Counted from the stretch's first letter, positions 1 to 64,000 are shown. The stretch: 64,000 bases of DNA from Cyanophora paradoxa CCMP329 (GCA_004431415.1 QPMI01000453.1:248001-312000); one strand, 5' to 3'. Numbers and translations are program-made. The notes: generated from the letters alone by a model not told the origin.

Positions 1-3000
1 GCCCTGCAGCTCCTCTGTGAAGTCACTCGTCGGCTTGCCCAAGGATCTCCACCGCCACCGGTTCTCCCCCTCCTACACGATGTGGTCGTCCAGCTGTGCT
101 TACGTGACGGCACCATTATGTCCGATTCTCGACATTGGCACCGCTCCCGAAGCGAGGAGCGGCGTGTACCTCACGCGCGTCCGCATCGAGGAGGAACGGT
201 GAGAACCTGTTAAATGTTGTCGATCGCTCGCCATAGCTCACTGCCTGATTGCAATCGATAGACGCTGGCACCACAACATCTTCAACATATACAATTACAC
301 GGACATCACTCAACCCGAAATTTTCGTGTTCGCTGGAAATCCCGCCATGCCCTCATACCAAAAGGTATCATACGGCCCTTACGAATGGAGACGTGCGCAT
401 TTTCGTCGGTTGTGCATCTCCGCGGGACTTCATGCTTTATTGTCCCCCCGCAGCGTCGCTCGACTGGAGCGATGAGAAGGGGCTCTACTGGGTCCTCCCG
501 GGCACCTACTATGTGCTCGTCCAGGTCTAGATCTGCAGCTGGCTCTCAGTCGCTCTTCTGACGCTGTTTTGCGTTACTTACACCATGTTGCTCGTTTTCA
601 CTCGCGCAGAGTGCTCCTGTCTATAGAGACGAGCTGCAGCTCTGGTCCGTAGGTCGTGGTCGCGAAGGCATGTTCCGCCTCGACGTACTCGATAACACGT
701 GCGCAATTTCGTATTTAAATTCGCATTTCACCCACTTCAAGGTATGCTAAACGCGTGTTCATGAGCGTGTTTGCAGGTGTCCGCCGTCGAATCCCGTCAC
801 GCTGCAGTCCGACGGCACGTGCCAGTACGCAGACTTTCCCATCTGCGGAAGGCAAACGCTCGTCTCAACACCAGAGAACTCTGTCGGCCTAAACCAGTCC
901 GTTCTCTTTGCCAAGGGCGGATTTAGTGCCTTCGTGCCGTATCCAGGGCAGGCGATCCGTGACCTGGTCCTGCGGGTCAACGTCCCGCTGTCTGGAGCAA
1001 TGTACATTCCTTGCGCGTTCCATCAAGTGCAAGATGTGTCGACGCATGTTTTCATCCTCGACAACTGTCCCTCGTCACCTCAAGCGCACGTGCTTGCCGG
1101 TTTGTGGGTGTCATCGCCCGGGGCGGCCAATCTATCTTTGTATCTGCAACTGATGGCGACCACAGGACAACAATGCGAATATTATGGCAGCGGTGTGGGG
1201 CTTAACGGTCCGAAGAAGCTGCTTCCCGGCACCTACTATGCCGTCTACCTCATGCGTTCCTGGAATTCAAACGCCGCATCCCGCACGTACTACAATAGAT
1301 TTGCCTTGTCCTACAGCTTCGGGGCGCCTCAAGAAGCCGGGTCGTACTGCCTGCGTGGAATCAGCCCGCCTGCTAGTGCGCTTCAATTCGGGTTACACGT
1401 ATATGCGTATAAACGGATGCGAACCCTGATATTCTGCGTTCATGATCAGGCCCCTCGTGCAACGCGGCCGTGGGAGCCGCGCCGCTCCCGTACTGCGGCT
1501 CTCGCCGCTCCTCGCTGCTGGGCCTGCCGAGCGTCTTCGGCAACGCCGGGAGCACGGCCGTCTTTGAGCTCACGGACCTCGGCTTCTCGCGGTGCTATCT
1601 AATCCTCCTTCATTCAATACCCACCCGCAATATATATATATATATTAATCTCCCGCTCAATTTCCTGCTTATGACCGGATCTCCGGACCGGATCCTATAT
1701 ATACGTATACATACAGAGTTAACAATAATCATCCATTTAATATCAGTACTAGTATCCTTATTTATAGCTTTGCTATCTTACCTCCCCCGCGCTTACTCGA
1801 AGCGCCTGCAATCCTCAGAGTGGGCACATACGTGAGCATCTGTTCGCCCGAGCTCGACTTCGTCCCCACGCTCTACATCTACCTCGGCTGCCCGGGCAGC
1901 CAAGGCGCCGAGCGCCTCTACCAGGGTGACCTCTAGATCTGATGTTCCCTCTAGATCTAGATCTTTGACTGCAACTTGACGTGTCCGCGGCCGCCGCAGT
2001 GACGGGCTGCGACACGAGCGTGACGGCCTTTCACACTCTGCCCGTCGGCACCCCCGTCTATGTCGTTATCGAAGGCAACGCTTTCACATTCGAGCCTACG
2101 CTTCAATGTCCGACGGGGGCGGGACTTACTTGGGAGGCGTATGTGCAGGTGTCATTTCGGGCGACCGTTTCGGAAACTTCACCATCAAGGTCTCACGAAT
2201 CTCGCATTTCGACCGTTTGAATTTAAATTTCAAGGCATCTGACTTCGCACCAGGTGACCGACCCGGACTGTGACGGCTCCTCCATCGGCGCCGGCTCGGG
2301 CTCGGGCTCGGGCTCGGGCTCCGGCGGCTCGGGCTCGGGCTCTGGCTCGGGCACCGGCGGCTCGGGCGCGCCGCAGCAGTGCCTGCCGTACTCCCCGCCC
2401 GTCGACTACTACGACATTCCGGTCCGAATTTGTGAAATTGGGGAAATGATTCGGGTTCCGTTCCGACCGGGGCGCAGTGCCCGCCGCCGATGACGCTCTC
2501 GCGCCTCGCGCCCGTGCGCCGGGCCGACGCGGGCGCCACCTTCTGCGGCGCCGCCGTACCCGACCTCAAAGCACGCCCGGCCGGCCGCGGCCACCTTGAA
2601 TTTCCTAACTTTTCCGCGCGCGCAGACGCTGCTGCTGGCAGACTGGGGCGCGGACGTGAGCCTGTGGCAGAGCGAGGCGCCGGGGCAGGGCCTCCTCCCC
2701 GCCATCACCTCGTACCCTTCCAACTCCGCCTGGACCGCCGCCGGCCTCCCCACGAGCCACTCCGGCGTGCACAGGGTCGGCCTCCCCCCTCTCCCCCCGC
2801 CCCTCCTCCCCCCCCAGACCGCCTTCGTTCGCAGCTGTCGTTCAACGTGACGAACGGGTCGGGGAGCGGCCCGCGGGGCGCCTGCGACCTCGAGCTTCGC
2901 GTCGTCGACAACGACGGGCCCTTCGCCCGCGCCGTGCGCAAAGTTTTAGAGAGGGCCGGGGCGCCGCCGCTACGGAAGCCTGCGTCTTAGCTGACGGACC

Positions 3001-4035
3001 CGGGCGCGTGCAGGGGTGCCCGGCGCGGGAGCAGGAGCTGCTGGCGAGCGCCGGCCAGTGCTCCGTCCCCGCCCCGAACCTCGCCAGCGACGTCACGGTG
3101 GCCCCTGGAGCCCTGCCCCTAGCGCCCAGGACCCGCAGCCTCTGACGCGCGCGCGCGCCGGCAGTTCGACGCCTCGTGCATGCGGCCCGTGAGCGGGACG
3201 GCGACGGCCGCCCAGAGCATCGCCCCCGGCACCCCGGTCTGCCCCCCCGCCCGTCCCGCTCGTCCCCGCCCGACGGGGCTAACGTTTAACGTTGTATACG
3301 AACAACGCAGCTCGTGCTGGGCGACACGTACGACGTGAAGGTTTTCTCGAGCGCGTACCCCGCCGGCGCCGCCTGCTCCGTCCGCCTGCGCGTCCGGCGC
3401 GCCGCCGCGCCCGCCATCGCCCCGGGCGCCGCGAGCCCCGCCGAGATCGCCGGCGTCGTCGGCGGCTCCCCGGCCCCCGTCCCCGTCGACCTCAGGTGCC
3501 GCCCCGCCCCGCCCCCGCCTCCGCGTCGCGCCTCCGCCCTGCGCCGCCGACGCGGTCGGACGCGCGCACGCCGGGCAGCTACTCTTTCGGGGACGCGTGC
3601 AAGGACCACGCGCGCGTGTGCCGGCTGGCCGTCCGCGCCGCCGGCGACCCTGCGGTGGGCGTCGCCGGTTCCCTCGCCACCCCCGACGGCTCCTCCATCC
3701 AACTCTGGAACCAGGCGAGCGCCTGTACCCCCACCCGCCCCGCCGCCCTTCAGACGCTGAGCGGGCGACGGGCGGCAGACGTGCGCGGGGGAGCTGCGCC
3801 GCGTGCACCTGAGCCCCTACATCCGCCCAGAGTCCGCCCCGCCCCGCCCCGCCCCGCCCCGCCCCGTCCCGCCCGGTCCTGGGCCCGGCCTCGTGCCTCA
3901 CCCACACCTGCGCGTGGCAGCTCGACGGGGGCGGCGGGGACGGTGGCGCGGACGTACCAGGTGGCGCTGACGTGCGCCTACGGGCCCGGCCTCGCCGCCT
4001 CCGTCTCCTGGAGCATCCCCGTCCGCCGCCCGTAG
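1..4035 (+). CDS. 3' part (C-terminal extension) of subtilisin-like protease paralog A; multi-exon, 5' end lies outside the window
   Basis: Reverse-complement paralog of 5600-9570 (position 1 aligns to 9570). Exons include LPGTYYVLVQ, LPGTYYAVYL, a GS linker (2290-2370), GACDLELRVVDNDGP, and terminal VALTCAYGPGLAASVSWSIPVRRP* with TAG at 4033-4035. Confidence 0.75.
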
Positions 4036-4375
4036 CCGCCGCGCCGCGACCGCCCGATCGCAATCGATCGCGCGCGAGTCGGACCGGAGTTTCGAGCCTC
4101 GAGCTCAGATCGTAGAAGTAGGTTGAAATTCCGTCGACGTAGTTCGGTGCTCGCGGCTGGCTTGCATTTCGTAGGAAACGGTTTAGTTGACGTTTATTAG
4201 GATGGTTTTCCTGGACCTGGAGCCGGGCCCCCGCCGAGGGCTCGACAATTTTAGTTTGTGGCATTCGTGAACCAGAGCCAGGATGAATTAGTTGTCATTC
4301 CAACGTTCTCAAATCCAATGCTGGAATGCTGTATATGCAGAATTCGAATGTTAATTGGATTGAATGTCGATGGCC

Positions 4376-5244
4376 CAGTGCTTTAAAACAGGTTTACTAG
4401 AGGGGGGGGGGGGTCGGTTGGAGGGGGGAAGGGGGCGGCCGGGCGCGGCCGGCCCGGCGGCGCCGACCCTGCCGCGGGGTGCCCCCAACGCCGCGCGCGC
4501 CGCCCCCGGAATCCGAAAAATTCGAACTCTCAGCTGCAGTGACTCTAGATCTAATTTTACTAACGCCTGTTTGAGCTCGTAAATTACGATCTCGAGCTCG
4601 GCTAAGCGTTGGCGAAAATTCAATGATTTCGGACTACTTCTGATTATGAACGGAACAGAAACATGTACGCTGCAGTTGCACTGCCCCTGTCGGAGGGGAA
4701 GTACCATTAACTATTGAGCAGGAAAGGTCCTGATAGCAGGTCGGTGCTTTTTCTGAAGTGGGTGAGGACGAGACTCTGATCATGAGATCTCAGAGTCTAA
4801 ATCATTGAATCTTGAGAAGAGAAGCATAGCCTGCGAACACAAGAAAAAGACCCGTTCCAAACTCTCAGGAGCGCTTTTTTGTGTACCCGGTACAGCGGGT
4901 ACTTGGAGGCGGCCTAGCGGGCCACCCCGTACACTGTGCCCCTAGGCCTCCGGTCTCGGCATGTATGTGCATGTCATGATCATGAATCGTCGTGCTCATC
5001 AAGAGCATTCCGAAAGTTCAGGCGCACTCAGCTATAGTCCGGCTTATAATTATACATATACATCACCCGGCTTATTTTTTCGCACAAATGTGTTATTATA
5101 CCCATTCTTGATCCAGGCGGGACTTGGAGGGAAATGCCTCTCTAGGACCCGGCAAGAAAACTCGGCTTTTGGAGGTCAGGAGGAGGACACCCTGAGTGGA
5201 GGAAGGGGAAGGAGGTCCTTCCCCAAAAATGTTTGCAATCACTG
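4376..5244. mobile_element. Putative non-autonomous hAT-like TIR element (MITE-like) forming the palindrome spacer
   Basis: Left end CAGTGCTTTAAAACA (4376-4390); right end reverse complement CAGTGATTGCAAACA (5230-5244); 12/15 match. The CAGTG...AAAC pattern is typical of hAT TIRs. No coding capacity. Flanks are inverted copies rather than a direct TSD. Confidence 0.5.
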
Positions 5245-5599
5245 GGCCATCGACATTCAATCCAATCATTAAATTTTAAATCAACATTCGAATTCTGCAT
5301 ACACAGCATTCCAGCATTGGATTTGAGAACGTTCGAATGACAACTAAATCATCATGGCTCTGGTTCACGAATGCCACAAACTAAAATTGTCGAGCCCTCG
5401 GCGGGGGCCCGGCTCCAGGTCCAGGAAAACCATCCTAATAAACGTCAACTAAACCGTTTCCTACGAAATGCAAGCCAGCCGCGAGCACCGAACTACGTCA
5501 ACGGAATTTCAACCTACTTCTACGATCTGAGCTCGAGGCTCGAAACTCCGGTCCGACTCGCGCGCGATCGATTGCGATCGGGCGGTCGCGGCGCGGCGG

Positions 5600-8500
5600 C
5601 TACGGGCGGCGGACGGGGATGCTCCAGGAGACGGAGGCGGCGAGGCCGGGCCCGTAGGCGCACGTCAGCGCCACCTGGTACGTCCGCGCCACCGTCCCCG
5701 CCGCCCCCGTCGAGCTGCCGCAGGCGCGCTGAGTTAGGCGCGAGGGCCCGGGACGGGGCGGGGCGGGCGGGGCGGACTCGGGGCGGATGTAGGGGCTCAG
5801 GTGCACGCGGCGCAGCTCCCCCGCGCACGTCTGGCGCACGGCGCCCGCTCAGCGGCTGGAGGGGGGCCGGGGCGGGCAGGGGTACAGGCGCTCGCCTGGT
5901 TCCAGAGTCGGATGGAGGAGCCGTCCGGTGTGGCGAGCGAGCCGCCGACGCCCACCGCGGGGTCGCCGGCCGCGCGGACGGCGAGGCGGCACACGTGCGC
6001 GTGGTCCTTGCACGCGTCCCCGAACGAGTAGCTGCCCAGCGCCCCCGATCACCTCGCGCAGGACGCAAGCGGTGGCGGGGCGGGGCGGGGTACCTGAGGT
6101 CGACGGAGACATGGGCCGGGGAGCCGCCGACGACGCCGGCGATCTCGGCGGGGCTCGCGGCGCCCGGAGCGATGGCGGGCGCGGCGGCGCGCCGGACGCG
6201 CAGGCGGACGGAGCAGGCGGCGCCGGCGGGGTACGCGCTCGAGAAGACCTTCACGTCGTACGTCTCGCCCAGCACGAGCTGCGTTGTGCGCGGCCCGTCG
6301 GCCGGGGCCGGGCGGGGCGGGCCGAGCGTCGGCCGTTGCCGGGCGGGGCGGGCGAGGGCCGGGGACGGACCGGGGTGCCGGGGGCGATGCTCTGAGCGGC
6401 CGTCGCCGTCCCGCTCACGGGCCGCATGCACGAGGCGTCGAACTGCCGGCGCGCGCGCGCGTCAGAGGCTGCGGATCCGCGGCCTAGAGGCAGGGCTCCA
6501 GGGGCCACCGTGACGTCGTTGGCGAGGTTCGGGGCGGGGACGGAGCACTGGCCGGCGCTCGCCAGCAGCTCCTGCTCCCGCGCCGGGCACACCTGCACGC
6601 GCCCGTGGTTGTCAGCTGAGACACAGGGGCAGGGCAGAGCTACGCGTGCTTCGGCTTCCGAAGTAGTGGCGCCCCGCCCCCCTCTAATCTCTCTCCAAAA
6701 GGCGGGCGCGCACGGCGCGGGCGAAGGGCCCGTCGTTGTCGACGACGCGGAGCTCGAGGTCGCAGGCGCCCCGCGGGCCGCTCCCCGACCCGTTCGTCAC
6801 GTTGAACGACAGCTGCGGACGAAGGAAGTGGGTGGGTGGGGTGGGGGGGGGGGGGGGGGGGGGGGGAGGAGGAGGGGGGGAGGAAGGGGTGGGGTGGGGG
6901 GGAAGGCTGACCCTGTGCACGCCGGAGTGGCTCGTGGGGAGGCCGGCGGCGGTCCAGGCGGAGTTGGAGGGGTACGAGGCCACGGCGGGGAGGAGGCCCT
7001 GCCCCGGCGCCTCGCTCTGCCAGAGGCTCACCTCCGCGCCCCAGTCGGCCAGCAGCAGCGTCTGCGGGCGCGGGAAAGTTAGGAAATTCGAGGCGGCCGG
7101 TGGCGGTGGCCGGCCGGGCGTGCCTTGAGGTCGGGTACGGCGGCGCCGCAGAAGGTGGCACCCGCGTCGGCCCGGCGCACGGGCGAGAGGCGCGAGAGCG
7201 TCATCGGCGGCGGGCACTGCGCCCCGACCCGACCCGTCGCATCAGAGCCCGAGACATTTCCCCGATTTCACAATTTCGGACCGGGATGTCGTAGTACTCG
7301 ACGGACGGGGAGTACGGCAGGCACTGCTGAGGCGCCCCCGAGCCGCCGGTGCCCGAGCCCGAGCCCGAGCCGGAGCCGGAGCCAGAGCCGGAGCCCGAGC
7401 CGGTGCCGGAGCCGGCGCCGATGGAGAAGCCGTCGCAGTCCGGGTCGGTCACCTGGTACGTATTCAGAGCCTTGAAATTAAAATTCATATACTCGAGATT
7501 CAGATTCGTGAGACCTTGATGGTGAAGTTTCCGAAACGGTCGCCCGAAATGACGCCTGCACGCGCCCCCCAATTAAGTCCCGCCCCCGTCGTAAATTGAA
7601 GCTCAAGAAATTGCCTTCGACTACGACATAGACGGGGGAGCCGACGGGCAGAGTGTGGAAGGCCGTGACGCTCGTGTCGCAGCCCGTCACTACGGCAGTC
7701 GCGGACAAGTCAAGTTGCAGTCGAAGAGATTTAGAATATCATATGTAGAGGTCACCCTGGTAGAGGCGCTCGGCGCCCTCGCTGCCCGGGCAGCCAAGGT
7801 AGATGTAGAGCGTGGGGACAAAGTCGAGCTCGGGCGAGCAGATGCTCACGTACGTGCCCACCCTGCGCAGGTCGCGATCATGAGCAGAAATAATGGATCA
7901 GGCCCGGGGATCCGGTCGTGAGCGGGAGATCGCGGGGGCAGACTAAGCAGATTAATAGTAAATGCGCACCGCGAGAAGCCGAGCTCGGTGAGCTCGAAGA
8001 CGGCGGTACTGCCGGCATTGCCGAAGATGCTCGGCAGGCCCCGCAGCGAGGAGCGCCGCGAGCCGCAGTATTGGACCGGCGCGGCGCCCACGGCCGCGTC
8101 GCACGAGGGGCCTGAGCGCAGAATTATCAGGCTTCACGACTGATTATAACACGCGTAAACCGAAATGAAGCGCACGAGCAGGCGGGCTGATTCCGCGCAG
8201 GCAGTACGGTCCGGCCTCTTGAGGCGTTCCAAAGCTGTAGGACGAGGCATATGTATTGTAGTGCGTGCGGTTTGCGGCGTTCGAATTCCAGGAACGCATG
8301 AGGTAGACGGCGTAGTAGGTGCCGGGAAGCAGCTTCTTCGGACTGTTAAGCGCCACGCCGCCGCCGCCGCCAGAATAATAATCGCATTGTTGTCCTGTGG
8401 TCGCTATGAGTCGCAGATACAAGAATAGATTGGCGATGACGCCCACAAACCGGCAAGCACGTGCGCGTGAGGTGACGAGGGACAGTTGTCGAGGATGAAA

Positions 8501-11500
8501 ACATGCGTCGACACATCTTGCACTTGATGGAACGCGCAAGGAATGTAGATCGCTCCAGACAGCGGGACATTGACCGGAGGACCAGGTCACGGGTCACCTG
8601 CCCTGGATACGGTGCAAAGGAAGACATGCCGGCCTTGGCGAAGAGAACGGACTGGTTCAGGCCGACAGAGTTCTCCGGTGTCGAGATGAGCGTCTGCCTT
8701 CCGCAGATGGGGAAGTCTGCGTAATGGCACGCCCCGTCCGACTGCAGCGTGACCGGGTTCGACGGCGGACACCTGCGAACACGCTCATGATCACGCGTTT
8801 CGCATACCTTGAAGTGGGTGAAATGCGAATTTAAATACGAAATTGCGCACGTGCTATCGAGTACGTCGAGGCGGAACATGCCTTCGCGGCCACGACCTGC
8901 GTTCCAGTACTGCAACTCGTCTCTATAGACAGGAGCACTCTGCGCGAGCGACAACGTCAACGAGCAACATGGTGTAAGTAACGCAAAATGGCGTCAGAAG
9001 AGCGAATGAGTGCCAGCTGCAGACCTGGACGAGCACGTAGTAGGTGCCCGGGAGAGCCCAGTAGAGCCCCTTGCCATCGCTCCAGTCGAGCGACGCTGCG
9101 CGCGCGCGCTATTATTACGTATATGTTTCCGCAACATATATTGCAGAAGAGCGCGCACGTTTCCAGTCCGATCCCAAGAAAGCTCCCGATCCGTACGAAG
9201 CTTGTTGGTACGAGGGCATGGCGGGATTTCCAGCGAACACGAAAATTTCGGGTTGAGTGATGTCCGTGTAATTGTATATGTTGAAGATGTTGTGGTGCGA
9301 GCGTCTATCGATTGAAGTCAGGCAGTCAACGATTGCGAGCGATAGACAATATATAACAGAATCTCACCGTTCCTCCTCGATGCGCACGCGCGTGAGGTAC
9401 GCCCCGCTCCTCGCTTCGGGAAGGGAGCCAATGTCGAGTCTCGGGCAGAAGCTTGTGGAACGGTAATCGCAACCCAAGCTGTACATGCCATTCGGGGTGT
9501 AGGGGTAGAACTGGTGGCGGTGGAGGTCCCTGGGGAGGCCCACGAGCGACTTGATCGAGGAGCTGCAGGGCGCTGTCGCCCCGTGGAAGAGCGTCGAGTT
9601 GTACGCCGGAGGCCCGACCACGTTCGTGGCGCCTGGGCATACCACCGCTCGTCAGTATCAAGTGGAAAGTCATGTCTTAAGGTTGCAGCCGTCCTGGAGC
9701 ACCAGGGAGGTTGAGGGCCTGCGTGTTGAGGAGGCGGTTCTGGCCCCCCTTGAGGCCAACCGGATCGATGGCGGACAGAGAAGCACCCAGGAGTGCAGTC
9801 TCGACAGCCTGCATGCGCATCCGCGACTCACGGTCAGCTCTGTGCATCGTTTCGCTGCCTACAGTGCGGGCGCTCCGAGCGCACCGACACGGTCGCGGAT
9901 GGGTTGGCGCTGCGGTAGAGTGCGGCCGTGCCCGCGACGAGGGCCGCGGCGTACGATGTTCCGTGCACGACCGAGAGGCTAATGTCCATGGGGTTCCACA
10001 GGTACATGAAAGCAACAGTGTGAGAAGAAGTTGCGGGATTGTAAAAGGTGATGTCCTGACGGTGATCCACTGTGGTGATGGGCATCATGGCCGCCGCACG
10101 AATGTTCTGGCCAGGAGCGAGCATGTCCACACAACTACACAATTGCGAAATATATTTCATGATATTGATCATACGTGTCTCGTGCGCCAAGCAAAAAGCG
10201 GACCTGCCCCAGTTGGAGAAGCCGGCGCGGTAGTCGTCCTGGTCGCTGGCGCCGACGTTGATCGCCCCGGGCGAGTTGCCGGGCGTCGCGTCGCAAGCGT
10301 CCGAATACTGGTTCCCCGCCGCCTGTACAAGGGAACAGTCGATGTCAGCACGGTCGGCGGAGTGTGGGCTGCCGACGGCCGACGGAGTGTGGGCCGAGCA
10401 CCGTGACAGGGAGAGCGTCCACCGCGCGGAGGCGAGCGAATGCATCCGTGTACGCGGGGTTGACCTTGATAACGCCCAGTGTCAATTAGACTAGACAAGC
10501 AAATTGAAGGCGTTTGATTCGAACTAGACAAGCAAATTGAAGGCGTTTGATTCGAACCTTTAGAAGGGTACCGGAGGACACGACGGTGGACGAGAGGGCA
10601 ATGAGGACAACAGCCTTGTTGCCGGTGGCGCTGCGCTCTTGAATCTTGGAGATCGCAGCGTCGATGCCGGCGATGACGAGGCTGTCCGTCGTTGCAGCGG
10701 CGCAGGCGCTGCTCGGGTTCGAGCGCTCCTCCCTCTCAAAGACCTTCAGCGAGAAGACGGTCGCGTTGGGCGCCGCGCCGACGGTCGATCCTGCGGCGAC
10801 CTGACGATGCGGACGCGAGCTTGTGAGAACGACGAATGCCATAGCGACGTGTCAGTTTAAGAGCGTGCGCACGGAAGCGACAGCTGTGCCGTGGAGGCTT
10901 TCGGAGCAGTCGTTCGCAAAGTTGACGGAATCCACGTCGTGCAGAGGTACCTGTGCAATGGAATCGAATCTCCTCACAGAGTTGCGGTGTCTTGGCAGGG
11001 CGGACCACGCGGCCTGGGAGCTGCGGGTGGTCGCCGCGCACGCCCGTGTCGATCACGTAGATGTCCACCCCCGCGCCGTTGGCCGTGCCGCGGTCGAAGC
11101 GCCCGTCCAGCGTCATCCCGCCCGTCGTCTGGTCCAGCCTGCGCGCAATTGACTTCGTGAACATGGCATTACGAATTCATGGGGACTAGTACTAGCCTGT
11201 CGAGGTGCCACGGGGTAGACTCCAGGTTGGCTCCGGGTACGAACGTCGTATATGACGCCTGATAGTTGTTCCAGCTCGTGGTTATGTTACCGTTGGCACC
11301 CACGTCCGCCCAGGGCATCGAGGGGCGGGCAGTGTAAGAAGGAGAAGACGAGGAATACATATTGTTAAAAGTATGATCGCTGATCCGGCCGACGGTAAAG
11401 TCCGGTGTCGGCACGTCAGTCCGAATCGCAAACCCTGCGCCCTGCGCAGGCTCCACGACCTGCGCGAACGCCCCCGTCTTCAGCGAAGCAGCGCGGCCGG

Positions 11501-12680
11501 CAGCGGGCCCGAGGCATCTAGAGCTAGATAAATCGACAGAAAGAAACTAGATTTAATTATATAATATCGATCCAGCACTATGTTCGTGCAGCTTAGAGCT
11601 TGGCGGGTCACGCACTCGGTCCGGGGCGACGAACTTGACGCGCTCGTGCTTCTCCAGCTCCGCCTTCACCTCCGGCGACAGCCTGAAGGGGGGTCGGTCA
11701 GGGGCAGAAGGGTAGAGGCAGGGGGAGGGGTTATGGGCCCAGGCAAGTTAGGGCCGGGCGCAGAGGAGGAATGGGGGAGAGAGGGGGGGGGGGGGGGGTC
11801 GGGGGGGGTCGGGGGGGGGGGGGCGGGTAGGAGGACGAGATCACGGGAAGAGAAGCAGGGTAGGGGGGGGGGGGGGGGGGTTGCACGTGGTGGCTAGGGA
11901 AGCAAAAGAGCAGGGTGGTTAGCCGTGGAGGGAAGACGAAAAGAGGGGCCGGGGGGGGGCGGGGGGGGGGCAGACAGCTTTGGCCCCCGGGGGGAGGTGG
12001 GGGCGAGGGGGATGGGTGTCGGAGGAGGCGGGCGGGGGCGGAGAGCTCAAGCCCGATGAAGGGAAGGGGGGAGCGCACCGGGCGGAGAAGCCGCGGAGGG
12101 CGTGGGAGAAGGAGCGGCGGAAGCGGACGCGCTCCTCGTGGGCGGCGCCGTGGTGCCGCCGGGCGGCCGCCCGCGCGTGCCCGCGGACCGCCTCGGCGTG
12201 CTCCTCCGTGGCGCCGTCCTTCAGGGCCACGATGTAGTGGCCCTCCTGCGCCGCCCGCAGCCGCTCTACCTCCTCGCGCCGCGCTTTGTCCGCCTTCGCG
12301 CGCTCGAGCGCCTGACGCTGCGCCGCCTCGTCTGCGAGGACCGCGTTGGCGGGGCCAGGGGCGCGTTTCGAAGCAAGCTCAGGAGGAGAGTACCGTCATC
12401 CTTGGACTTCGGGGGCCGCTGCGGGTTCGCGTGCGGCGCGCCTTCGCCTCCTTCGTGGGCCGAGGGCTTCGACGACTCGAGCTTCTCCAGACGATCCTGC
12501 AGCTTCCGGAGCAGATCCTCGTTCGCCGGTTGCGCAGGCGCCGCCTCTGCCGCGCGCGCGCACTGTCAGCGGCGCGGAGTCGCGGCGCGGTTTGAAATGC
12601 GCAGACAGCGGACCCTCGTGAGAGGACGCGCGCGATGCCGCGCCGTGGTGCTTGTCTGCGACAGGAGAGCGGGCCATGCG
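5600..12680 (-). CDS. Subtilisin-like serine protease (proteinase K/S8A type) with I9 propeptide and long C-terminal extension; paralog B; start codon uncertain
   Basis: I9 propeptide YIVALKDG...SHALRGFSAR / LSPEVKAELEKHERVKFVAPD (12240-11615); TPWHLDRL; catalytic Asp GVDIYVIDTG (~11055); His LHGTAVAS (~10890); oxyanion AAGN (~10315); FSNWG..CVDMLAPG; catalytic Ser HGTSYAAALVAG (~9955); stop at 5600-5602. Confidence 0.88.
10490..10555. repeat. Perfect 33-bp tandem duplication at the start of a subtilisin intron
   Basis: actagacaagcaaattgaaggcgtttgattcga occurs at 10490-10522 and 10523-10555. Confidence 0.9.
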
Positions 12681-13543
12681 TCAGATCCTCGGCTCAATGT
12701 GTTCACTGCCGCGACCCAACCGGCGCGGCACGCGTACGCGCGCGGGCCGCTGCACTGGCCAAAGTCATCATCGTTCTAGGCCATAATTATATAAACCATC
12801 TTAAAGAGCGATTCCGACGGTCGCTGCATGCAACGGCTGCCGCGCGAATCCAGCGACCGCGCGCGGGCCGGGGCGGCCTGCTGGGTGCTGGCGGGCGTGT
12901 GGCCGGACTGGCCGGTCGTCTCTATGCGCTCCTGATGGCCACGGATGTGCTTGAGGCTTGAGGCTAGATGACTAGCCAGCCGCAAGCTGTATTTTTTGAT
13001 TCATTTCTTGAACTCCATTCATTCTAAAAATCGAACTGATGCTCCCACCGAGTCCACGCGTACGGTGGGCCGTTGCCACCCGTTGGTGGCGACTCCGCGC
13101 GGCCGGCGCCGCGCGCGAGTGCGGGCCCCACTGCTGGGCGGCGCGCGCCGAGCGCTAGGCGCCGCCGCCGCTGGCCATGGGCCGAGCTCGAGGTCCGAGG
13201 TACCCGGTTCGATCGCGAGCGCGCGCGCCTGCCGCAGTTCACTGGGCGACTCGGCGACTCGCCGAGCATCGCGCGGCGCCCGCAAGTTTATTGTGATCAT
13301 GATGTTTTCCTAGGGCTTGAGGGGCCTAGGCCTTGGGTTTGCAATTGGGGGCTCAGCCCTGAAGCTTGCGATCGGCCCCGGCAGATCTAAAGCGCGTTGG
13401 CTTCTTTCTACCATGAATATTAATATTGTTCGATCGTCGCTGCAGAGCTCTCTAGAGCGTCGACGCGCCGCTGCGCCGATCTGTAGAGCTCTGAGATGCC
13501 AACGCATGCGTGAATTATTCCGGTTCGTTCTGGTTCACGATCG

Positions 13544-13680
13544 CTGCAAATTAAAATCACTGCCCGGCCCACGAGCTCTGCAAAATCACTGCCCGGGCCC
13601 GGCCCACGAGCTCTGCAAAATCACTGCCCGGGCCCGGCCCACGAGCTTTGCAAAATCACTGCCCGGCCCACGAGCTCATG
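13544..13680. repeat. Tandem minisatellite (four ~29-35 bp units) related to the SHPRH-like stop-codon context
   Basis: Unit tgcaaaatcactgccc(gggccc)ggcccacgagct(c/t); resembles gcgaaatcactgcccggcc at 13924-13942, which spans the gene's stop codon. Confidence 0.85.
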
Positions 13681-13929
13681 CCAATGCATGCGTGAATTAT
13701 ATATATCCCGTTTCTGGTTCACGAGTGCTGCAAAATCGCTGCCCCGCCCGCGCCCAGCCGCGGGCGGGGCGGCGTCTTCGGGGGCGGGGTCGGCGCCGGA
13801 CCCCCCCGAGGGCCCGGGATTGGCCCCCGGCCCCTGCGGGGCGGAGGCGGCGAAGGAGGAGGAGGACGAGGAGGAGCCCGAGGCGAGGCGATGCGGTCCC
13901 TGGGCCACGGGCCAGGCGAGGCTGCGAAA

Positions 13930-16900
13930 TCACTGCCCGGCCGTGCACGTTGGCGGGGCGTCGTCGGGGGCGGGGGCTGGGTCGGCCGCGGCCGCGGCCC
14001 CCGGCCCCTGCAGGGCCGAGGAGGAGGCGAGGCGGGCCTGGCGGGCCTCGCGGAGGCGACGGTTGGCCTCGAGGTACGCCTCGTTCAGCAGCGGGCCCGC
14101 CATCTCCTCCGCCCGCCCGCTCAGCCCCACCTCCCGAAGCTTCGAATTCCCCGCCTCCTCCTCGTGATCGGCCGTTCCCGAGGGGCCGGCCTGGGGCTCG
14201 GCCTCGGGCTCGGGCGGCAAAGCCGGGGCCGGGGCCGGGGCGGGTGCGGCGCGGTGCGCTCGGACGGCCGCGATCGCCTCGCGCGCAGCCTCCCGCGCCG
14301 CCCGCAGGTCCTCCCCAAGCTCCGTCTGCGTACCCCCCTCAGCTAAAGGGGCCGGGAGGGGGGGGAGAGGGGTACCTGGAAGAGCTCCATCATGTCGTCC
14401 GGTTCCACCTGCGAACGAAAGCGAACGAAGAAGAAGTCAGATGCGGGGTACTGGTGCGTACGAGTCGGCGGCGTGGCCGGGGCGGGCCTATCGTTCCTAC
14501 AGGATCTAGATCTTGAGCTTTGAGAACTTTCCTAGGGTTTAGGTCTAGATCTAGATTCAGATCTGGACTCGGCGGACCTGCTCGTCGGCGGCGCGGGTGA
14601 GCATCATGGGGTCGCCCCCGGCCTAGGATTTAGGTCTAGATTCAGATCTAGGCTGGGCGGCGTGGGATGCGCAGGGGCGTGCCTGCTCGTCGGCGGCCCT
14701 GCTAAGATGCTAAGGTGCGGGCCCAAGCTCAATGTATTGTTCCTATAGGCGCGTGTGAGCATATTGTACCTGCTCGTCGGCGGCGCGGGTGAGCATGGCG
14801 TCGCCCCCGGCCTCGCCGTCGGCGCCGGGCCCGACGAGGGCGCGCCGGCGCTGCTGCATGGCCAGCACCCGCTCCTCCACCGTCTCCCGCACGATCAGGT
14901 GCGTCACGAACGTCTCCCTCGTCTGCCCGATACGGTGTACCCTGCCCACGGTGCTCAGGTGAGCACAGGATCGGCCTCGGGAGAGACCAGTCTCAGCTTC
15001 TCGGACCGGTTGATGGCCTGGTCCTCTATGGCGGGGTTCAGCGTCGGCTCCATGAGGTAGACGCGCGTCGCCGAGACGAGGGTCAGGCCCTGCGCCCCCT
15101 GCGACATCGAGAGCAGGAACACCTGGAGGGGAGAAGAGTAAGAAGAAGAGGGAGGAGGATGGGGGGGGGGGAGGGAGAGGGAGGCAGGCTGCCTTGACGG
15201 CGGGGTCCGTATGGAACGCGCGGAGGGCGCGGGGAGATAAGAGTTTGGGCCACTGGGGGAGTGGCGGACTCCGGTCCTGGGCGGAGTGGGGGTGGCGGCC
15301 TTATATAGATCTTAGGACCTCCTTGGGTGCTGGCGGGGGTGTGGCTTAGGTGCTGGCGCACGGTCTCAACTCTACCGCCACATCTAAGCCATCTTAGGCT
15401 ATCTATCTATCTCTCGCTCTCACCTTGACGGTGGAGTCGGTGTGGAAGGCGCGGAGGGCGCGGGCGGCGCGCTTCTGCCCGCCCTCCAGCGCCACGTGCC
15501 CGATCCCGTTCACCGTCAGCGCCGTGCTCACGATCCTGCGCGAGCGCGGCGTCAGCAGGAGCGCCGAACGTAGATGAGCGCTGAGCGGAGGGCGAAGCTA
15601 GAGCACGGCATGCAGAGCCGGCGGACGCTCATTCGTCCATGAAGTCAAGCTAGAGCTTAAGAAGCTAAGAGCTAAGAGCTAAGAGCGGAGCGGGGGGGCG
15701 CGCGCGTGGGGCGGGCCGGGGTGGGCGAGGCGGGCCATTGGAAGCTTAAAAGCCCCAGAAGGGAAAGCCATAAAATTCTTAAAAGCTTAGAGCCGGGGCG
15801 GGGGCGGGGCGGGGCGGGGCGGACTTGAGGAGGGGCCGCCACTGGGAGAAGACGAGGCTCTTGGTGCCCGGCTCGCGGGCCGCCACCCACAGCAGGTGCC
15901 GCACCAGCGCCGAGACCTGCGGAGGAGGAAAAGAAGAAGAGGTTAGAACAAGAAGTCAACTTCTTGTTATTAGAAGCTAGAAGTTAACTTCTTCGTTATC
16001 CTCTAACTTCATATTCTTAGAAGTTAGAGGATAAGGAAGGGAGAGGTGGAGGAGGCGGAGGAGGGGAAGGGCCTTGGTGCCGAAGCTGCCTTCAAGGTCT
16101 CAATTAAAAGTCGGACTTAAAGTCTTAATTAAGGTCGGTCTTAAAGTCTTAACTAAAGGTCGATCTTGAAGTCTTAATTAAAGGTCGGTGGGGAGGGCGG
16201 GCGCGCCTTGGTGCCGAAGCTGCCCTTGACGGTGATCTTGTCCATGCCCTCCGGCATCCCGTCCGCCCCCTCACTGGTGATGACCCCGCTCGGGTGAGTA
16301 TGAGCAGGGGAAGAAGAGGCTCAGGCGAGGCGGCGGGGGCGCACAGCTTAAGTTTCAAGCTTAAGCTATTTGAGCTTTTGATACTGCTAGGCGGGGGGCG
16401 GCGGAGGCGGGCGGCGGGGGCGCACGAGGCGGGGGCGTTGAAGCCGCCGGAGGTGAGGGGCACGCGGTACATCCCCTCCTGGGGAAGAAAGGGGGGAATC
16501 AGATCCCTCGCGGACATCACGCACGCCGAGCAGAATCAGGAATCAGATCAGGTCCCTCGCGGGCATGGCGTGGCGGGCGCGGCGGGGGCGCTGGCTAGCC
16601 AGGCGGCGGCGCCCGCCCCCCCCGGGCCCGTGGGGCGCCCGTACCTTGGTGACGCGGTCGCGGCAGATGGCGCAGGCGGAGCGGTGCCGCACCAGCGCCC
16701 CCGCGCACGCCATGCAGTAGATGTGCCCGCACTGCAACGCGGCCCCGTGAGAACGCGGGGGAGGAGAGGGCGCTGGGCTGCCTCAATGAGCAATCTAGAT
16801 CTAGAGCGCCCAAACTAGTTATATAACGAGATCGCCCGCCCGCGCTTCAGAGAGAGCGAGGGAAGAGGGCCACAGCTAGTCTGGCTTATAGCGCTTGAGC

Positions 16901-19900
16901 CGCAGAGCGCTTCAGCTCGCCTTGGTCATGACGGCCTCGTCGATGGCCTCGTGGCAGACCGGGCACTCCGAGGCCTGCCGAGGAGCCCCGTCAGACCAGG
17001 AAGCCCTAGAGTCCTCTAAGCTCTGGCTAGGCCATAGACAGCAGGGAGTGTCCGCGCGACTCTAGTTTCAGATCCCAGGCAGACGCGGGCAGCAACAGCG
17101 CGGGGAACAGGCCTGGCGAAATCGAAAGGACCCGCAGGGCTAGCGTCCAGCGAACAGCGGCGCGCGCATCGGAAAGACCGACTGACCTGCTCCCCGGAGC
17201 CGGCCTGGCGGGCCTTGGCCTCCTCGAGCTGCGCCTCGAGGAACTGCTGCCGGCGCCGCTTGCCCACCGCCTCCCGCTCGAGCCGCGCCACCTTGGGCGA
17301 GGGTGAGTGAGGGGCGGCCCGGAGGGGGCGGGCGGGCGGCCCGGGCCCAGGGCGTGAGAGCTCCTTGACAGCTTAACAGCTTCAAAGCTTCAAAGCTTAA
17401 AAGCGTTCTTAGGTTGCCCGGGCCGGGGCGAGGGTGCCTCGCATATAATATGAGGGGGCGGGCGGTCCGGGCCCGGGGCGGGGGGGCGCGGGCACCTCCG
17501 CCTCCAGCTGGGCCTCCTCCTCCCGCAGCGCGGCGGCCCCTGGAGGGAGAGGGAGGGTGGGGGTCAGAGAGAGCGGTAGATAGATAAATTAAGATTCGAT
17601 CCGGGGGCGGGCGGGCGCGCGGCCGCACGCTCGCGCTCGACGCGGGATACATAGATACATAGATAGATTAGATAGATAAGATTCGATTGAGAGTAAGGAG
17701 GACGGCGGATAGAAAGATAAATAGATGGATTAAGATTAAAGGCGGGCGGGGGGGCGCAGTTAGAAAGTTAGTTAGTTTAAGATTAAGTTAAGATTAAGTT
17801 AGTTAAGACGATTAAGATTAAGATTAAGATTAAGATTAAGGGCGCACGCTCGCGCTCGACGCGGGCATCCTCCTCGCGCGCGAAGGCCTCGGCCCGCTCC
17901 CGCCGCCCCGCCTCCGCCAGCGCCGCCGCCACCGCCTCCAGCGGCGAGGCGGAGGAGGAGGGGGGCGGGGGGTACGCGGCCTCGTCGGGGCCCCCCAGGG
18001 GCTCGGGCCAGGTCACCTCGTCCTCCTCGTACCCCTCCGCAGGTGGGGACGGCGCCGCCTCGGCCCCGGCCCCGGCGCCGGACTCGGCAGCAGCGCCGGC
18101 TCCGGCCTCGGCGCGCTGGAGGGCGAGTGCGGGCGCCTCCCGCGTGCCGGCGGCGCGCGCCTGCGCCGGATCCGAGGTGAGAAGCGCAACGAGACGGAAG
18201 GAGCGGCAGCGCGATGCACGGGCCTATCGCTCAAGTTATGCTCTCTTATCGCTGGCGGCCATGGCGGCGGCGACGGGCGCGTGGAACTTAAGACAGACTT
18301 TAGCTCAGGGTTTATTCATTGAGTTTATGTGGTCCATGGTTTTATCTCTAACGCTTAAGCTATGTTGCCTAAGCTCTGCTCTCGGACCTGGGCGGCCATG
18401 GCGGCGGCGACGGGCCCGTGGAACTCCTCGAAGCGCGGCCGCCGCGTCGCCGCCTCGAGCTCCCCCGTCGCCCGCTCCATGTCGTGCACCGCCTGCCGTC
18501 CAAACGCGAGATGTAGTTAGTTCCTGTTAGAGATCTCGGTCTAGCCAGAGACTCTTATAAGATCTGCTCTACATGTAATGAAAGGCGGACCTTTGCGACC
18601 TCGCGGGCGGCTCGCTCCTCGTCGCGGAGGAGCCGCACGAAGCGGAGCCGGCGCGCCACGCGCAGGTGCAGCGCCTCCAGCGGGTCCGAGCCGCCCCCGG
18701 CCCCGCCCGCCCCGCCCCGCACCGCCGCCGCCGCCGCCGCCGCCAGCGCCTGTGAAGAACAATGCGTGAGCGAGATCAAGATTAAGATAAGTCTGACGAT
18801 TAAGATGAAGCAATAAGGAGCCGAATGGACTAGGTCTCAAGCAAGATCTCTAGCCTCAATCTATTTTGAGCACCTGGCGGAGCTCGGCGAGCGGGGATGG
18901 ACCGGAGCCCTGCCCCCCCTCGAGGTCCCCCGCCAGCTCCTCCCCGGCCTCCTCCTGCGCCGCCTTCTCCGTCCTCTTCTGCAGCGGTAAAGTAAGGAGA
19001 GGGTGGCAGGGCAGGGCAGAGCACTAGGCGAGGGCAATGGACTATGTGGCAGGGCAGAGCACTAGGCGAGCCCGAAGAATCGAGCAGTGCGCAGCGCAGC
19101 GCGCAGCGGTAAAGTAAGGAGAGAGTGGCAGGGCAGAGCACAGCACTAGGCGAGCTCGATTCTTAAGGAGAGAGTGACAAGGCAGAGCACTAGGCAAGCC
19201 CGAAGAATCGAGCAGTGCAGTGTCCCCTTCTGACCATCCCGGGGGCGTAGCGCGGGCGCGCACGGACCTGCAGCTTCTTGGCGGCTTTCTGCAAGGACCG
19301 CAGCTCGCGCTCCAGGAGGGCGCCTACGCGGGACTCCGGGTGCTCCGGGAGGGCCTCGGCGCCCCGCGAGGCGGTCCCGCCTTTCTTCTTCTTTGTCTTC
19401 TGATCCTGTTGCGGCACGAGCATCGCCGCCCGCGCCGCCGCCGCCGACTCGGACGTCACCGCCGCCTTCTCCTTCGCCTTGGCCTTGGCCGTCGGCGCGG
19501 CGCCGGCCTCGGGCCCCGCCGCGCCGGCGCCGCCTTTCCTCCGCTTGTTGCCCTTGCGGGGCGTGCCCCAGTCCTTGCGCCGCCGCTTGCCTTTAACGCC
19601 GGCGCCGCCGGGGCCGCCGGCCGCCCCCGCCGCGCCTTCCACCTCCATTGCGTCCAGCGCGTCCTCTTCCTCAGAGCGACGCCCGCGCTCCTCCTCCTCC
19701 TCCTCCTCTTCTTCTTCCTCCTCTTCCTCCTGCTTTACCTCGGCCTTCGGCGGTGCTGCTGCCGCCGCAGCCGCTGCCGCCGCGGGCTCCGCCGGATCGG
19801 ACGGCTCGGCTGCCGCTGCAGGGGCCGGCGCCGGCGAGGCGGCGGGCGCGGCCGCGCCGTGTCTCCGCACCAGCTCTGCTATCAGAGCGTCCCTCCGCAT

Positions 19901-21997
19901 CGCCTGCGCGGGATCGAGGCCGCTCAGCTTCGATCGCGAAACGCGTAGAATCTATCTGTCTCAGGTGAGCGCACTGCCGAGAACCATGTGCAAGGGGGCG
20001 CCCCCGAGGCCGTCGAGGGGCGGGCGGGCCCGAGCGGCACTGTCTTCAGCGCTCCCGAGCGAAGCCGCACGGGCCGTGGGCCGCCGCTAGACAAAGGAGG
20101 AGCCCCCGCCTCGCGCTTCACGCGGCGCGCGGCCGCCCACTCGCGCTCCGGCTGCGATCTGAGGCCGGCCAGGGCCGCCCGCAGCGCCAGCGCCGCCTCC
20201 CGCCGGGCCGCGATCGCCCCGTCCGGCTCCGGGCGGTTCCGCCCCTGCACGACCTCCACGTACATGATCCCGATCCGGCGCTGCGGAAGCCAGGCTTAGC
20301 TTTGAAATTAAAGAAACTAGTTTAGCTTAGCTTAGATAAGCTTAGCTCAGCTAAGGAGGGCGGGGCGCGGAGCGTTGAAAGCTAAAACCCTTAAGCTTCT
20401 TAAGAGCATAGTATGTAGCGTAGTATATAGCGAAGCTTAGCTTAGTACGCAGCTTGGCTTAGATAAGCTGAGCCTAGCTATAAGCTTAGGTTAGCTTAGC
20501 TTAGCTTAGCTTGGCTTGGCTTAAACCCTTCAGCTTCCATTTGAGCATCAAGTTAGCTAAGCTCAGCTTAGTTTAGGAGGGCGGGGCGCGGAGCGCTGAA
20601 AGCCAAAGCCAAAGCCTAGCTCTAAACCTATAATTCGCAACCCGCGCGCACCCCGGGGGCGCGGAGGACGTCGCCGAGGGCCTCGGCGGCCCCCGCGAGG
20701 GCGAACGAGAGGCGCGCGGCCGGCGAGACGAGCTCGGGGGGCCACCGCGGGCCCTCCTCCTCATCCAGCGGGGCCGGGGCCGGGGCCGAAGAGGGCCCCG
20801 CCCCGCCCGGCTCAGGTGCAGACGAAGAGGAAGAGGCGGAGGCTTCGCCGGGCCCGTGGGCGGCGCGGAGGTCGAAGCCGGCGCGGCGCCCGACCTCCGC
20901 GAGGAGCCGGTCCCGCCGGTACCGCTGCCCCGCCGCCAGCGCCGCCTGTCGCCGCTCCACGAGGCCCTGGGGGTACGCCGGGGTCGGAAAGGGGGGGGGG
21001 GGGGGGGGGGGGGGGGGGAGGGCAGCACAGCCAAGCGCTTCTAGGCGCTAGGAAGCTAGGATCTTAAATCAATGCGGCTAAGCTGAGGTTCTTCGATGTT
21101 TTTAAGATGCAAAGACCCGAATGCGGATCTGCAGGTTCTAAGGCTTAGACCCTCTTGTTCTTAAGATGCGAAGGCCCACGATGCTGTTCGCAAGCCCCTC
21201 GAACGGACGGACCTGCAGGTTCTCGGGGCCCCGCGCCAGCTCGCCCCTGTACGGGTGCGCCTCCCGCCACCGCGGCGGCCGCCGCTCCCCGGGGGCCAGC
21301 CCCGTCGCCAGCGGCTTGAAGAGGGACGGGCCCGCCTGCGATCGCGAAACGGAAGCAGAGAAACGCAGAGTGAGCTACGGCGTAGAAAGCTGTGCAGTCA
21401 TATAATTAAGTTAGGTAGCTCACGGGTGCCCAGTGGCCGTGGTTGCCGCCGCGGGTCGAGGCGCCCCCGCCGGCCTCGAAGCGCGCGAGCTGCCGCTTGG
21501 CGTCGCGCAGCTCGATCACGGCCCGCACGTCCGCCCGCTGCTTCGTCAGCAGCGCCTGTGCGACGGAAAGAAGGGGAATAGATGAGTCGAGAAGTTAGAA
21601 GAAGATGTGAAGGTGGAAGTTTATATTGACGGTTTGGAAGTAGATTCGCTTGGGAAGGGGCGCGCGCACGATCTGGCGGGCGGAGCCGCCCTCTGTTCTA
21701 CGTTAATGTGATTCTACGTTATAGTTCTTGTTATAGCTCGTGCGCCCCTCCGCTCTATGTAATTCTATGTTATGGTTCTAGTGTGTATGGTTCTAGTGCG
21801 TTCTCCGCTCTATGTAATTCTATGTTATGTTATGTTATGTTATGGTTAGAAGCTTGCAGGGGCGGGCGCACGATGTGGCGGGCGGTGCGCCGGTCGAGCT
21901 CGGGGTCCCAGAAGACCCGCTGCGCCCCCTGCCCCTGCCCCCGGCCCTCAGCGGAGCCGAGGCCGAGCGCGCCGGGCGCAGCGGAGCGGAGCCCGGA

Positions 21998-22029
<32 letters not shown>

Positions 22030-25000
22030 GGAAGGGGCTAGTGGGGGTAGGTGCCGTAGGCAAGCTAGTATATTCAGCCACCTAGGGAGGTAGCGGAGAC
22101 TGTACCGCGGTTTTACTGAATATACGAGGCTTAAGCTAATCTTTATAACGCTTAAAGCCTTTAAGCTTAAGCTTTAGCTAATAAAGCTTAATGAAGCGTA
22201 CCTCCTCGAAGTCGCCCGGGGCGCCCCCCGCGCGCCACTTGGCCTCGGCGTCGCGGTGGGCGGCCCACACGCCCGCCTCCCACGCCCCGAAGAACTCCTC
22301 GGAGGAGGCGGCGGGGCCGCCGGCGTGGAGGCCGGCCCGCCGCCGCTTCTCCTCCGCCGCACGCCGCCGCTCCTCAGCCCGCGTCTGCGACCACCCGCCC
22401 GCAGCCAGCTCAGACAAGCGAGCTCAGGGACAGGTATTGCGCCAGAGCTCGTGTCAGAGCTTATAGAGGTCTTATATAGTTAGTAGTGCCAATATTTAGG
22501 CCTTATATATCGCAGGGCTCTCGTAGCGCCAACATTTAGGTCTTATATATCGCAGCGCGAGCTCTTTCTAAAGAGCCGGGCCAATGTAAGAGCGGACCTG
22601 CGCGGCGCGGAGCTTCTCGAGGAGGTCGTCGCGCTTCTCCTGCACGGCGGCCAGGCACCGCGCCGCCGCCTCCTCCCTGCGAACGACGGTGAGAAGCTTA
22701 AGAGCCGAACAGAGCCTCCGAACAGAGCCGAACAGAGCAGCGCGGTGTAGGCCGGGCGGATGGGCGGGGGGGCGGGGCGGTGCGGGCGGACCTGCCGCGG
22801 GCCTTGTAGAGCACGTGGAGGTTGTGCGCCGTGTTCAACTCCACCGAGCGCCACTGGCGGTCCGTGTCAGAGGGACGGCTAATAGAGGGGACGCATAAAT
22901 AGATATGGCAGAGAACAGCTGCAGAGGGAGATATAGACATAGATTTTAGAAGATAAAGCACATAGTAGACTGTTAGATAGATAGATAGATAGATAGATAT
23001 CGCAGGGCGGCGGCGCGGGTCAAGATAGAGCACACAGATAGATAGATAGATAGATATGCTTCGGTACACAGATCTAATTATTCCAGCTCTCCGATGCGTC
23101 GGGCGGACGGACCTGGCGCAGGGCGGCGGGGGCCGTCTCGATCATCCGCTCCTCCTCCGTCCCCTCCAGCACCTGCGCGCGGGGCGCGGCGTCGGCGTCG
23201 GCATCGAGCGCGGCGCAGAAGTGCGGGCGGGGCGCGGCGTCGAACTAGGCGGGACTAGCACTGCCAAAGGGAACCACGGAGCACCAGCCGCGCTCTCTAG
23301 AACGAGCCGGGGCGGGGCGGGGCGGGGCGGGGCGGGTCGGGGCGGGGCGGGTGGACCTTGGCGATGCCGCTGTTCTCGATCTCGTAGGCGCGCTCGTAGA
23401 TGGCGATCGCCGCGTCCTCCGCCGCCGGGTCCCCGGGGTGCCGCGCGAGCTGGGACGCGAGGGTGAGGGGCGGCCCGGAGGGAGCGGGCGGACCGGTGGA
23501 AAGGGCACGTCGCGCGAAGCTAGACAAGTACTAGAACTACTGCTAGTGGGCGCAGAGATCGATGGGTTCTTATCAAGCCCGATCCTAGGGCGCATCGCGC
23601 GGCGCTAAAACTCGTAGGCGGAGGGGCGCTAGATCAAGGCCCGTGGGCTGGGGGGCGGGCGGGCGGGCGGGCGGGTGGGCACCTTGATGGCGGCGCGGGC
23701 GTTGAGGGCCCGGCAGAGCTCGCGCTCCAGCGCCTGCAACTCCTGCGCGCGCGGCCCGGCCCGCGTGAGGCAGGGGCGAGCGCGATGGAGAGCGGTTCGG
23801 GGGAGTGGGGGCGGAGTCCGGCGTTCGGCGTTGAAGTTGTAATGCAACGGAGGCCTAGGACCGCAATGCAACGGGAGCCTTTTAAAAGCCCTAACTCGCT
23901 TATATGATCTTGATAGACTCTTCTTAACGGATCGCGGACCTGGCCGACGGCGTCCATGATGCGGCGCATGACCTCGTCCATGGAGACGAAGCCGCCCGTC
24001 TCCAGCTGCAGGTCCGTCTGCTGCTCCTTCTTCCACTGCCGCGTCAGCTGCGGGTGGCAGCACGCCTGCAGCGGAGGAGCGGGGCGGAGTAAGCGGAGCG
24101 GATCGGAGTCAGCGGAGTCAGCGGATCTAAACAGCGACGACGCGCCCCCTGATCTAAGGATCTAATGCTAGATCTACATCTAGATCAGTCAGGAGTCAGC
24201 GCATCGTCACTGCTTAAAGGGCGTTTTCGATTGCGCCGCGCACCTGCCGAAGGGACAGGAGCAGGGACGACGCCGACTCGATCTGGCCGCCGGGGCCCTC
24301 GCCCCCCGCCCCGCCGGCGCCCCCCCGCCCGCGCCGCCGCCACGCCGCCGCCGAGCCGGGGCCCAGCAGGGACATCGAGGGCCCCTGGGCGCCCGGCGGG
24401 GCGTACGCGGGCGCGGCGACGCCGTCCGCGTCGGGGCCCTCGGCGGCCGCCTCGCGGGCCATGGCGACCTGGACGGTCGAGGAGATTAGAGTGGAGGCCC
24501 TATGGGGAGTGGCGGCCACTGGGGACGGAGATAAGGGTCGAGGCTCTATGAGAGAGCGCGAGGCCCTATGACTCCTGGGCGGAGTGGCGGCCTCCTATCT
24601 TAGGACGTCTTCGAGCCCCGCTGAGCACTTAGGACGTCTTCGACGTCGGCGGAGTGGCTGTGGCCTTCTATCCTATAGCTAGGACCTGGGCGGAGTGGCG
24701 GCCTCCTATCTTAGGACGTCTTCGAGCCCCGCTAGGAGGTTAGGAGGTTAGGGTTGAGACCCTCTGAGGTTAGGGTTGAGGCCCTATGGGGAGTGGCGGT
24801 GGCCTTCTATCTTAGAACGCCCTCCTGGGCGGAGTGTCGCGGCGGCCTTCTATCTTAGGACGGCCTTCTATCGAGACGGCCTCGGAGGTTAGGGTGGAGG
24901 CCCTATGGAGTGGCGGTCACTGGGGACGCCTGGTCGAGGCCCTATGGGGAGTCGAGGCCCTAGGGTCGAGGCTCTATGAAAGAACGCGGGGCGGACTCCT

Positions 25001-28000
25001 GGGCGGAGTGGCGCGGCGGCCTCCTATCTTAGGACATCTCCGAGCTCCGCTGAGCGAGCGCGGGCACCTGGACGGTCGAGACGGCCTCGCGCACGAGCCG
25101 CTGGTAGAACTCGCGCTCGGGGACCGTGAACCGGAGGTCCAGGCGCCCGTCCCTGTGGTGGCAGCGGAGTCGGAGGCGGGCGGGCGGGCGGGCGGGCGGT
25201 GTCCCCTCTACCAGCCGTCCTCTACTAGCCTCTACTACTAGCCGTCCCGGACCTGCGACAGGCCGGGAGTTCGATTTAAGCCGTCCCCTCTACTACTAGT
25301 CATCCCGGAGAGCGCGCGGCGCGCGCAAACACGCAGTGGAGATGAGGCGGAGCCGGGCGGGCGGTGTCCCCTCTTCTAGCCGTCCCGGAGAGCGCGGCGC
25401 GAGTGCAAAGCGAACAAGCACGGACCTGTGGCAGGGCGGGAGCTCGATCTCGTGGAGGACGTGGGCCTTGGCGTGCCGCCACATCGCGCCCCGCAGCAGC
25501 GCGTGCAGCCGCGCGATGCCCCGCGGGTCTGAGGCGGCGCCGGCGGCGTCAGGCAGAGGAGCGTTGTAGCGCGCGTGGTCTTGAAGCGCACGGGACATCT
25601 CGTAGGGGCGGCGGACGGCGTTGACCCACCAGAAGCGCTCCGCGTCTAATATATAATTAGACGAGAAGGAAAGAAGCGAAGAAGCTTAGAAGAAAGAAGG
25701 CGGACAGGGGTCGTGGCGGAGGAAGAGGAGGAGGCCGTAGAGGTCCTCCAGCCCCCGCCCGCCGATGGGCGTCCCCGTCACGCACCTGCGGGGCGGGCGG
25801 GTGAGGTACGATGAGAAGAGGTAGAGATAGACAGGGAAGCCTCGATCTCAGATACGAGCGCCCCGCCCGTGACAGGGAGGCTTAGAAGTTAGAATATTAG
25901 CATGCGGGCGAGCGAGGTAAAATAAGAGTAAGAAGAGATGAGCGGAATAGACAGACAGGTAGGCAGGCAGGCTTCGTTTTGGAGCGCAGCGGCGCCGCCC
26001 GGTCAGCCACGCACCAGCGGTGCCGCGCGGGGATCCGCGCCGCCATGCGCGCCGCCTGCGAGGTCGTCCCCTCGACCATCTGGGCCTCTGCGCCCGGCCC
26101 GCCAATGTCAGAGCGCGACCCAGGCTTGTAGTATCGCTAAGCTTCGCCCCACCCCGCCCCGCCCCCGCCCCTTCCCTCCCCTCCGCACCGTCGAGGATGA
26201 CGCGCCACCAGTCGAGGGCGAGGAGCGGGCTCTCCGGCACGTCGTACCGCTTCTGGAAGCGCAGCGCCCGCAGCACGTCCGCCTGCGCCGCGCGCCAGCT
26301 TAAGTCAAGACGGCTTTCTTAGCTCTTCTTCTTTAGTTCTTCTTAGCGGAATGCGGCTAGTGCTTCTAAGCTTCTGAGAGCGAGGCGCGCGAAGCACGTC
26401 CGCCTGGGTTCTGCTCCTCTAACCATCTCTCCAAGTCCTAAGTCCTAAACTTATTCTTCTCCTTCGAGGGCGCCGCACCTGCTGGCTGTAGTTGACCTCA
26501 GAGCGGAGGACCGTGTACGTCGTGAGCACGAGGTCGCAGCCGGCCAGCTCCTCCGCCCGCACCGCCGCCTCCTCCGCCGCCTCCGGGCCCCAGCCCTCCT
26601 CGCCCCCGCCCCCGCCCTTCTTCCCGCTCGCCGACTTCTTTCCAGAGGAGCGCCGCTTCCGGGGCGTCGTCTCGACTTTCCCCGTCGCCTCGCCCGCCTC
26701 TGCCGCCTCCGCCTCCGCCTGGCCCTCCCGGCTCTGCAGCGCACGATGAGATTTGTAGTCACGTTTCGACCTTTCCAACGCACCCGGAGGCCCTCGTAGA
26801 CGAAGAGCTTGAGGTGCGGCGCGTGGCGGCGCGCCTCGGCGCGCCACTGCTCGCGGATGGCGTCCGGGCACACCACCAGCGTCGCCCCGCTCGGGATCCG
26901 CCCGACCGGCCCGGCGCCGGCGCCGCTGACGTTCTTCTCGCGCGTGGGGCGGTACAGCAAATTGTGCTGCCGAAGGAGGTCCGCCACCTCCTCGGAGAGG
27001 GGTACCGGCTGGCCCGAGCCGGGCAGGAGCACGCCGTACCCCGAGGAGACCGCTGCCTGCCCGCTGCCGCCGCCGGCGGGGGTGGGGGCGGGTACGTAGA
27101 CAGCGACGTCCTGGGCGGGGTACCGCGGCGGGTCCCGAGGGGGAAGGATCTCCCGGGGCCGGGGCCCGGAAGCGGAAGAAGAGGAGCGGGGAGGGGGCGA
27201 GGAGGGCGAGGAGGACGGGGGCGAGGCGGCCGGCGCCGCCCGGGCGGCAGCGGCGGCGGCCCGGGGCCGCGGGTGGGCGACGAGGAGCGCGAGGACCTCG
27301 ACGGTCTTGCCCAGGCCCATCTCGTCGGCCTGGCGAGCTTGTCAGGGCCGAGAGGACGGGATGGGGGGCGAGGGATGGGGACGGGTACGCACGAGGATGC
27401 CGCCGGGTACGACGGCGTCGGGGGCGGCCTCCGCGTCGGGCGGCAGCGGCGCCGGCGCCGCGGGGGCCGCGAAGCGCGTGAGGGAGAGCCGCCCGGTGAA
27501 CCGGTTCAGGTACAGGATGGGACCTGATCGGAAGTTGTTAGCTTCAACGCAGAGTTCAAGGGAACAACAAGAGGCACCTGGCTCCGGGGCGGCGGCCTTC
27601 TCCTTACCCCCCTCCGGGGCGGCGGGGAGCCGGTACTCCTCCCAGAGGGGGTGCAGGGGTACGGCCGGCGCGCTCGAGGGCCCGGCCTCGGGCCCGGAGC
27701 CGACGCTGGCCCCCAGCTCGCGGTCGAGCAGCCACCTGAGGCAGCGCCGCTGGTAGGGCCGCAGCTGCGGCACGAGCTGCTCTGGCTGGAGCGCCTCCTC
27801 GCCGCCCCGCGGCCGCACGGCCTCGTACAGCGAGCGGAGGTCGAGGTTCGTGGCGGGGGCCGAGGCCGCCGCCGTGCCCTCCTCGGCCACCAGGTCGGTG
27901 ACGGCGTCGGCGTCGGCGTCCGGGGCCGAGGCGGGGCCGGCGCCGGGGCCCACGGGCGTCGGCTTGGCGAGGCCGGCGGGGCCGGCGAGGACGGCGGTGA

Positions 28001-31000
28001 CGAGGGCGCGGAGCGAGGGGAACTTGGCCAGGTCGGCGGCGGGGGCCGCCTCGTGAAAGGCACGGCGGAGCAGCCAGAGGCGCACGTGGACGCGCAGCAC
28101 GGGCCGCGTCGGGCCGGCGGGGTCGTCGGGGTCGGCGACCGCCTCGAACCGCACGAGGCGCGAGGCGGCCGCCGAGCGGAGCGCCGCGAGCAGGTCGCCC
28201 CCCACGTCCACCTGGGGTACCGGGTTAAGAAGAAGAAGCGTGCGGCAAAGCCGAGCCGAGCGCGCGAGAGGAAGGACGGACCTGGCGGTACGTGGCCACG
28301 CCGACCACTGGCTCCCGAACCGGCGCGCCCTCAGCCCCGCCATCGGCCCCGCCCTCGCCCTCCTCCTCTTTGACCGTGAAGAGGGCGCGGTTGCGGAGGA
28401 AGGCGACCTCGAGCGGCTCGCCCGCCCGCACGCGCGCCGGCCAGGAGACCATCCCCTCGTCCCCGGCCCCGGCCCCGGGCCCGGCCCCGGCCTCAGCCTC
28501 CGCGGATGCCTTCCGGGCCTCCTCCTCGGCCGCCGCACGCTGCGCGGCCGACGCCGTCAAGGTTAGAGCAGAAGAGACAAGGAAAGGGGCGGGACATCGG
28601 ACCTTTTCGGGGTCGTAGGGCTTGGAGGGCTTCCAGCGGGGCCCGCCGCGGCGGCGCAGGCGAAAGAGGGCGACGCGGATGATGTTCTGGGCGCAGTTGT
28701 ACGTGAAGGCCCGCGCGCTGTCCGCCTCCATGAGCCGCTGCCACGCGTCCGCGATGCCGAGCACACGCGCCTGCGAGCGCTCGCCGCCCGTGACGAGGCC
28801 CTCGGGCCTCGGCGGCGGCGGCAGCGGGGCGCGCTTGGGCGGCGCGCCCCGCGGCGTCGATGCGGCCGAGGATGAGGAGGCCCGAGGCAGGGCGGGGGGC
28901 GGGGTGGAGGGCCAGCGCCGGCGGCGGAGGCGGAGGCGGAGGAAGAGGAGGCGGCCGGGCGGCGGGGGAGGAGATGGTGGTCGGCACGATGCGGCGCTTG
29001 CCCTTGTCCTTCGGCGTGCCCCCGGCGAGCCCGCCGCCGCCGCGGACGCCGAGCCGCCGGGCCCGCCGGGCTCGCCGCCGCCGGCGCTGCTGCAGCCGGC
29101 GCGGAAGAGGACGGCCCAGCCGCCGGCGCGGAGGGGCCCGCGGCCGCTGCGGAGGGGCCCGCGCCAGAGGCGTCCGACGGCGCCTCCGGAGCCGCCGCCG
29201 TTGTCGCCGGTGCCTGCGCCGGCGCGGGGCCGGCAGCGGCTGCCGCGGCGGCGGCGGCGGCGGCCTCCTCCTCGTCGCCGCCGGCCTTGGCGACCCTGCG
29301 GGCCTCCTCCAGGATGCTGCGGTACTTGTTCGCGACGTCCAGGTACCGCCGCACGTTCCTCGGCAGCGCCTTCTCCCGCTCGTCGTCGCTGTCCGGCAGC
29401 GCCTGCTGGCCCGAGCGCCGCCCGCGGGCCTTCCCGGGCGGGATCGCCGGCGCCGCCGCGGCCGCGCGGGCTTCCTGCACCGCCTCCAGCAGCTCCCGCG
29501 GGCTCAGGTTCGGGACCTTAAGCAGCAGCGTCCCGAGGAAGAGCGGCTCGAAGGGCGGCGAGGGCGACCGCGGGGCCGCCGCCGACGGCGAGGAGGCCCG
29601 CCCGCGCGGCCGGCCCCGCCGCCCCGACCCCGCCTTGGGCGTCCCCTTCTCCTTCTTCGCCGTCCTGCGGGCCGACCGGGCGGGCGCGTCAGCGCCCTAG
29701 GAGAGCGAGAGCGGGAGCGAGAGCGGGAGGGGCGCACGGCGAGGCGGCCGGCGGCGGCGGCGGAGGACTCGCGGCGGCCTCCCCCGAGCCTTCTCCTACC
29801 CCTGGAGCCGCCTCGGAGGCCTCTCCGTCGGCCGCGGGCGCCTCGGCGGGGGCGGGGGCGGCCTTGGCGGCCGCGGCCCGCGCTGCCTTCCGCTTCGCCG
29901 CCTGCTGCTGCTTCTTCTTGCGGTTCGCCGCCAGCGGATCCGACGTGGACTGCGCAGAGGCTCAGGTGAAGAGGCTCAGGTGAGCTCGCGGGGCGCTCGC
30001 GCCTGGGGCCGGCGCTTGCGCTTCTTCGTGTCGTCCCACGTCAGCTTGGGGGCCGGGGCCGGCGCGCGCCGCTTGCGGCCCCCGCCCTCCACGTAGTCCT
30101 CCTCGTCGTCCTCGTCCTCGTCCTCGTCCTCCTCCTCCGGGTCGTCGTCGAACTGAATGGGCACCGGTGCCGCCGCCCGCCCTGCCGTCGGCGGCTTGCG
30201 CCGCGGCACCGCCGGCCGGCCGGCGCCCCGCCCGGGCGAGGGCGCCGGATCCGCGGGGGGGTCAGGGGGCGGAGGGGAGGGCGAGACGGCGAAGGGGACC
30301 GAGACGGCGGGCGGGATCGGCTCCGATCTCGCGCGCTCGGGTTGTACGGACGGCGCGGGGGCCGGGCCGGGGCCGGGGCCGGGCCGGCGTGGGTTCGAGA
30401 GGCGGCCAGGAGCGGGGCGGGGGCTGGAAGTCGGGGGCGGAGAGCACAACCTCGTCCAGCGGGGTCGGCTTCGGGGCCGGCGGCGGGCGCGGGTAGATCC
30501 GCACGGGCTGCGTCTTGCGCACCACCGGCGCCGGCGCCACCGGCGGCGGCGCCCGCCGCACCGGCGCTATCGGCAGCTTCCCAGGCGGCACCGGGGCCCC
30601 TGCCGAGGGCGGTGGGCCCCCGTTCGCATGGCTGGAAAACCCGCTGCGGACGGCGACGGCGGCGGCGGGGGCGGGCGCCGTGGCAACGCGCGGCGGCTGC
30701 GCAGGAGCCGGGGCCGTCTGCCATCGCTGGGGCGGCGGGCCAAAGCCCGAGGGCGCGGGAACCGACGAGAAGGCTTCCTGGTACGCGTAGGGCTGCTGCG
30801 GCTGCTGCTGCTGTGGTGGCGGCGGCGGGTAGCGTGCGGCAGGCGGGGCCGCGGCGGTGCGCGGGGGCGCCTGCTGCTGCAGCTGCGCCGCCGGCCAGTT
30901 CCCCGCCGCAGGAGACGGCGCGAACGCGGCGGGCTGTTGATGCCACGCTGGTTGATAGACTGGACTCGACGCTGCCGCGAGAGGGACGCTGGCGCGCGCC

Positions 31001-31445
31001 TCGGGCTGATGTCCGCGGGGCGGATACGTGCCCGCGTTCGCGTTCGCGTGGGTCGGCGGGCCCAGGTTCAAATGCGGCTCGATTGTTCGGCGCTTGTGCT
31101 GAAGACCACGCTGATGCTGGCACTGCTTGCACGCGAAGTGAGCGATCTCAGCTTGCTCGTAGAACCGCACGCCGTGGCAGTGCAGGTGACATCGCGCTGC
31201 CGGGTGATCGAATCAGCGATGCAGTGAGAGGGAGCGAGAGGGCGGACGATCGCGCGACGCCGCGAAATAGCCGGGGCCGCGTTCTTGCTCGAGGCGTCTC
31301 GGGCATCGCAACCGCGAGGGGGGCGCTCGGAACGGGCGCGTATTCGCGCTAGGCTAAGCGCACCTCCACAGCTGTAGCAGCAGAAAGCGACGCCTCGCTG
31401 GATCTCGTCGTCCGTAGGCCATGTTCCGCACTCCGAGCACGCCAT
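13930..31445 (-). CDS. SHPRH: SHPRH/IRC20-like E3 ubiquitin ligase-helicase (N-terminal PHD finger, SNF2 ATPase, RING, helicase C); many introns
   Basis: LRPYQRRCLRWLL (~27760); GGIL-ADEMGLGKTVE (motif I, ~27320); ATLVVCP; DLVLTTY; WWRVILD-EAQMVE (motif II); RWCV-TGTPI; RING CPVC...CGHIYCMAC...CAICR (16970-16660); MEPTLNP..EDQAINR/VHRIGQTRETFV (15050-14900); last exon ends TCTAGQ* at 13930. PHD CSEC..CYSC..HLHC..CKQC at 31445-31120. Joining the PHD exons to the helicase is inferred. Confidence 0.85.
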
Positions 31446-31646
31446 CCCGGAAGCTGGAGATCGAGCCCCTACGCCTACAGGAGCCTCATCCGGCGGGCTG
31501 ACGGGCTCGGCGGCGGAGCGGGCTCGTTTTCCCGGGGTAGAGAATTTGGAAAGGCTGACCACTTCATAAAGGCAGCTCGCTCGGCCCTCACTCCCAGCCC
31601 GTGCCGCCGAAAGGCGCAGAAAGCATCAGCAAAACTGGCGCCCGCT

Positions 31647-34600
31647 ATGGAGGCCGCAGCGCCTCTGAACGTCATGGTACGCGCACCTGTTCGCTATGGC
31701 ACCGGCTTCTCAGTGTTGAGACTCTGCGCAGGTGCCTGACTGCAAGCTTGAGAGGACAAACTCCGTCCCGCCCTCGCCGGCGCCCCTCCGGTCTTTCGCC
31801 GAGCTGCGAGAGCCAGTTCGTAAGTTCCTGCCCGGACGCCGCAGGAACGCTTCTGTGCTAGGCTCTAGATGCGCTCCTTGGGCCATACGCCGGCCGGCCG
31901 GGCCGGCAACGGGAGAACATAACCGCGCGCTTATCAACGTTCCACCTGTCCTGTCGCGCGCACCTCATTCCGTCGTCGGGGCGCAGCGGAAGGCAGTCCA
32001 AAGAGCCCGCGGAGGAAGATTTTCACTCCGCAAGCCTGCGATCTGGACTCGCGCTTCACCCAGTTCGACCTCATCACCCCCGGTCCGCGCCGCGCCCAGC
32101 CGGCCTCTATCCCTTCCGCGCCTTACCCAGCGCAGACGGGAAGATCCAGGAGATTAAGCGCATCTCCCAGACGGAGGCGCGGCTCGTCATCCGCATCGAG
32201 AACATTGCGCCGTTCTTCGTCGGCTATCAAATCAGCGAGCGCCAGCTGCAGTTCAACAGCCGGGCGACTATCGCACAGCTAGGAGTGAACATAGTCGGCG
32301 ATGACATCATTCTGGAGCCGGGGAATGCCACCGTTCGCGTGCGCGCGAGCCCGCCCCATCTGGATTCGGGAAGATGCGGGCTCACCGCGCTCGCAGGCGC
32401 GCGCGATAGCCCTCAACCCGCTGGGCGTGCGGCTCTTGGATCAGCTTCAGGTAGCGGATTCTTCCTTTGCGCTTTCTTTTCTCCCTTCTTGAACGCGCCT
32501 GGCAGCCGGGGGCCATCGTCGGCAAGCTCTTCGCGGCGGACGACCGGCGCCGCGTGCGGCACTCGGTGTACCTGACGCGCATGGCGAACCGCACGGACCG
32601 CTACGGCCGCCCGCTCCTGAAGTTCGGCTGTGCGCCCGCGCCGCCGCGCCACGCCGCGCCGCGCCGCGCTTCCCGCCCGCCTGGCTGACCGACCGCCTGG
32701 CCGCCTGGCGCAGCGGACGCGACGGGGATGAAGGACGTGCGGTTCGAGGAGATCAACGGGCGCCTGATCGCCCACGTGCAGCTCGTCCCGGGCCGCGTCG
32801 AGTGCGCGCGCCGCCGGCCCGCCGGCCCGCCCGGCCTCGGACGGACGGGCGGACGGAAGGCTAAACAGACAGCCGCCGGCAGTTTCGAAGAGGACGTGGA
32901 GGGACTCCTTCCGACCGTCGTGAAGGCGTTCACCGCCGGGCGCACCATCCGAGACACGCTGGCCCTCCACCAGGTCCGAGACTGGTCTTCTGAGCTATGG
33001 AAGCCGCCCGCCGCCCCTGCTAAGTAAGGGTCGCAGCGGATCGTGGAGGGCCCGCGGAGGCCGCAGCAGGAGGCCCCCTTCGACCAGCGGGAGGGCCTCG
33101 TCATCGTCAAGACGCGGCGCATCTACCTCCGCACCGTCTTCGCCCGAGTCGCCGCCGACATGCTCCCGGAGGGGTACGCCTGCACTTCGGCCAACGTGAT
33201 GGAGCCTGACATGAACGACGTCTCCGCCCTCTACGAGCTCGTGGCGAAGCCGGGCGGCGCGCCCGGCGAGATCTCCTCGGTGCCCCTCGAGTTCTTCACG
33301 CTGGAGGCGTACCGCGAGCACGTGCACTTCGGCGATCGGGACCAGCTCCAGGTGCTCCTGGAGCGGCCCGAGGTCCTCTTCGACGCGATGCGGACGGCCC
33401 CCGCGCCCCGCGACTCCTGCGCCGCCGTCTACATCGTCAAGGGCCACCAGCTGCTGGACCTGACACCCGACGACTGGGTCACCCGCAACCCGACTCGGCG
33501 GGACTTCCCCGGCCTCGCCTCGCCGCAGCAGCAGGCCGAGGCCATCGACGAGTACATCCGCGCGCAGGCCGAGTACCCCTTCCTCAAGCAGATCGACCAG
33601 CACTACATCACGTCCCAGGGGGTACTCATCTCCCGCTACTTTCCCTCCCCGTGCCTCAAGGGCATGCTCCTCAACGACAACGTGCGCCGTACCCCCCCCT
33701 TTCCACCCCTACCCCTGTTCCTGCGCCGGGCTCTGCGGCGGCCGGCGCGAGGCCCGCCGCGCCGCTCTTTCCTCCCGGCCGAGATTTCACCCCCTACCCT
33801 TACCCCTGCCCTCAACTACCCCCCCTCCCCCAAACTAACCTGTACCCCCCTCTTCCCGCAGGTGCGGTGGTGCCTGAAGGGCGTCTACTTCGAGACGCCC
33901 TCGCGCGGCAACGGCGAGTTCTTCAGCCAGGAGGACCGCGCGCTGATGATCGACCTCGCAAAGTTCGGCGTACCCGTCTACCGCCTCGACACGACCACGA
34001 ACACCATCCTCCAGTTCGTCCACAAGGTGATTTTTTGGTTCCTTTCTATGTGATTCTATGTGTCTCTATCTTATATTCTGCAGGCCGGCAAGGACAGCGG
34101 CATGTTCGTGCCCAGCCACCGCGTGGACCACTTCATGCGGGCTACGCTCTTCGGAGTCTACGGTTCTAACCTGGTCGAGGGCGATTTCGAGGGCGAGCTG
34201 CGCCGGCTCCTCCTGGGAGTGCTGGACCTGAAGGGCCGGACCGCGCACCCGCTCCTGAATCCCGACACCCCCCTGGCGCTCCTGACGGGCGGCGGGCCCG
34301 GCGCGATGGCCGTGGGCAACCGCGTGGCGAAGAGCGTCGGGATCCTCTCCTGCGCCAACATATGCGACTTCTCGCCCAAGACGCCCGGCGTGGTCGTCAA
34401 CGAGCAGAAGATCAACCCCGACATCGAGGCCAAGGTTCTCTCGGATCAGATCTGATCTCACCTGATCTCTACCTGATCTGAGTCAGATGAGCTTCCGGCT
34501 GGAGAAGCTTGTGGAGCGGCAGGCCGAGTTCAACCTCGACTTCCCCATCTTCCTCGTCGGCGGCGTCGGCACCGACTTCGAGTACGCCCTCGAGGAGGTC

Positions 34601-35126
34601 CGCAGGAAGGTGAGCAAATGTCTATCTATCTATCTTTCGATGGCGAACTTTGCTTTCATCGTCCTTTAAAGGCTTTGCTTTCGGCAATATAACGCGCGCT
34701 TCCCTCTCGGCAGGTGGGTACGACGCCGGCGCACCCCGTGCTCCTCTTCGGGCCCGTCGAGTTCTGGCGCGACAAGGTGGGGCTTTCTCCCCCTTCCCCG
34801 CTACCTTTTAATCTCGTACCCATGCTTCGCGGGCTCTTCTTCTTCCTCGCAGCTGCGGGGCAAGTTCCAGGCGAACCTCGCGTCGGGCACCATCAAGGGC
34901 TCCGAGGTGCGCTCGCCGCTCCTCGTCGAAGAGTAGTACCCCCTGTATCGATCGCTCAAACTGACTCGGCCTCGCTCGGCAGTGGCTCTCGAACTGCTTC
35001 TTCCAGATCACGACGGCCGAGGAGGGCCTCAAGGTCTTCGAGCGCTTCTTCTCGGGCGAGCTCGCCATCGGCAAGGGCGGGCCCGTCTACGACGACGGCT
35101 TCTGCATCGTCTCCCAGTGCCTCTAG
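31647..35126 (+). CDS. Long LOG/SLOG-family nucleotide monophosphate nucleosidase-like protein, Chlamydiae-type (~700+ aa), intron-containing
   Basis: Spliced product: FDLITPDGKIQEIKR..., VGKLFAADDRRRVR, PLEFFTLEAYREH, ITSQGVLISRYFPSP, LFGVYGSN, LLTGGGPGAMAVGNRVAK, LVERQAEF, FLVGGVGTDFEYALEE (LOG PGGxGTxxE variant); TAG at 35124-35126. 5' micro-exons are tentative. Confidence 0.82.
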
Positions 35127-35490
35127 GCTTTCCCCGTCGGCGACTGCGCTGTTGGACGGCGGCGGCCGGCCGCGGCGCGGGACTTCTTCGGCGGAGCGCT
35201 TCTCGAGCCCGCGGGGCGCTCGGTTCTTCTCAGGACTTGTTGTACAGATGGATAGTGGCCCCGAGCGCGTGTACAGTCTCTCCCAGGCTCGCTCGTGCAG
35301 CTTCCGAGCGGCTGGTGTAACTTTCCAAAGTGTTGTACTTTACCGATGTACGCATACGCATAATGCACTTGCGATTGGCCTTTCCTGGCCGTCCAGCGCG
35401 CGGCCTGGCACATCATCGCCGCACATGCGAACCTGCCCGGCCGGATTTGATCCACGTAATGATTTGATCTCTCTGCAGCTGAGAGCTACC

Positions 35491-36941
35491 ATGGCGCCGG
35501 CCGCCTTCGCGTCACCCTCCCCAGTGCCGCCTTCCGCAGGATCACTTGCGCTTTTCAAGACAGCGTGCTGCAGTTCCGCGGCGGCCAGCCGCTCGCAGCG
35601 CCGTCGGCAGCTGGAAGTCGACGACCACTTCTGCGGCACTCCGGTCGCCCTTCGGCGGCTCAGATCGGAACGCGGAGAGTGTAGCGAGCGTCGGGCGCTC
35701 GTCGCCAGCAGCTGCCAGGACGTCGATGGCGAGAGCTTGGCCACCGCACACACGCGGCCGACGCCGCGCCGGCGCATGCTCGCGGCCGTTGCGAGGGCTG
35801 CTGGCGCGCTGGTCGTCGCAGCGGAGGCTCTGCCGAGCCCCGCGCGTGGTGCGTCGCCGGAGTCATCTTTTGCAGCATTCGCTGCTTGCCTCCCGCTGAC
35901 CGCCGGGCGCAGCGGCGTTCGGCATGGGCGCCAGTTACAGCAAGGTCATTAAGAAGCTGGTTCGTGTGCCATGCCGCCGAACGCGCCTCCCGAGAACCTC
36001 CTTAGCGCCGCGCGCGGCCTCGCCGTTGCTGATCGCTCCGCGTTCTGCTCTCAGGGACCCGTTGACTTCCTCATCGAGTATCCGACGGGCTGGAAGCAGC
36101 GGTCCGCCTGTATCCCTGCCCCCCCGCCGCCCTGTCCTCGGCCTCGTAGCTAACGCCTGGCCTCTGGCGCTCTCTGACTCCCGGCCCGTCCCGCAGGAGC
36201 AACACGCAGCGCTCGGGCTACGTGGTGGGCGAGTTCCAGAACGGAGGCACGCCTTCCCTGCCCTGCGCCCCCGCCGCGCCGCGCCGCGCTCATTGGGGGG
36301 ATGCAGATGTCGCGTACGTGAACAAGGGGCCTGAGGTCAAGGGCGCCAACAGCATCGAGGAGCTGGGTACGCCCGAGGAGGTCTTCCGCAGGCGCGTCTC
36401 AGGCCTCTCAGAGAGCTCTGCCGTTTCCTCGCGCGCGCTCGCCTAATTCTGAGCCTCGCGCAGCTACGGCTCGCTTTTGATCCAGCGGGACATCCTAGGG
36501 GACGACCGGAACGCGGACGTGCGGACCGCGGCGCGGGCCGAGCGCGACGGCCGAGTCTACTACACGGCCGTGCTCGAGTTCGAGACGTGCGTACCCCCCT
36601 CCGCCCCCCCCCCCCCCCCCCCCCCGCCCCCCCCCCCCCCCCCCTTCAGGGTGACGGTCTCGGGGTACCGCGTGGCGCGGCGCTGCACGGTCAGCGCGGC
36701 GGTCTTCGGGGGGTACATCTTCGCCGCCGCCGCCTCCAGCTCCGGTCCGCATACCCCCGCCCCGCATCCCGAAATCACCAGGCCCAGCCCAAACTCACCT
36801 TGGGGCCGCGAAGAGGGCCGGTGGGGGGAGGCCAAGCCTGCCCTGCAGCACATCGCCGACAGCTTCCGCATCTTCCCCGCAGCCGCCTCCGCCGCCGCCT
36901 CGAGCGCCGATGCCGACTTTCTCCGCTCCGGCTCCCGCTAG
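35491..36941 (+). CDS. PsbP-domain (PPD-like) thylakoid lumen protein with plastid transit peptide and Tat signal
   Basis: MAPAAF... Ser/Ala/Arg-rich transit peptide; twin-arginine PRRRMLAAVARAAGALVVAA; FLIEYPTGW, SIEELGTPEE, RDGRVYY, RWGEAKPALQHIADSFRI are PsbP-fold motifs. Confidence 0.8.
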
Positions 36942-37271
36942 CTGACCGATGAATTTCCTCGGCGGGATTCAGTGCAAATCTAAAGACCCCGGGGCCGGGG
37001 CCGCATCCGGATCGGACCGCGCGTGTCCAGCGCTGATCATGAGCCGCGCCCTGCGCATGCCGCTGTGCGTTCTCAATCATATGCATTCCCTTCTTTGAAA
37101 TGTACTTCAGCTTGTTGCTTTTCAGTTCGGTGTAATTGTTTTGTGCTTTTGATTCCCAGTACTAGTACATGCGTACTACAAATATACAAGTGATATCGAT
37201 TCAATTTCCTTCAACACGGGAATAGCTGTAGCTTCAAGCGGCTTCCTATAGCTAGAGGAGCGGTTGGGCCG

Positions 37272-40200
37272 TCAGGCGGCGGCGCGGGTGGTCGGGACCC
37301 GGGCCAGCTCTGCGCAGCAAGGTCGAGCTCAGATGCGTTGGGCGGAACGGATGCGGCGGCCCGCGCGCACCGGCCGGGGCGGCGCGAGCCGCGCAAGGCT
37401 GAACGGTGCCCGCGGCGGCGAGCGCTTTCAGGCCGGCGGAGGCGGCGGAGGCGGCGGCGAGGGCGTCGGAGAGGGCGCGGGCGTCGTCGCCGGCCGCCGC
37501 GAGCTCGGCCTCCGCCGCCGCGGCGCGCCCCGCGGCGGCGGCGAGCAGGGCGCGGAGGGCGGGGAGGGCGGCCCCGCGCACGGCCGCCCGGCAGGCGTCG
37601 AGGACGGCCCCCGAGGCGAGGGTGGCGAGGAGCGCCCCGCGGCACTTCGCGCGGGCCGCGTCAAAGGGGGGGGAAGACGAGGTCGGGCCGGCCGCGGGCG
37701 CCGGAAAGGCGGCGAGCAGCACGGCGCGGCGGTCGACGGCAAAGGCCTCCCTTTGGAGCTGCACGACCTCGTTCTTCATGATCGGCACCTCCCGGACCTT
37801 CTTCACCGGCACAAACCGCTGCTCCGTCACGTACTGCGTCACCTGCGGCGGGCGTCGGCACAGGGAGAGGGCCAGGATGAGGGCTGATCGAGGGCGGGGG
37901 CGGCGGGTCGGACCTGGCGGGTCTTCGGCTCGTACTCGACGCGCTGCGTGGTGTAGTGGTACCGGTCGCGCGGCCCTACAATCCAGTAGCGGCGGCCTTC
38001 GCCGTACGCAACGTGTTTCTCGGTGATGGTTTTCGGCTCTGCCCGGTCGAGTGAGCGATGCCACGAGCACCGCGGCCCGCGAGTGCGCACCGTTGTACGT
38101 CTCCGTGACCAGCCGAGGCACCTGGACGTCCTGCAGCTCCATCGCTTCGTACTCCTCGGGGGCCGTGCCCGGCACCTGCTGGACGACCGACTCCTGCCAC
38201 TCGCGCCGCGAGGGCGGCACAAGCTCGCCCCACGCGACGTGCGGGGGCAGGCCAGCCTTCGCCGCCTCCGACGCCAGCGCCTTCGCGACTGGGGCGCAGT
38301 CCGGCGCGCCCACCGCGGGGGCTTCCACGCCGACGCGGGCGGCCAGCGCGGCGACGGCCGCGCGCTGGGCCTCCGCGGCTGGCCCGCGAGGTGCTCGGCG
38401 AGCGAGGCGGCGAGCACGGCGGCCGAGCGCCGGAACTCGTCGGCCGCGTACGCGTCGGCGACGCGCCGGAGGGCGAGCTGGCGTGCGGTCGCCGCCTCCT
38501 CGCGCCCGCCCTCCCCGCCGCAGGCCGCGTCGGCCTCGGCGCAGGCCGCGTCGAAGCGGGCAACGGCCTCGGCGGAGGCGAGCAGCGCGCGGGCGGGGGC
38601 CCGCAGATCTTCGGCGCCGCTCACGAGGGCGGCCGCCGCGTTGATTACGGCGTTCAGCCACCCGCGCGCTGGGCCGTCGAGCAGCGCCCGGCGCGCCTCG
38701 TCTGACGCCAGCGCGGCCACAGCGGCGCCGCCCTCGACGGCTGCGCAGGGCTCGGACGCAGGGCGAGCAGGGCACGCGAGGCGCTGCGCACCGGCAATGG
38801 CGGCGTCGACCGCTTCGCGCGCCTCGCGAGCGGCCCGCGCGCCCTCCTCGGCGGTTTCCTTCTTCCCAAGAAGCGCCAGCAGCAGCTCCTGTCCCGCCTG
38901 CGGCGCGCGGCGCGCGCGTCAGCACGGCGCGCGGCGACGACGAGGATCGAGGGCGAGGGGAGCGCACCCGCACGGCGCGATCGAGGGCGCTGGTAAGCTG
39001 GTCGGCGCACGAGGCGACGAGCTCGGCCTCCGAGGCGAGGTAGAGGGCCCGCACGCGCCGCTCGACCTCCGCCTGCCCGCTCTGCCCCTCCGGCGTTCAG
39101 AGGCAGACGGAGGAAAGCGGGAGGGGGGGGCTGGCCTCCTCCATGGCGGCCCGCACGACCGCGTCGAGGTCGGCCTGGGGGAGGGAGGCCCAGTTGGGCC
39201 CGAGGCGGGGCCCGAAGAGGCGGGCCTTCTCCTCCGCCGAGGCCCGCCCCAGCTGCACCAGGCGCGTCTGCAGCGCGAGCCGCGCGCTGAAGGGCAGGAT
39301 GCACTCCTCGGGTACGTCGAGCTGCGGGGGCCCTCAGCGGGCCCCGTGTACAGGCGCGCCTCAGCGAGAGCGCGCACCGTGGCGTCGGAGAGTTTCTGGC
39401 GCAGGTACGCCGGTGCGTCCTTGGGATTGATGCTTCGCCCGTCGGACTCGTCGAAGAGGTCCACCTTGTTAAGCAGGACGAGGAGGCGGGGCAAGCTGGC
39501 GCCGGGCTCGTAGCGGAAGAGGTCGGGGCGGTCGGCGCGGCGCTTGAGCATCGCCTCGATCGCCTCCTTCTCGTTCATCTTCGTGTACTCGAGCACCTGC
39601 GCTGGGATGAGCGCGGCGCCGCGCTAGCTATATAGGGGAGGCCGCACGAAGATTTGGAAGTTGGCAGCCTTGCCGATCCGGTCTGCGAGCTCGATGAAGA
39701 GGTCGGCCCCATTCTCCCCGCCGCCAGTGAGGTCCTCCAGACAGAATCGCGGCCTGTCGGAGTCACCGCCGTCGAGGCCTTCCATTACGGGCAGCGCAAC
39801 TTCCAGAGAGAGCCGCCCTGCGGCACGGGGGGCTGCGCGTGAGGTGAAAGACGAGGGTGAAGCAGCTAAAGCAGGCCGCACCGGCATACGTGAGCGCGAG
39901 GGCATGATCGGCACGGGCGGCGTCGTTCAGCTGCTCCAGCCGCAGTCGAATTGCGTGAACTCCTTCAACTATCTCGGCGTCGCCCGTAAGCGGCAAGATG
40001 CGAAGACGTCCCTCCGGTGAGGCCTTGGGCGAGTGCACGACAGTGATCGGCACAGCCGTCTCTGGCTGGGCCGCGCTGAACCGGAAGGCAAGTCAGCTCG
40101 CGCTGGGAGGCGAGCAGGGCGGCCTGCATGCGCACTACGGCTGGAAGGTGTTGCCTGCGAATCCGTTGATAACTGTCGACTTGCCCGCCTTCAAGCGCCC

Positions 40201-40407
40201 GTCGAGGCTGAGAGAGAACTCGAAGTCGGCCACGGCTTTGCCGACGTTGATAGACGCTTCCAGCGCAAGCTCCGCATCAGTTCGGAGGCTGCACGCCAGG
40301 ATGTCGATTCGCGGGCGAATGCTCGCATTCTTCAGGGCGGCCGCAGCTTCGTTTGCCTTGCGAGCGAATCCGGCAAGATTGCCGAGCGACGCGTTAGCGG
40401 AAGGCAT
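37272..40407 (-). CDS. Dynamin-like GTPase A (bacterial DLP/mitofusin-type Dynamin_N domain, helical stalk, beta-hairpin insert)
   Basis: G1 GRLKAGKST (~40190); G2 QPETA; G3 EDLTG; G4 LLNKVD (~39470); G5 PFSARLAL. One apparent 1-nt frameshift near 38378. Stop is either 37272 (with a terminal intron) or 37252. Confidence 0.8.
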
Positions 40408-40660
40408 GACCGCGCGCTGCACTGCAATGCGAGCCGCGCTGCGCTGCGCTTTAACGCGGCCATCTTGGAGGTCAGTTGATGCGTGCCACGCCCTGTACCC
40501 CCAAAGGTCTGTTGATCTCGGTCACTTGTCCCACTGGGCCCAGCGGCGTCAGTTGATCTTTCGAGCCCAGAGATGGCAGTTGTCCCAGCGGCGTCAGTTG
40601 ACTACTCTTCCCGCACCTTCCTGGAGCGCGAGCCGCCAGATCTAGACACAAGAAAGCGCG
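40408..40660. promoter_or_regulatory. Bidirectional promoter shared by the two dynamin-like genes, with repeated CAGTTG elements
   Basis: 253 bp between divergent ATGs; exact 18-bp direct repeat cccagcggcgtcagttga at 40539 and 40584; CAGTTG at 40473, 40550, 40577, 40595 and CTGTTG at 40509. Confidence 0.6.
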
Positions 40661-41492
40661 ATGCCGATCTACGCTAAGCTCGTCGAACCAGCGCGCAGCG
40701 TCCAGCATGCAGCCGCTCGAGCGCAGCACGCAGCGAGCACGCGGAAGTTCTGTGTCGGGGAAACCCTCGACGCGAAGGCCGGCGCTCTCGACGCGGCCTG
40801 CAAAGATGTAATTCTAATCGTAGTCGATCTCGTCAAAGATCTCGGTCCGCCGTGCCCGCCACGCGCCTTGTGCGTCTGGGCGGCAGTCTGAATATGCGCC
40901 AGTGGATGGCGTATTCCACATCGCCCTGTCTGGTCGCGTTAAAGCAGGCAAGTCTGCAGCAGTCAACGCATGCATTGGGCGCCGCGTGCAGCCGTCGTGC
41001 GTGCCTGGCTCTTGCACGACTGAAGCGCGGGCTGACCGCGCGCGCGAGCCTCGCTTTCAGGTCGAACCAGCCGCAGACCGCGTTCCCGGTATCATTCGTG
41101 CACAGCAAGGCCATTCGGCTCATCGGCCTGGACGCATCAGCAGCCACGGCGGCCGCGGTCGAGCAGGCGCTCGCGGAGGCTAACAAGGCGGCGCGCGAGA
41201 ATGCCGGCATGCGCGCCACCTACGCCGGTGCGTTCGACTCCGAGCGCCTGGGATGTGAAGCCTGAGCTCCCCGCTCCGGCACGCAGCGCGGCGCATCGCC
41301 GTGGAGGTCCCGATGCTGGCCCTCGAGAACCTCTCCCTGGGGGACGACGCCACCGGGACGCTCGATATCAAGGACCTCTCCGGCTTCGGCGAGTTCGGCG
41401 CGGCGGGAGACGGCTTCACGCAGATGGCCATCGAAAAGCTGAAGCGCGCCGCGCTCCACGTCCACGTTGCCGACTACGGAAAGGTTCCCCCT

Positions 41493-41529
<37 letters not shown>

Positions 41530-43852
41530 GCGCCGCGCGCCCAGCGAACGCGGCCCCCGCGGCAGATGAACGAGAAGGAGGACTTCGACATCCTGCGCGA
41601 CGTGAAGAAGCACCGCCCGGACCTCCGCACCATCGTCCTCCTGAACAAGGCCCGCCCGCCCGCCCCCGCCCCCCCCGCCGCGCTAGCGACCCGCTCTCGC
41701 TGACGGCGCCGGCCACAGATCGACCAGTACGACGAGTGCGAGCCGCGGAGCGTGAAGCCCGAGGACGCGCCTCGCTTCTACTGCGAGTGCGCCGCCAAGG
41801 CAGGGGTCCGCCGCCCTGTCCGTCGCCGATCGCGGTTGCTCACGGCCCTGTCGCATGCGCAAACAGGTCCAGATCGCGGTGGGGGACGTGTTCCCTGTCA
41901 GCGCGAAGCACGCTCTGCTGGCGCGGCTGGAGCTGTCGGGGGCCGCAACCCCGGCGGACCGCAACGCACTCTTCGGCGCCCTGTGGCCCCACGTCGCCCC
42001 CGAGCTCCTCGCCCAGATCGCCACCGAGAAGCTCGAAAAGGTGCGCCGCCGCCACGTCCGCCCGCACGCTCGCCCCCTCCCGCCCCCGCCGAGCCGCCGG
42101 CCGCGCAGTCGCTCTTCCCGCGCTTCGAGGGACGCCTGCGGGAGCTCTTCCTGCGCCACGCCCCCGAGCTCGCCGCCGCCGCCGCCCGCCAGCTCCGCGC
42201 AACCCTCGCCCGGCTCTCCCGGGTGCGACCCCGCGCCGCTGCCGCCGCCCGCCGCCCGCCGCCGGCCGAGCCCCGCCCCGCCCCGCCCGCGCAGCTGCTC
42301 GGGACTTTGCGGGCGCCCTGGAGGAGGCCGCGGCGGCCGCGGACCGCGAGCGGGAGCGGAGCCAGGCCGCCCTCGAGGCCGTCCTCGCGGCCCTCGGCGC
42401 CGCCGGCCGGGGAGAGGGGGTCGTCGGCTTCCGGGCCGATCCCTTCCTGCGGGGCTTCTGGGCATCCAGGGGCGAGGCCCTCGCCCGCCCCGCCGCCGCC
42501 GCCGCCGCCGTGGCCCTCCTCTCGCACTCCGACGCCGACCGCGCCGCCGCCCGCGCGGCCCTCGGCGACGCCGGCGGCCGGATCGCTCGCTTCGACGTGG
42601 CGTGCGAAGAAGCCGACCGGCGCGGCGGCGCCGGCGAGGAGGCGGACACGGAGGCCGAGGCGGCGGAGCGGCGGGCGGCGCTCTGGGCGGCGGCCAAGAA
42701 GTACCTCGCGGAGGAGCTGGCGGCCTCCGCGCGCCTCGTCGGCGAGCACGCGCGCGCCGCCCTCGAGGCGCCCGCCGGCCTCGAGGGGCTCCCAGAGGGC
42801 CTCGCCGAGCTAGCCCGCCGCGTCGGCGCGCCCGCCCCCCGCCCCCCTCTCCGCCGAGGCCGCCCGCCGCCCCGCCAGCGAGCTGCCCGCCGCCCTCGCC
42901 GCCGCCGCCGCCGGCAAGCTCGCCGCCGCCCTCGCCGGGCTCCCGGTGGCCCTCCCCGCCGGCGGGCTGGAGCGGATCAGCCGGCCGGCGCCCCGCATGG
43001 AGAAGCAGGAGCAGCAGGTGCCGGAGGCGTACGAGGACGTGGAGCACTACACGGTGCAGGAGCAGCGCACGCGCAAGAAGAAGGTCCAGGGTGCGCCGGC
43101 CGCGCCGCCTCTCTCCTCTCTCTAATCCATCGGCAGTCCCGCGCATCAGGACGGAGCGCAGGGTGGTCCACCCCGGGGGCGGCGGCGACGGCGGGGCGGC
43201 GGCGGCTGGGGCGGCGGCGATCCCGGCCGTCGCGGCGATCAACCCGGTGGCGGGCGTCTTGACCGCAGGCTTCCTCGCCCTCGCCGGTGGCGCCAGCCGC
43301 GAGCCCATCGAGATCGACGTACCCGTCGTCTACTACGAGGAAGATGAGGAGGACGTGAGCACCCTCACTCACGCTCCCTCACTCACTGACTCACTCACGC
43401 ACGTACCCCGCCCCGCCCCCGGGCAGGAGACGTACTGGGAGCCCGTACCCGCGACGCGGCCCAAGCGCGACGTGCGTCTCGTAGGGCGGCTCGTCGACGT
43501 GGCGGTGGAGGGCGAGGCGATGACCTGGCGCGTCGACCGGCCCGCCCTCGCCGAGGCGCTCCGCCCCCAGCTCCTCGCCGCCGCCGGCGCGGCGCTCGCC
43601 GTTTTGAAGGAGGCCGCCCTCGCGCCGCCCGTCCGCGACTGGGCGCACGCAGCCGCGGCCGCCGCCGCGGCGCCGGCGCTGGAGCGGCTGCGCGCCGCGG
43701 CCGCCGCGCGGGCGGAGGAGGGCGCGGCGGCGAGTCGGGCGGCGGCGGAGGACGTGGCGGCGCTGCGGGAGGCGAGGGCCGCCCTCCGCGAGGCCGAGGC
43801 GGAGGTCGAGGCCGGCTCCCGCCTCGCCGGCGTCCCCGCCCGCGAGCCCTAG
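40661..43852 (+). CDS. Dynamin-like GTPase B, paralog of A, with hydrophobic-tipped beta-hairpin insert
   Basis: G1 GRVKAGKSA (~40940); G2 QPQTA; G3 KDLSG; G4 LLNK|ID; G5 PVSAKHAL. KMNEKE and ARFDxACxEAD motifs are shared with A. Apparent frameshift in the C-run at ~42835-42848. TAG at 43850-43852. Confidence 0.8.
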
Positions 43853-44264
43853 CTGTAGGCTGTAGAGCCCCGATGTACAGCGTCTGTGTCGTGTATTTGA
43901 AAACACTTAAAGCTTGTGATGTCGACTAAAGGCCTAGGGACCTAGATCTAGATTTAATTTCTAGTAGAGCCGCCGGCCGGCCCTTGTTTTGGATCCGGAG
44001 CGCAATCTTCCCCGCCGCCGCCTCCCGAAGTCCGCCGCCGCCCCGAGCCGTACGCGTCGACTTCGAATTCATGATCAATGCGACTTCCTGCGCTCCGGCC
44101 GGGCTCCCGCTAGCTATAAAGCGCTAAGCTGGCAAAAATAGATCAGCGAATTCGAATTCCCATCTTGATCTTGAACAGCCACTTTTTTGGAGCGTGCTTT
44201 CTCTTTCATTTACAAATATGTAGTACGTGCACTTGCGGGGCCCCGGAAGGCCCTCGACCGGCGG

Positions 44265-47200
44265 CTACAGGGCGAGCTGCAGCTCGTCAAGCTCTTCAAG
44301 CTCGAGAGCGGAGGCGGGGGCCGGGGCCGGGGAGGCGCCGGCGGCCGCGGGCGTCGCGGCGGGCGTGGGGCTCGGCGGGGGCGTCGTGAGCCACTTTCGG
44401 AAGGCGGCGAAGGACTGCTGCGAGGTGAGGAGGTCTGCGCAGGCGTCAGGAAGGCTCCGCGAGGCGTCAGGGTGGGGGGCGGAGGGGCAGGGGGGTACCG
44501 TCGTGGTTCGCGTTGACGCGGACGCTGTCCAGCGCGCGGTCGTCGAACGCGGCGGCGGAGACAAGCGGGATCGTCCCCTGTGAACGAAGCGTTTCGGCGA
44601 GGGCGGGGTACGACTTCAGTTTTTTTGGGGGGGTACGCACGTCCCCGTCCACGTTCTCGAAGACGGCGGGCCGCCCGATGATCTCGCTCAGGCTCGCCAC
44701 GTTGCCCCACGTCCCGTTGTACCTTCAAGATACGGGCCCTCGGTTAGACTGCGGCGCCCGCCCGGCATCTGAGAAGCCGCGTACTTCGTGGGGTTGCCCG
44801 TCCCGACCAGCGTGTAGACCTCAACGGGCAAGGGCGCCTGCAGGAATCGCTGCGGGGCACGCGCACGCGCGCGTCGAGGTGGGGGTACGCGTCGACGGCG
44901 AAGGCGAGGGAGGGGGGGTACCGTGACGTTGGCGTCGGCCTGGGAGCGGAGCTGGGGGTACAGGGGCCAGGGGACCTCCTCGCCCCGGATCGTGAACGTG
45001 TTGTTCTGGGTCGCCTGCGCGGGAGCGCGTCGGGAAGGCTTAATCCAATCCAAACGATAGCGCAGAGGGGGCGGGCCTGGAGGAGGGCTTCGAAGGCGGC
45101 GTCTGCCCCGGCGAAGGTCTGGTTCTGTCCGGCGCGGTTTCAGGGCGAGAGAAAGGCAGCTAGCTTCAAAGCGGCGGCTAGAAGGCCTTTCTCTCTTTTC
45201 GAACCTGACGGCCTTCGAAAGAGAGGAGAAGGCCGTCTAGAAGGCCGTCTAGAGAGAGAAAGGAGAGAAAGGCCGTCTTCCTCGAACCTGCCCGTTGACG
45301 TTCACGATGATGGAGGGCGGGCCTCCGTCCCCCGGCCAGGGCCCCGGCCGCGGCAGCAGCTCGTAGAAGGCCGGCGAGGTGTACACGAAGTTCCTGCGTA
45401 CCCCTCCGGATTCAAATTCAAATTCGAATTCGAATCCGAATCCGAGCGGCACCGGACGACGGGTAGGACGTTCCGGAGGAAGCGGTCCGAGTCCGTGATT
45501 TCCGTCCCTGCGGGAATCGAACCCGAACCCGTCAGCGCCTTCTTCGCGACGGCTCGGGCCCCGCGTCGCACCGGAGGTCATCGCCTCGAAAGTCCGGCCG
45601 CTGCGAAAGGGGCCGGCGGCTCAGCGCGGGCGAGGGCGGGGGCGGGGGTAGGGCGCCGCTGGGAAGGGCGCCCGCCGCGCCGCTGGGAAGGGCGCCCGCC
45701 GCGCCGCTAAGATTCTATCTTAGCTCGTGGGGAGGGGCCAGGGGCCAGGGGCCAGGGGGGTAGGGCGCTGGGAAGGGCGCCCGCCGCGCCGCTAAGAAAG
45801 GGGCCAGGGGCGCGAAGGTGCGGGCCGGGGCCGCACGGGGCGCCGAGGAAGGGCGTTCCCACAAAGATGACCTGCGCAGCGGACGGGGGGGAGGGGGGAG
45901 GACCCGCGGAGGGGTACGTTATTCCACGGCGCAGGGGGGGTACCTGGCGGACGAGCTCGTCGACCGCCTCCGGATGGGTCGTGAAGTACTGTTTGGGAGT
46001 CTCAGCGCTTCGCAGGGCTGGGGGGGGGGAAGAGGGGGGGTACACGCACGCTGAGGATGAAGAGCCCGCCCATGGAGTGCGCGAGGAGCGTGACGGGGCG
46101 CCCCGCCGTCCCGCGCGCCTGCTCAAATTCAAATTCAAATTCAAGGTTTTACAAGGTGCAAGCAATAAGTAATGTGACAAATTCTGCAATATATAAGGCG
46201 CCGCGCGCCTGCTGGACGAGACGGTGCAGCGCCTCGACCTTCTCCGGCAGCCCGTTGCTCGTTCGCCAGTCGAACTGAACGACGTCAGGGCGCCGGAAGC
46301 GTCAAGGGAAGGGCCGGCCGCGCTCACGGGGAAGCCCCACAGGTCCGACCCCGACTGGCGCTCGTGTCAGCGGCCGATCGATGCCGCGACGCGGAGGAGG
46401 GGCGCGTGCCTGGTACCCCATATCGCTCCGGAGGAAGTTGATCAGGTCCTGGAAGTACTTCTGGTCGTCCCCCACGCCCAGAGCCCGCAGCGCCGTCGAG
46501 GATCCGACGAGGTTCGAGATTGCGAAGAGCCCGTTGTCCCTCTGCGCGAGTGAGTGAGTGAGCAGAGCTGAGTGAGTGAGCAGAGTCGAGCAGGGCCGGC
46601 CGAGCCGGCCAGCAGGCCCTCGGATCAATTTCGAGGATCGGTTTCGCGCCTGGGGCGGCTCCACGCGCTTGCCGGAGACCTCGCTGAGGGAGTTCGAGGC
46701 CGGGTCGTACCGCAGGAAGAGCGCATTCACCAGCGCCTCCGCTGCGGAGCCGGCCATTGATATCGGTTGGCGGGCGGTCTCGACCGGCCGCGGCCGCAGC
46801 CGCGGGCGCTGCGGCTCATTCGAGTGCGGGGGCGCAGGGCCGCACAGATGCGGCCCCACGGGTCTCGTATCGTGTCGAAGAAGCCTGCAATGCCGTCCGT
46901 GTCTCCGAGCTGCGCGCCGAGCGTCAGCTGGAGCTGCCGGCGCAACAGCTCGAGCTGGCGCGCCGCGCCGGCGCACCTCCAGGACCTCAGCTGAAGGCAG
47001 CCAGACTTGGATCCGGTCCCCATTAACCTGGTCCAGCACGCTGCGGCGCGAAATGAGCGCCGAACGCGCGCCGTGCGACGGGCTGCGGCGGCAATGACGG
47101 CCGGAGAATGCAGAAACCGACCTTCCCTCGATTCCTTTACAAGGCTGATCAGCAGCCGGGAGCGCGAGGGCGGCGCCAAAAAGACGGGAGCGCACCCGGG

Positions 47201-47307
47201 ATCAAAATCAGGGGCTGGCGCTGCGATCCGCTCTGAGGCTGTTCCTGAGCGCACGCACACGCGGCGCGGAACGCCAGGAGCGCCAGGAGCGTCAGGAGCG
47301 ACCGCAT
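44265..47307 (-). CDS. Secreted LCAT-like phospholipase/acyltransferase (alpha/beta hydrolase)
   Basis: Signal peptide MRSLLTLLALLAF; PLILIPG-IEG; LWGFP-FDWR; nucleophile AHSMG (~46075); VGTPFLGAP; catalytic Asp DGD-GTIP; His ANHD. Confidence 0.85.
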
Positions 47308-47503
47308 TGTCTGAGTTGGCAGTACCCAGGATCACAAAAAAACCGAAGAAGCGAGACGCAGAAGATTAGCCCAGACGTGCACGCGAGGCGCTTCGGGACC
47401 AACAGGGCATCGGAGCGGGAGGCGCTGAGCATCTAGCCGGAAGCCCCCGCCGCTTCTAATACTGCAGCGGTACTGCAGCGACAGCATAAGACAGCAATCA
47501 GGC

Positions 47504-48378
47504 ATGGACGAAGAGCAAGCAGGGCCGATCGTGAGGCTGAACCTGCGCGGGCGCGAGTTCGTCACGGCACGCGACACACTCCTCTCCAAGAGGGGCAGCT
47601 CTTCGTTCTTCGACGCACTCCTGTCCGGCAGGTAACCTCTCTGCGAATGCTTTCTACCTATACGTACCTGCAGTACGCATGCGCGGCGCAGGCTGGCGAG
47701 CACGAAGATCGGGAGCGCCCTTTTCCTGGACCGCGACCCACGGGCGTTCGAGACGCTCCTGACGTTCCTCTCGACGGGCTTTCTGCCCTTGCCCAAAGAC
47801 CCGAACGAGCTCTTCATCCTCCTCGCGGAAGCGGACTTCTACTGCATCGCTTTGAAGGATGGTGCGCGCTCGCTTGATATATGTATCCAATGATTGCAGG
47901 CCTAGGACAGCTTAGCTCAGCCCACCCGGCTCACACTGCTACAGGGTTGCGCTCGTGCGTGCGCTGCCACGAAGTCTACTATCACAGCGGGCACCCTCTC
48001 CCGGAGCGGGCCTGTAGGCACCACCCAGGTACATTCGGGCCTGGGGAGCTCAAACACGTCTCAACACAGAAGGTCAAATGCACGGATCACTCAGCTGAAA
48101 GTTTAAATTATCTTAGCCAAGTCTTTACGTTCGGCAAAAGGAACGGAGACAGTCTTGGCCCCTTCGTATGTGAGCACTGCTTCGAAGTGAGCCCGGATAA
48201 AGTGCAACGGTCGCAGTATCCAGTTCCTCAAACTGGGCCATCTTATATCTGGAAAGACGTCGCCCAAGAGCACCGCGCCGTTCTACAGTGGAGCTGCTGC
48301 AAGGACCCTCGCGCCGACGCCCCCGCCTGCGCCCTCGGCGCCCATGTACCTTCCACCAATGCTTTCGACTCTCACTGA
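47504..48378 (+). CDS. KCTD-type BTB/POZ protein with C-terminal CHORD-like Cys/His zinc-binding region
   Basis: IVRLNLRGREFVTARDTL..SFFDALLSG..LFLDRDPRAFETLLTFLSTG..LAEADFYCI (BTB_2); then CVRC-x13-CRHHPG...WSCC-x8-C-x4-H. Confidence 0.82.
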
Positions 48379-48499
48379 AATTATGTCTGTCTTTTATTGT
48401 ATTCATTTCGACTTCCATTTAAATTTCATCCGGTCCAATTCCCGACGGAGCGCGCGCGCTCGCGGGATGTGGCGCCCGCCGTGCCGCTGGGGACTCCGG

Positions 48500-50228
48500 G
48501 AGCCCGATGGCTCGGGCTCCGCGTACGCGTCGCACCCGAGGTATACGTAATCGCCTCGATTGTCCGGTCGCTGCAAAAGGGGCCTGCGGCTTAGGGCGGG
48601 CGAGGGCGGGGCCTAGGGCGCCCGGCCCGCCCGGCGGCCGCGCCGCTAAGATTGCAATTGGGGCCCCTAGAAATTTAAAGGGGCCAGGGGCGGGGGTTAG
48701 GGCGGGGCCGGGGCCGCACGGGGCGCCGTGGAAGGGGGCGTTCCGACGAAGATGACCTGCGCAGCGGACGGGGGGGAGGGGGGAGGACCCGCGGAGGGGT
48801 ACGTTATTCCACGGCGCAGGGGGGGTACCTGGCGGACGAGCTCGTCGACCGCCTCCGGATGGGTCGTGAAGTACTGTTTGGGAGTCTCAGCGCTTCGCAG
48901 GGCTGGGGGGGGGGGAAGAGGGGGGGTACACGCACGCTGAGGATGAAGAGCCCGCCCATGGAGTGCGCGAGGAGCGTGACGGGGCGCCCCGCCGTCCCGC
49001 GCGCCTGCTCAAATTCAAATTCAAATTCAAGGTTTTACAAGGTGCAAGCAATAAGTAATGTGACAAATTCTGCAATATATAAGGCGCCGCGCGCCTGCTG
49101 GACGAGACGGTGCAGCGCCTCGACCTTCTCCGGCAGCCCGTTGCTCGTTCGCCAGTCGAACTGAAGGGCGGGGCCGTAAGGGCGCTGCAGGACCACAGAG
49201 GAGGGCGCCGGCGCGGCGGGCCGCGCTCACGGGGAAGCCCCACAGGTCCGACCCCGACTGGCGTTCGCGTCAGCGGCCGATCGATGTCGCGGCGCGGAGG
49301 AGGGGCGCGTGCCTGGTACCCCATGTTGCTCCGGAGGAAGTTGATCAAGTCCTGGAAGTACTTCTGGTCGTCCTCCAGGTCCAGGGCCCGCAGCGCCGTC
49401 GAGGAGCCGACCATATTCGATATCGCGAAGAGCCCGTTGTCCCTCTGCGCGCGTGAGCGAGCGCGCGGAGCTGAGTGAGCAAGCAGAGTCGAGCAGGGCC
49501 GGCGAGACGGCCGGCGGGCCCTCGGATCAATTTTTGAGGACCGGTTTCGCGCCTGGGGCGGCTCGACGCGCTTGCCGGAGACCTCGCTGAGGGAGTTCGA
49601 GGCCGGGTCGTACCGCAGGAAGAGCGCATTCACCAGCGCCTCCGCTGCGGAGCCGGCCATTGATATCGGTTGGCGGGCGGTCTCGACCGGCCGCGGCCGC
49701 GGCCGCAGCCGCGGGCGCTGCGGCTCATTCGAGTGCGGGGGCGCAGGGCCGCACAGATGCGGCCCCACGGGTCTCGTATCGTGTCGAAGAAGCCTGCAAT
49801 GCCGTCCGTGTCTCCGAGCTGAGCGCCGAGCGTCAGCTGGCCGGAGCTGCTGCAGCTGGCGCAACAGCTCGAGCCAGCGCGCCGCGCCGGCGCACCTCCA
49901 GGACGTCAGCTGAAGGCAGCCAGACTTGGATCCGGTCCCCGTTGACCTGGTCCAGCACGCTGCAGCGCGAAATGACAACGGGCGCCGTGCGATGCGCTCG
50001 AGCTCCGACGGCAATGACGGCCGGAGAATGCAGAAACCGACCTTCCCTCGATTTTTTTACAAAGTGGATCAGCAGCCGGCAGCGGGAGGGCGGCGCCAAG
50101 AAGACGGGAGCGCACCCGGGATCAAAAATAAGCGGCTGGCGCTGCGATCCGCTCTGCGGTTGTTCCTGAGCGCACGCAAACGCGGCGCAGAACGCCAGGA
50201 GCGCCAGGAGCGCTAGGAGTGACCGCAT
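48500..50228 (-). pseudogene. Truncated duplicate of the LCAT-like gene
   Basis: Similarity to the intact copy is lost at ~48500, so the catalytic Asp and His exons are missing. An extra T turns LILIPG into LIFDPG (~50125) and two extra C disrupt GTPF (~48736). The indels could be assembly errors; the truncation is the main evidence. Confidence 0.75.
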
Positions 50229-50465
50229 TGTCTGAGTTGACAGTACCCAGGATCACAAAAAAACGGAAGAAGCGAGACGCAAAAGCTTAGTCCAGACGTG
50301 CACGCGAGGCTCTCGGAACCAACAGGGCATCGGAGCGGGAGGCGCTGAGCACCTAGCCGGAAGCCCCCGCCGCTTCTAATTCAAGCGACCACCCTGCGAC
50401 CAGCCAGATTAGGCGCACGCTAGTCCCCTAGGCCACCGCGTGCTTAGCTAGAAGCAACTGCAGTG

Positions 50466-51550
50466 ATGGCGACGACAGCGCCCCCTCAGGCCGGCGCAAC
50501 GGGCACAGTGAAGAAGGCCACATACACGCCACCAGTAAGAACAACGCTTGCCGAGGTCAGTACATGACGCTGCAAGTGTATTTGATGGCCCGACCGGCGC
50601 GCTGACGCCCCGCGCAGCGGCGAAAGATGACCACGAGGGATCTGAGTGCGGCGCCGCCCGAACGCCCCGCGCGCTGCGTCTAGCTGAGGGCCCGCCCCCC
50701 GCAGTAAAAGACCCCATCGGGCTGCCGCTTGACTACAGCTTCTTCGAGCTTAAGGAGATGAGCGACGTCATCGACGAGGACCCCGTGTCCGGCACTCGCA
50801 AGCCTCGGCCGCAGCCCGAGGAGCCGTCGGACAACCCCGAGCAGGCAGCGGTGTGCCGCCAGCTACCGCTGCACGGCGGCGGCGCGCTGACGCGGACCGC
50901 AGGCGAAGGCGAAGGCAGCGGCGGAGGAGAAGGCGTCGAGGCCGGCGTGCCGGGCGATCCGCCTCTCGAACAACGCGCTGACGCACCTCAAGGGTTTCAA
51001 GGCCGCCGTGGAGGCGGTGATGGACGATTCCGAGAAGCTCTCGTTCGTCGACCTCTCGTACAACAAGCTCTCCGCGATCGACGAGGAGCTCGTCGCGAGC
51101 TTCCCCAACATCACAAGTGCGCCGCCCCGCTCCGCCCCGCCCCGCTCCGCGCCGCGGCGCCTTCCTGACAAAGGCCGCCGAAGCGCTGTACCTGCACGCG
51201 AACGGCATCGCGAGCATGAAGGAGGTCGCGAAGCTCTCGCAGCTGCAGGGCCTGCACACGCTCACGCTCCACGGGAACCCCATCGAGAACAAGAAGCACT
51301 ACCGCCAGTACGTCATCGCCTGCTGCCCCAACCTCCGGTGCGCGCCCGCCCTCGCATACAGACAGCTGTACCCCGCCTCGCCTCCCCCGCTTCCTTCCCC
51401 GACAAACGAACCGCGCGCAGGACGCTGGACTTCATTCCGCTGACGCGGCACGACCGGACCAAGGCGACGCACTGGGCCACGGTCCACAAGAACTCGAAGC
51501 TGGCGCACGCCCTCCGCGCCAGCGCTTCGGACGGCGAGGGCGCCGCGTAG
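50466..51550 (+). CDS. LRRC51: Leucine-rich repeat protein 51-like (ciliary/flagellar)
   Basis: PLDYSF, AIRLSNNAL, LSFVDLSYNKL, LYLHANGI, LHTLTLHGNPIE..YRQYVI..PNLRTLDF. Confidence 0.8.
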
Positions 51551-51788
51551 CCCGCCGCTGGCGCCGCAGCTTCAGCCTAGCTCCCGGCCCCTATCCCGGC
51601 CTCGGCACCCGCCCCCATCCAACCACCCCTGCCACTCCGGACCGGATCCTATGCCTACCCTCGCAGCCCCGACCCAGCATCTCCGCGTACTCTCGTAGTC
51701 TTGTTAACTGAATCTTATAAACCTCGTCAAACTAGAGCAATAAGAGCCTCGGAGAATAAAGTAGCAGTGGAATGCATGGGGGAGACTA

Positions 51789-53879
51789 TTATGGGGACCG
51801 GTTGTTGTCGCGCAGCGAAGATGGCTTGGATCCAGGTCCGGAAGCTGCGGGTGGCTGCGCCTTGCCGCCGCCCGCCTTCGCGCCGCCTCGGCACTTGTCC
51901 TTGCCGCCGCCGCCGCCGGCGCCAGCGCTGTTGCTGCGGGGGAGCGTCGAGGGCGGCGCCTCTTGCCCTGCCGCCGCTCGCCTCTCCTCCTCCTTCGGGC
52001 CACCGCTCGCGGATCGCTCAAGCCTGCTGCTGCTGCCTGCGCCGCCGCCGCCTCCTCCTCCGCCTCCGCCTCCGCCGCCGCCTCCGCCTCCGCCCGAGTT
52101 CCGCGCCTCGCCGCCGCGCCGCGCGAGCCCGCTCGAGGCCGGCCGCTGCGCGCCCCTTCCTGTGCTTGGACTCCTCGCGGACTGCCCGGGCGTGGGCGTT
52201 CCGGAAGGGACGCTGGGCGTGACGCCGCTGGGTGCTGGGGCTGGAGGCCGGGGCGCGGGCCGGGGCGCGTTGCAGGACCAGGCGTGGAGGCAGAGGGCGT
52301 AGGCGGAGAGGGATGTGAAGGCTGTGAGGGCGCGGGTACGCCACGCCCAGACGGGCGCGGCCGGCGCCCGAACCAAGAGGAGCACGTGGATAAGAGAGGA
52401 CGCGGCCTGAGCAGCGACGAGGAACTGGTGCGGCCGCTCTGGGGTCTGGAAAAGGGACTGCGAGCGAAGCAGAGGCGGAAGGGGGTGAGGGCGGGGGTAA
52501 AGTCGCTGCTGCGAGGAGGGGGTACGATCGATCGATTGCGCACGTAAAGGAAGGAGGAGAAGCGGTGGGTCGGGGGCGCCGCGTTGCGCTCCCCCGCGGA
52601 CACGTAGTGGCAGCCGCGGTACTCCACGATGGCCCCGCGGGGGTACGGGAGCGCCTTCGTCGACCATGGCGCCGGCGTCGAGGATCTGTACCCGGGGGGC
52701 TTAGCTTCGAAGCGGCGCCGCTAAGGGCAGGGTACGCACTTCTTCTTGGCGGGGGAGGGGGAGGGGGAGGGCGCGGGGCGCCAGCAGCCGACGGAGTGGG
52801 CGACGGAAACGAGCTCGCCGCAGTGTAGCGCCAGCAGCTCAGCCGCGTGCGCCCCGAGGCTCACAGCAAGCGTCGATACCACCAGGGCCACGCTCCGGCC
52901 CCGGTCGACCACGTAGTGCTCGTCCTGCGCTGGCGTTGGGCGGGGCGGGCGGGCCGCGCGGTGGGGGTGCTGGCTGGAAGAAGGGCGCACGCTGGGGAAA
53001 AGGGGCGGGAGGACAGAAGCGAAGTAGGCAGACTCGAGGGAGTAGAAGGCGAAGGTGATGGCGTGGTAACGGGCGCGCTGCAGGCCGGCCGCCGCGTGGC
53101 CGCCGTCCCGCTGGTTCGCCGCGTGCATCGCCAGCTGCTCCAGGGCAAGTCTGCAGCGCGGCGCGCGGTCAGCGCGTGTGGGGCGGCGGGCGCGGGCCCC
53201 GCGCACGGCAGGAGGAGGATGAGGAAGAGAGGAGGGGAGTGCTGCAGGTACAGGCGGGCCAGGCAGTAGCACATCGCTGCGCTGAGGAGGAACACGGATC
53301 CGAAGGTCGCCGCGCGCGCTCCGGCGGGTGGTTGGGCGGAGCTGCGGGCGGGCGGGGAGCGTGTGAGCGGCGGATGGTGGCGATGGCGGGCGTCCGCGCG
53401 CACCCCTCGTGTCGCCAAGGCCGCAACCGCCGCAGTATCACGCGCTTCCCGATCACCTGCGAGCAGTGTCAAACTCGTCGCACCTCACGGCGGCCGAGCG
53501 CCCGATCTCACCAGCACAGTCAGCACGAACAAGTGCAGATTGAAATGCAGGACGTTCTGGGAGCAGTGAGCGATGCTCATAGCGCTTTAGCGCACGAGAG
53601 GCGACGCACCGGGCCGTATATGTGCGCGTTCTGAGCGTAGGCGTGGACGAGGAGGACGAAGGTGACGCACAGCTGTAGCCGCAGCTCGCGCTTTCGAAAG
53701 CCCGCTCCTGCTGGTTGCGGCTGTTGTTGTTGCTGCTGCTGCCCTGCGTGCTGGCTGCCTGCGTGCGCCTGCGTCGGGGTATGCGCCGCCGAGCTCGCGG
53801 TCGCCGCACTCGGCGTTCCCGCTCGCCTTGTATCGGCGAGCGAGGCGAACTTCACGACCGCCACGCCGCTCGACGGCAT
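51789..53879 (-). CDS. TMEM39: TMEM39-family multi-pass membrane protein
   Basis: Several TM exons; AHSVGCW...PWSTKALPYPRGAIVEYRGCHYVSAGERNAAPP..FLY-SLFQTP matches the TMEM39 GCW/W..P.G/N.A.P pattern; poly-Q N-terminus and Gly-rich C-tail. Confidence 0.68.
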
Positions 53880-55047
53880 GGTTTCGGAGCAACGCCCCTT
53901 TTTTTCGGCGTGGCGTGGCGGGTACGTTCAAATTCACGCTCATCTCGCCGCTTTCGGTCGGCTCGTTTGAACGCCGCTCTTGCTCTTCCAATGCGCGATG
54001 GGCCCCTGCAGCTCTCGATCGCGATGCGCCTTCGCCCCGGCGTCGCTGCGCCGCGCGATGCGCCCCATAAGCAAAGTTCGCGCTGCCGAGCTGGCCAGGC
54101 AATTCGCCTCTGACGCGTTTTGCACAGCGCCAGCTGCAGCTTGAGCGTTAGCTCCGGCGGGCGCGCGCGCGGCGGCGTTGTGGTGCATGCACAGCCTGGC
54201 AGCGCCAGCTCGCGCGGGCGCGGCCCAAGCGCTGCCGTCGGATCGCAGAGCGCTCAGAGTGCTCGTGCACGGCGCCTGTTAACACCTGCCTACCCTAGAT
54301 CTGCCGCAGGTTAACGTGGACGTCCGTGTTCAGAGCGGCTGCAGCTGCGCACGCTCTTGCTCTGATCCGTGGACATCCCAAGAAGGCTGCTTGCTATCAC
54401 TCGCCGAAACGTTTGACCGCAGGTCGGAAAGCTCGCCGCGCGAGGGGAGCACAACGCTCGACCGCCGTCACATGCGCGTCGCCAGCTGGCTCCGTTCATG
54501 TCGTTACGTTGGCCATGTCGTTAGTTCCCGGCGCCCATGCCGCAGCGCGTGGCCTCGCCTTGCAATGTGCATGCCGGAGTGCAGCTCCGGTGAATCGGGT
54601 CTAGCTAGATCTAGCCTGAACGCAAGTGCACATGACAGTGACATCCCCGCGGATCCGCCAGGCCATGAGGGAACACGATCGCAGCGCGTAGCCTGGCAGA
54701 AAGCTAATAGAAATCTCAGTCTGCATTTGAACGGAGCAAGAAAGCGAAGAGCGGAACGGGTGGGCGGAATGGGAGCCGAACAGGGCGGAGCAAGGTGGGC
54801 TGGATGGGAAGAGGTGGAGGAAACAGGCAAGGAAGAAATGAAAAGGAACTGCCCTGCATCTATTCTGTCATCTGCAACGGAGGGATGAAGGGGCGGCTCC
54901 AGGGACACAGCCGGCCTCCGGAGCGGCGAGGGGCACACCTGCCACCCGCCGCGACGACGCACGATCCGCGCGCTCGCGCGCTCGCGAACGCCGCGAGAGT
55001 ACAAGATGGAGGAAGACAGCGCGCCGCCGCTGACTCGAAAGGTCCGT

Positions 55048-55810
55048 CTAGTCGGACCGCAGGGCGCCGGGCTTGGGCGCCGGGCTGCCGGCCTTGCCGC
55101 CCTCCTTGCCCTTGTAGACCTGCTTGCCCCACGAGAACGGTATGTACTTGTACTTGATCATGTGCTTGATCTGGCGCTTCATGGTGACGAAGAAGAGGGC
55201 GCCGAAGTAAATGACGAGGATGGGCCAGAAGACAGGGATGTCCAGCACGCGGAAGAACGTCGCGAAGAACGAGTAAAGCACCGCCTTACACGTCGCGTAC
55301 CTGCAAGGCGGGCCAGGGAGAACACATGCGGTCAGGTCGCGGATGGCTCACAACGGACGGGGAGCGCTCTGCGCCGAAGCGCGCGGCCCCAGCTAACGAT
55401 AGGGCGATGTCCGACAGCTAGTGCGGCTATATGCTCGCGCAAGGGACTGTGCCTGCGCACCAGAACTTGAATTCCGGCAGGCGGCGGGTGAATGGGCGGT
55501 ACTCCTCGTCCTTCTTGAGGGGGAGCACGGGCCCATCGGTATCGGGATCGATTTGAGGCGACAGGAACGCGATGAACAGGTTGAGCAGGTAGATGCCGAG
55601 CGCGTAGGTGATGATGTAGAAGCCGCCAACAAGCTTCACACGGATGAAGTACAGGAGCATGAGAACCGCGCAAGCGCCCCAGCGAGGGATCACATGCGGC
55701 ACTGACAAGTCCAGATAGAACTGCTTCTTCCTGTTGAAGTCCGCTTTGAACTTCGCGTAGGGCGTGCTCGGGACATCCACGTCGACGGGCGGCGGCTCCG
55801 AATTCAGCAT
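55048..55810 (-). CDS. RER1: Golgi-to-ER retrieval receptor RER1 (2 exons)
   Basis: GFYIITYALGIYLLNLFIAFLSP, EYRPFTRRLPEFKFW|Y, DIPVFWPILVIYF, TMKRQIKHMIKYKYIPF. Confidence 0.97.
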
Positions 55811-56012
55811 GGCTGCGCTCGCCTGCTTGCTGGCTCGCTAGCGTTTCCTGGCTCCGCCTCTGAAAAAAAGGGGGGACGAAGCCCGGCCCAGGGGGTACGC
55901 CGAAACGAAGGTCGCGCCCACGGGCCTTGCAGCAGGTGACGTTGACACGCGCACACGGCACGTACAGCTACGTATACCCACGCCCCGACCCTCGATCTCG
56001 CTACCGCTAACG

Positions 56013-58506
56013 CTAGCCTGCAGTGTCCGGCGCAGGCGTTGGAGTACTAGTCCCGGATCCGACGTCGGCGCCGGCGCCGGCGGCCCGCGGGCGGCCCTCC
56101 CGCTCGGGTACGTCGGCGAAGAAACGCGCGAGGCTCGCCTCGGTCGTGGGCCGGATGGAGAGGGCGGCGGCCAGGGCCCGGTACTCCCGCAGGGCCCGCG
56201 CGCGCTGGGCGGCCGAGGCGCCCCGCAGCGCCCGGATCAGGATGTTCTTGGGCGTCCTGGCCCCGCGAAGCCCAAGTCAGAGCGCTATCGGTCTGTATAA
56301 AGAGCGGGGCTTACCCCTCCATGTCGATGAACTCGCACACCTGCGTCCTGGGGGCGGCGGCGGTAGAGTGAGCGCAGGCAGATCGGGACAGCAGCGCTGC
56401 AGTAGAGGCGGGACCAGCGCACGTGTAGCCGGCGGCGGTGAGGAGGGCGGCGCGGGCGGCGTCCGTCGCGAGGGCCGCGACGCGCTCCTTGAGGATGCCG
56501 TGCCGCAGGAGGGCCCCCAGCGGCTCGCTGCGGATCTGCCCCAGGGCCTCCTTCTGGCAGCAGGGCACGGCGAGGATGGCCGCCGCGCCCCACTCCACCG
56601 CCTGCGCCAGCGCCGCGTCCGTCGCCGTGTCGCACGCGTGCAGGCTGCGCTCCGCTCAGATCAGATCGGATCGGATCGGATCAGATCAGATCAAATTGGA
56701 TCGGATCGGATCACCTGACGACCATGTCGACGGGGCCCCCCGCGCCCCCCTCGAAGGACTGTATGTCCCCCGTGTGGAACCGCAAGTCCGGCCACGTACC
56801 CAGCGCCTTCGATAAAGCCCTGCGGGGGTTTTTTTTTTTGGGGGGGGGGTACGGTGAACAAAAAGCGGGGGAGGGGGTACAGGGGTACGCAAAGTTGAGC
56901 GCACTCGCAGCCCTCGACGACGTCGCGCTTCAGGTCGACGCCCTCGACGCGGACGGGTAGGCCCATTACGCTCGAGAGGTAGTGGAACAGCGCGAAGGCT
57001 GGGGACGGGTACGGGTATGCGGGGTGAGGGGCCGGGCCTGGCGGGGCGGGCCGAGGCTCAAGCTCGGGCTGCGCACTGAGGTAGGACTTCCCGCTGCCGA
57101 AGTCGATAATGCGGAGGGGGCGGGACCCGCCCGAGGCCTGCGTGCATGCACGAGAACTGAGGGGACAGGGGGGGGGGGGGGGAGGGGGGGTACCTCGGCG
57201 GCGCCCTGGAGGGCGGGCACGACGGCCCGCACGTGCTCGAGGAAGCGGTTTACCTGTGCCCCCCCGAGTTCGCCTCTACATTCGAGAGATTCAAGAAGGA
57301 TGGGGAAATCGAACCTGTCTGAACTTGTCGTACTTGGCTTTGACGACGCGCCCCTCGGCCGTCATCACGCCTGAGGCCCCGCGGCGTCGGCTTCGACGCG
57401 GCGAAGGAGGCTAATTTGATTGCGAAGGCCGAGGCGGCGACTACGGACCGAGGTGGACGAGAAAGGGCACGGGCTCGCCCTCCCTCAGGATGTGCTCCTT
57501 GCTGCGGTCGTGCTGCAGGCCGACGGACAGGGCCGCCCGCCCGTCCTTGCCCTCCGCCGCCCCAGAACCCGCCGCCACCGCCACCGCCGCCGCCGCTTTT
57601 GTGGGCTTCTTCCGCGACAGCGTAGTCTGCCGTGGCGGGCTCAGATCTAATCTACAGCCGCGGCCGCAGCCCCAGCCGCAGATCGCGAAGAGGCAGACGC
57701 ACGCGGCCCGTGCGGACGTTGCAAATGAAGTGCAGGTCGCTGGTCTCAGTGAAGAACTGCGGCGGCGTCCCGGCGGCGCACGCGCGTGCGTGAGAAACGC
57801 ATCTGGAAGGGTGCGCGGGGTTGGTCTGCACCTGCCCCTGCTTGAACTCGTCCAGAAGGAGCCTTCGGAGTACATCCCGAGCCTCGGGAAGGCTGTAGTT
57901 CTTCGTGATGACCTGCCGCGGAGCCGTACCTAAGCCCCGCCGCGTACGGAAGGAGCGAGGGGCGTGCGTACGCGCGTCCCGCAGTAGTGCATGAACTGCA
58001 GCGCGACCTGCGAGAGCATCAGAGCTCGCGAGGGCGCGGGCGCTTGCGATCCGACTCGCCCCGCTCTTGATCAGCACAGGCCTCAGCGTGACCCGCTTGC
58101 ACTCCGCCTTCTTGTCCCGCGGGTCCCCGAGCGAGGCCGAGACGAGCTGCGGGGTCGAGTCCGCTGCCGTCGCAACTACCGACTCGAGAATCTGCTCCAC
58201 CGCCTGCTCGAGCTCGGCCGCGGCCTGCTGCTTAGGCTGTTCGCCGCTCCCCAGCGTCTTGTTCGCCGCAGCGCTGCTGCTCGCCTGTGCGATCCCGGCG
58301 CTCCATCTCGGAGTGAAGTGGAGTGCTACGCCGAAGAAGCTCCCGCGCGCTCGGGCTCGCGCGGCCGCGGCCGGGATCGCGCACCGCCTCCGCGCCGCAG
58401 GGACGACCCGGGCGGGCTGGGCGAAGGCGAGCGCTGATCCGCACGCCGTCAGCCTCCGGAGCGCCATCGGCGACCCGGAGGCTCCCACAAAGCCAAGGAT
58501 CGGCAT
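56013..58506 (-). CDS. Bacterial-type class I SAM-dependent methyltransferase (Methyltransf_32) with organelle transit-peptide-like N-terminus
   Basis: HDRSKEHILREGEPVPFLVHLG-VMTAEG, DKFRQ-VNRFLE, IIDFGSGKSYL, VEGVDLK, LHACDTATD, AVPCCQ, TDAARA, EFIDM-TPKNILIRA. Start is either 58506 or 58467. Confidence 0.85.
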
Positions 58507-58548
58507 CGACGAAGTCACGAAGAGAGGAGGGGGGTGCCAGATCGAAAG

Positions 58549-60031
58549 ATGGCGGGCGACGAGGAGATGGCGGCGGCGGGGGTCCCGGATCTGGCGGTGA
58601 TTGCAGAGCTGAAGGCTAAGCTCGTTGATAGGAGTCGGCCGCTGTCGGAGCGAATGCGCACAGTGTTCTCGCTCCGGAACCTGCCCTGCCCGGTAGCTAT
58701 CGCGCCGTCCGCGCGCGGGGGGCTCGTGGAGCGCTAGCTTTGCTTTTTCCATGCTAACTAGGCCCTGCAGGACTCGGTGGATGCGCTCGCGGCGGCGCTG
58801 GACGACGAGTCCGCACTCCTGAAGCACGAGCTGGCGTACTGCATGGGCCAGATGCGGGAAGTGCACGCAATACCAGTCCTGACCCGCGTGTTGCGCGATG
58901 TGAAGGAGGACGCGATGGTCCGGCACGAGGCGGCCGAGGCGCTGGTGCGCGGCACACGCTGCCCTCGTGCTGGGCCCGAGCTGATGCGCGCGGTGCGCAG
59001 GGCGCTATCGGGGATCCGTCGGTGCTCGGCGTGCTCGAAGAGTACGCGAAGGACCCGATCGTGGAGGTGGCCGAGACCTGCCAGATTGCGGTCGCGAAGC
59101 TGCGGCACGAGCAGTCCGCGAAGGGCGGCCCCGACGCCGGCGAGAAGTCCGAGATCTTCCATTCCGTTGACCCCGCACCGCCGTGCAAGCCCGCGGTCCG
59201 TCCTCCCCGCGCCCCGCCCGGTCCCTGCGTATCGAGTCCCGCGCAGACGACCGAGGAGCTGCGAGCGCTGCTGCTGGACAAGAGCCGGCCCCTGTTCGAG
59301 CGGTACAGGGCTATGTTCGCGCTCCGGAACAAGAACGACGAGCCGGCGACCCTCGCGCTGTGCGACGGCTTCGACGACGGCAGCGCTCTCTTCCGGCACG
59401 AGATTGCGTGCGTCCGCCCGCGCTCCTCCTTAGATCCAGAGACCTTAGACGATCATAATGTGCTTCATATCGATCGTCCGAGAGGAGTCACCACTTAACT
59501 GAAGTGTCAAGAGTGTCAGCTTCTAGAAAACGCATCGCCGCTGCAAAAAGGACTAGGAAAGGAACGAAAAGGGACTTTACGGGCCCCTAACCTTGCCGGC
59601 ATCCCGCAGATACGTTCTGGGCCAGATGCAGCACGCGGCGGCGGTGCCGGCGCTCACGCGCGTCCTGCAGCGCGACGAGGAGGCACCCATGGTGCGACGC
59701 GCACCGGCCCGGCCCCGCCCCGCCCCGCTCGCGGCACCCGCCCACACGCTCGCGGCTCAGGTGAGGCACGAGGCGGCGGAGGCGCTGGGCGCGATCGCGG
59801 CGCCGGAGTCCCTCCCCCTCCTGGAGAAGTTCCGGAAGGACCACATGCCCGTCGTCTCGGACTCCTGCAAGGTCGCCCTGGGTACGCGGCCGCCCCTCTT
59901 CCCCGTGCCATCCTCCACTTCGTTCGAATTCGGGTCCCGCCACAGACATGCACGCGTACTACAACTCGGGAGAGTTCCAGTACGCCGACGTTGCCGTGGG
60001 CAAGGATTCCGGCGTCGTCCGCTCCCACTAG
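58549..60031 (+). CDS. DOHH: Deoxyhypusine hydroxylase
   Basis: Four HE motifs: [50 protein letters not shown]; also SVDPAPP and [13 protein letters not shown]. Confidence 0.96.
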
Positions 60032-60182
60032 CCCGCCGGCCTCGAACGCGCGTTTAGAATACGAATCGATTATACACAGTCACTACAAGTATTGTGCAAA
60101 GGGACGAGGGTAAAAGCAGGATGATGGGCTATACAGCTAGCGCTTGCGAGAAAGTTCGAAAGACGAGGAACTTGGTCTAGAT

Positions 60183-60932
60183 CTAAACGGACAGATCTGA
60201 AATGAGGAGCTCGAAAAAGGAATCGATTTCCGCGTCGATCTCGTGCGGCCCCCGCATACGACGGCAGCCCGGCCTCCGGCCGCGGCATGCAGCGCGGCCG
60301 CAGCGCCTCTCCTGGCCACATTCGAGAGAGCTCTCCGTGTCCGGCCGCGGGCCGACGTAGTCTGCCCGCTTGCTCTGGCGGCTGGGGGCCGCCGTACGCG
60401 TCGCGTCCTCAGCTCGAGCGATCTCTGGGAGCTCAGCCGCGCCCTGAGCCCCGCGGCCGCGCCGCTGGCACCGTCCTCGCCCGCGGCCTCCGCAGTCTGC
60501 TCATGCGGACGTATCCGGAGTCAGTGATCGGAAAGGTTCGGATCAAATCGGGGAGTCGGCGCGAGACATACGCTCGGCGCGGGCGGGGTTCGCGTCTTGA
60601 TGGGCCGTCACGGGTGCGGCGAAGGCCTCGAAAGATCGTCCGCGTGCGTTCGGGCGGCTGCGGCTGACCGCAGCCGCGGGCGAGGGGCGGTTGCCAGTCA
60701 GGCTCTTCGGGAGGCAGCTGCAGAAGACGAATGCGTTCATTCTGGCGTATGCGCTGATCGGATATCGATGTTGGGCTGTTTCAAACTACGTTTCCGATTG
60801 GCGAAGGCGAGCTTGACGAGGTCGGCGGAAGGATAGCTTGGGTGCGGCGGCGCTGCAGCTGAGGGATGCTTGCTTGCTGCGGCTGTGCTCCCGGATCGAA
60901 CTGACGTCGGCGGACTGCGCGGTGTGCGCCAT
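60183..60932 (-). CDS. Possible small orphan protein (spliced)
   Basis: ATG at 60932 (MAHTAQSADV), plausible splice signals, and a protein-like terminal segment PHEIDAEIDSFFELLISDLSV* followed by AT-richer sequence. No recognisable domain. Confidence 0.25.
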
Positions 60933-61255
60933 GCTCGGCCTTTTTAAGCAGGGAGCGGGCGTGGGGCGTGCCGCTCGAGCGCGTGGGTGACGCAGCCGAA
61001 AAAAAAAGCGAATCGGCACGGTTAGGCGGGTGTGCCGCGTGCGCGCGCGGTTAACGTTCAGACGGCTGCGGCCCACAGGCCCCCAGCTGCAGCCTGGCAG
61101 GTGCCCGGTGCCTGGGCACTGCGGCAGGCTGGGCTCGAGTTCGTCGGATCGCATTTCATGATCGCTTAAACAGACCGTCGGGCTCCCCTAGGGCCAAGGG
61201 CGGAGCCTCGATCGGAGGGGGCGGGGCGGGGCGGGGCGGGGCGGGGCGGGCGGGG

Positions 61256-64000
61256 CTAGGCGCGGAACAGCTTTCGGGCGGCGTAGATGTCGACGGGCGG
61301 GGCGACGGGCCCGGCGAAGTCGTCGGGGCCGTCCTCCCCGGGCCGCTTGACGCCCCTCCGCCCCCCTGCGTCGGGGTACGTAAGAGGAGAGCGGAGAGGC
61401 GGGGGGAGGGAGGGAGGAGGCAAGCGCGCGCGCACCGGCGGTGGGGTTGTGGGGGTTGGGGTGGAGGAATGCGGGCGCGCCGGAGGGCACCCAGGCCAGG
61501 AGGGAGGTTACGATGGCGTCCACGTCGGGGCTGGGGAGCTCTGCGAACGAAGTGAGGGGGGGGGGACGAATCAAGGCGGGGAGGGGCGGGGCGGGGCAGG
61601 GCAGAGGAGCGCGGGGCGCGCACGGAGGAAGAGTTCGGGCTTGGGGAGGCCGGCGAGGAAGGACCCGAGGGGCTCGGGGATACCGAGGGGGCCGACAGCG
61701 GGGGCCGGGGCCGCTCCGGGTACCCCACCGGGCGCCAGTAGGGGGGGTACCCCGGGCGCGGGGAAGCCGGGGCGGTGCCCCGGGGGGGGCTGACCCAGCT
61801 GCGCTAGGATCTGGGCCTGGGTCTGGACGGGGGTGAGGCCCCCGAGGGGTACGACGGGGCGGGTGGGCCGGCCAGGGCGGCGGGGCCGGAGGAGGAGCCG
61901 GCGGGGCGGAGGCGGAGGAGGGGCGGGGGGGGCACGCGGGCCATCGCCGCTGTGAACTCGGCCATCGACTTCACGTCCGGGCGGGCCCCTTTCGCCGCTC
62001 CAGGGGACCGCCGCCGCCTCCGCCGCCGCCGCCGCCGCCGGCCCGCCCCGACGTGCTCGCCCGCAGCTGCGCCGCCGCGATCTCGCGTGTCGACGCCGCG
62101 CCCCGCGCTGGGGGTACAGTCCGTCAGCGGGGGGGGGGGTAGGACGAGCAGGGGGCGGAGGGGGGTACCTATGGAATCGGCCTCGGAGGGGGTACAGGGG
62201 AAGAGACCGCGGAAGCGGTACCGCTGCACGAGGACAGAGAGCCCCGAGAGATCTGCATTGAAAAACGGCTCAGGAAAAAAGGACACTGAAAAAAAGAAGC
62301 GGGGGTAGGCGCACCCTGGTCGGGGTACGCCTGCTGGCGCTTGTGCTCCGTGGCGATGACCGTGGCGAGGTCGCTCCCGACCGCGACCTGGGGGGGTAGG
62401 GGGGGTGGGGTGGGGGGGGGTAATGCGACGTCAAGACAAGAAGTCGGAGTCTATCCACCGCGGGCGCGCCCTGGCGCCTCGAAACGAAACCAAATCTCAA
62501 TCTTGAATCTAATCTCTCGACTCCTTGCCCCCCCCTTTGCCTGAACCCTTGACCCCCTTTGCCGACTCGTTGCCCCTTGCTTGCTTGACCTAATCTCGAC
62601 TCCTTGCCCCCCCTCTGCCTGACCCGCGCACCTCGAACTCTGCGTAGCGGCGCCAGAGGTCGGCGGCGCGCTCCCGGTCCTCCGGGCCCTCCAGCGCCTT
62701 CAGCACCCGCTGGAAGAGCACCCGCGCGTCTGCGGCGGGGCGGCGCGCGGATGAGACGCGAGCGGAGCCAGGAAAGGAAGAGAGGGGTAAGGTAGGGGAG
62801 TAATAGGTAATCGAGGTAATGGACTGCAAGCCGACGTAAGCCGAGCAGGGCCCCCGGCGCACTCTGCTCGTCGTTGAGCTTCTCGAGGAAGTCGACGTAC
62901 TCGCATATGAACGCCGGCTCGCGGATGAAGCGCTTGAGGCCCAGCTCGAAGATGTTGCGCGCGACCTGCGCGAAGGGAGGTGCGCAGTAAGAACGCTGGC
63001 GGATGTGGACAGTAAGAACGGGACTTGACTCTCTCTCTCTCTCACCTTTGGGTCCTTGTTCGTGGCGTACTCTTGGAGCGCTGTGGAGGAGGAGGAAGAG
63101 GAGGGGTTAGAGGAAAGAAGGAGGAGAAGAAGGGGCGAGGGTGCGAGGGGGGGCGGGGCGCGCCGGCGGCGGTGAAGACGTGGTGCGTGCAGGCGGTGGA
63201 CTTGCGTGCGCGGAGGAAGACGCGCCGCGCCGCCTCAACGCCCTCGGAGCGCCGTGCGAAGCGCATGTACTGCACGAAGACCAGCGGGCCGGCGCTCGTC
63301 TCCATAAGCTCCTCGTACACTTTGCGCGCCTCCTGCTCGTAGTAACCTTAATAGAAAGAAAGAAAGAAATCGAGGCAATGCTTAAGAAGAACGCACGTCA
63401 ATGTTCTTTCGGGACTCCTCGAAGTCGGCGTGGGCGAAGTGGAGGACGAGGCACTTGGGGAGGGCCTTGCGCGCCCGCACGTAGAAGTCGTGAGCGCGGT
63501 CCGGCAGGCCCTGCTCGGCGAAGTACGAGGCGGCCTCGTGCCAGACGTCGGGGTAGTGCCGGAGGAAGTTGAGGGCCTGGTTGTACGTCGCAAGCAGGCG
63601 CCGCGCGAGGCCGGCCGCGTCCAGCCGCTGCCAGTTGAGGCGCTCCCACGAGAGCAGCTTGCGCCACCTCTCGACCTGCGCGACCGCTGCTCAGGGACGG
63701 CCGCGGGGCGAGTGCGCGCGCGCGAGCGAGCCGACCTGCTGGAGGTCCCGAGGGGCGTCGCAGGGCGGGCGTGCGAGGAAGTCGAAGCGGATGCCCTCGC
63801 GCTGCGCCTTGCGGTCGCGCAGCACGAGCCGCGAGTGCGCGTACTTCTCGCGGTACTGGTCAAGCAGCGACTTGGCCAGCTGCTTGTTGGGCAGCGAGAG
63901 CTCGAACGCCTCGTAGTCGCGCCAGACCGTGTCCATGTTCACCATCGGCGAGACGAGGGCGCGCTGGTAGGCCCGCCGCACGGCCAGGACCTTCGCGGGC
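61256..64000 (-). CDS. CSTF3: Cleavage stimulation factor 77 kDa subunit (Suf/RNA14, HAT repeats); 5' part outside window
   Basis: VRRAYQRAL..VWRDYEAFE, YNQALNFLRHYPDVWHE, VQYMRFARRSEGVEAARRVFLRARK, VARNIFELGLKRF, ARVLFQRVL, LVQRYRF, RPD, terminal DIYAARK. Confidence 0.93.

What the first reader, a model, noticed from the sequence alone, without database searches (positions are those of the whole stretch)
37272..43852. Head-to-head pair of bacterial-dynamin-like GTPase paralogs in an alga: candidate two-component membrane remodelling or defence system
Seen: two divergently transcribed genes 253 bp apart, each with complete G1-G5 motifs (GRLKAGKST/GRVKAGKSA, PETA/PQTA, DLTG/DLSG, NKVD/NKID, SARLAL/SAKHAL). 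They share private motifs (KMNEKE, RS..P.DAP, ARFDxACxEAD), so they are diverged paralogs. They are not classical eukaryotic dynamins: no DLPG motif, and I recognise no GED or PH domain. Known: bacterial DLPs often occur as adjacent pairs acting as hetero-oligomers in membrane fusion or repair, and some (B. subtilis DynA) limit phage spread. Inference: a co-regulated eukaryotic heterodimeric DLP module for membrane repair or anti-virus/anti-parasite defence. I know of no description of such a pair in this lineage.
Basis: partly seen in the sequence, partly recalled or inferred. Interest (0 to 1): 0.85.

Follow-up and report, generated by a model that had tools for sequence, protein, structure and literature searches.

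The report
Paired bacterial-type dynamin GTPases in Cyanophora
The glaucophyte alga Cyanophora paradoxa carries two back-to-back, spliced and transcribed genes for bacterial-type dynamin-like GTPases, one with a greasy membrane-inserting tip and one without; they belong to a family of about a dozen copies seen only in this alga, and their job is untested.

Summary
Gene A (37272-40407, minus) and gene B (40661-43852, plus) are divergent, intron-bearing paralogs with start codons 253 bp apart. Each has intact G1-G5 motifs and the shared private motifs. Spliced RNA contigs from three samples in two studies cover both genes.

The organism is Cyanophora paradoxa. Gene A is EukProt tig00020710_g13309; I found no database protein for gene B.

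A profile search, an AlphaFold model (G domain pLDDT above 90) and structure searches place the family in the mitofusin/BDLP branch of the dynamin superfamily. It is not an ortholog of mitofusin, BDLP/FZL, CrfC, LeoA/BC or DynA.

Cyanophora has about 12 such units, mostly adjacent by gene number. In four pairings, one member has an uncharged Gly/Ala-rich tip (B type) and the other a basic, aromatic beta-rich tip (A type).

All Cyanophora copies form one clade (99/96). A and B share three intron positions, so the pair arose inside the eukaryote and was not inherited as a bacterial operon. The nearest bacterial relatives are single genes. Some are fused to TIR and lie among immune-type genes.

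I rate it a new variant of a known kind, of moderate interest.

The parts
37272..40407 (-). Gene A (A type), EukProt tig00020710_g13309, 830-aa model P0001. Intron-containing dynamin-like GTPase with N-terminal helices, a G domain, a long helical trunk, a basic/aromatic beta-rich tip and C-terminal helices.
   Evidence: P0001 maps exon by exon onto the window. A spliced RNA contig removes 40076-40135. AF2 model mb9583d060c08 has G-domain pLDDT above 90. Foldseek and VIA-align put mitofusin, Fzo1, IniA, SynDLP and BDLP on top.
40174..40200 (-). Gene A P-loop (G1, GRLKAGKST). The other A motifs are G2 at 40054-40068, G3 at 39720-39740, G4 at 39459-39476 and G5 at 39271-39294.
   Evidence: Frame translations and motif coordinates. 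G, K, S/T, T, D..G and NK.D are nearly invariant across 100 relatives.
37971..38003 (-). Turn of the gene A tip (GEGRRYWIVGP). It is basic and aromatic and has no long uncharged stretch. It lies inside a predicted long beta hairpin of low confidence.
   Evidence: The hydropathy scan finds no uncharged 19-mer in P0001. The A-type tip alignment A5 includes g14163. AF2 pLDDT is below 55 here.
38327..38432 (-). Assembly indel and false intron. RNA contigs read straight through and carry one extra G after 38380. The public model splices out about 53 nt here instead.
   Evidence: read-laying table 4 and contigs 38268-38529 in runs X1 and X2. P0001 shows an 18-residue gap exactly here against all five paralogs.
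40408..40660 (.). Shared 253-bp region between the start codons. Transcript contigs of A reach 40483 and those of B start at 40568, leaving at most 84 bp untranscribed, so this is a candidate bidirectional promoter.
   Evidence: Contig pieces in table 8.
40471..40601 (+). Four same-strand copies of GTCWGTTGA at 40471, 40507, 40548 and 40593, spaced 36-45 bp. Two copies sit inside an identical 17-mer. This is a candidate shared cis-element.
   Evidence: These are the only 4 matches in the 64-kb window, against 0.33 expected and 0 of 100 shuffles reaching 4. Repeat families D2 and D3. The 17-mer occurs only here.
40661..43852 (+). Gene B (B type). Intron-containing dynamin-like GTPase paralog, not found in the protein databases searched. 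The first exons are 40661-40844, 40903-40996, 41061-41227, 41287-41483, 41566-41649, 41719-41805 and 41867-42038. Later exons run to the stop at 43850-43852.
   Evidence: Frame translations. Spliced contigs confirm the junctions 40844|40903, 40996|41061, 41227|41287, 41483|41566 and 43354|43427, and the exon 41867-42038. tblastn and exon-wise blastp place it nearest the B-type paralogs P0005 and P0006. The joined coding sequence was not assembled.
40932..40958 (+). Gene B P-loop (G1, GRVKAGKSA). The other B motifs are G2 at 41068-41082, G3 at 41367-41387, G4 split across 41635-41649 and 41719-41736, and G5 at 41894-41917.
41650..41718 (+). Inferred 69-nt GC-AG intron that splits the G4 motif (NK|ID) of gene B.
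   Evidence: An RNA contig exon ends at 41649. The sequence reads AAG|GCCCGC ... CACAG|ATCGAC. The junction itself was not seen in a listed contig.
43190..43297 (+). Gene B tip: 36 consecutive uncharged Gly/Ala-rich hydrophobic residues flanked by charged residues, with an NPVAG motif. This is a candidate membrane-inserting segment.
   Evidence: Translation. The aligned B-type tips of P0005, P0006 and P0008 show the same feature.

Best explanation
The locus holds two paralogous nuclear genes of Cyanophora paradoxa for large GTPases of the mitofusin/BDLP branch of the dynamin superfamily.

The family probably entered the lineage by gene transfer from bacteria. It then gained introns and duplicated into two types. 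The A type has a basic, aromatic, beta-rich tip. The B type has an uncharged Gly/Ala-rich hydrophobic tip. The A/B pair was then copied as a unit, giving about 12 units on three contigs.

In this window the pair is transcribed divergently from a shared region of at most 84 bp that carries four copies of a 9-mer found nowhere else in the window.

Inferred mechanism: B sits in a membrane through its hydrophobic tip. A reaches the membrane peripherally or through B. GTP-dependent pairing of G domains and assembly of the helical trunks then tether, fuse, repair or constrict membrane, as in mitofusins and bacterial DLP pairs.

Shown here: anatomy, transcription, splicing, fold class, family expansion and origin by duplication within the eukaryote. 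Inferred: A-B contact, membrane binding, and which membrane and process are served.
For: Identity and anatomy.

Transcription and splicing of both genes in 4 runs (3 samples, 2 studies).

Fold class:
- Dynamin_N passes its threshold in paralogs P0002 (35.7 bits) and P0005 (38.5 bits).
- The family profile's best PDB hit is Nostoc BDLP at 8.6e-7.
- The AF2 model has pLDDT 74 overall and above 90 in the G domain.
- Foldseek gives MFN2 3e-11, IniA 4e-11 and BDLP 1.7e-9.
- VIA-align gives mini-MFN1 Z 25.7 over 368 residues spanning model residues 1-808, so the N- and C-terminal helices pack into one bundle beside the G domain.

Family and pairs.

Tip asymmetry in four pairings.

Duplication inside the eukaryote:
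- The Cyanophora copies form one clade at 99/96, window A joins the A types at 97/85, and the B clade has 100/100.
- Three G-domain introns of A and B lie in homologous codons in the same phase.
- The nearest bacterial relatives are single genes.

Shared promoter motif.
Against: - No direct evidence shows that A and B touch; the complex prediction was not folded.
- Only contigs were available, so expression levels and co-regulation could not be measured.
- The tip regions of the model have low confidence (pLDDT below 55), so the hairpin arm and membrane insertion rest mainly on sequence composition.
- The orientation of the other pairs is unknown, because their DNA could not be fetched.
- Other first-stage notes report head-to-head GTPase pairs of other families in this genome (unchecked), so the arrangement may be a general habit of the genome.
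- Window gene A alone falls under the Pfam Dynamin_N threshold (23.5 against 27 bits).
- Gene B's assignment to the B type rests on exon-wise scores and the tip. It is not on a tree.
Confidence: 0.55

Rival explanations
1. The pair is an immune module. It would be a eukaryotic descendant of bacterial conflict-system dynamin-like GTPases, expanded in tandem under pressure from viruses or parasites. It would seal or remodel membranes at infection sites, in the way DynA, Mx or GBP proteins act.
For: - The closest bacterial subfamily includes DLP-TIR fusions (P0015 from Pyxidicoccus, L007 from Corallococcus). These lie next to NACHT or STAND-TPR-TIR, patatin, ThsB-like TIR and CHAT genes.
- P0012 lies near a KAP NTPase.
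- There are weak LeoBC/LeoA (Eleos) matches.
- The family is a lineage-specific tandem expansion to about 12 units, with gene conversion and degenerate copies.
- A weak PIN-like stretch lies between the B and A units of g9940.
- DynA limits phage spread (PMC8844932).
Against: - The Cyanophora proteins carry no TIR or other effector domain.
- No data on induction are available.
- The defence context was seen only for the myxobacterial subset. Other relatives sit beside ordinary genes such as an ABC exporter, UvrD and enoyl-CoA hydratase.
- No viral relatives were found.
- This reading is compatible with the best explanation. It adds a purpose that is untested.
Confidence: 0.22
2. The two genes are independent paralogs. 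The head-to-head layout is just the footprint of an inverted tandem duplication in a compact genome. Each protein works as a homo-oligomer, and the tip difference reflects different target membranes.
For: - Dynamin-family proteins commonly act as homo-oligomers.
- The nearest bacterial relatives work from single genes.
- Other head-to-head GTPase pairs are noted in this genome (unchecked).
- The g9940 model implies that at least one B-to-A arrangement is co-directional, not divergent.
Against: - One hydrophobic-tip and one basic-tip member recur together at four pairings. This holds even in g14162/g14163, where the N-terminal halves have been homogenised to about 90% identity but the tips stay different.
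- The A/B split is older than the split between the loci, so the pair was kept together through duplication.
- The intergenic region is very short and rich in a shared motif.
Confidence: 0.25
3. They are organelle-dynamics factors: the glaucophyte counterparts of mitofusin or FZL, or a replacement for the missing DRP5B in dividing the cyanelle outer envelope.
For: The top structural matches are mitofusins and Fzo1. The Cyanophora genome paper reports no drp5B and suggests an alternative mechanism for outer-envelope division (PMC6704402).
Against: - Sequence relation to mitofusin is negligible (E about 0.06). To BDLP, the FZL-type protein, it is only 8.6e-7 over 55 residues.
- The bacterial sister profile also hits BDLP only at 5e-13 over about 100 residues.
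- The tree places the family beside bacterial single-gene DLPs.
- There is no room for a transit peptide, because the N-terminal residues form a modelled helix of the neck bundle.
- A dozen fast-diverging copies in a single species is unusual for a core organelle factor.
- No closer relative was found elsewhere.
Confidence: 0.08

Closest known systems
Mitofusin 1/2 and yeast Fzo1 (PDB 5yew, 6jfm, 9kfd)
   Same: These are the best structural matches. The G domain plus a first helical bundle built from N-terminal, post-G and C-terminal helices aligns at Z 25.7, rmsd 5.0 over 368 residues, and Foldseek gives E 3e-11. Like mitofusins, one partner has a hydrophobic segment in the distal part. Mitofusins also work as isoform pairs (PMC6104087).
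   Different: Sequence relation is negligible (E about 0.06). Nothing suggests mitochondrial targeting. The phylogenetic neighbours are bacterial. The long beta-rich tip insert is absent from mitofusins.
Nostoc punctiforme BDLP (PDB 2j68/2j69), the cyanobacterial relative of plant FZL
   Same: It is the best PDB match by sequence profile (8.6e-7). It shares the P-loop to switch I signature G..K.GKS..N...G...P....P.TA. The architecture is the same, with a G domain, neck and trunk helices and a membrane-binding tip.
   Different: The match covers only about 55 residues. Even the bacterial sister profile reaches only 5e-13 over about 100 residues, so this is a different subfamily. BDLP is one protein with a paddle. 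Here the tip has split into two types carried by two genes.
Campylobacter jejuni DLP1/DLP2 and other operon-paired bacterial DLPs (PDB 5owv; PMC6104087)
   Same: Two adjacent, diverged DLP paralogs are expressed together. The structures match (E 3e-8 to 1e-7, Z about 18). Heterotypic tethering is the working model proposed here.
   Different: The Cyanophora pair arose by duplication inside the eukaryote, so the pairing is convergent. The genes are divergent with introns, not an operon. No A-B complex has been shown.
Bacterial single-gene DLP subfamily of about 700-880 aa in Myxococcota, Bacteroidota and Binatia, unnamed, including DLP-TIR fusions such as WP_164009902.1
   Same: These are the nearest sequence relatives (E 1e-39 to 1e-30 over G domain plus first helices). 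They share DYTK...E, NK.D and SA..AL motifs. They are the sister group in trees.
   Different: They are single genes with no hydrophobic tip and no introns. Some carry a C-terminal TIR domain, which the Cyanophora proteins lack. Identity to P0001 is only 17-24%.
Bacillus subtilis DynA, Eleos (LeoA/LeoBC) and E. coli CrfC
   Same: All are bacterial dynamin-like GTPases. Matches are weak: CrfC 21-47 bits, LeoBC E 2.8e-7 in P0002, and DynA 18.5 bits. DynA and Eleos show that this class can act in defence (PMC8844932; bioRxiv 10.1101/2022.12.12.520048).
   Different: All scores lie far below the family cut-offs (for example 21 against 1146 bits for CrfC). P0001 has no PADLOC hit at all. The window shows no two-headed fusion.

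Membership tests
Dynamin superfamily | Intact GTP-binding motifs G1 (GxxxxGKS/T), G2 (Thr), G3 (DxxG) and G4 (N/TKxD) | tested here: met
   Both genes carry all four. The same positions are nearly invariant across 100 relatives.
Dynamin superfamily | Pfam Dynamin_N (PF00350) at its gathering score of 27 bits | tested here: inconclusive
   Window gene A (P0001) scores 23.5 bits, below the cut-off. Paralogs pass: P0002 35.7, P0005 38.5 and P0007 77.5 bits. Gene B was tested only exon by exon and scored weakly.
Dynamin superfamily | Large G domain joined to a helical bundle formed by N- and C-terminal helices | tested here: met
   AF2 model with G-domain pLDDT above 90. The best Foldseek matches listed (ranks 1-50) are all dynamin-superfamily proteins, with probability 1.00. 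VIA-align Z is 17-26 and the alignments span residues 1-808.
Dynamin superfamily | Assembly-stimulated GTP hydrolysis and membrane remodelling | not testable with these tools
   This needs purified protein.
Classical eukaryotic dynamins / DRPs | Dynamin_M middle domain and GED, with or without a PH domain | tested here: not met
   Pfam finds none of them in P0001 or its paralogs. Classical dynamins rank below the mitofusin/BDLP group in structure searches.
Mitofusin / Fzo1 orthologs | Significant sequence similarity and grouping with eukaryotic mitofusins | tested here: not met
   Profile against PDB gives E about 0.06. The nearest relatives are bacterial.
BDLP / FZL family | Full-length sequence similarity to Nostoc BDLP | tested here: not met
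   The match is 8.6e-7 over 55 residues. The sister-group profile reaches 5e-13 over about 100 residues. FZL sequences themselves were not available for comparison.
BDLP / FZL family | Membrane-binding paddle or transmembrane segment at the distal tip | tested here: inconclusive
   Gene B has 36 uncharged hydrophobic residues at 43190-43297. Gene A has none. The model is of low confidence here.
Operon-type bacterial DLP1/DLP2 pair | Two adjacent diverged DLP genes expressed together | tested here: met
Operon-type bacterial DLP1/DLP2 pair | The two partners descend from an ancestral bacterial pair | tested here: not met
   The Cyanophora A and B units form one clade at 99/96. They share intron positions. 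The nearest bacterial relatives are single genes.
Operon-type bacterial DLP1/DLP2 pair | Heterotypic complex of the two partners | not testable with these tools
Eleos (LeoA + LeoBC) defence system | Matches to the PADLOC LeoA and LeoBC models over most of their length | tested here: not met
   P0001 has no hit. P0002 hits LeoBC at 2.8e-7 over 78 residues only.
CrfC / DynA | NCBIfam equivalog score at the cut-off | tested here: not met
   CrfC scores 21-47 bits against a cut-off of 1146. DynA scores 18.5 against 1600.

The most novel reading that the evidence does not exclude
A eukaryotic two-component dynamin immune or membrane-repair module of bacterial descent. The ancestor would be a conflict-island DLP, with relatives still fused to TIR. 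After transfer into the Cyanophora lineage it would have split into an anchor (B, hydrophobic tip) and a peripheral partner (A, basic beta-hairpin tip). The pair would then have been amplified as a unit, under a shared motif-driven bidirectional promoter, to guard membranes against viruses or other attackers.
Probability: 0.2. Interest if true: 0.8.

Novelty: new variant of a known kind. Interest (0 to 1): 0.58.

Why it matters
Broad surveys of eukaryotic dynamins have set aside the mitofusin/BDLP branch (PMC10280142). Apart from mitofusins and FZL, its members in eukaryotes have had little attention.

This family is intron-bearing and transcribed, and has expanded in a glaucophyte. It appears to have re-invented the two-partner design that bacteria encode in operons, with the membrane-binding tip divided between two genes. 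The tip difference is kept even where gene conversion has erased other differences.

This gives a natural system for asking what each half of a heterotypic dynamin pair contributes. It also links a eukaryotic gene family to bacterial relatives that sit in immune-type neighbourhoods.

Practical points for annotators: gene B appears to be missing from public protein sets, and gene A's public model carries an artefactual intron caused by an assembly indel.

Tried and rejected
- Pfam on single exon translations gave only weak P-loop hits.
- phmmer of P0001 against PDB found nothing.
- I searched for gene B's protein using a stop-free ORF that contains its C-terminal exons. This found nothing. No retrieved protein matches gene B at 60% identity or more, so its database protein, if one exists, was not found.
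- The look-up of encoding contigs for the paralog P0005 returned no record. The DNA and orientation of the other Cyanophora pairs therefore could not be read.
- The first AF2 model, from a 6-sequence alignment, was too poor to use (pLDDT 60.6). It was replaced by the model from the 100-sequence alignment.
- The first two tree runs, with the mixture model on 77 rows and 709 columns, did not finish. They were replaced by trimmed data sets.
- Complex prediction on the G-domain halves of the adjacent paralogs g9935 (A type) and g9936 (B type) was not folded, for a policy reason. There is no verdict.
- Scans of viral contigs and JGI metagenome contigs with family-specific peptide patterns found no relatives.
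- The search of earlier findings by sequence was blank.
- Many short joints in the GC-rich, low-complexity stretch 42081-43750 in read laying have 20-24-nt sides and non-splice ends. I treated them as repeat artefacts.
- Contamination by bacterial DNA is rejected, because the genes have spliced introns and the GC content of the host genome.
- Gene B's joined coding sequence was deliberately never assembled, searched or folded. It was handled exon by exon, by reference.
- PMC10681802 could not be read.

Full report
**What is in the window**

The region is GC-rich (0.67-0.78) and the genes have introns. Reading three frames on each strand shows two divergent genes.

Gene A runs on the minus strand from the ATG at 40407 to the stop at 37272-37274. 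Gene B runs on the plus strand from the ATG at 40661 to the stop at 43850-43852. Exactly 253 bp separate the two start codons.

These are the G1-G5 motifs in both genes, together with KMNEKE, RS..P.DAP and ARFD.AC.EAD.

**Identity of the genes and the organism**

A stop-free ORF that contains real C-terminal exons of gene A retrieved one protein, P0001 (830 aa, EukProt tig00020710_g13309.t1). Its pieces map onto the window exon by exon. The EukProt accessions name the organism as Cyanophora paradoxa. This fits the 67.6% GC, intron-rich PacBio/Canu assembly described in PMC6704402.

The same approach for gene B found nothing. Gene B therefore appears to be absent or badly modelled in public protein sets.

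Every comparison of gene B was made exon by exon, by reference or on separately translated exons.

**Transcription and gene structure**

Logan contigs from four runs (three samples, two studies) were laid on 37900-43880. The runs are only guessed to be RNA. However, several contigs lack introns exactly at splice-site boundaries, so they derive from RNA.

- Gene A: one contig joins 40136 to 40075, a 60-nt GT-AG intron. Another has an exon that ends at 39136, just before a GC donor.
- Gene B: the contigs fit the junctions 40844|40903, 40996|41061, 41227|41287, 41483|41566 and 43354|43427, and the exon 41867-42038 (coordinates refined).
- The NK|ID motif of gene B is split by an inferred GC-AG intron at 41650-41718. 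The exon end at 41649 was seen; the junction itself was not.
- Some contigs are unspliced, for example 43200-43629, so intron retention or pre-mRNA is present as well.

Both genes are covered in all four runs. Depth from contigs cannot rank expression, so co-regulation is not shown quantitatively.

**An assembly error in gene A**

RNA contigs in runs X1 and X2 read straight through 38268-38529 and carry one extra G after 38380. The public model instead removes about 53 nt there as an intron. In the paralog alignment, P0001 shows an 18-residue gap at exactly that place. The window therefore has a 1-nt deletion, and the public model is wrong by 18 residues.

**The shared intergenic region**

Gene A contigs reach 40483 and gene B contigs begin at 40568. 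At most 84 bp separate the observed transcript ends.

The 9-mer GTCWGTTGA occurs four times in the 64-kb window. All four copies are on the same strand, at 40471, 40507, 40548 and 40593. The expected number is 0.33, and none of 100 shuffles reached four. Two copies lie inside an identical 17-mer that is found nowhere else in the window. This looks like a compact bidirectional promoter with a repeated binding site. I have not tested that.

**What kind of protein**

Sequence evidence:
- P0001 alone is a weak Dynamin_N match (23.5 bits against a cut-off of 27), and phmmer finds nothing in PDB.
- Five paralogs from the same species gave alignment A1. Dynamin_N passes its cut-off in P0002 and P0005.
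- The A1 profile's best PDB match is Nostoc BDLP (8.6e-7 over the P-loop to switch I stretch). Mitofusin, Fzo1 and Campylobacter DLP1/2 score near 0.06.
- A profile search of 1.84 billion representative proteins gave 2762 hits at E of 0.001 or better. Beyond the Cyanophora copies, the best are proteins of about 700-870 aa at 1e-39 to 1e-30. They align over the G domain and the first helices.
- The language-model atlas also points to bacterial "dynamin family protein" clusters.

Structure evidence:
- With 100 of these sequences as the alignment, AlphaFold2 gave a usable model. Mean pLDDT is 74 and pTM is 0.61. The G domain is above 90, the helical trunk is 65-89 and the tip is below 55.
- Foldseek against PDB returns only dynamin-superfamily proteins at the top: MFN2 3e-11, IniA 4e-11, BDLP 1.7e-9, then SynDLP, Fzo1, Campylobacter DLP1/2, and then dynamin and Mx.
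- VIA-align gives mini-mitofusin 1 a Z of 25.7 (rmsd 5.0, 368 residues) with the alignment spanning model residues 1-808. The N-terminal helices, the G domain and the C-terminal helix therefore form the same G-domain-plus-bundle unit.

Named families that do not fit:
- CrfC, DynA, LeoA and LeoBC match weakly and far below their cut-offs.
- The profile of the bacterial sister group hits BDLP only at 5e-13 over about 100 residues.

The family belongs to the mitofusin/BDLP branch by fold. It is a separate subfamily and not an ortholog of any named member.

**The family in Cyanophora**

Retrieved units:

| Contig | Gene | Type or content |
|---|---|---|
| tig00020710 | g13309 | window gene A |
| tig00020710 | unannotated | window gene B |
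| tig00020510 | g9933 | A type, with an internal duplication |
| tig00020510 | g9934 | B type |
| tig00020510 | g9935 | A type |
| tig00020510 | g9936 | B type |
| tig00020510 | g9939 | 194-aa fragment |
| tig00020510 | g9940 | 2424-aa model: a B unit, about 830 aa with a sub-threshold PIN-like hit, then an A unit |
| tig00020510 | g9941 | A type |
| tig00020816 | g14162 | hydrophobic (B-like) tip |
| tig00020816 | g14163 | basic (A-like) tip |

Adjacency is inferred from gene numbers. The DNA could not be fetched, so orientations are unknown.

**Two tip types that stay paired**

B-type proteins (P0005, P0006, P0008) and window gene B (43190-43297) have a run of uncharged Gly/Ala-rich hydrophobic residues at the distal tip. 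In gene B the run is 36 residues long, and an N/D-P-V motif is shared with P0005 and P0006. A-type proteins (P0001, P0002, P0004, P0009) have charged, beta-rich tips with a basic, aromatic turn instead. The sampled bacterial relatives have no such hydrophobic run.

The g14162/g14163 pair is telling. Their first 388 residues are about 90% identical, which is consistent with gene conversion. Their C-terminal halves are only 44% identical, and one keeps the hydrophobic tip while the other keeps the basic tip. The difference in tip type has been kept even though the rest of the two genes has been made alike.

The B unit inside g9940 has a degenerate tip. P0009 lacks the stretch that holds G3 in its model. 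Either may be decay or an error in the gene model.

**Origin of the pair**

The careful tree used LG+C20+F+G4, 39 rows and 422 columns, rooted on distant DLPs. It gives:
- all ten Cyanophora units as one clade (99/96);
- the B types as one clade (100/100);
- window gene A as sister to the A types of tig00020510 (97/85);
- A types plus B types together (96/92);
- g14162/g14163 outside these.

The quick tree of 61 rows agrees on the single Cyanophora clade.

Window gene B could not be placed on a tree without joining its exons. Exon by exon, its two most informative G-domain exons score 49-51 and 40-41 bits against B types. Against the other units they score 18-31 bits for the first exon and at most 34 bits (16-34, with no hit in g14163) for the second. 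It also carries the B-type tip.

Three of the G-domain introns lie in homologous codons and in the same phase in A and B:
- after QP, phase 2;
- after TYA, phase 1;
- before LDVPEE in A and VQIAVG in B, phase 0.

A and B therefore duplicated after introns had been gained, inside a eukaryotic genome. The A/B split is older than the split between the window locus and the tig00020510 cluster, so the pair was copied as a unit.

**The bacterial relatives**

The nearest subfamily comes from Saprospiraceae and other Bacteroidota, Corallococcus and Pyxidicoccus (Myxococcota), Binatia, and many metagenome contigs. In each locus read, it is a single DLP gene with no second DLP within 6 kb. More distant DLPs in the same scan are often paired or tripled.

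Two myxobacterial members are DLP-TIR fusions:
- In Pyxidicoccus the gene lies among NACHT, patatin, ThsB-like TIR, DUF4062 and TIR-HEAT genes.
- In Corallococcus the next gene encodes a TIR-STAND-TPR protein.
- A further Myxococcota locus has a CHAT-TPR neighbour.

Other loci have ordinary neighbours. This is circumstantial support for a conflict role in part of the sister group, and nothing more.

Eukaryotic members of the bacterial-side clade also exist. One is an intron-containing single gene in the green alga Micractinium. Another is a transcript from the euglenid Ploeotia. Transfer into eukaryotes may therefore have happened more than once. The direction of transfer is inferred from the breadth of the bacterial group and is not proven.

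No relatives were found in viral contigs. No closer relatives were found in JGI metagenome contigs.

**How it most likely works**

Shown:
- two intact GTPase genes of the mitofusin/BDLP fold class;
- both spliced and transcribed;
- a very short motif-rich region shared between them;
- a conserved pairing of a hydrophobic-tip member with a basic-tip member.

Inferred from what is known of mitofusins, BDLP and Campylobacter DLP1/DLP2 (PMC2862293, PMC6104087, PMC6162298): B is held in a bilayer by its tip. A binds peripherally or through B. GTP-dependent G-domain pairing and trunk assembly then tether, fuse, repair or constrict membranes.

No cleavable targeting peptide is apparent, because the N-terminus is a modelled helix of the neck bundle. 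A cytosolic protein acting on some membrane surface is therefore most likely. Which membrane it acts on is unknown.

Defence is a plausible purpose, given the expanded, fast-diverging, partly decayed family, the bacterial relatives in immune-type neighbourhoods and the precedents of DynA, Eleos and Mx. I put it at about one in five. A role in organelle dynamics, for example standing in for the missing DRP5B (PMC6704402), is possible but poorly supported.

**What is known already**

- The Cyanophora genome paper mentions only a DRP5A-type dynamin.
- Two broad surveys of eukaryotic dynamins do not mention Cyanophora or glaucophytes. One of them explicitly leaves out the mitofusin/BDLP branch.
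- A preprint reports 415 co-located Eleos-like hits in 317 eukaryotic genomes without describing this family. Paired dynamin-like genes in eukaryotes are therefore not unheard of.
- I found no description of this family in the papers searched.

**Limits**

- No expression levels were available.
- The tip structure is of low confidence.
- Neither the orientation nor the DNA of the other pairs was seen.
- Gene B was analysed only exon by exon.
- Other first-stage notes list head-to-head pairs of other GTPase families in this genome (unchecked). The layout alone is therefore weak evidence of joint function.

**Verdict**

This is a new variant of a known kind: a eukaryotic, lineage-specific, pair-forming subfamily of bacterial-type dynamin-like GTPases. 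Interest is moderate.

Noticed in passing
window 38327-38432 (indel after 38380): The assembly lacks one G that RNA contigs carry. The public AUGUSTUS model g13309 hides the frameshift with a false intron of about 53 nt and so loses 18 residues that all paralogs have.
   Followed up: yes
window 39135 (gene A, minus strand) and 41650 (gene B): Two introns seem to use GC rather than GT donors. The gene A exon end at 39136 is seen in an RNA contig. The gene B intron at 41650-41718 splits the G4 motif NK|ID and is inferred.
   Followed up: partly
window 40471-40601: GTCWGTTGA occurs four times on the same strand, 36-45 bp apart, and only between the two genes (0.33 expected per window). Read on the other strand its core is CAACNG, which recalls Myb-type sites from memory. 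I did not test that.
   Followed up: partly
window 40661-43852: Gene B has no counterpart among the database proteins retrieved, although it is spliced and transcribed. It is probably unannotated or badly modelled in the public Cyanophora proteome.
   Followed up: partly
P0007 (tig00020510_g9940), residues 775-1608: This 2424-aa model strings together a B unit, about 830 residues with a sub-threshold PIN_11 match (23.7 bits) and an A unit. It is either a merged gene model or a real two-headed fusion like DynA.
   Followed up: no
P0008 / P0009 (tig00020816_g14162 / g14163): The N-terminal 388 residues are about 90% identical while the C-terminal halves are 44% identical, which suggests gene conversion limited to the G-domain half. 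The P0009 model lacks the stretch that holds the G3 DxxG motif.
   Followed up: partly
L002 8001-10598 (Pyxidicoccus trucidator); L007 5854-8487 (Corallococcus carmarthensis): These are bacterial dynamin-like GTPases fused to a C-terminal TIR domain. Their neighbours include NACHT, patatin, ThsB-like TIR, DUF4062 and TIR-STAND-TPR genes. This may be an undescribed defence-gene architecture.
   Followed up: partly
L083 10001-15642 (Micractinium sp. CCAP 211/92, KAL4419401.1): A green alga carries a single, intron-containing member of the bacterial-side clade. It groups with a Logan protein (P0022) and away from the Cyanophora clade, which suggests a separate acquisition.
   Followed up: partly
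L084 1-1788 and 8001-10092 (metagenome contig of 883 kb, GC 0.41): Two dynamin-like genes lie in divergent orientation about 6 kb apart. One of them appears split into two ORFs. One (P0044) is the long-branch neighbour of the Cyanophora clade, with weak support (84/51).
   Followed up: no
window 43200-43629 and 43072-43354: Some RNA-run contigs keep introns that other contigs splice out. This points to intron retention, pre-mRNA or a little DNA in the libraries.
   Followed up: no
window 42081-43750: GC-rich, low-complexity coding sequence with GCC-type repeats draws many short false joints and loose ends from unrelated contigs. The depth figures here are inflated.
   Followed up: no
window 31647-35126: Another first-stage note flags the neighbouring gene as a Chlamydiae-type LOG/SLOG protein. 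If that is right, a second bacterial-derived gene lies about 2 kb from gene A's 3' end.
   Followed up: no
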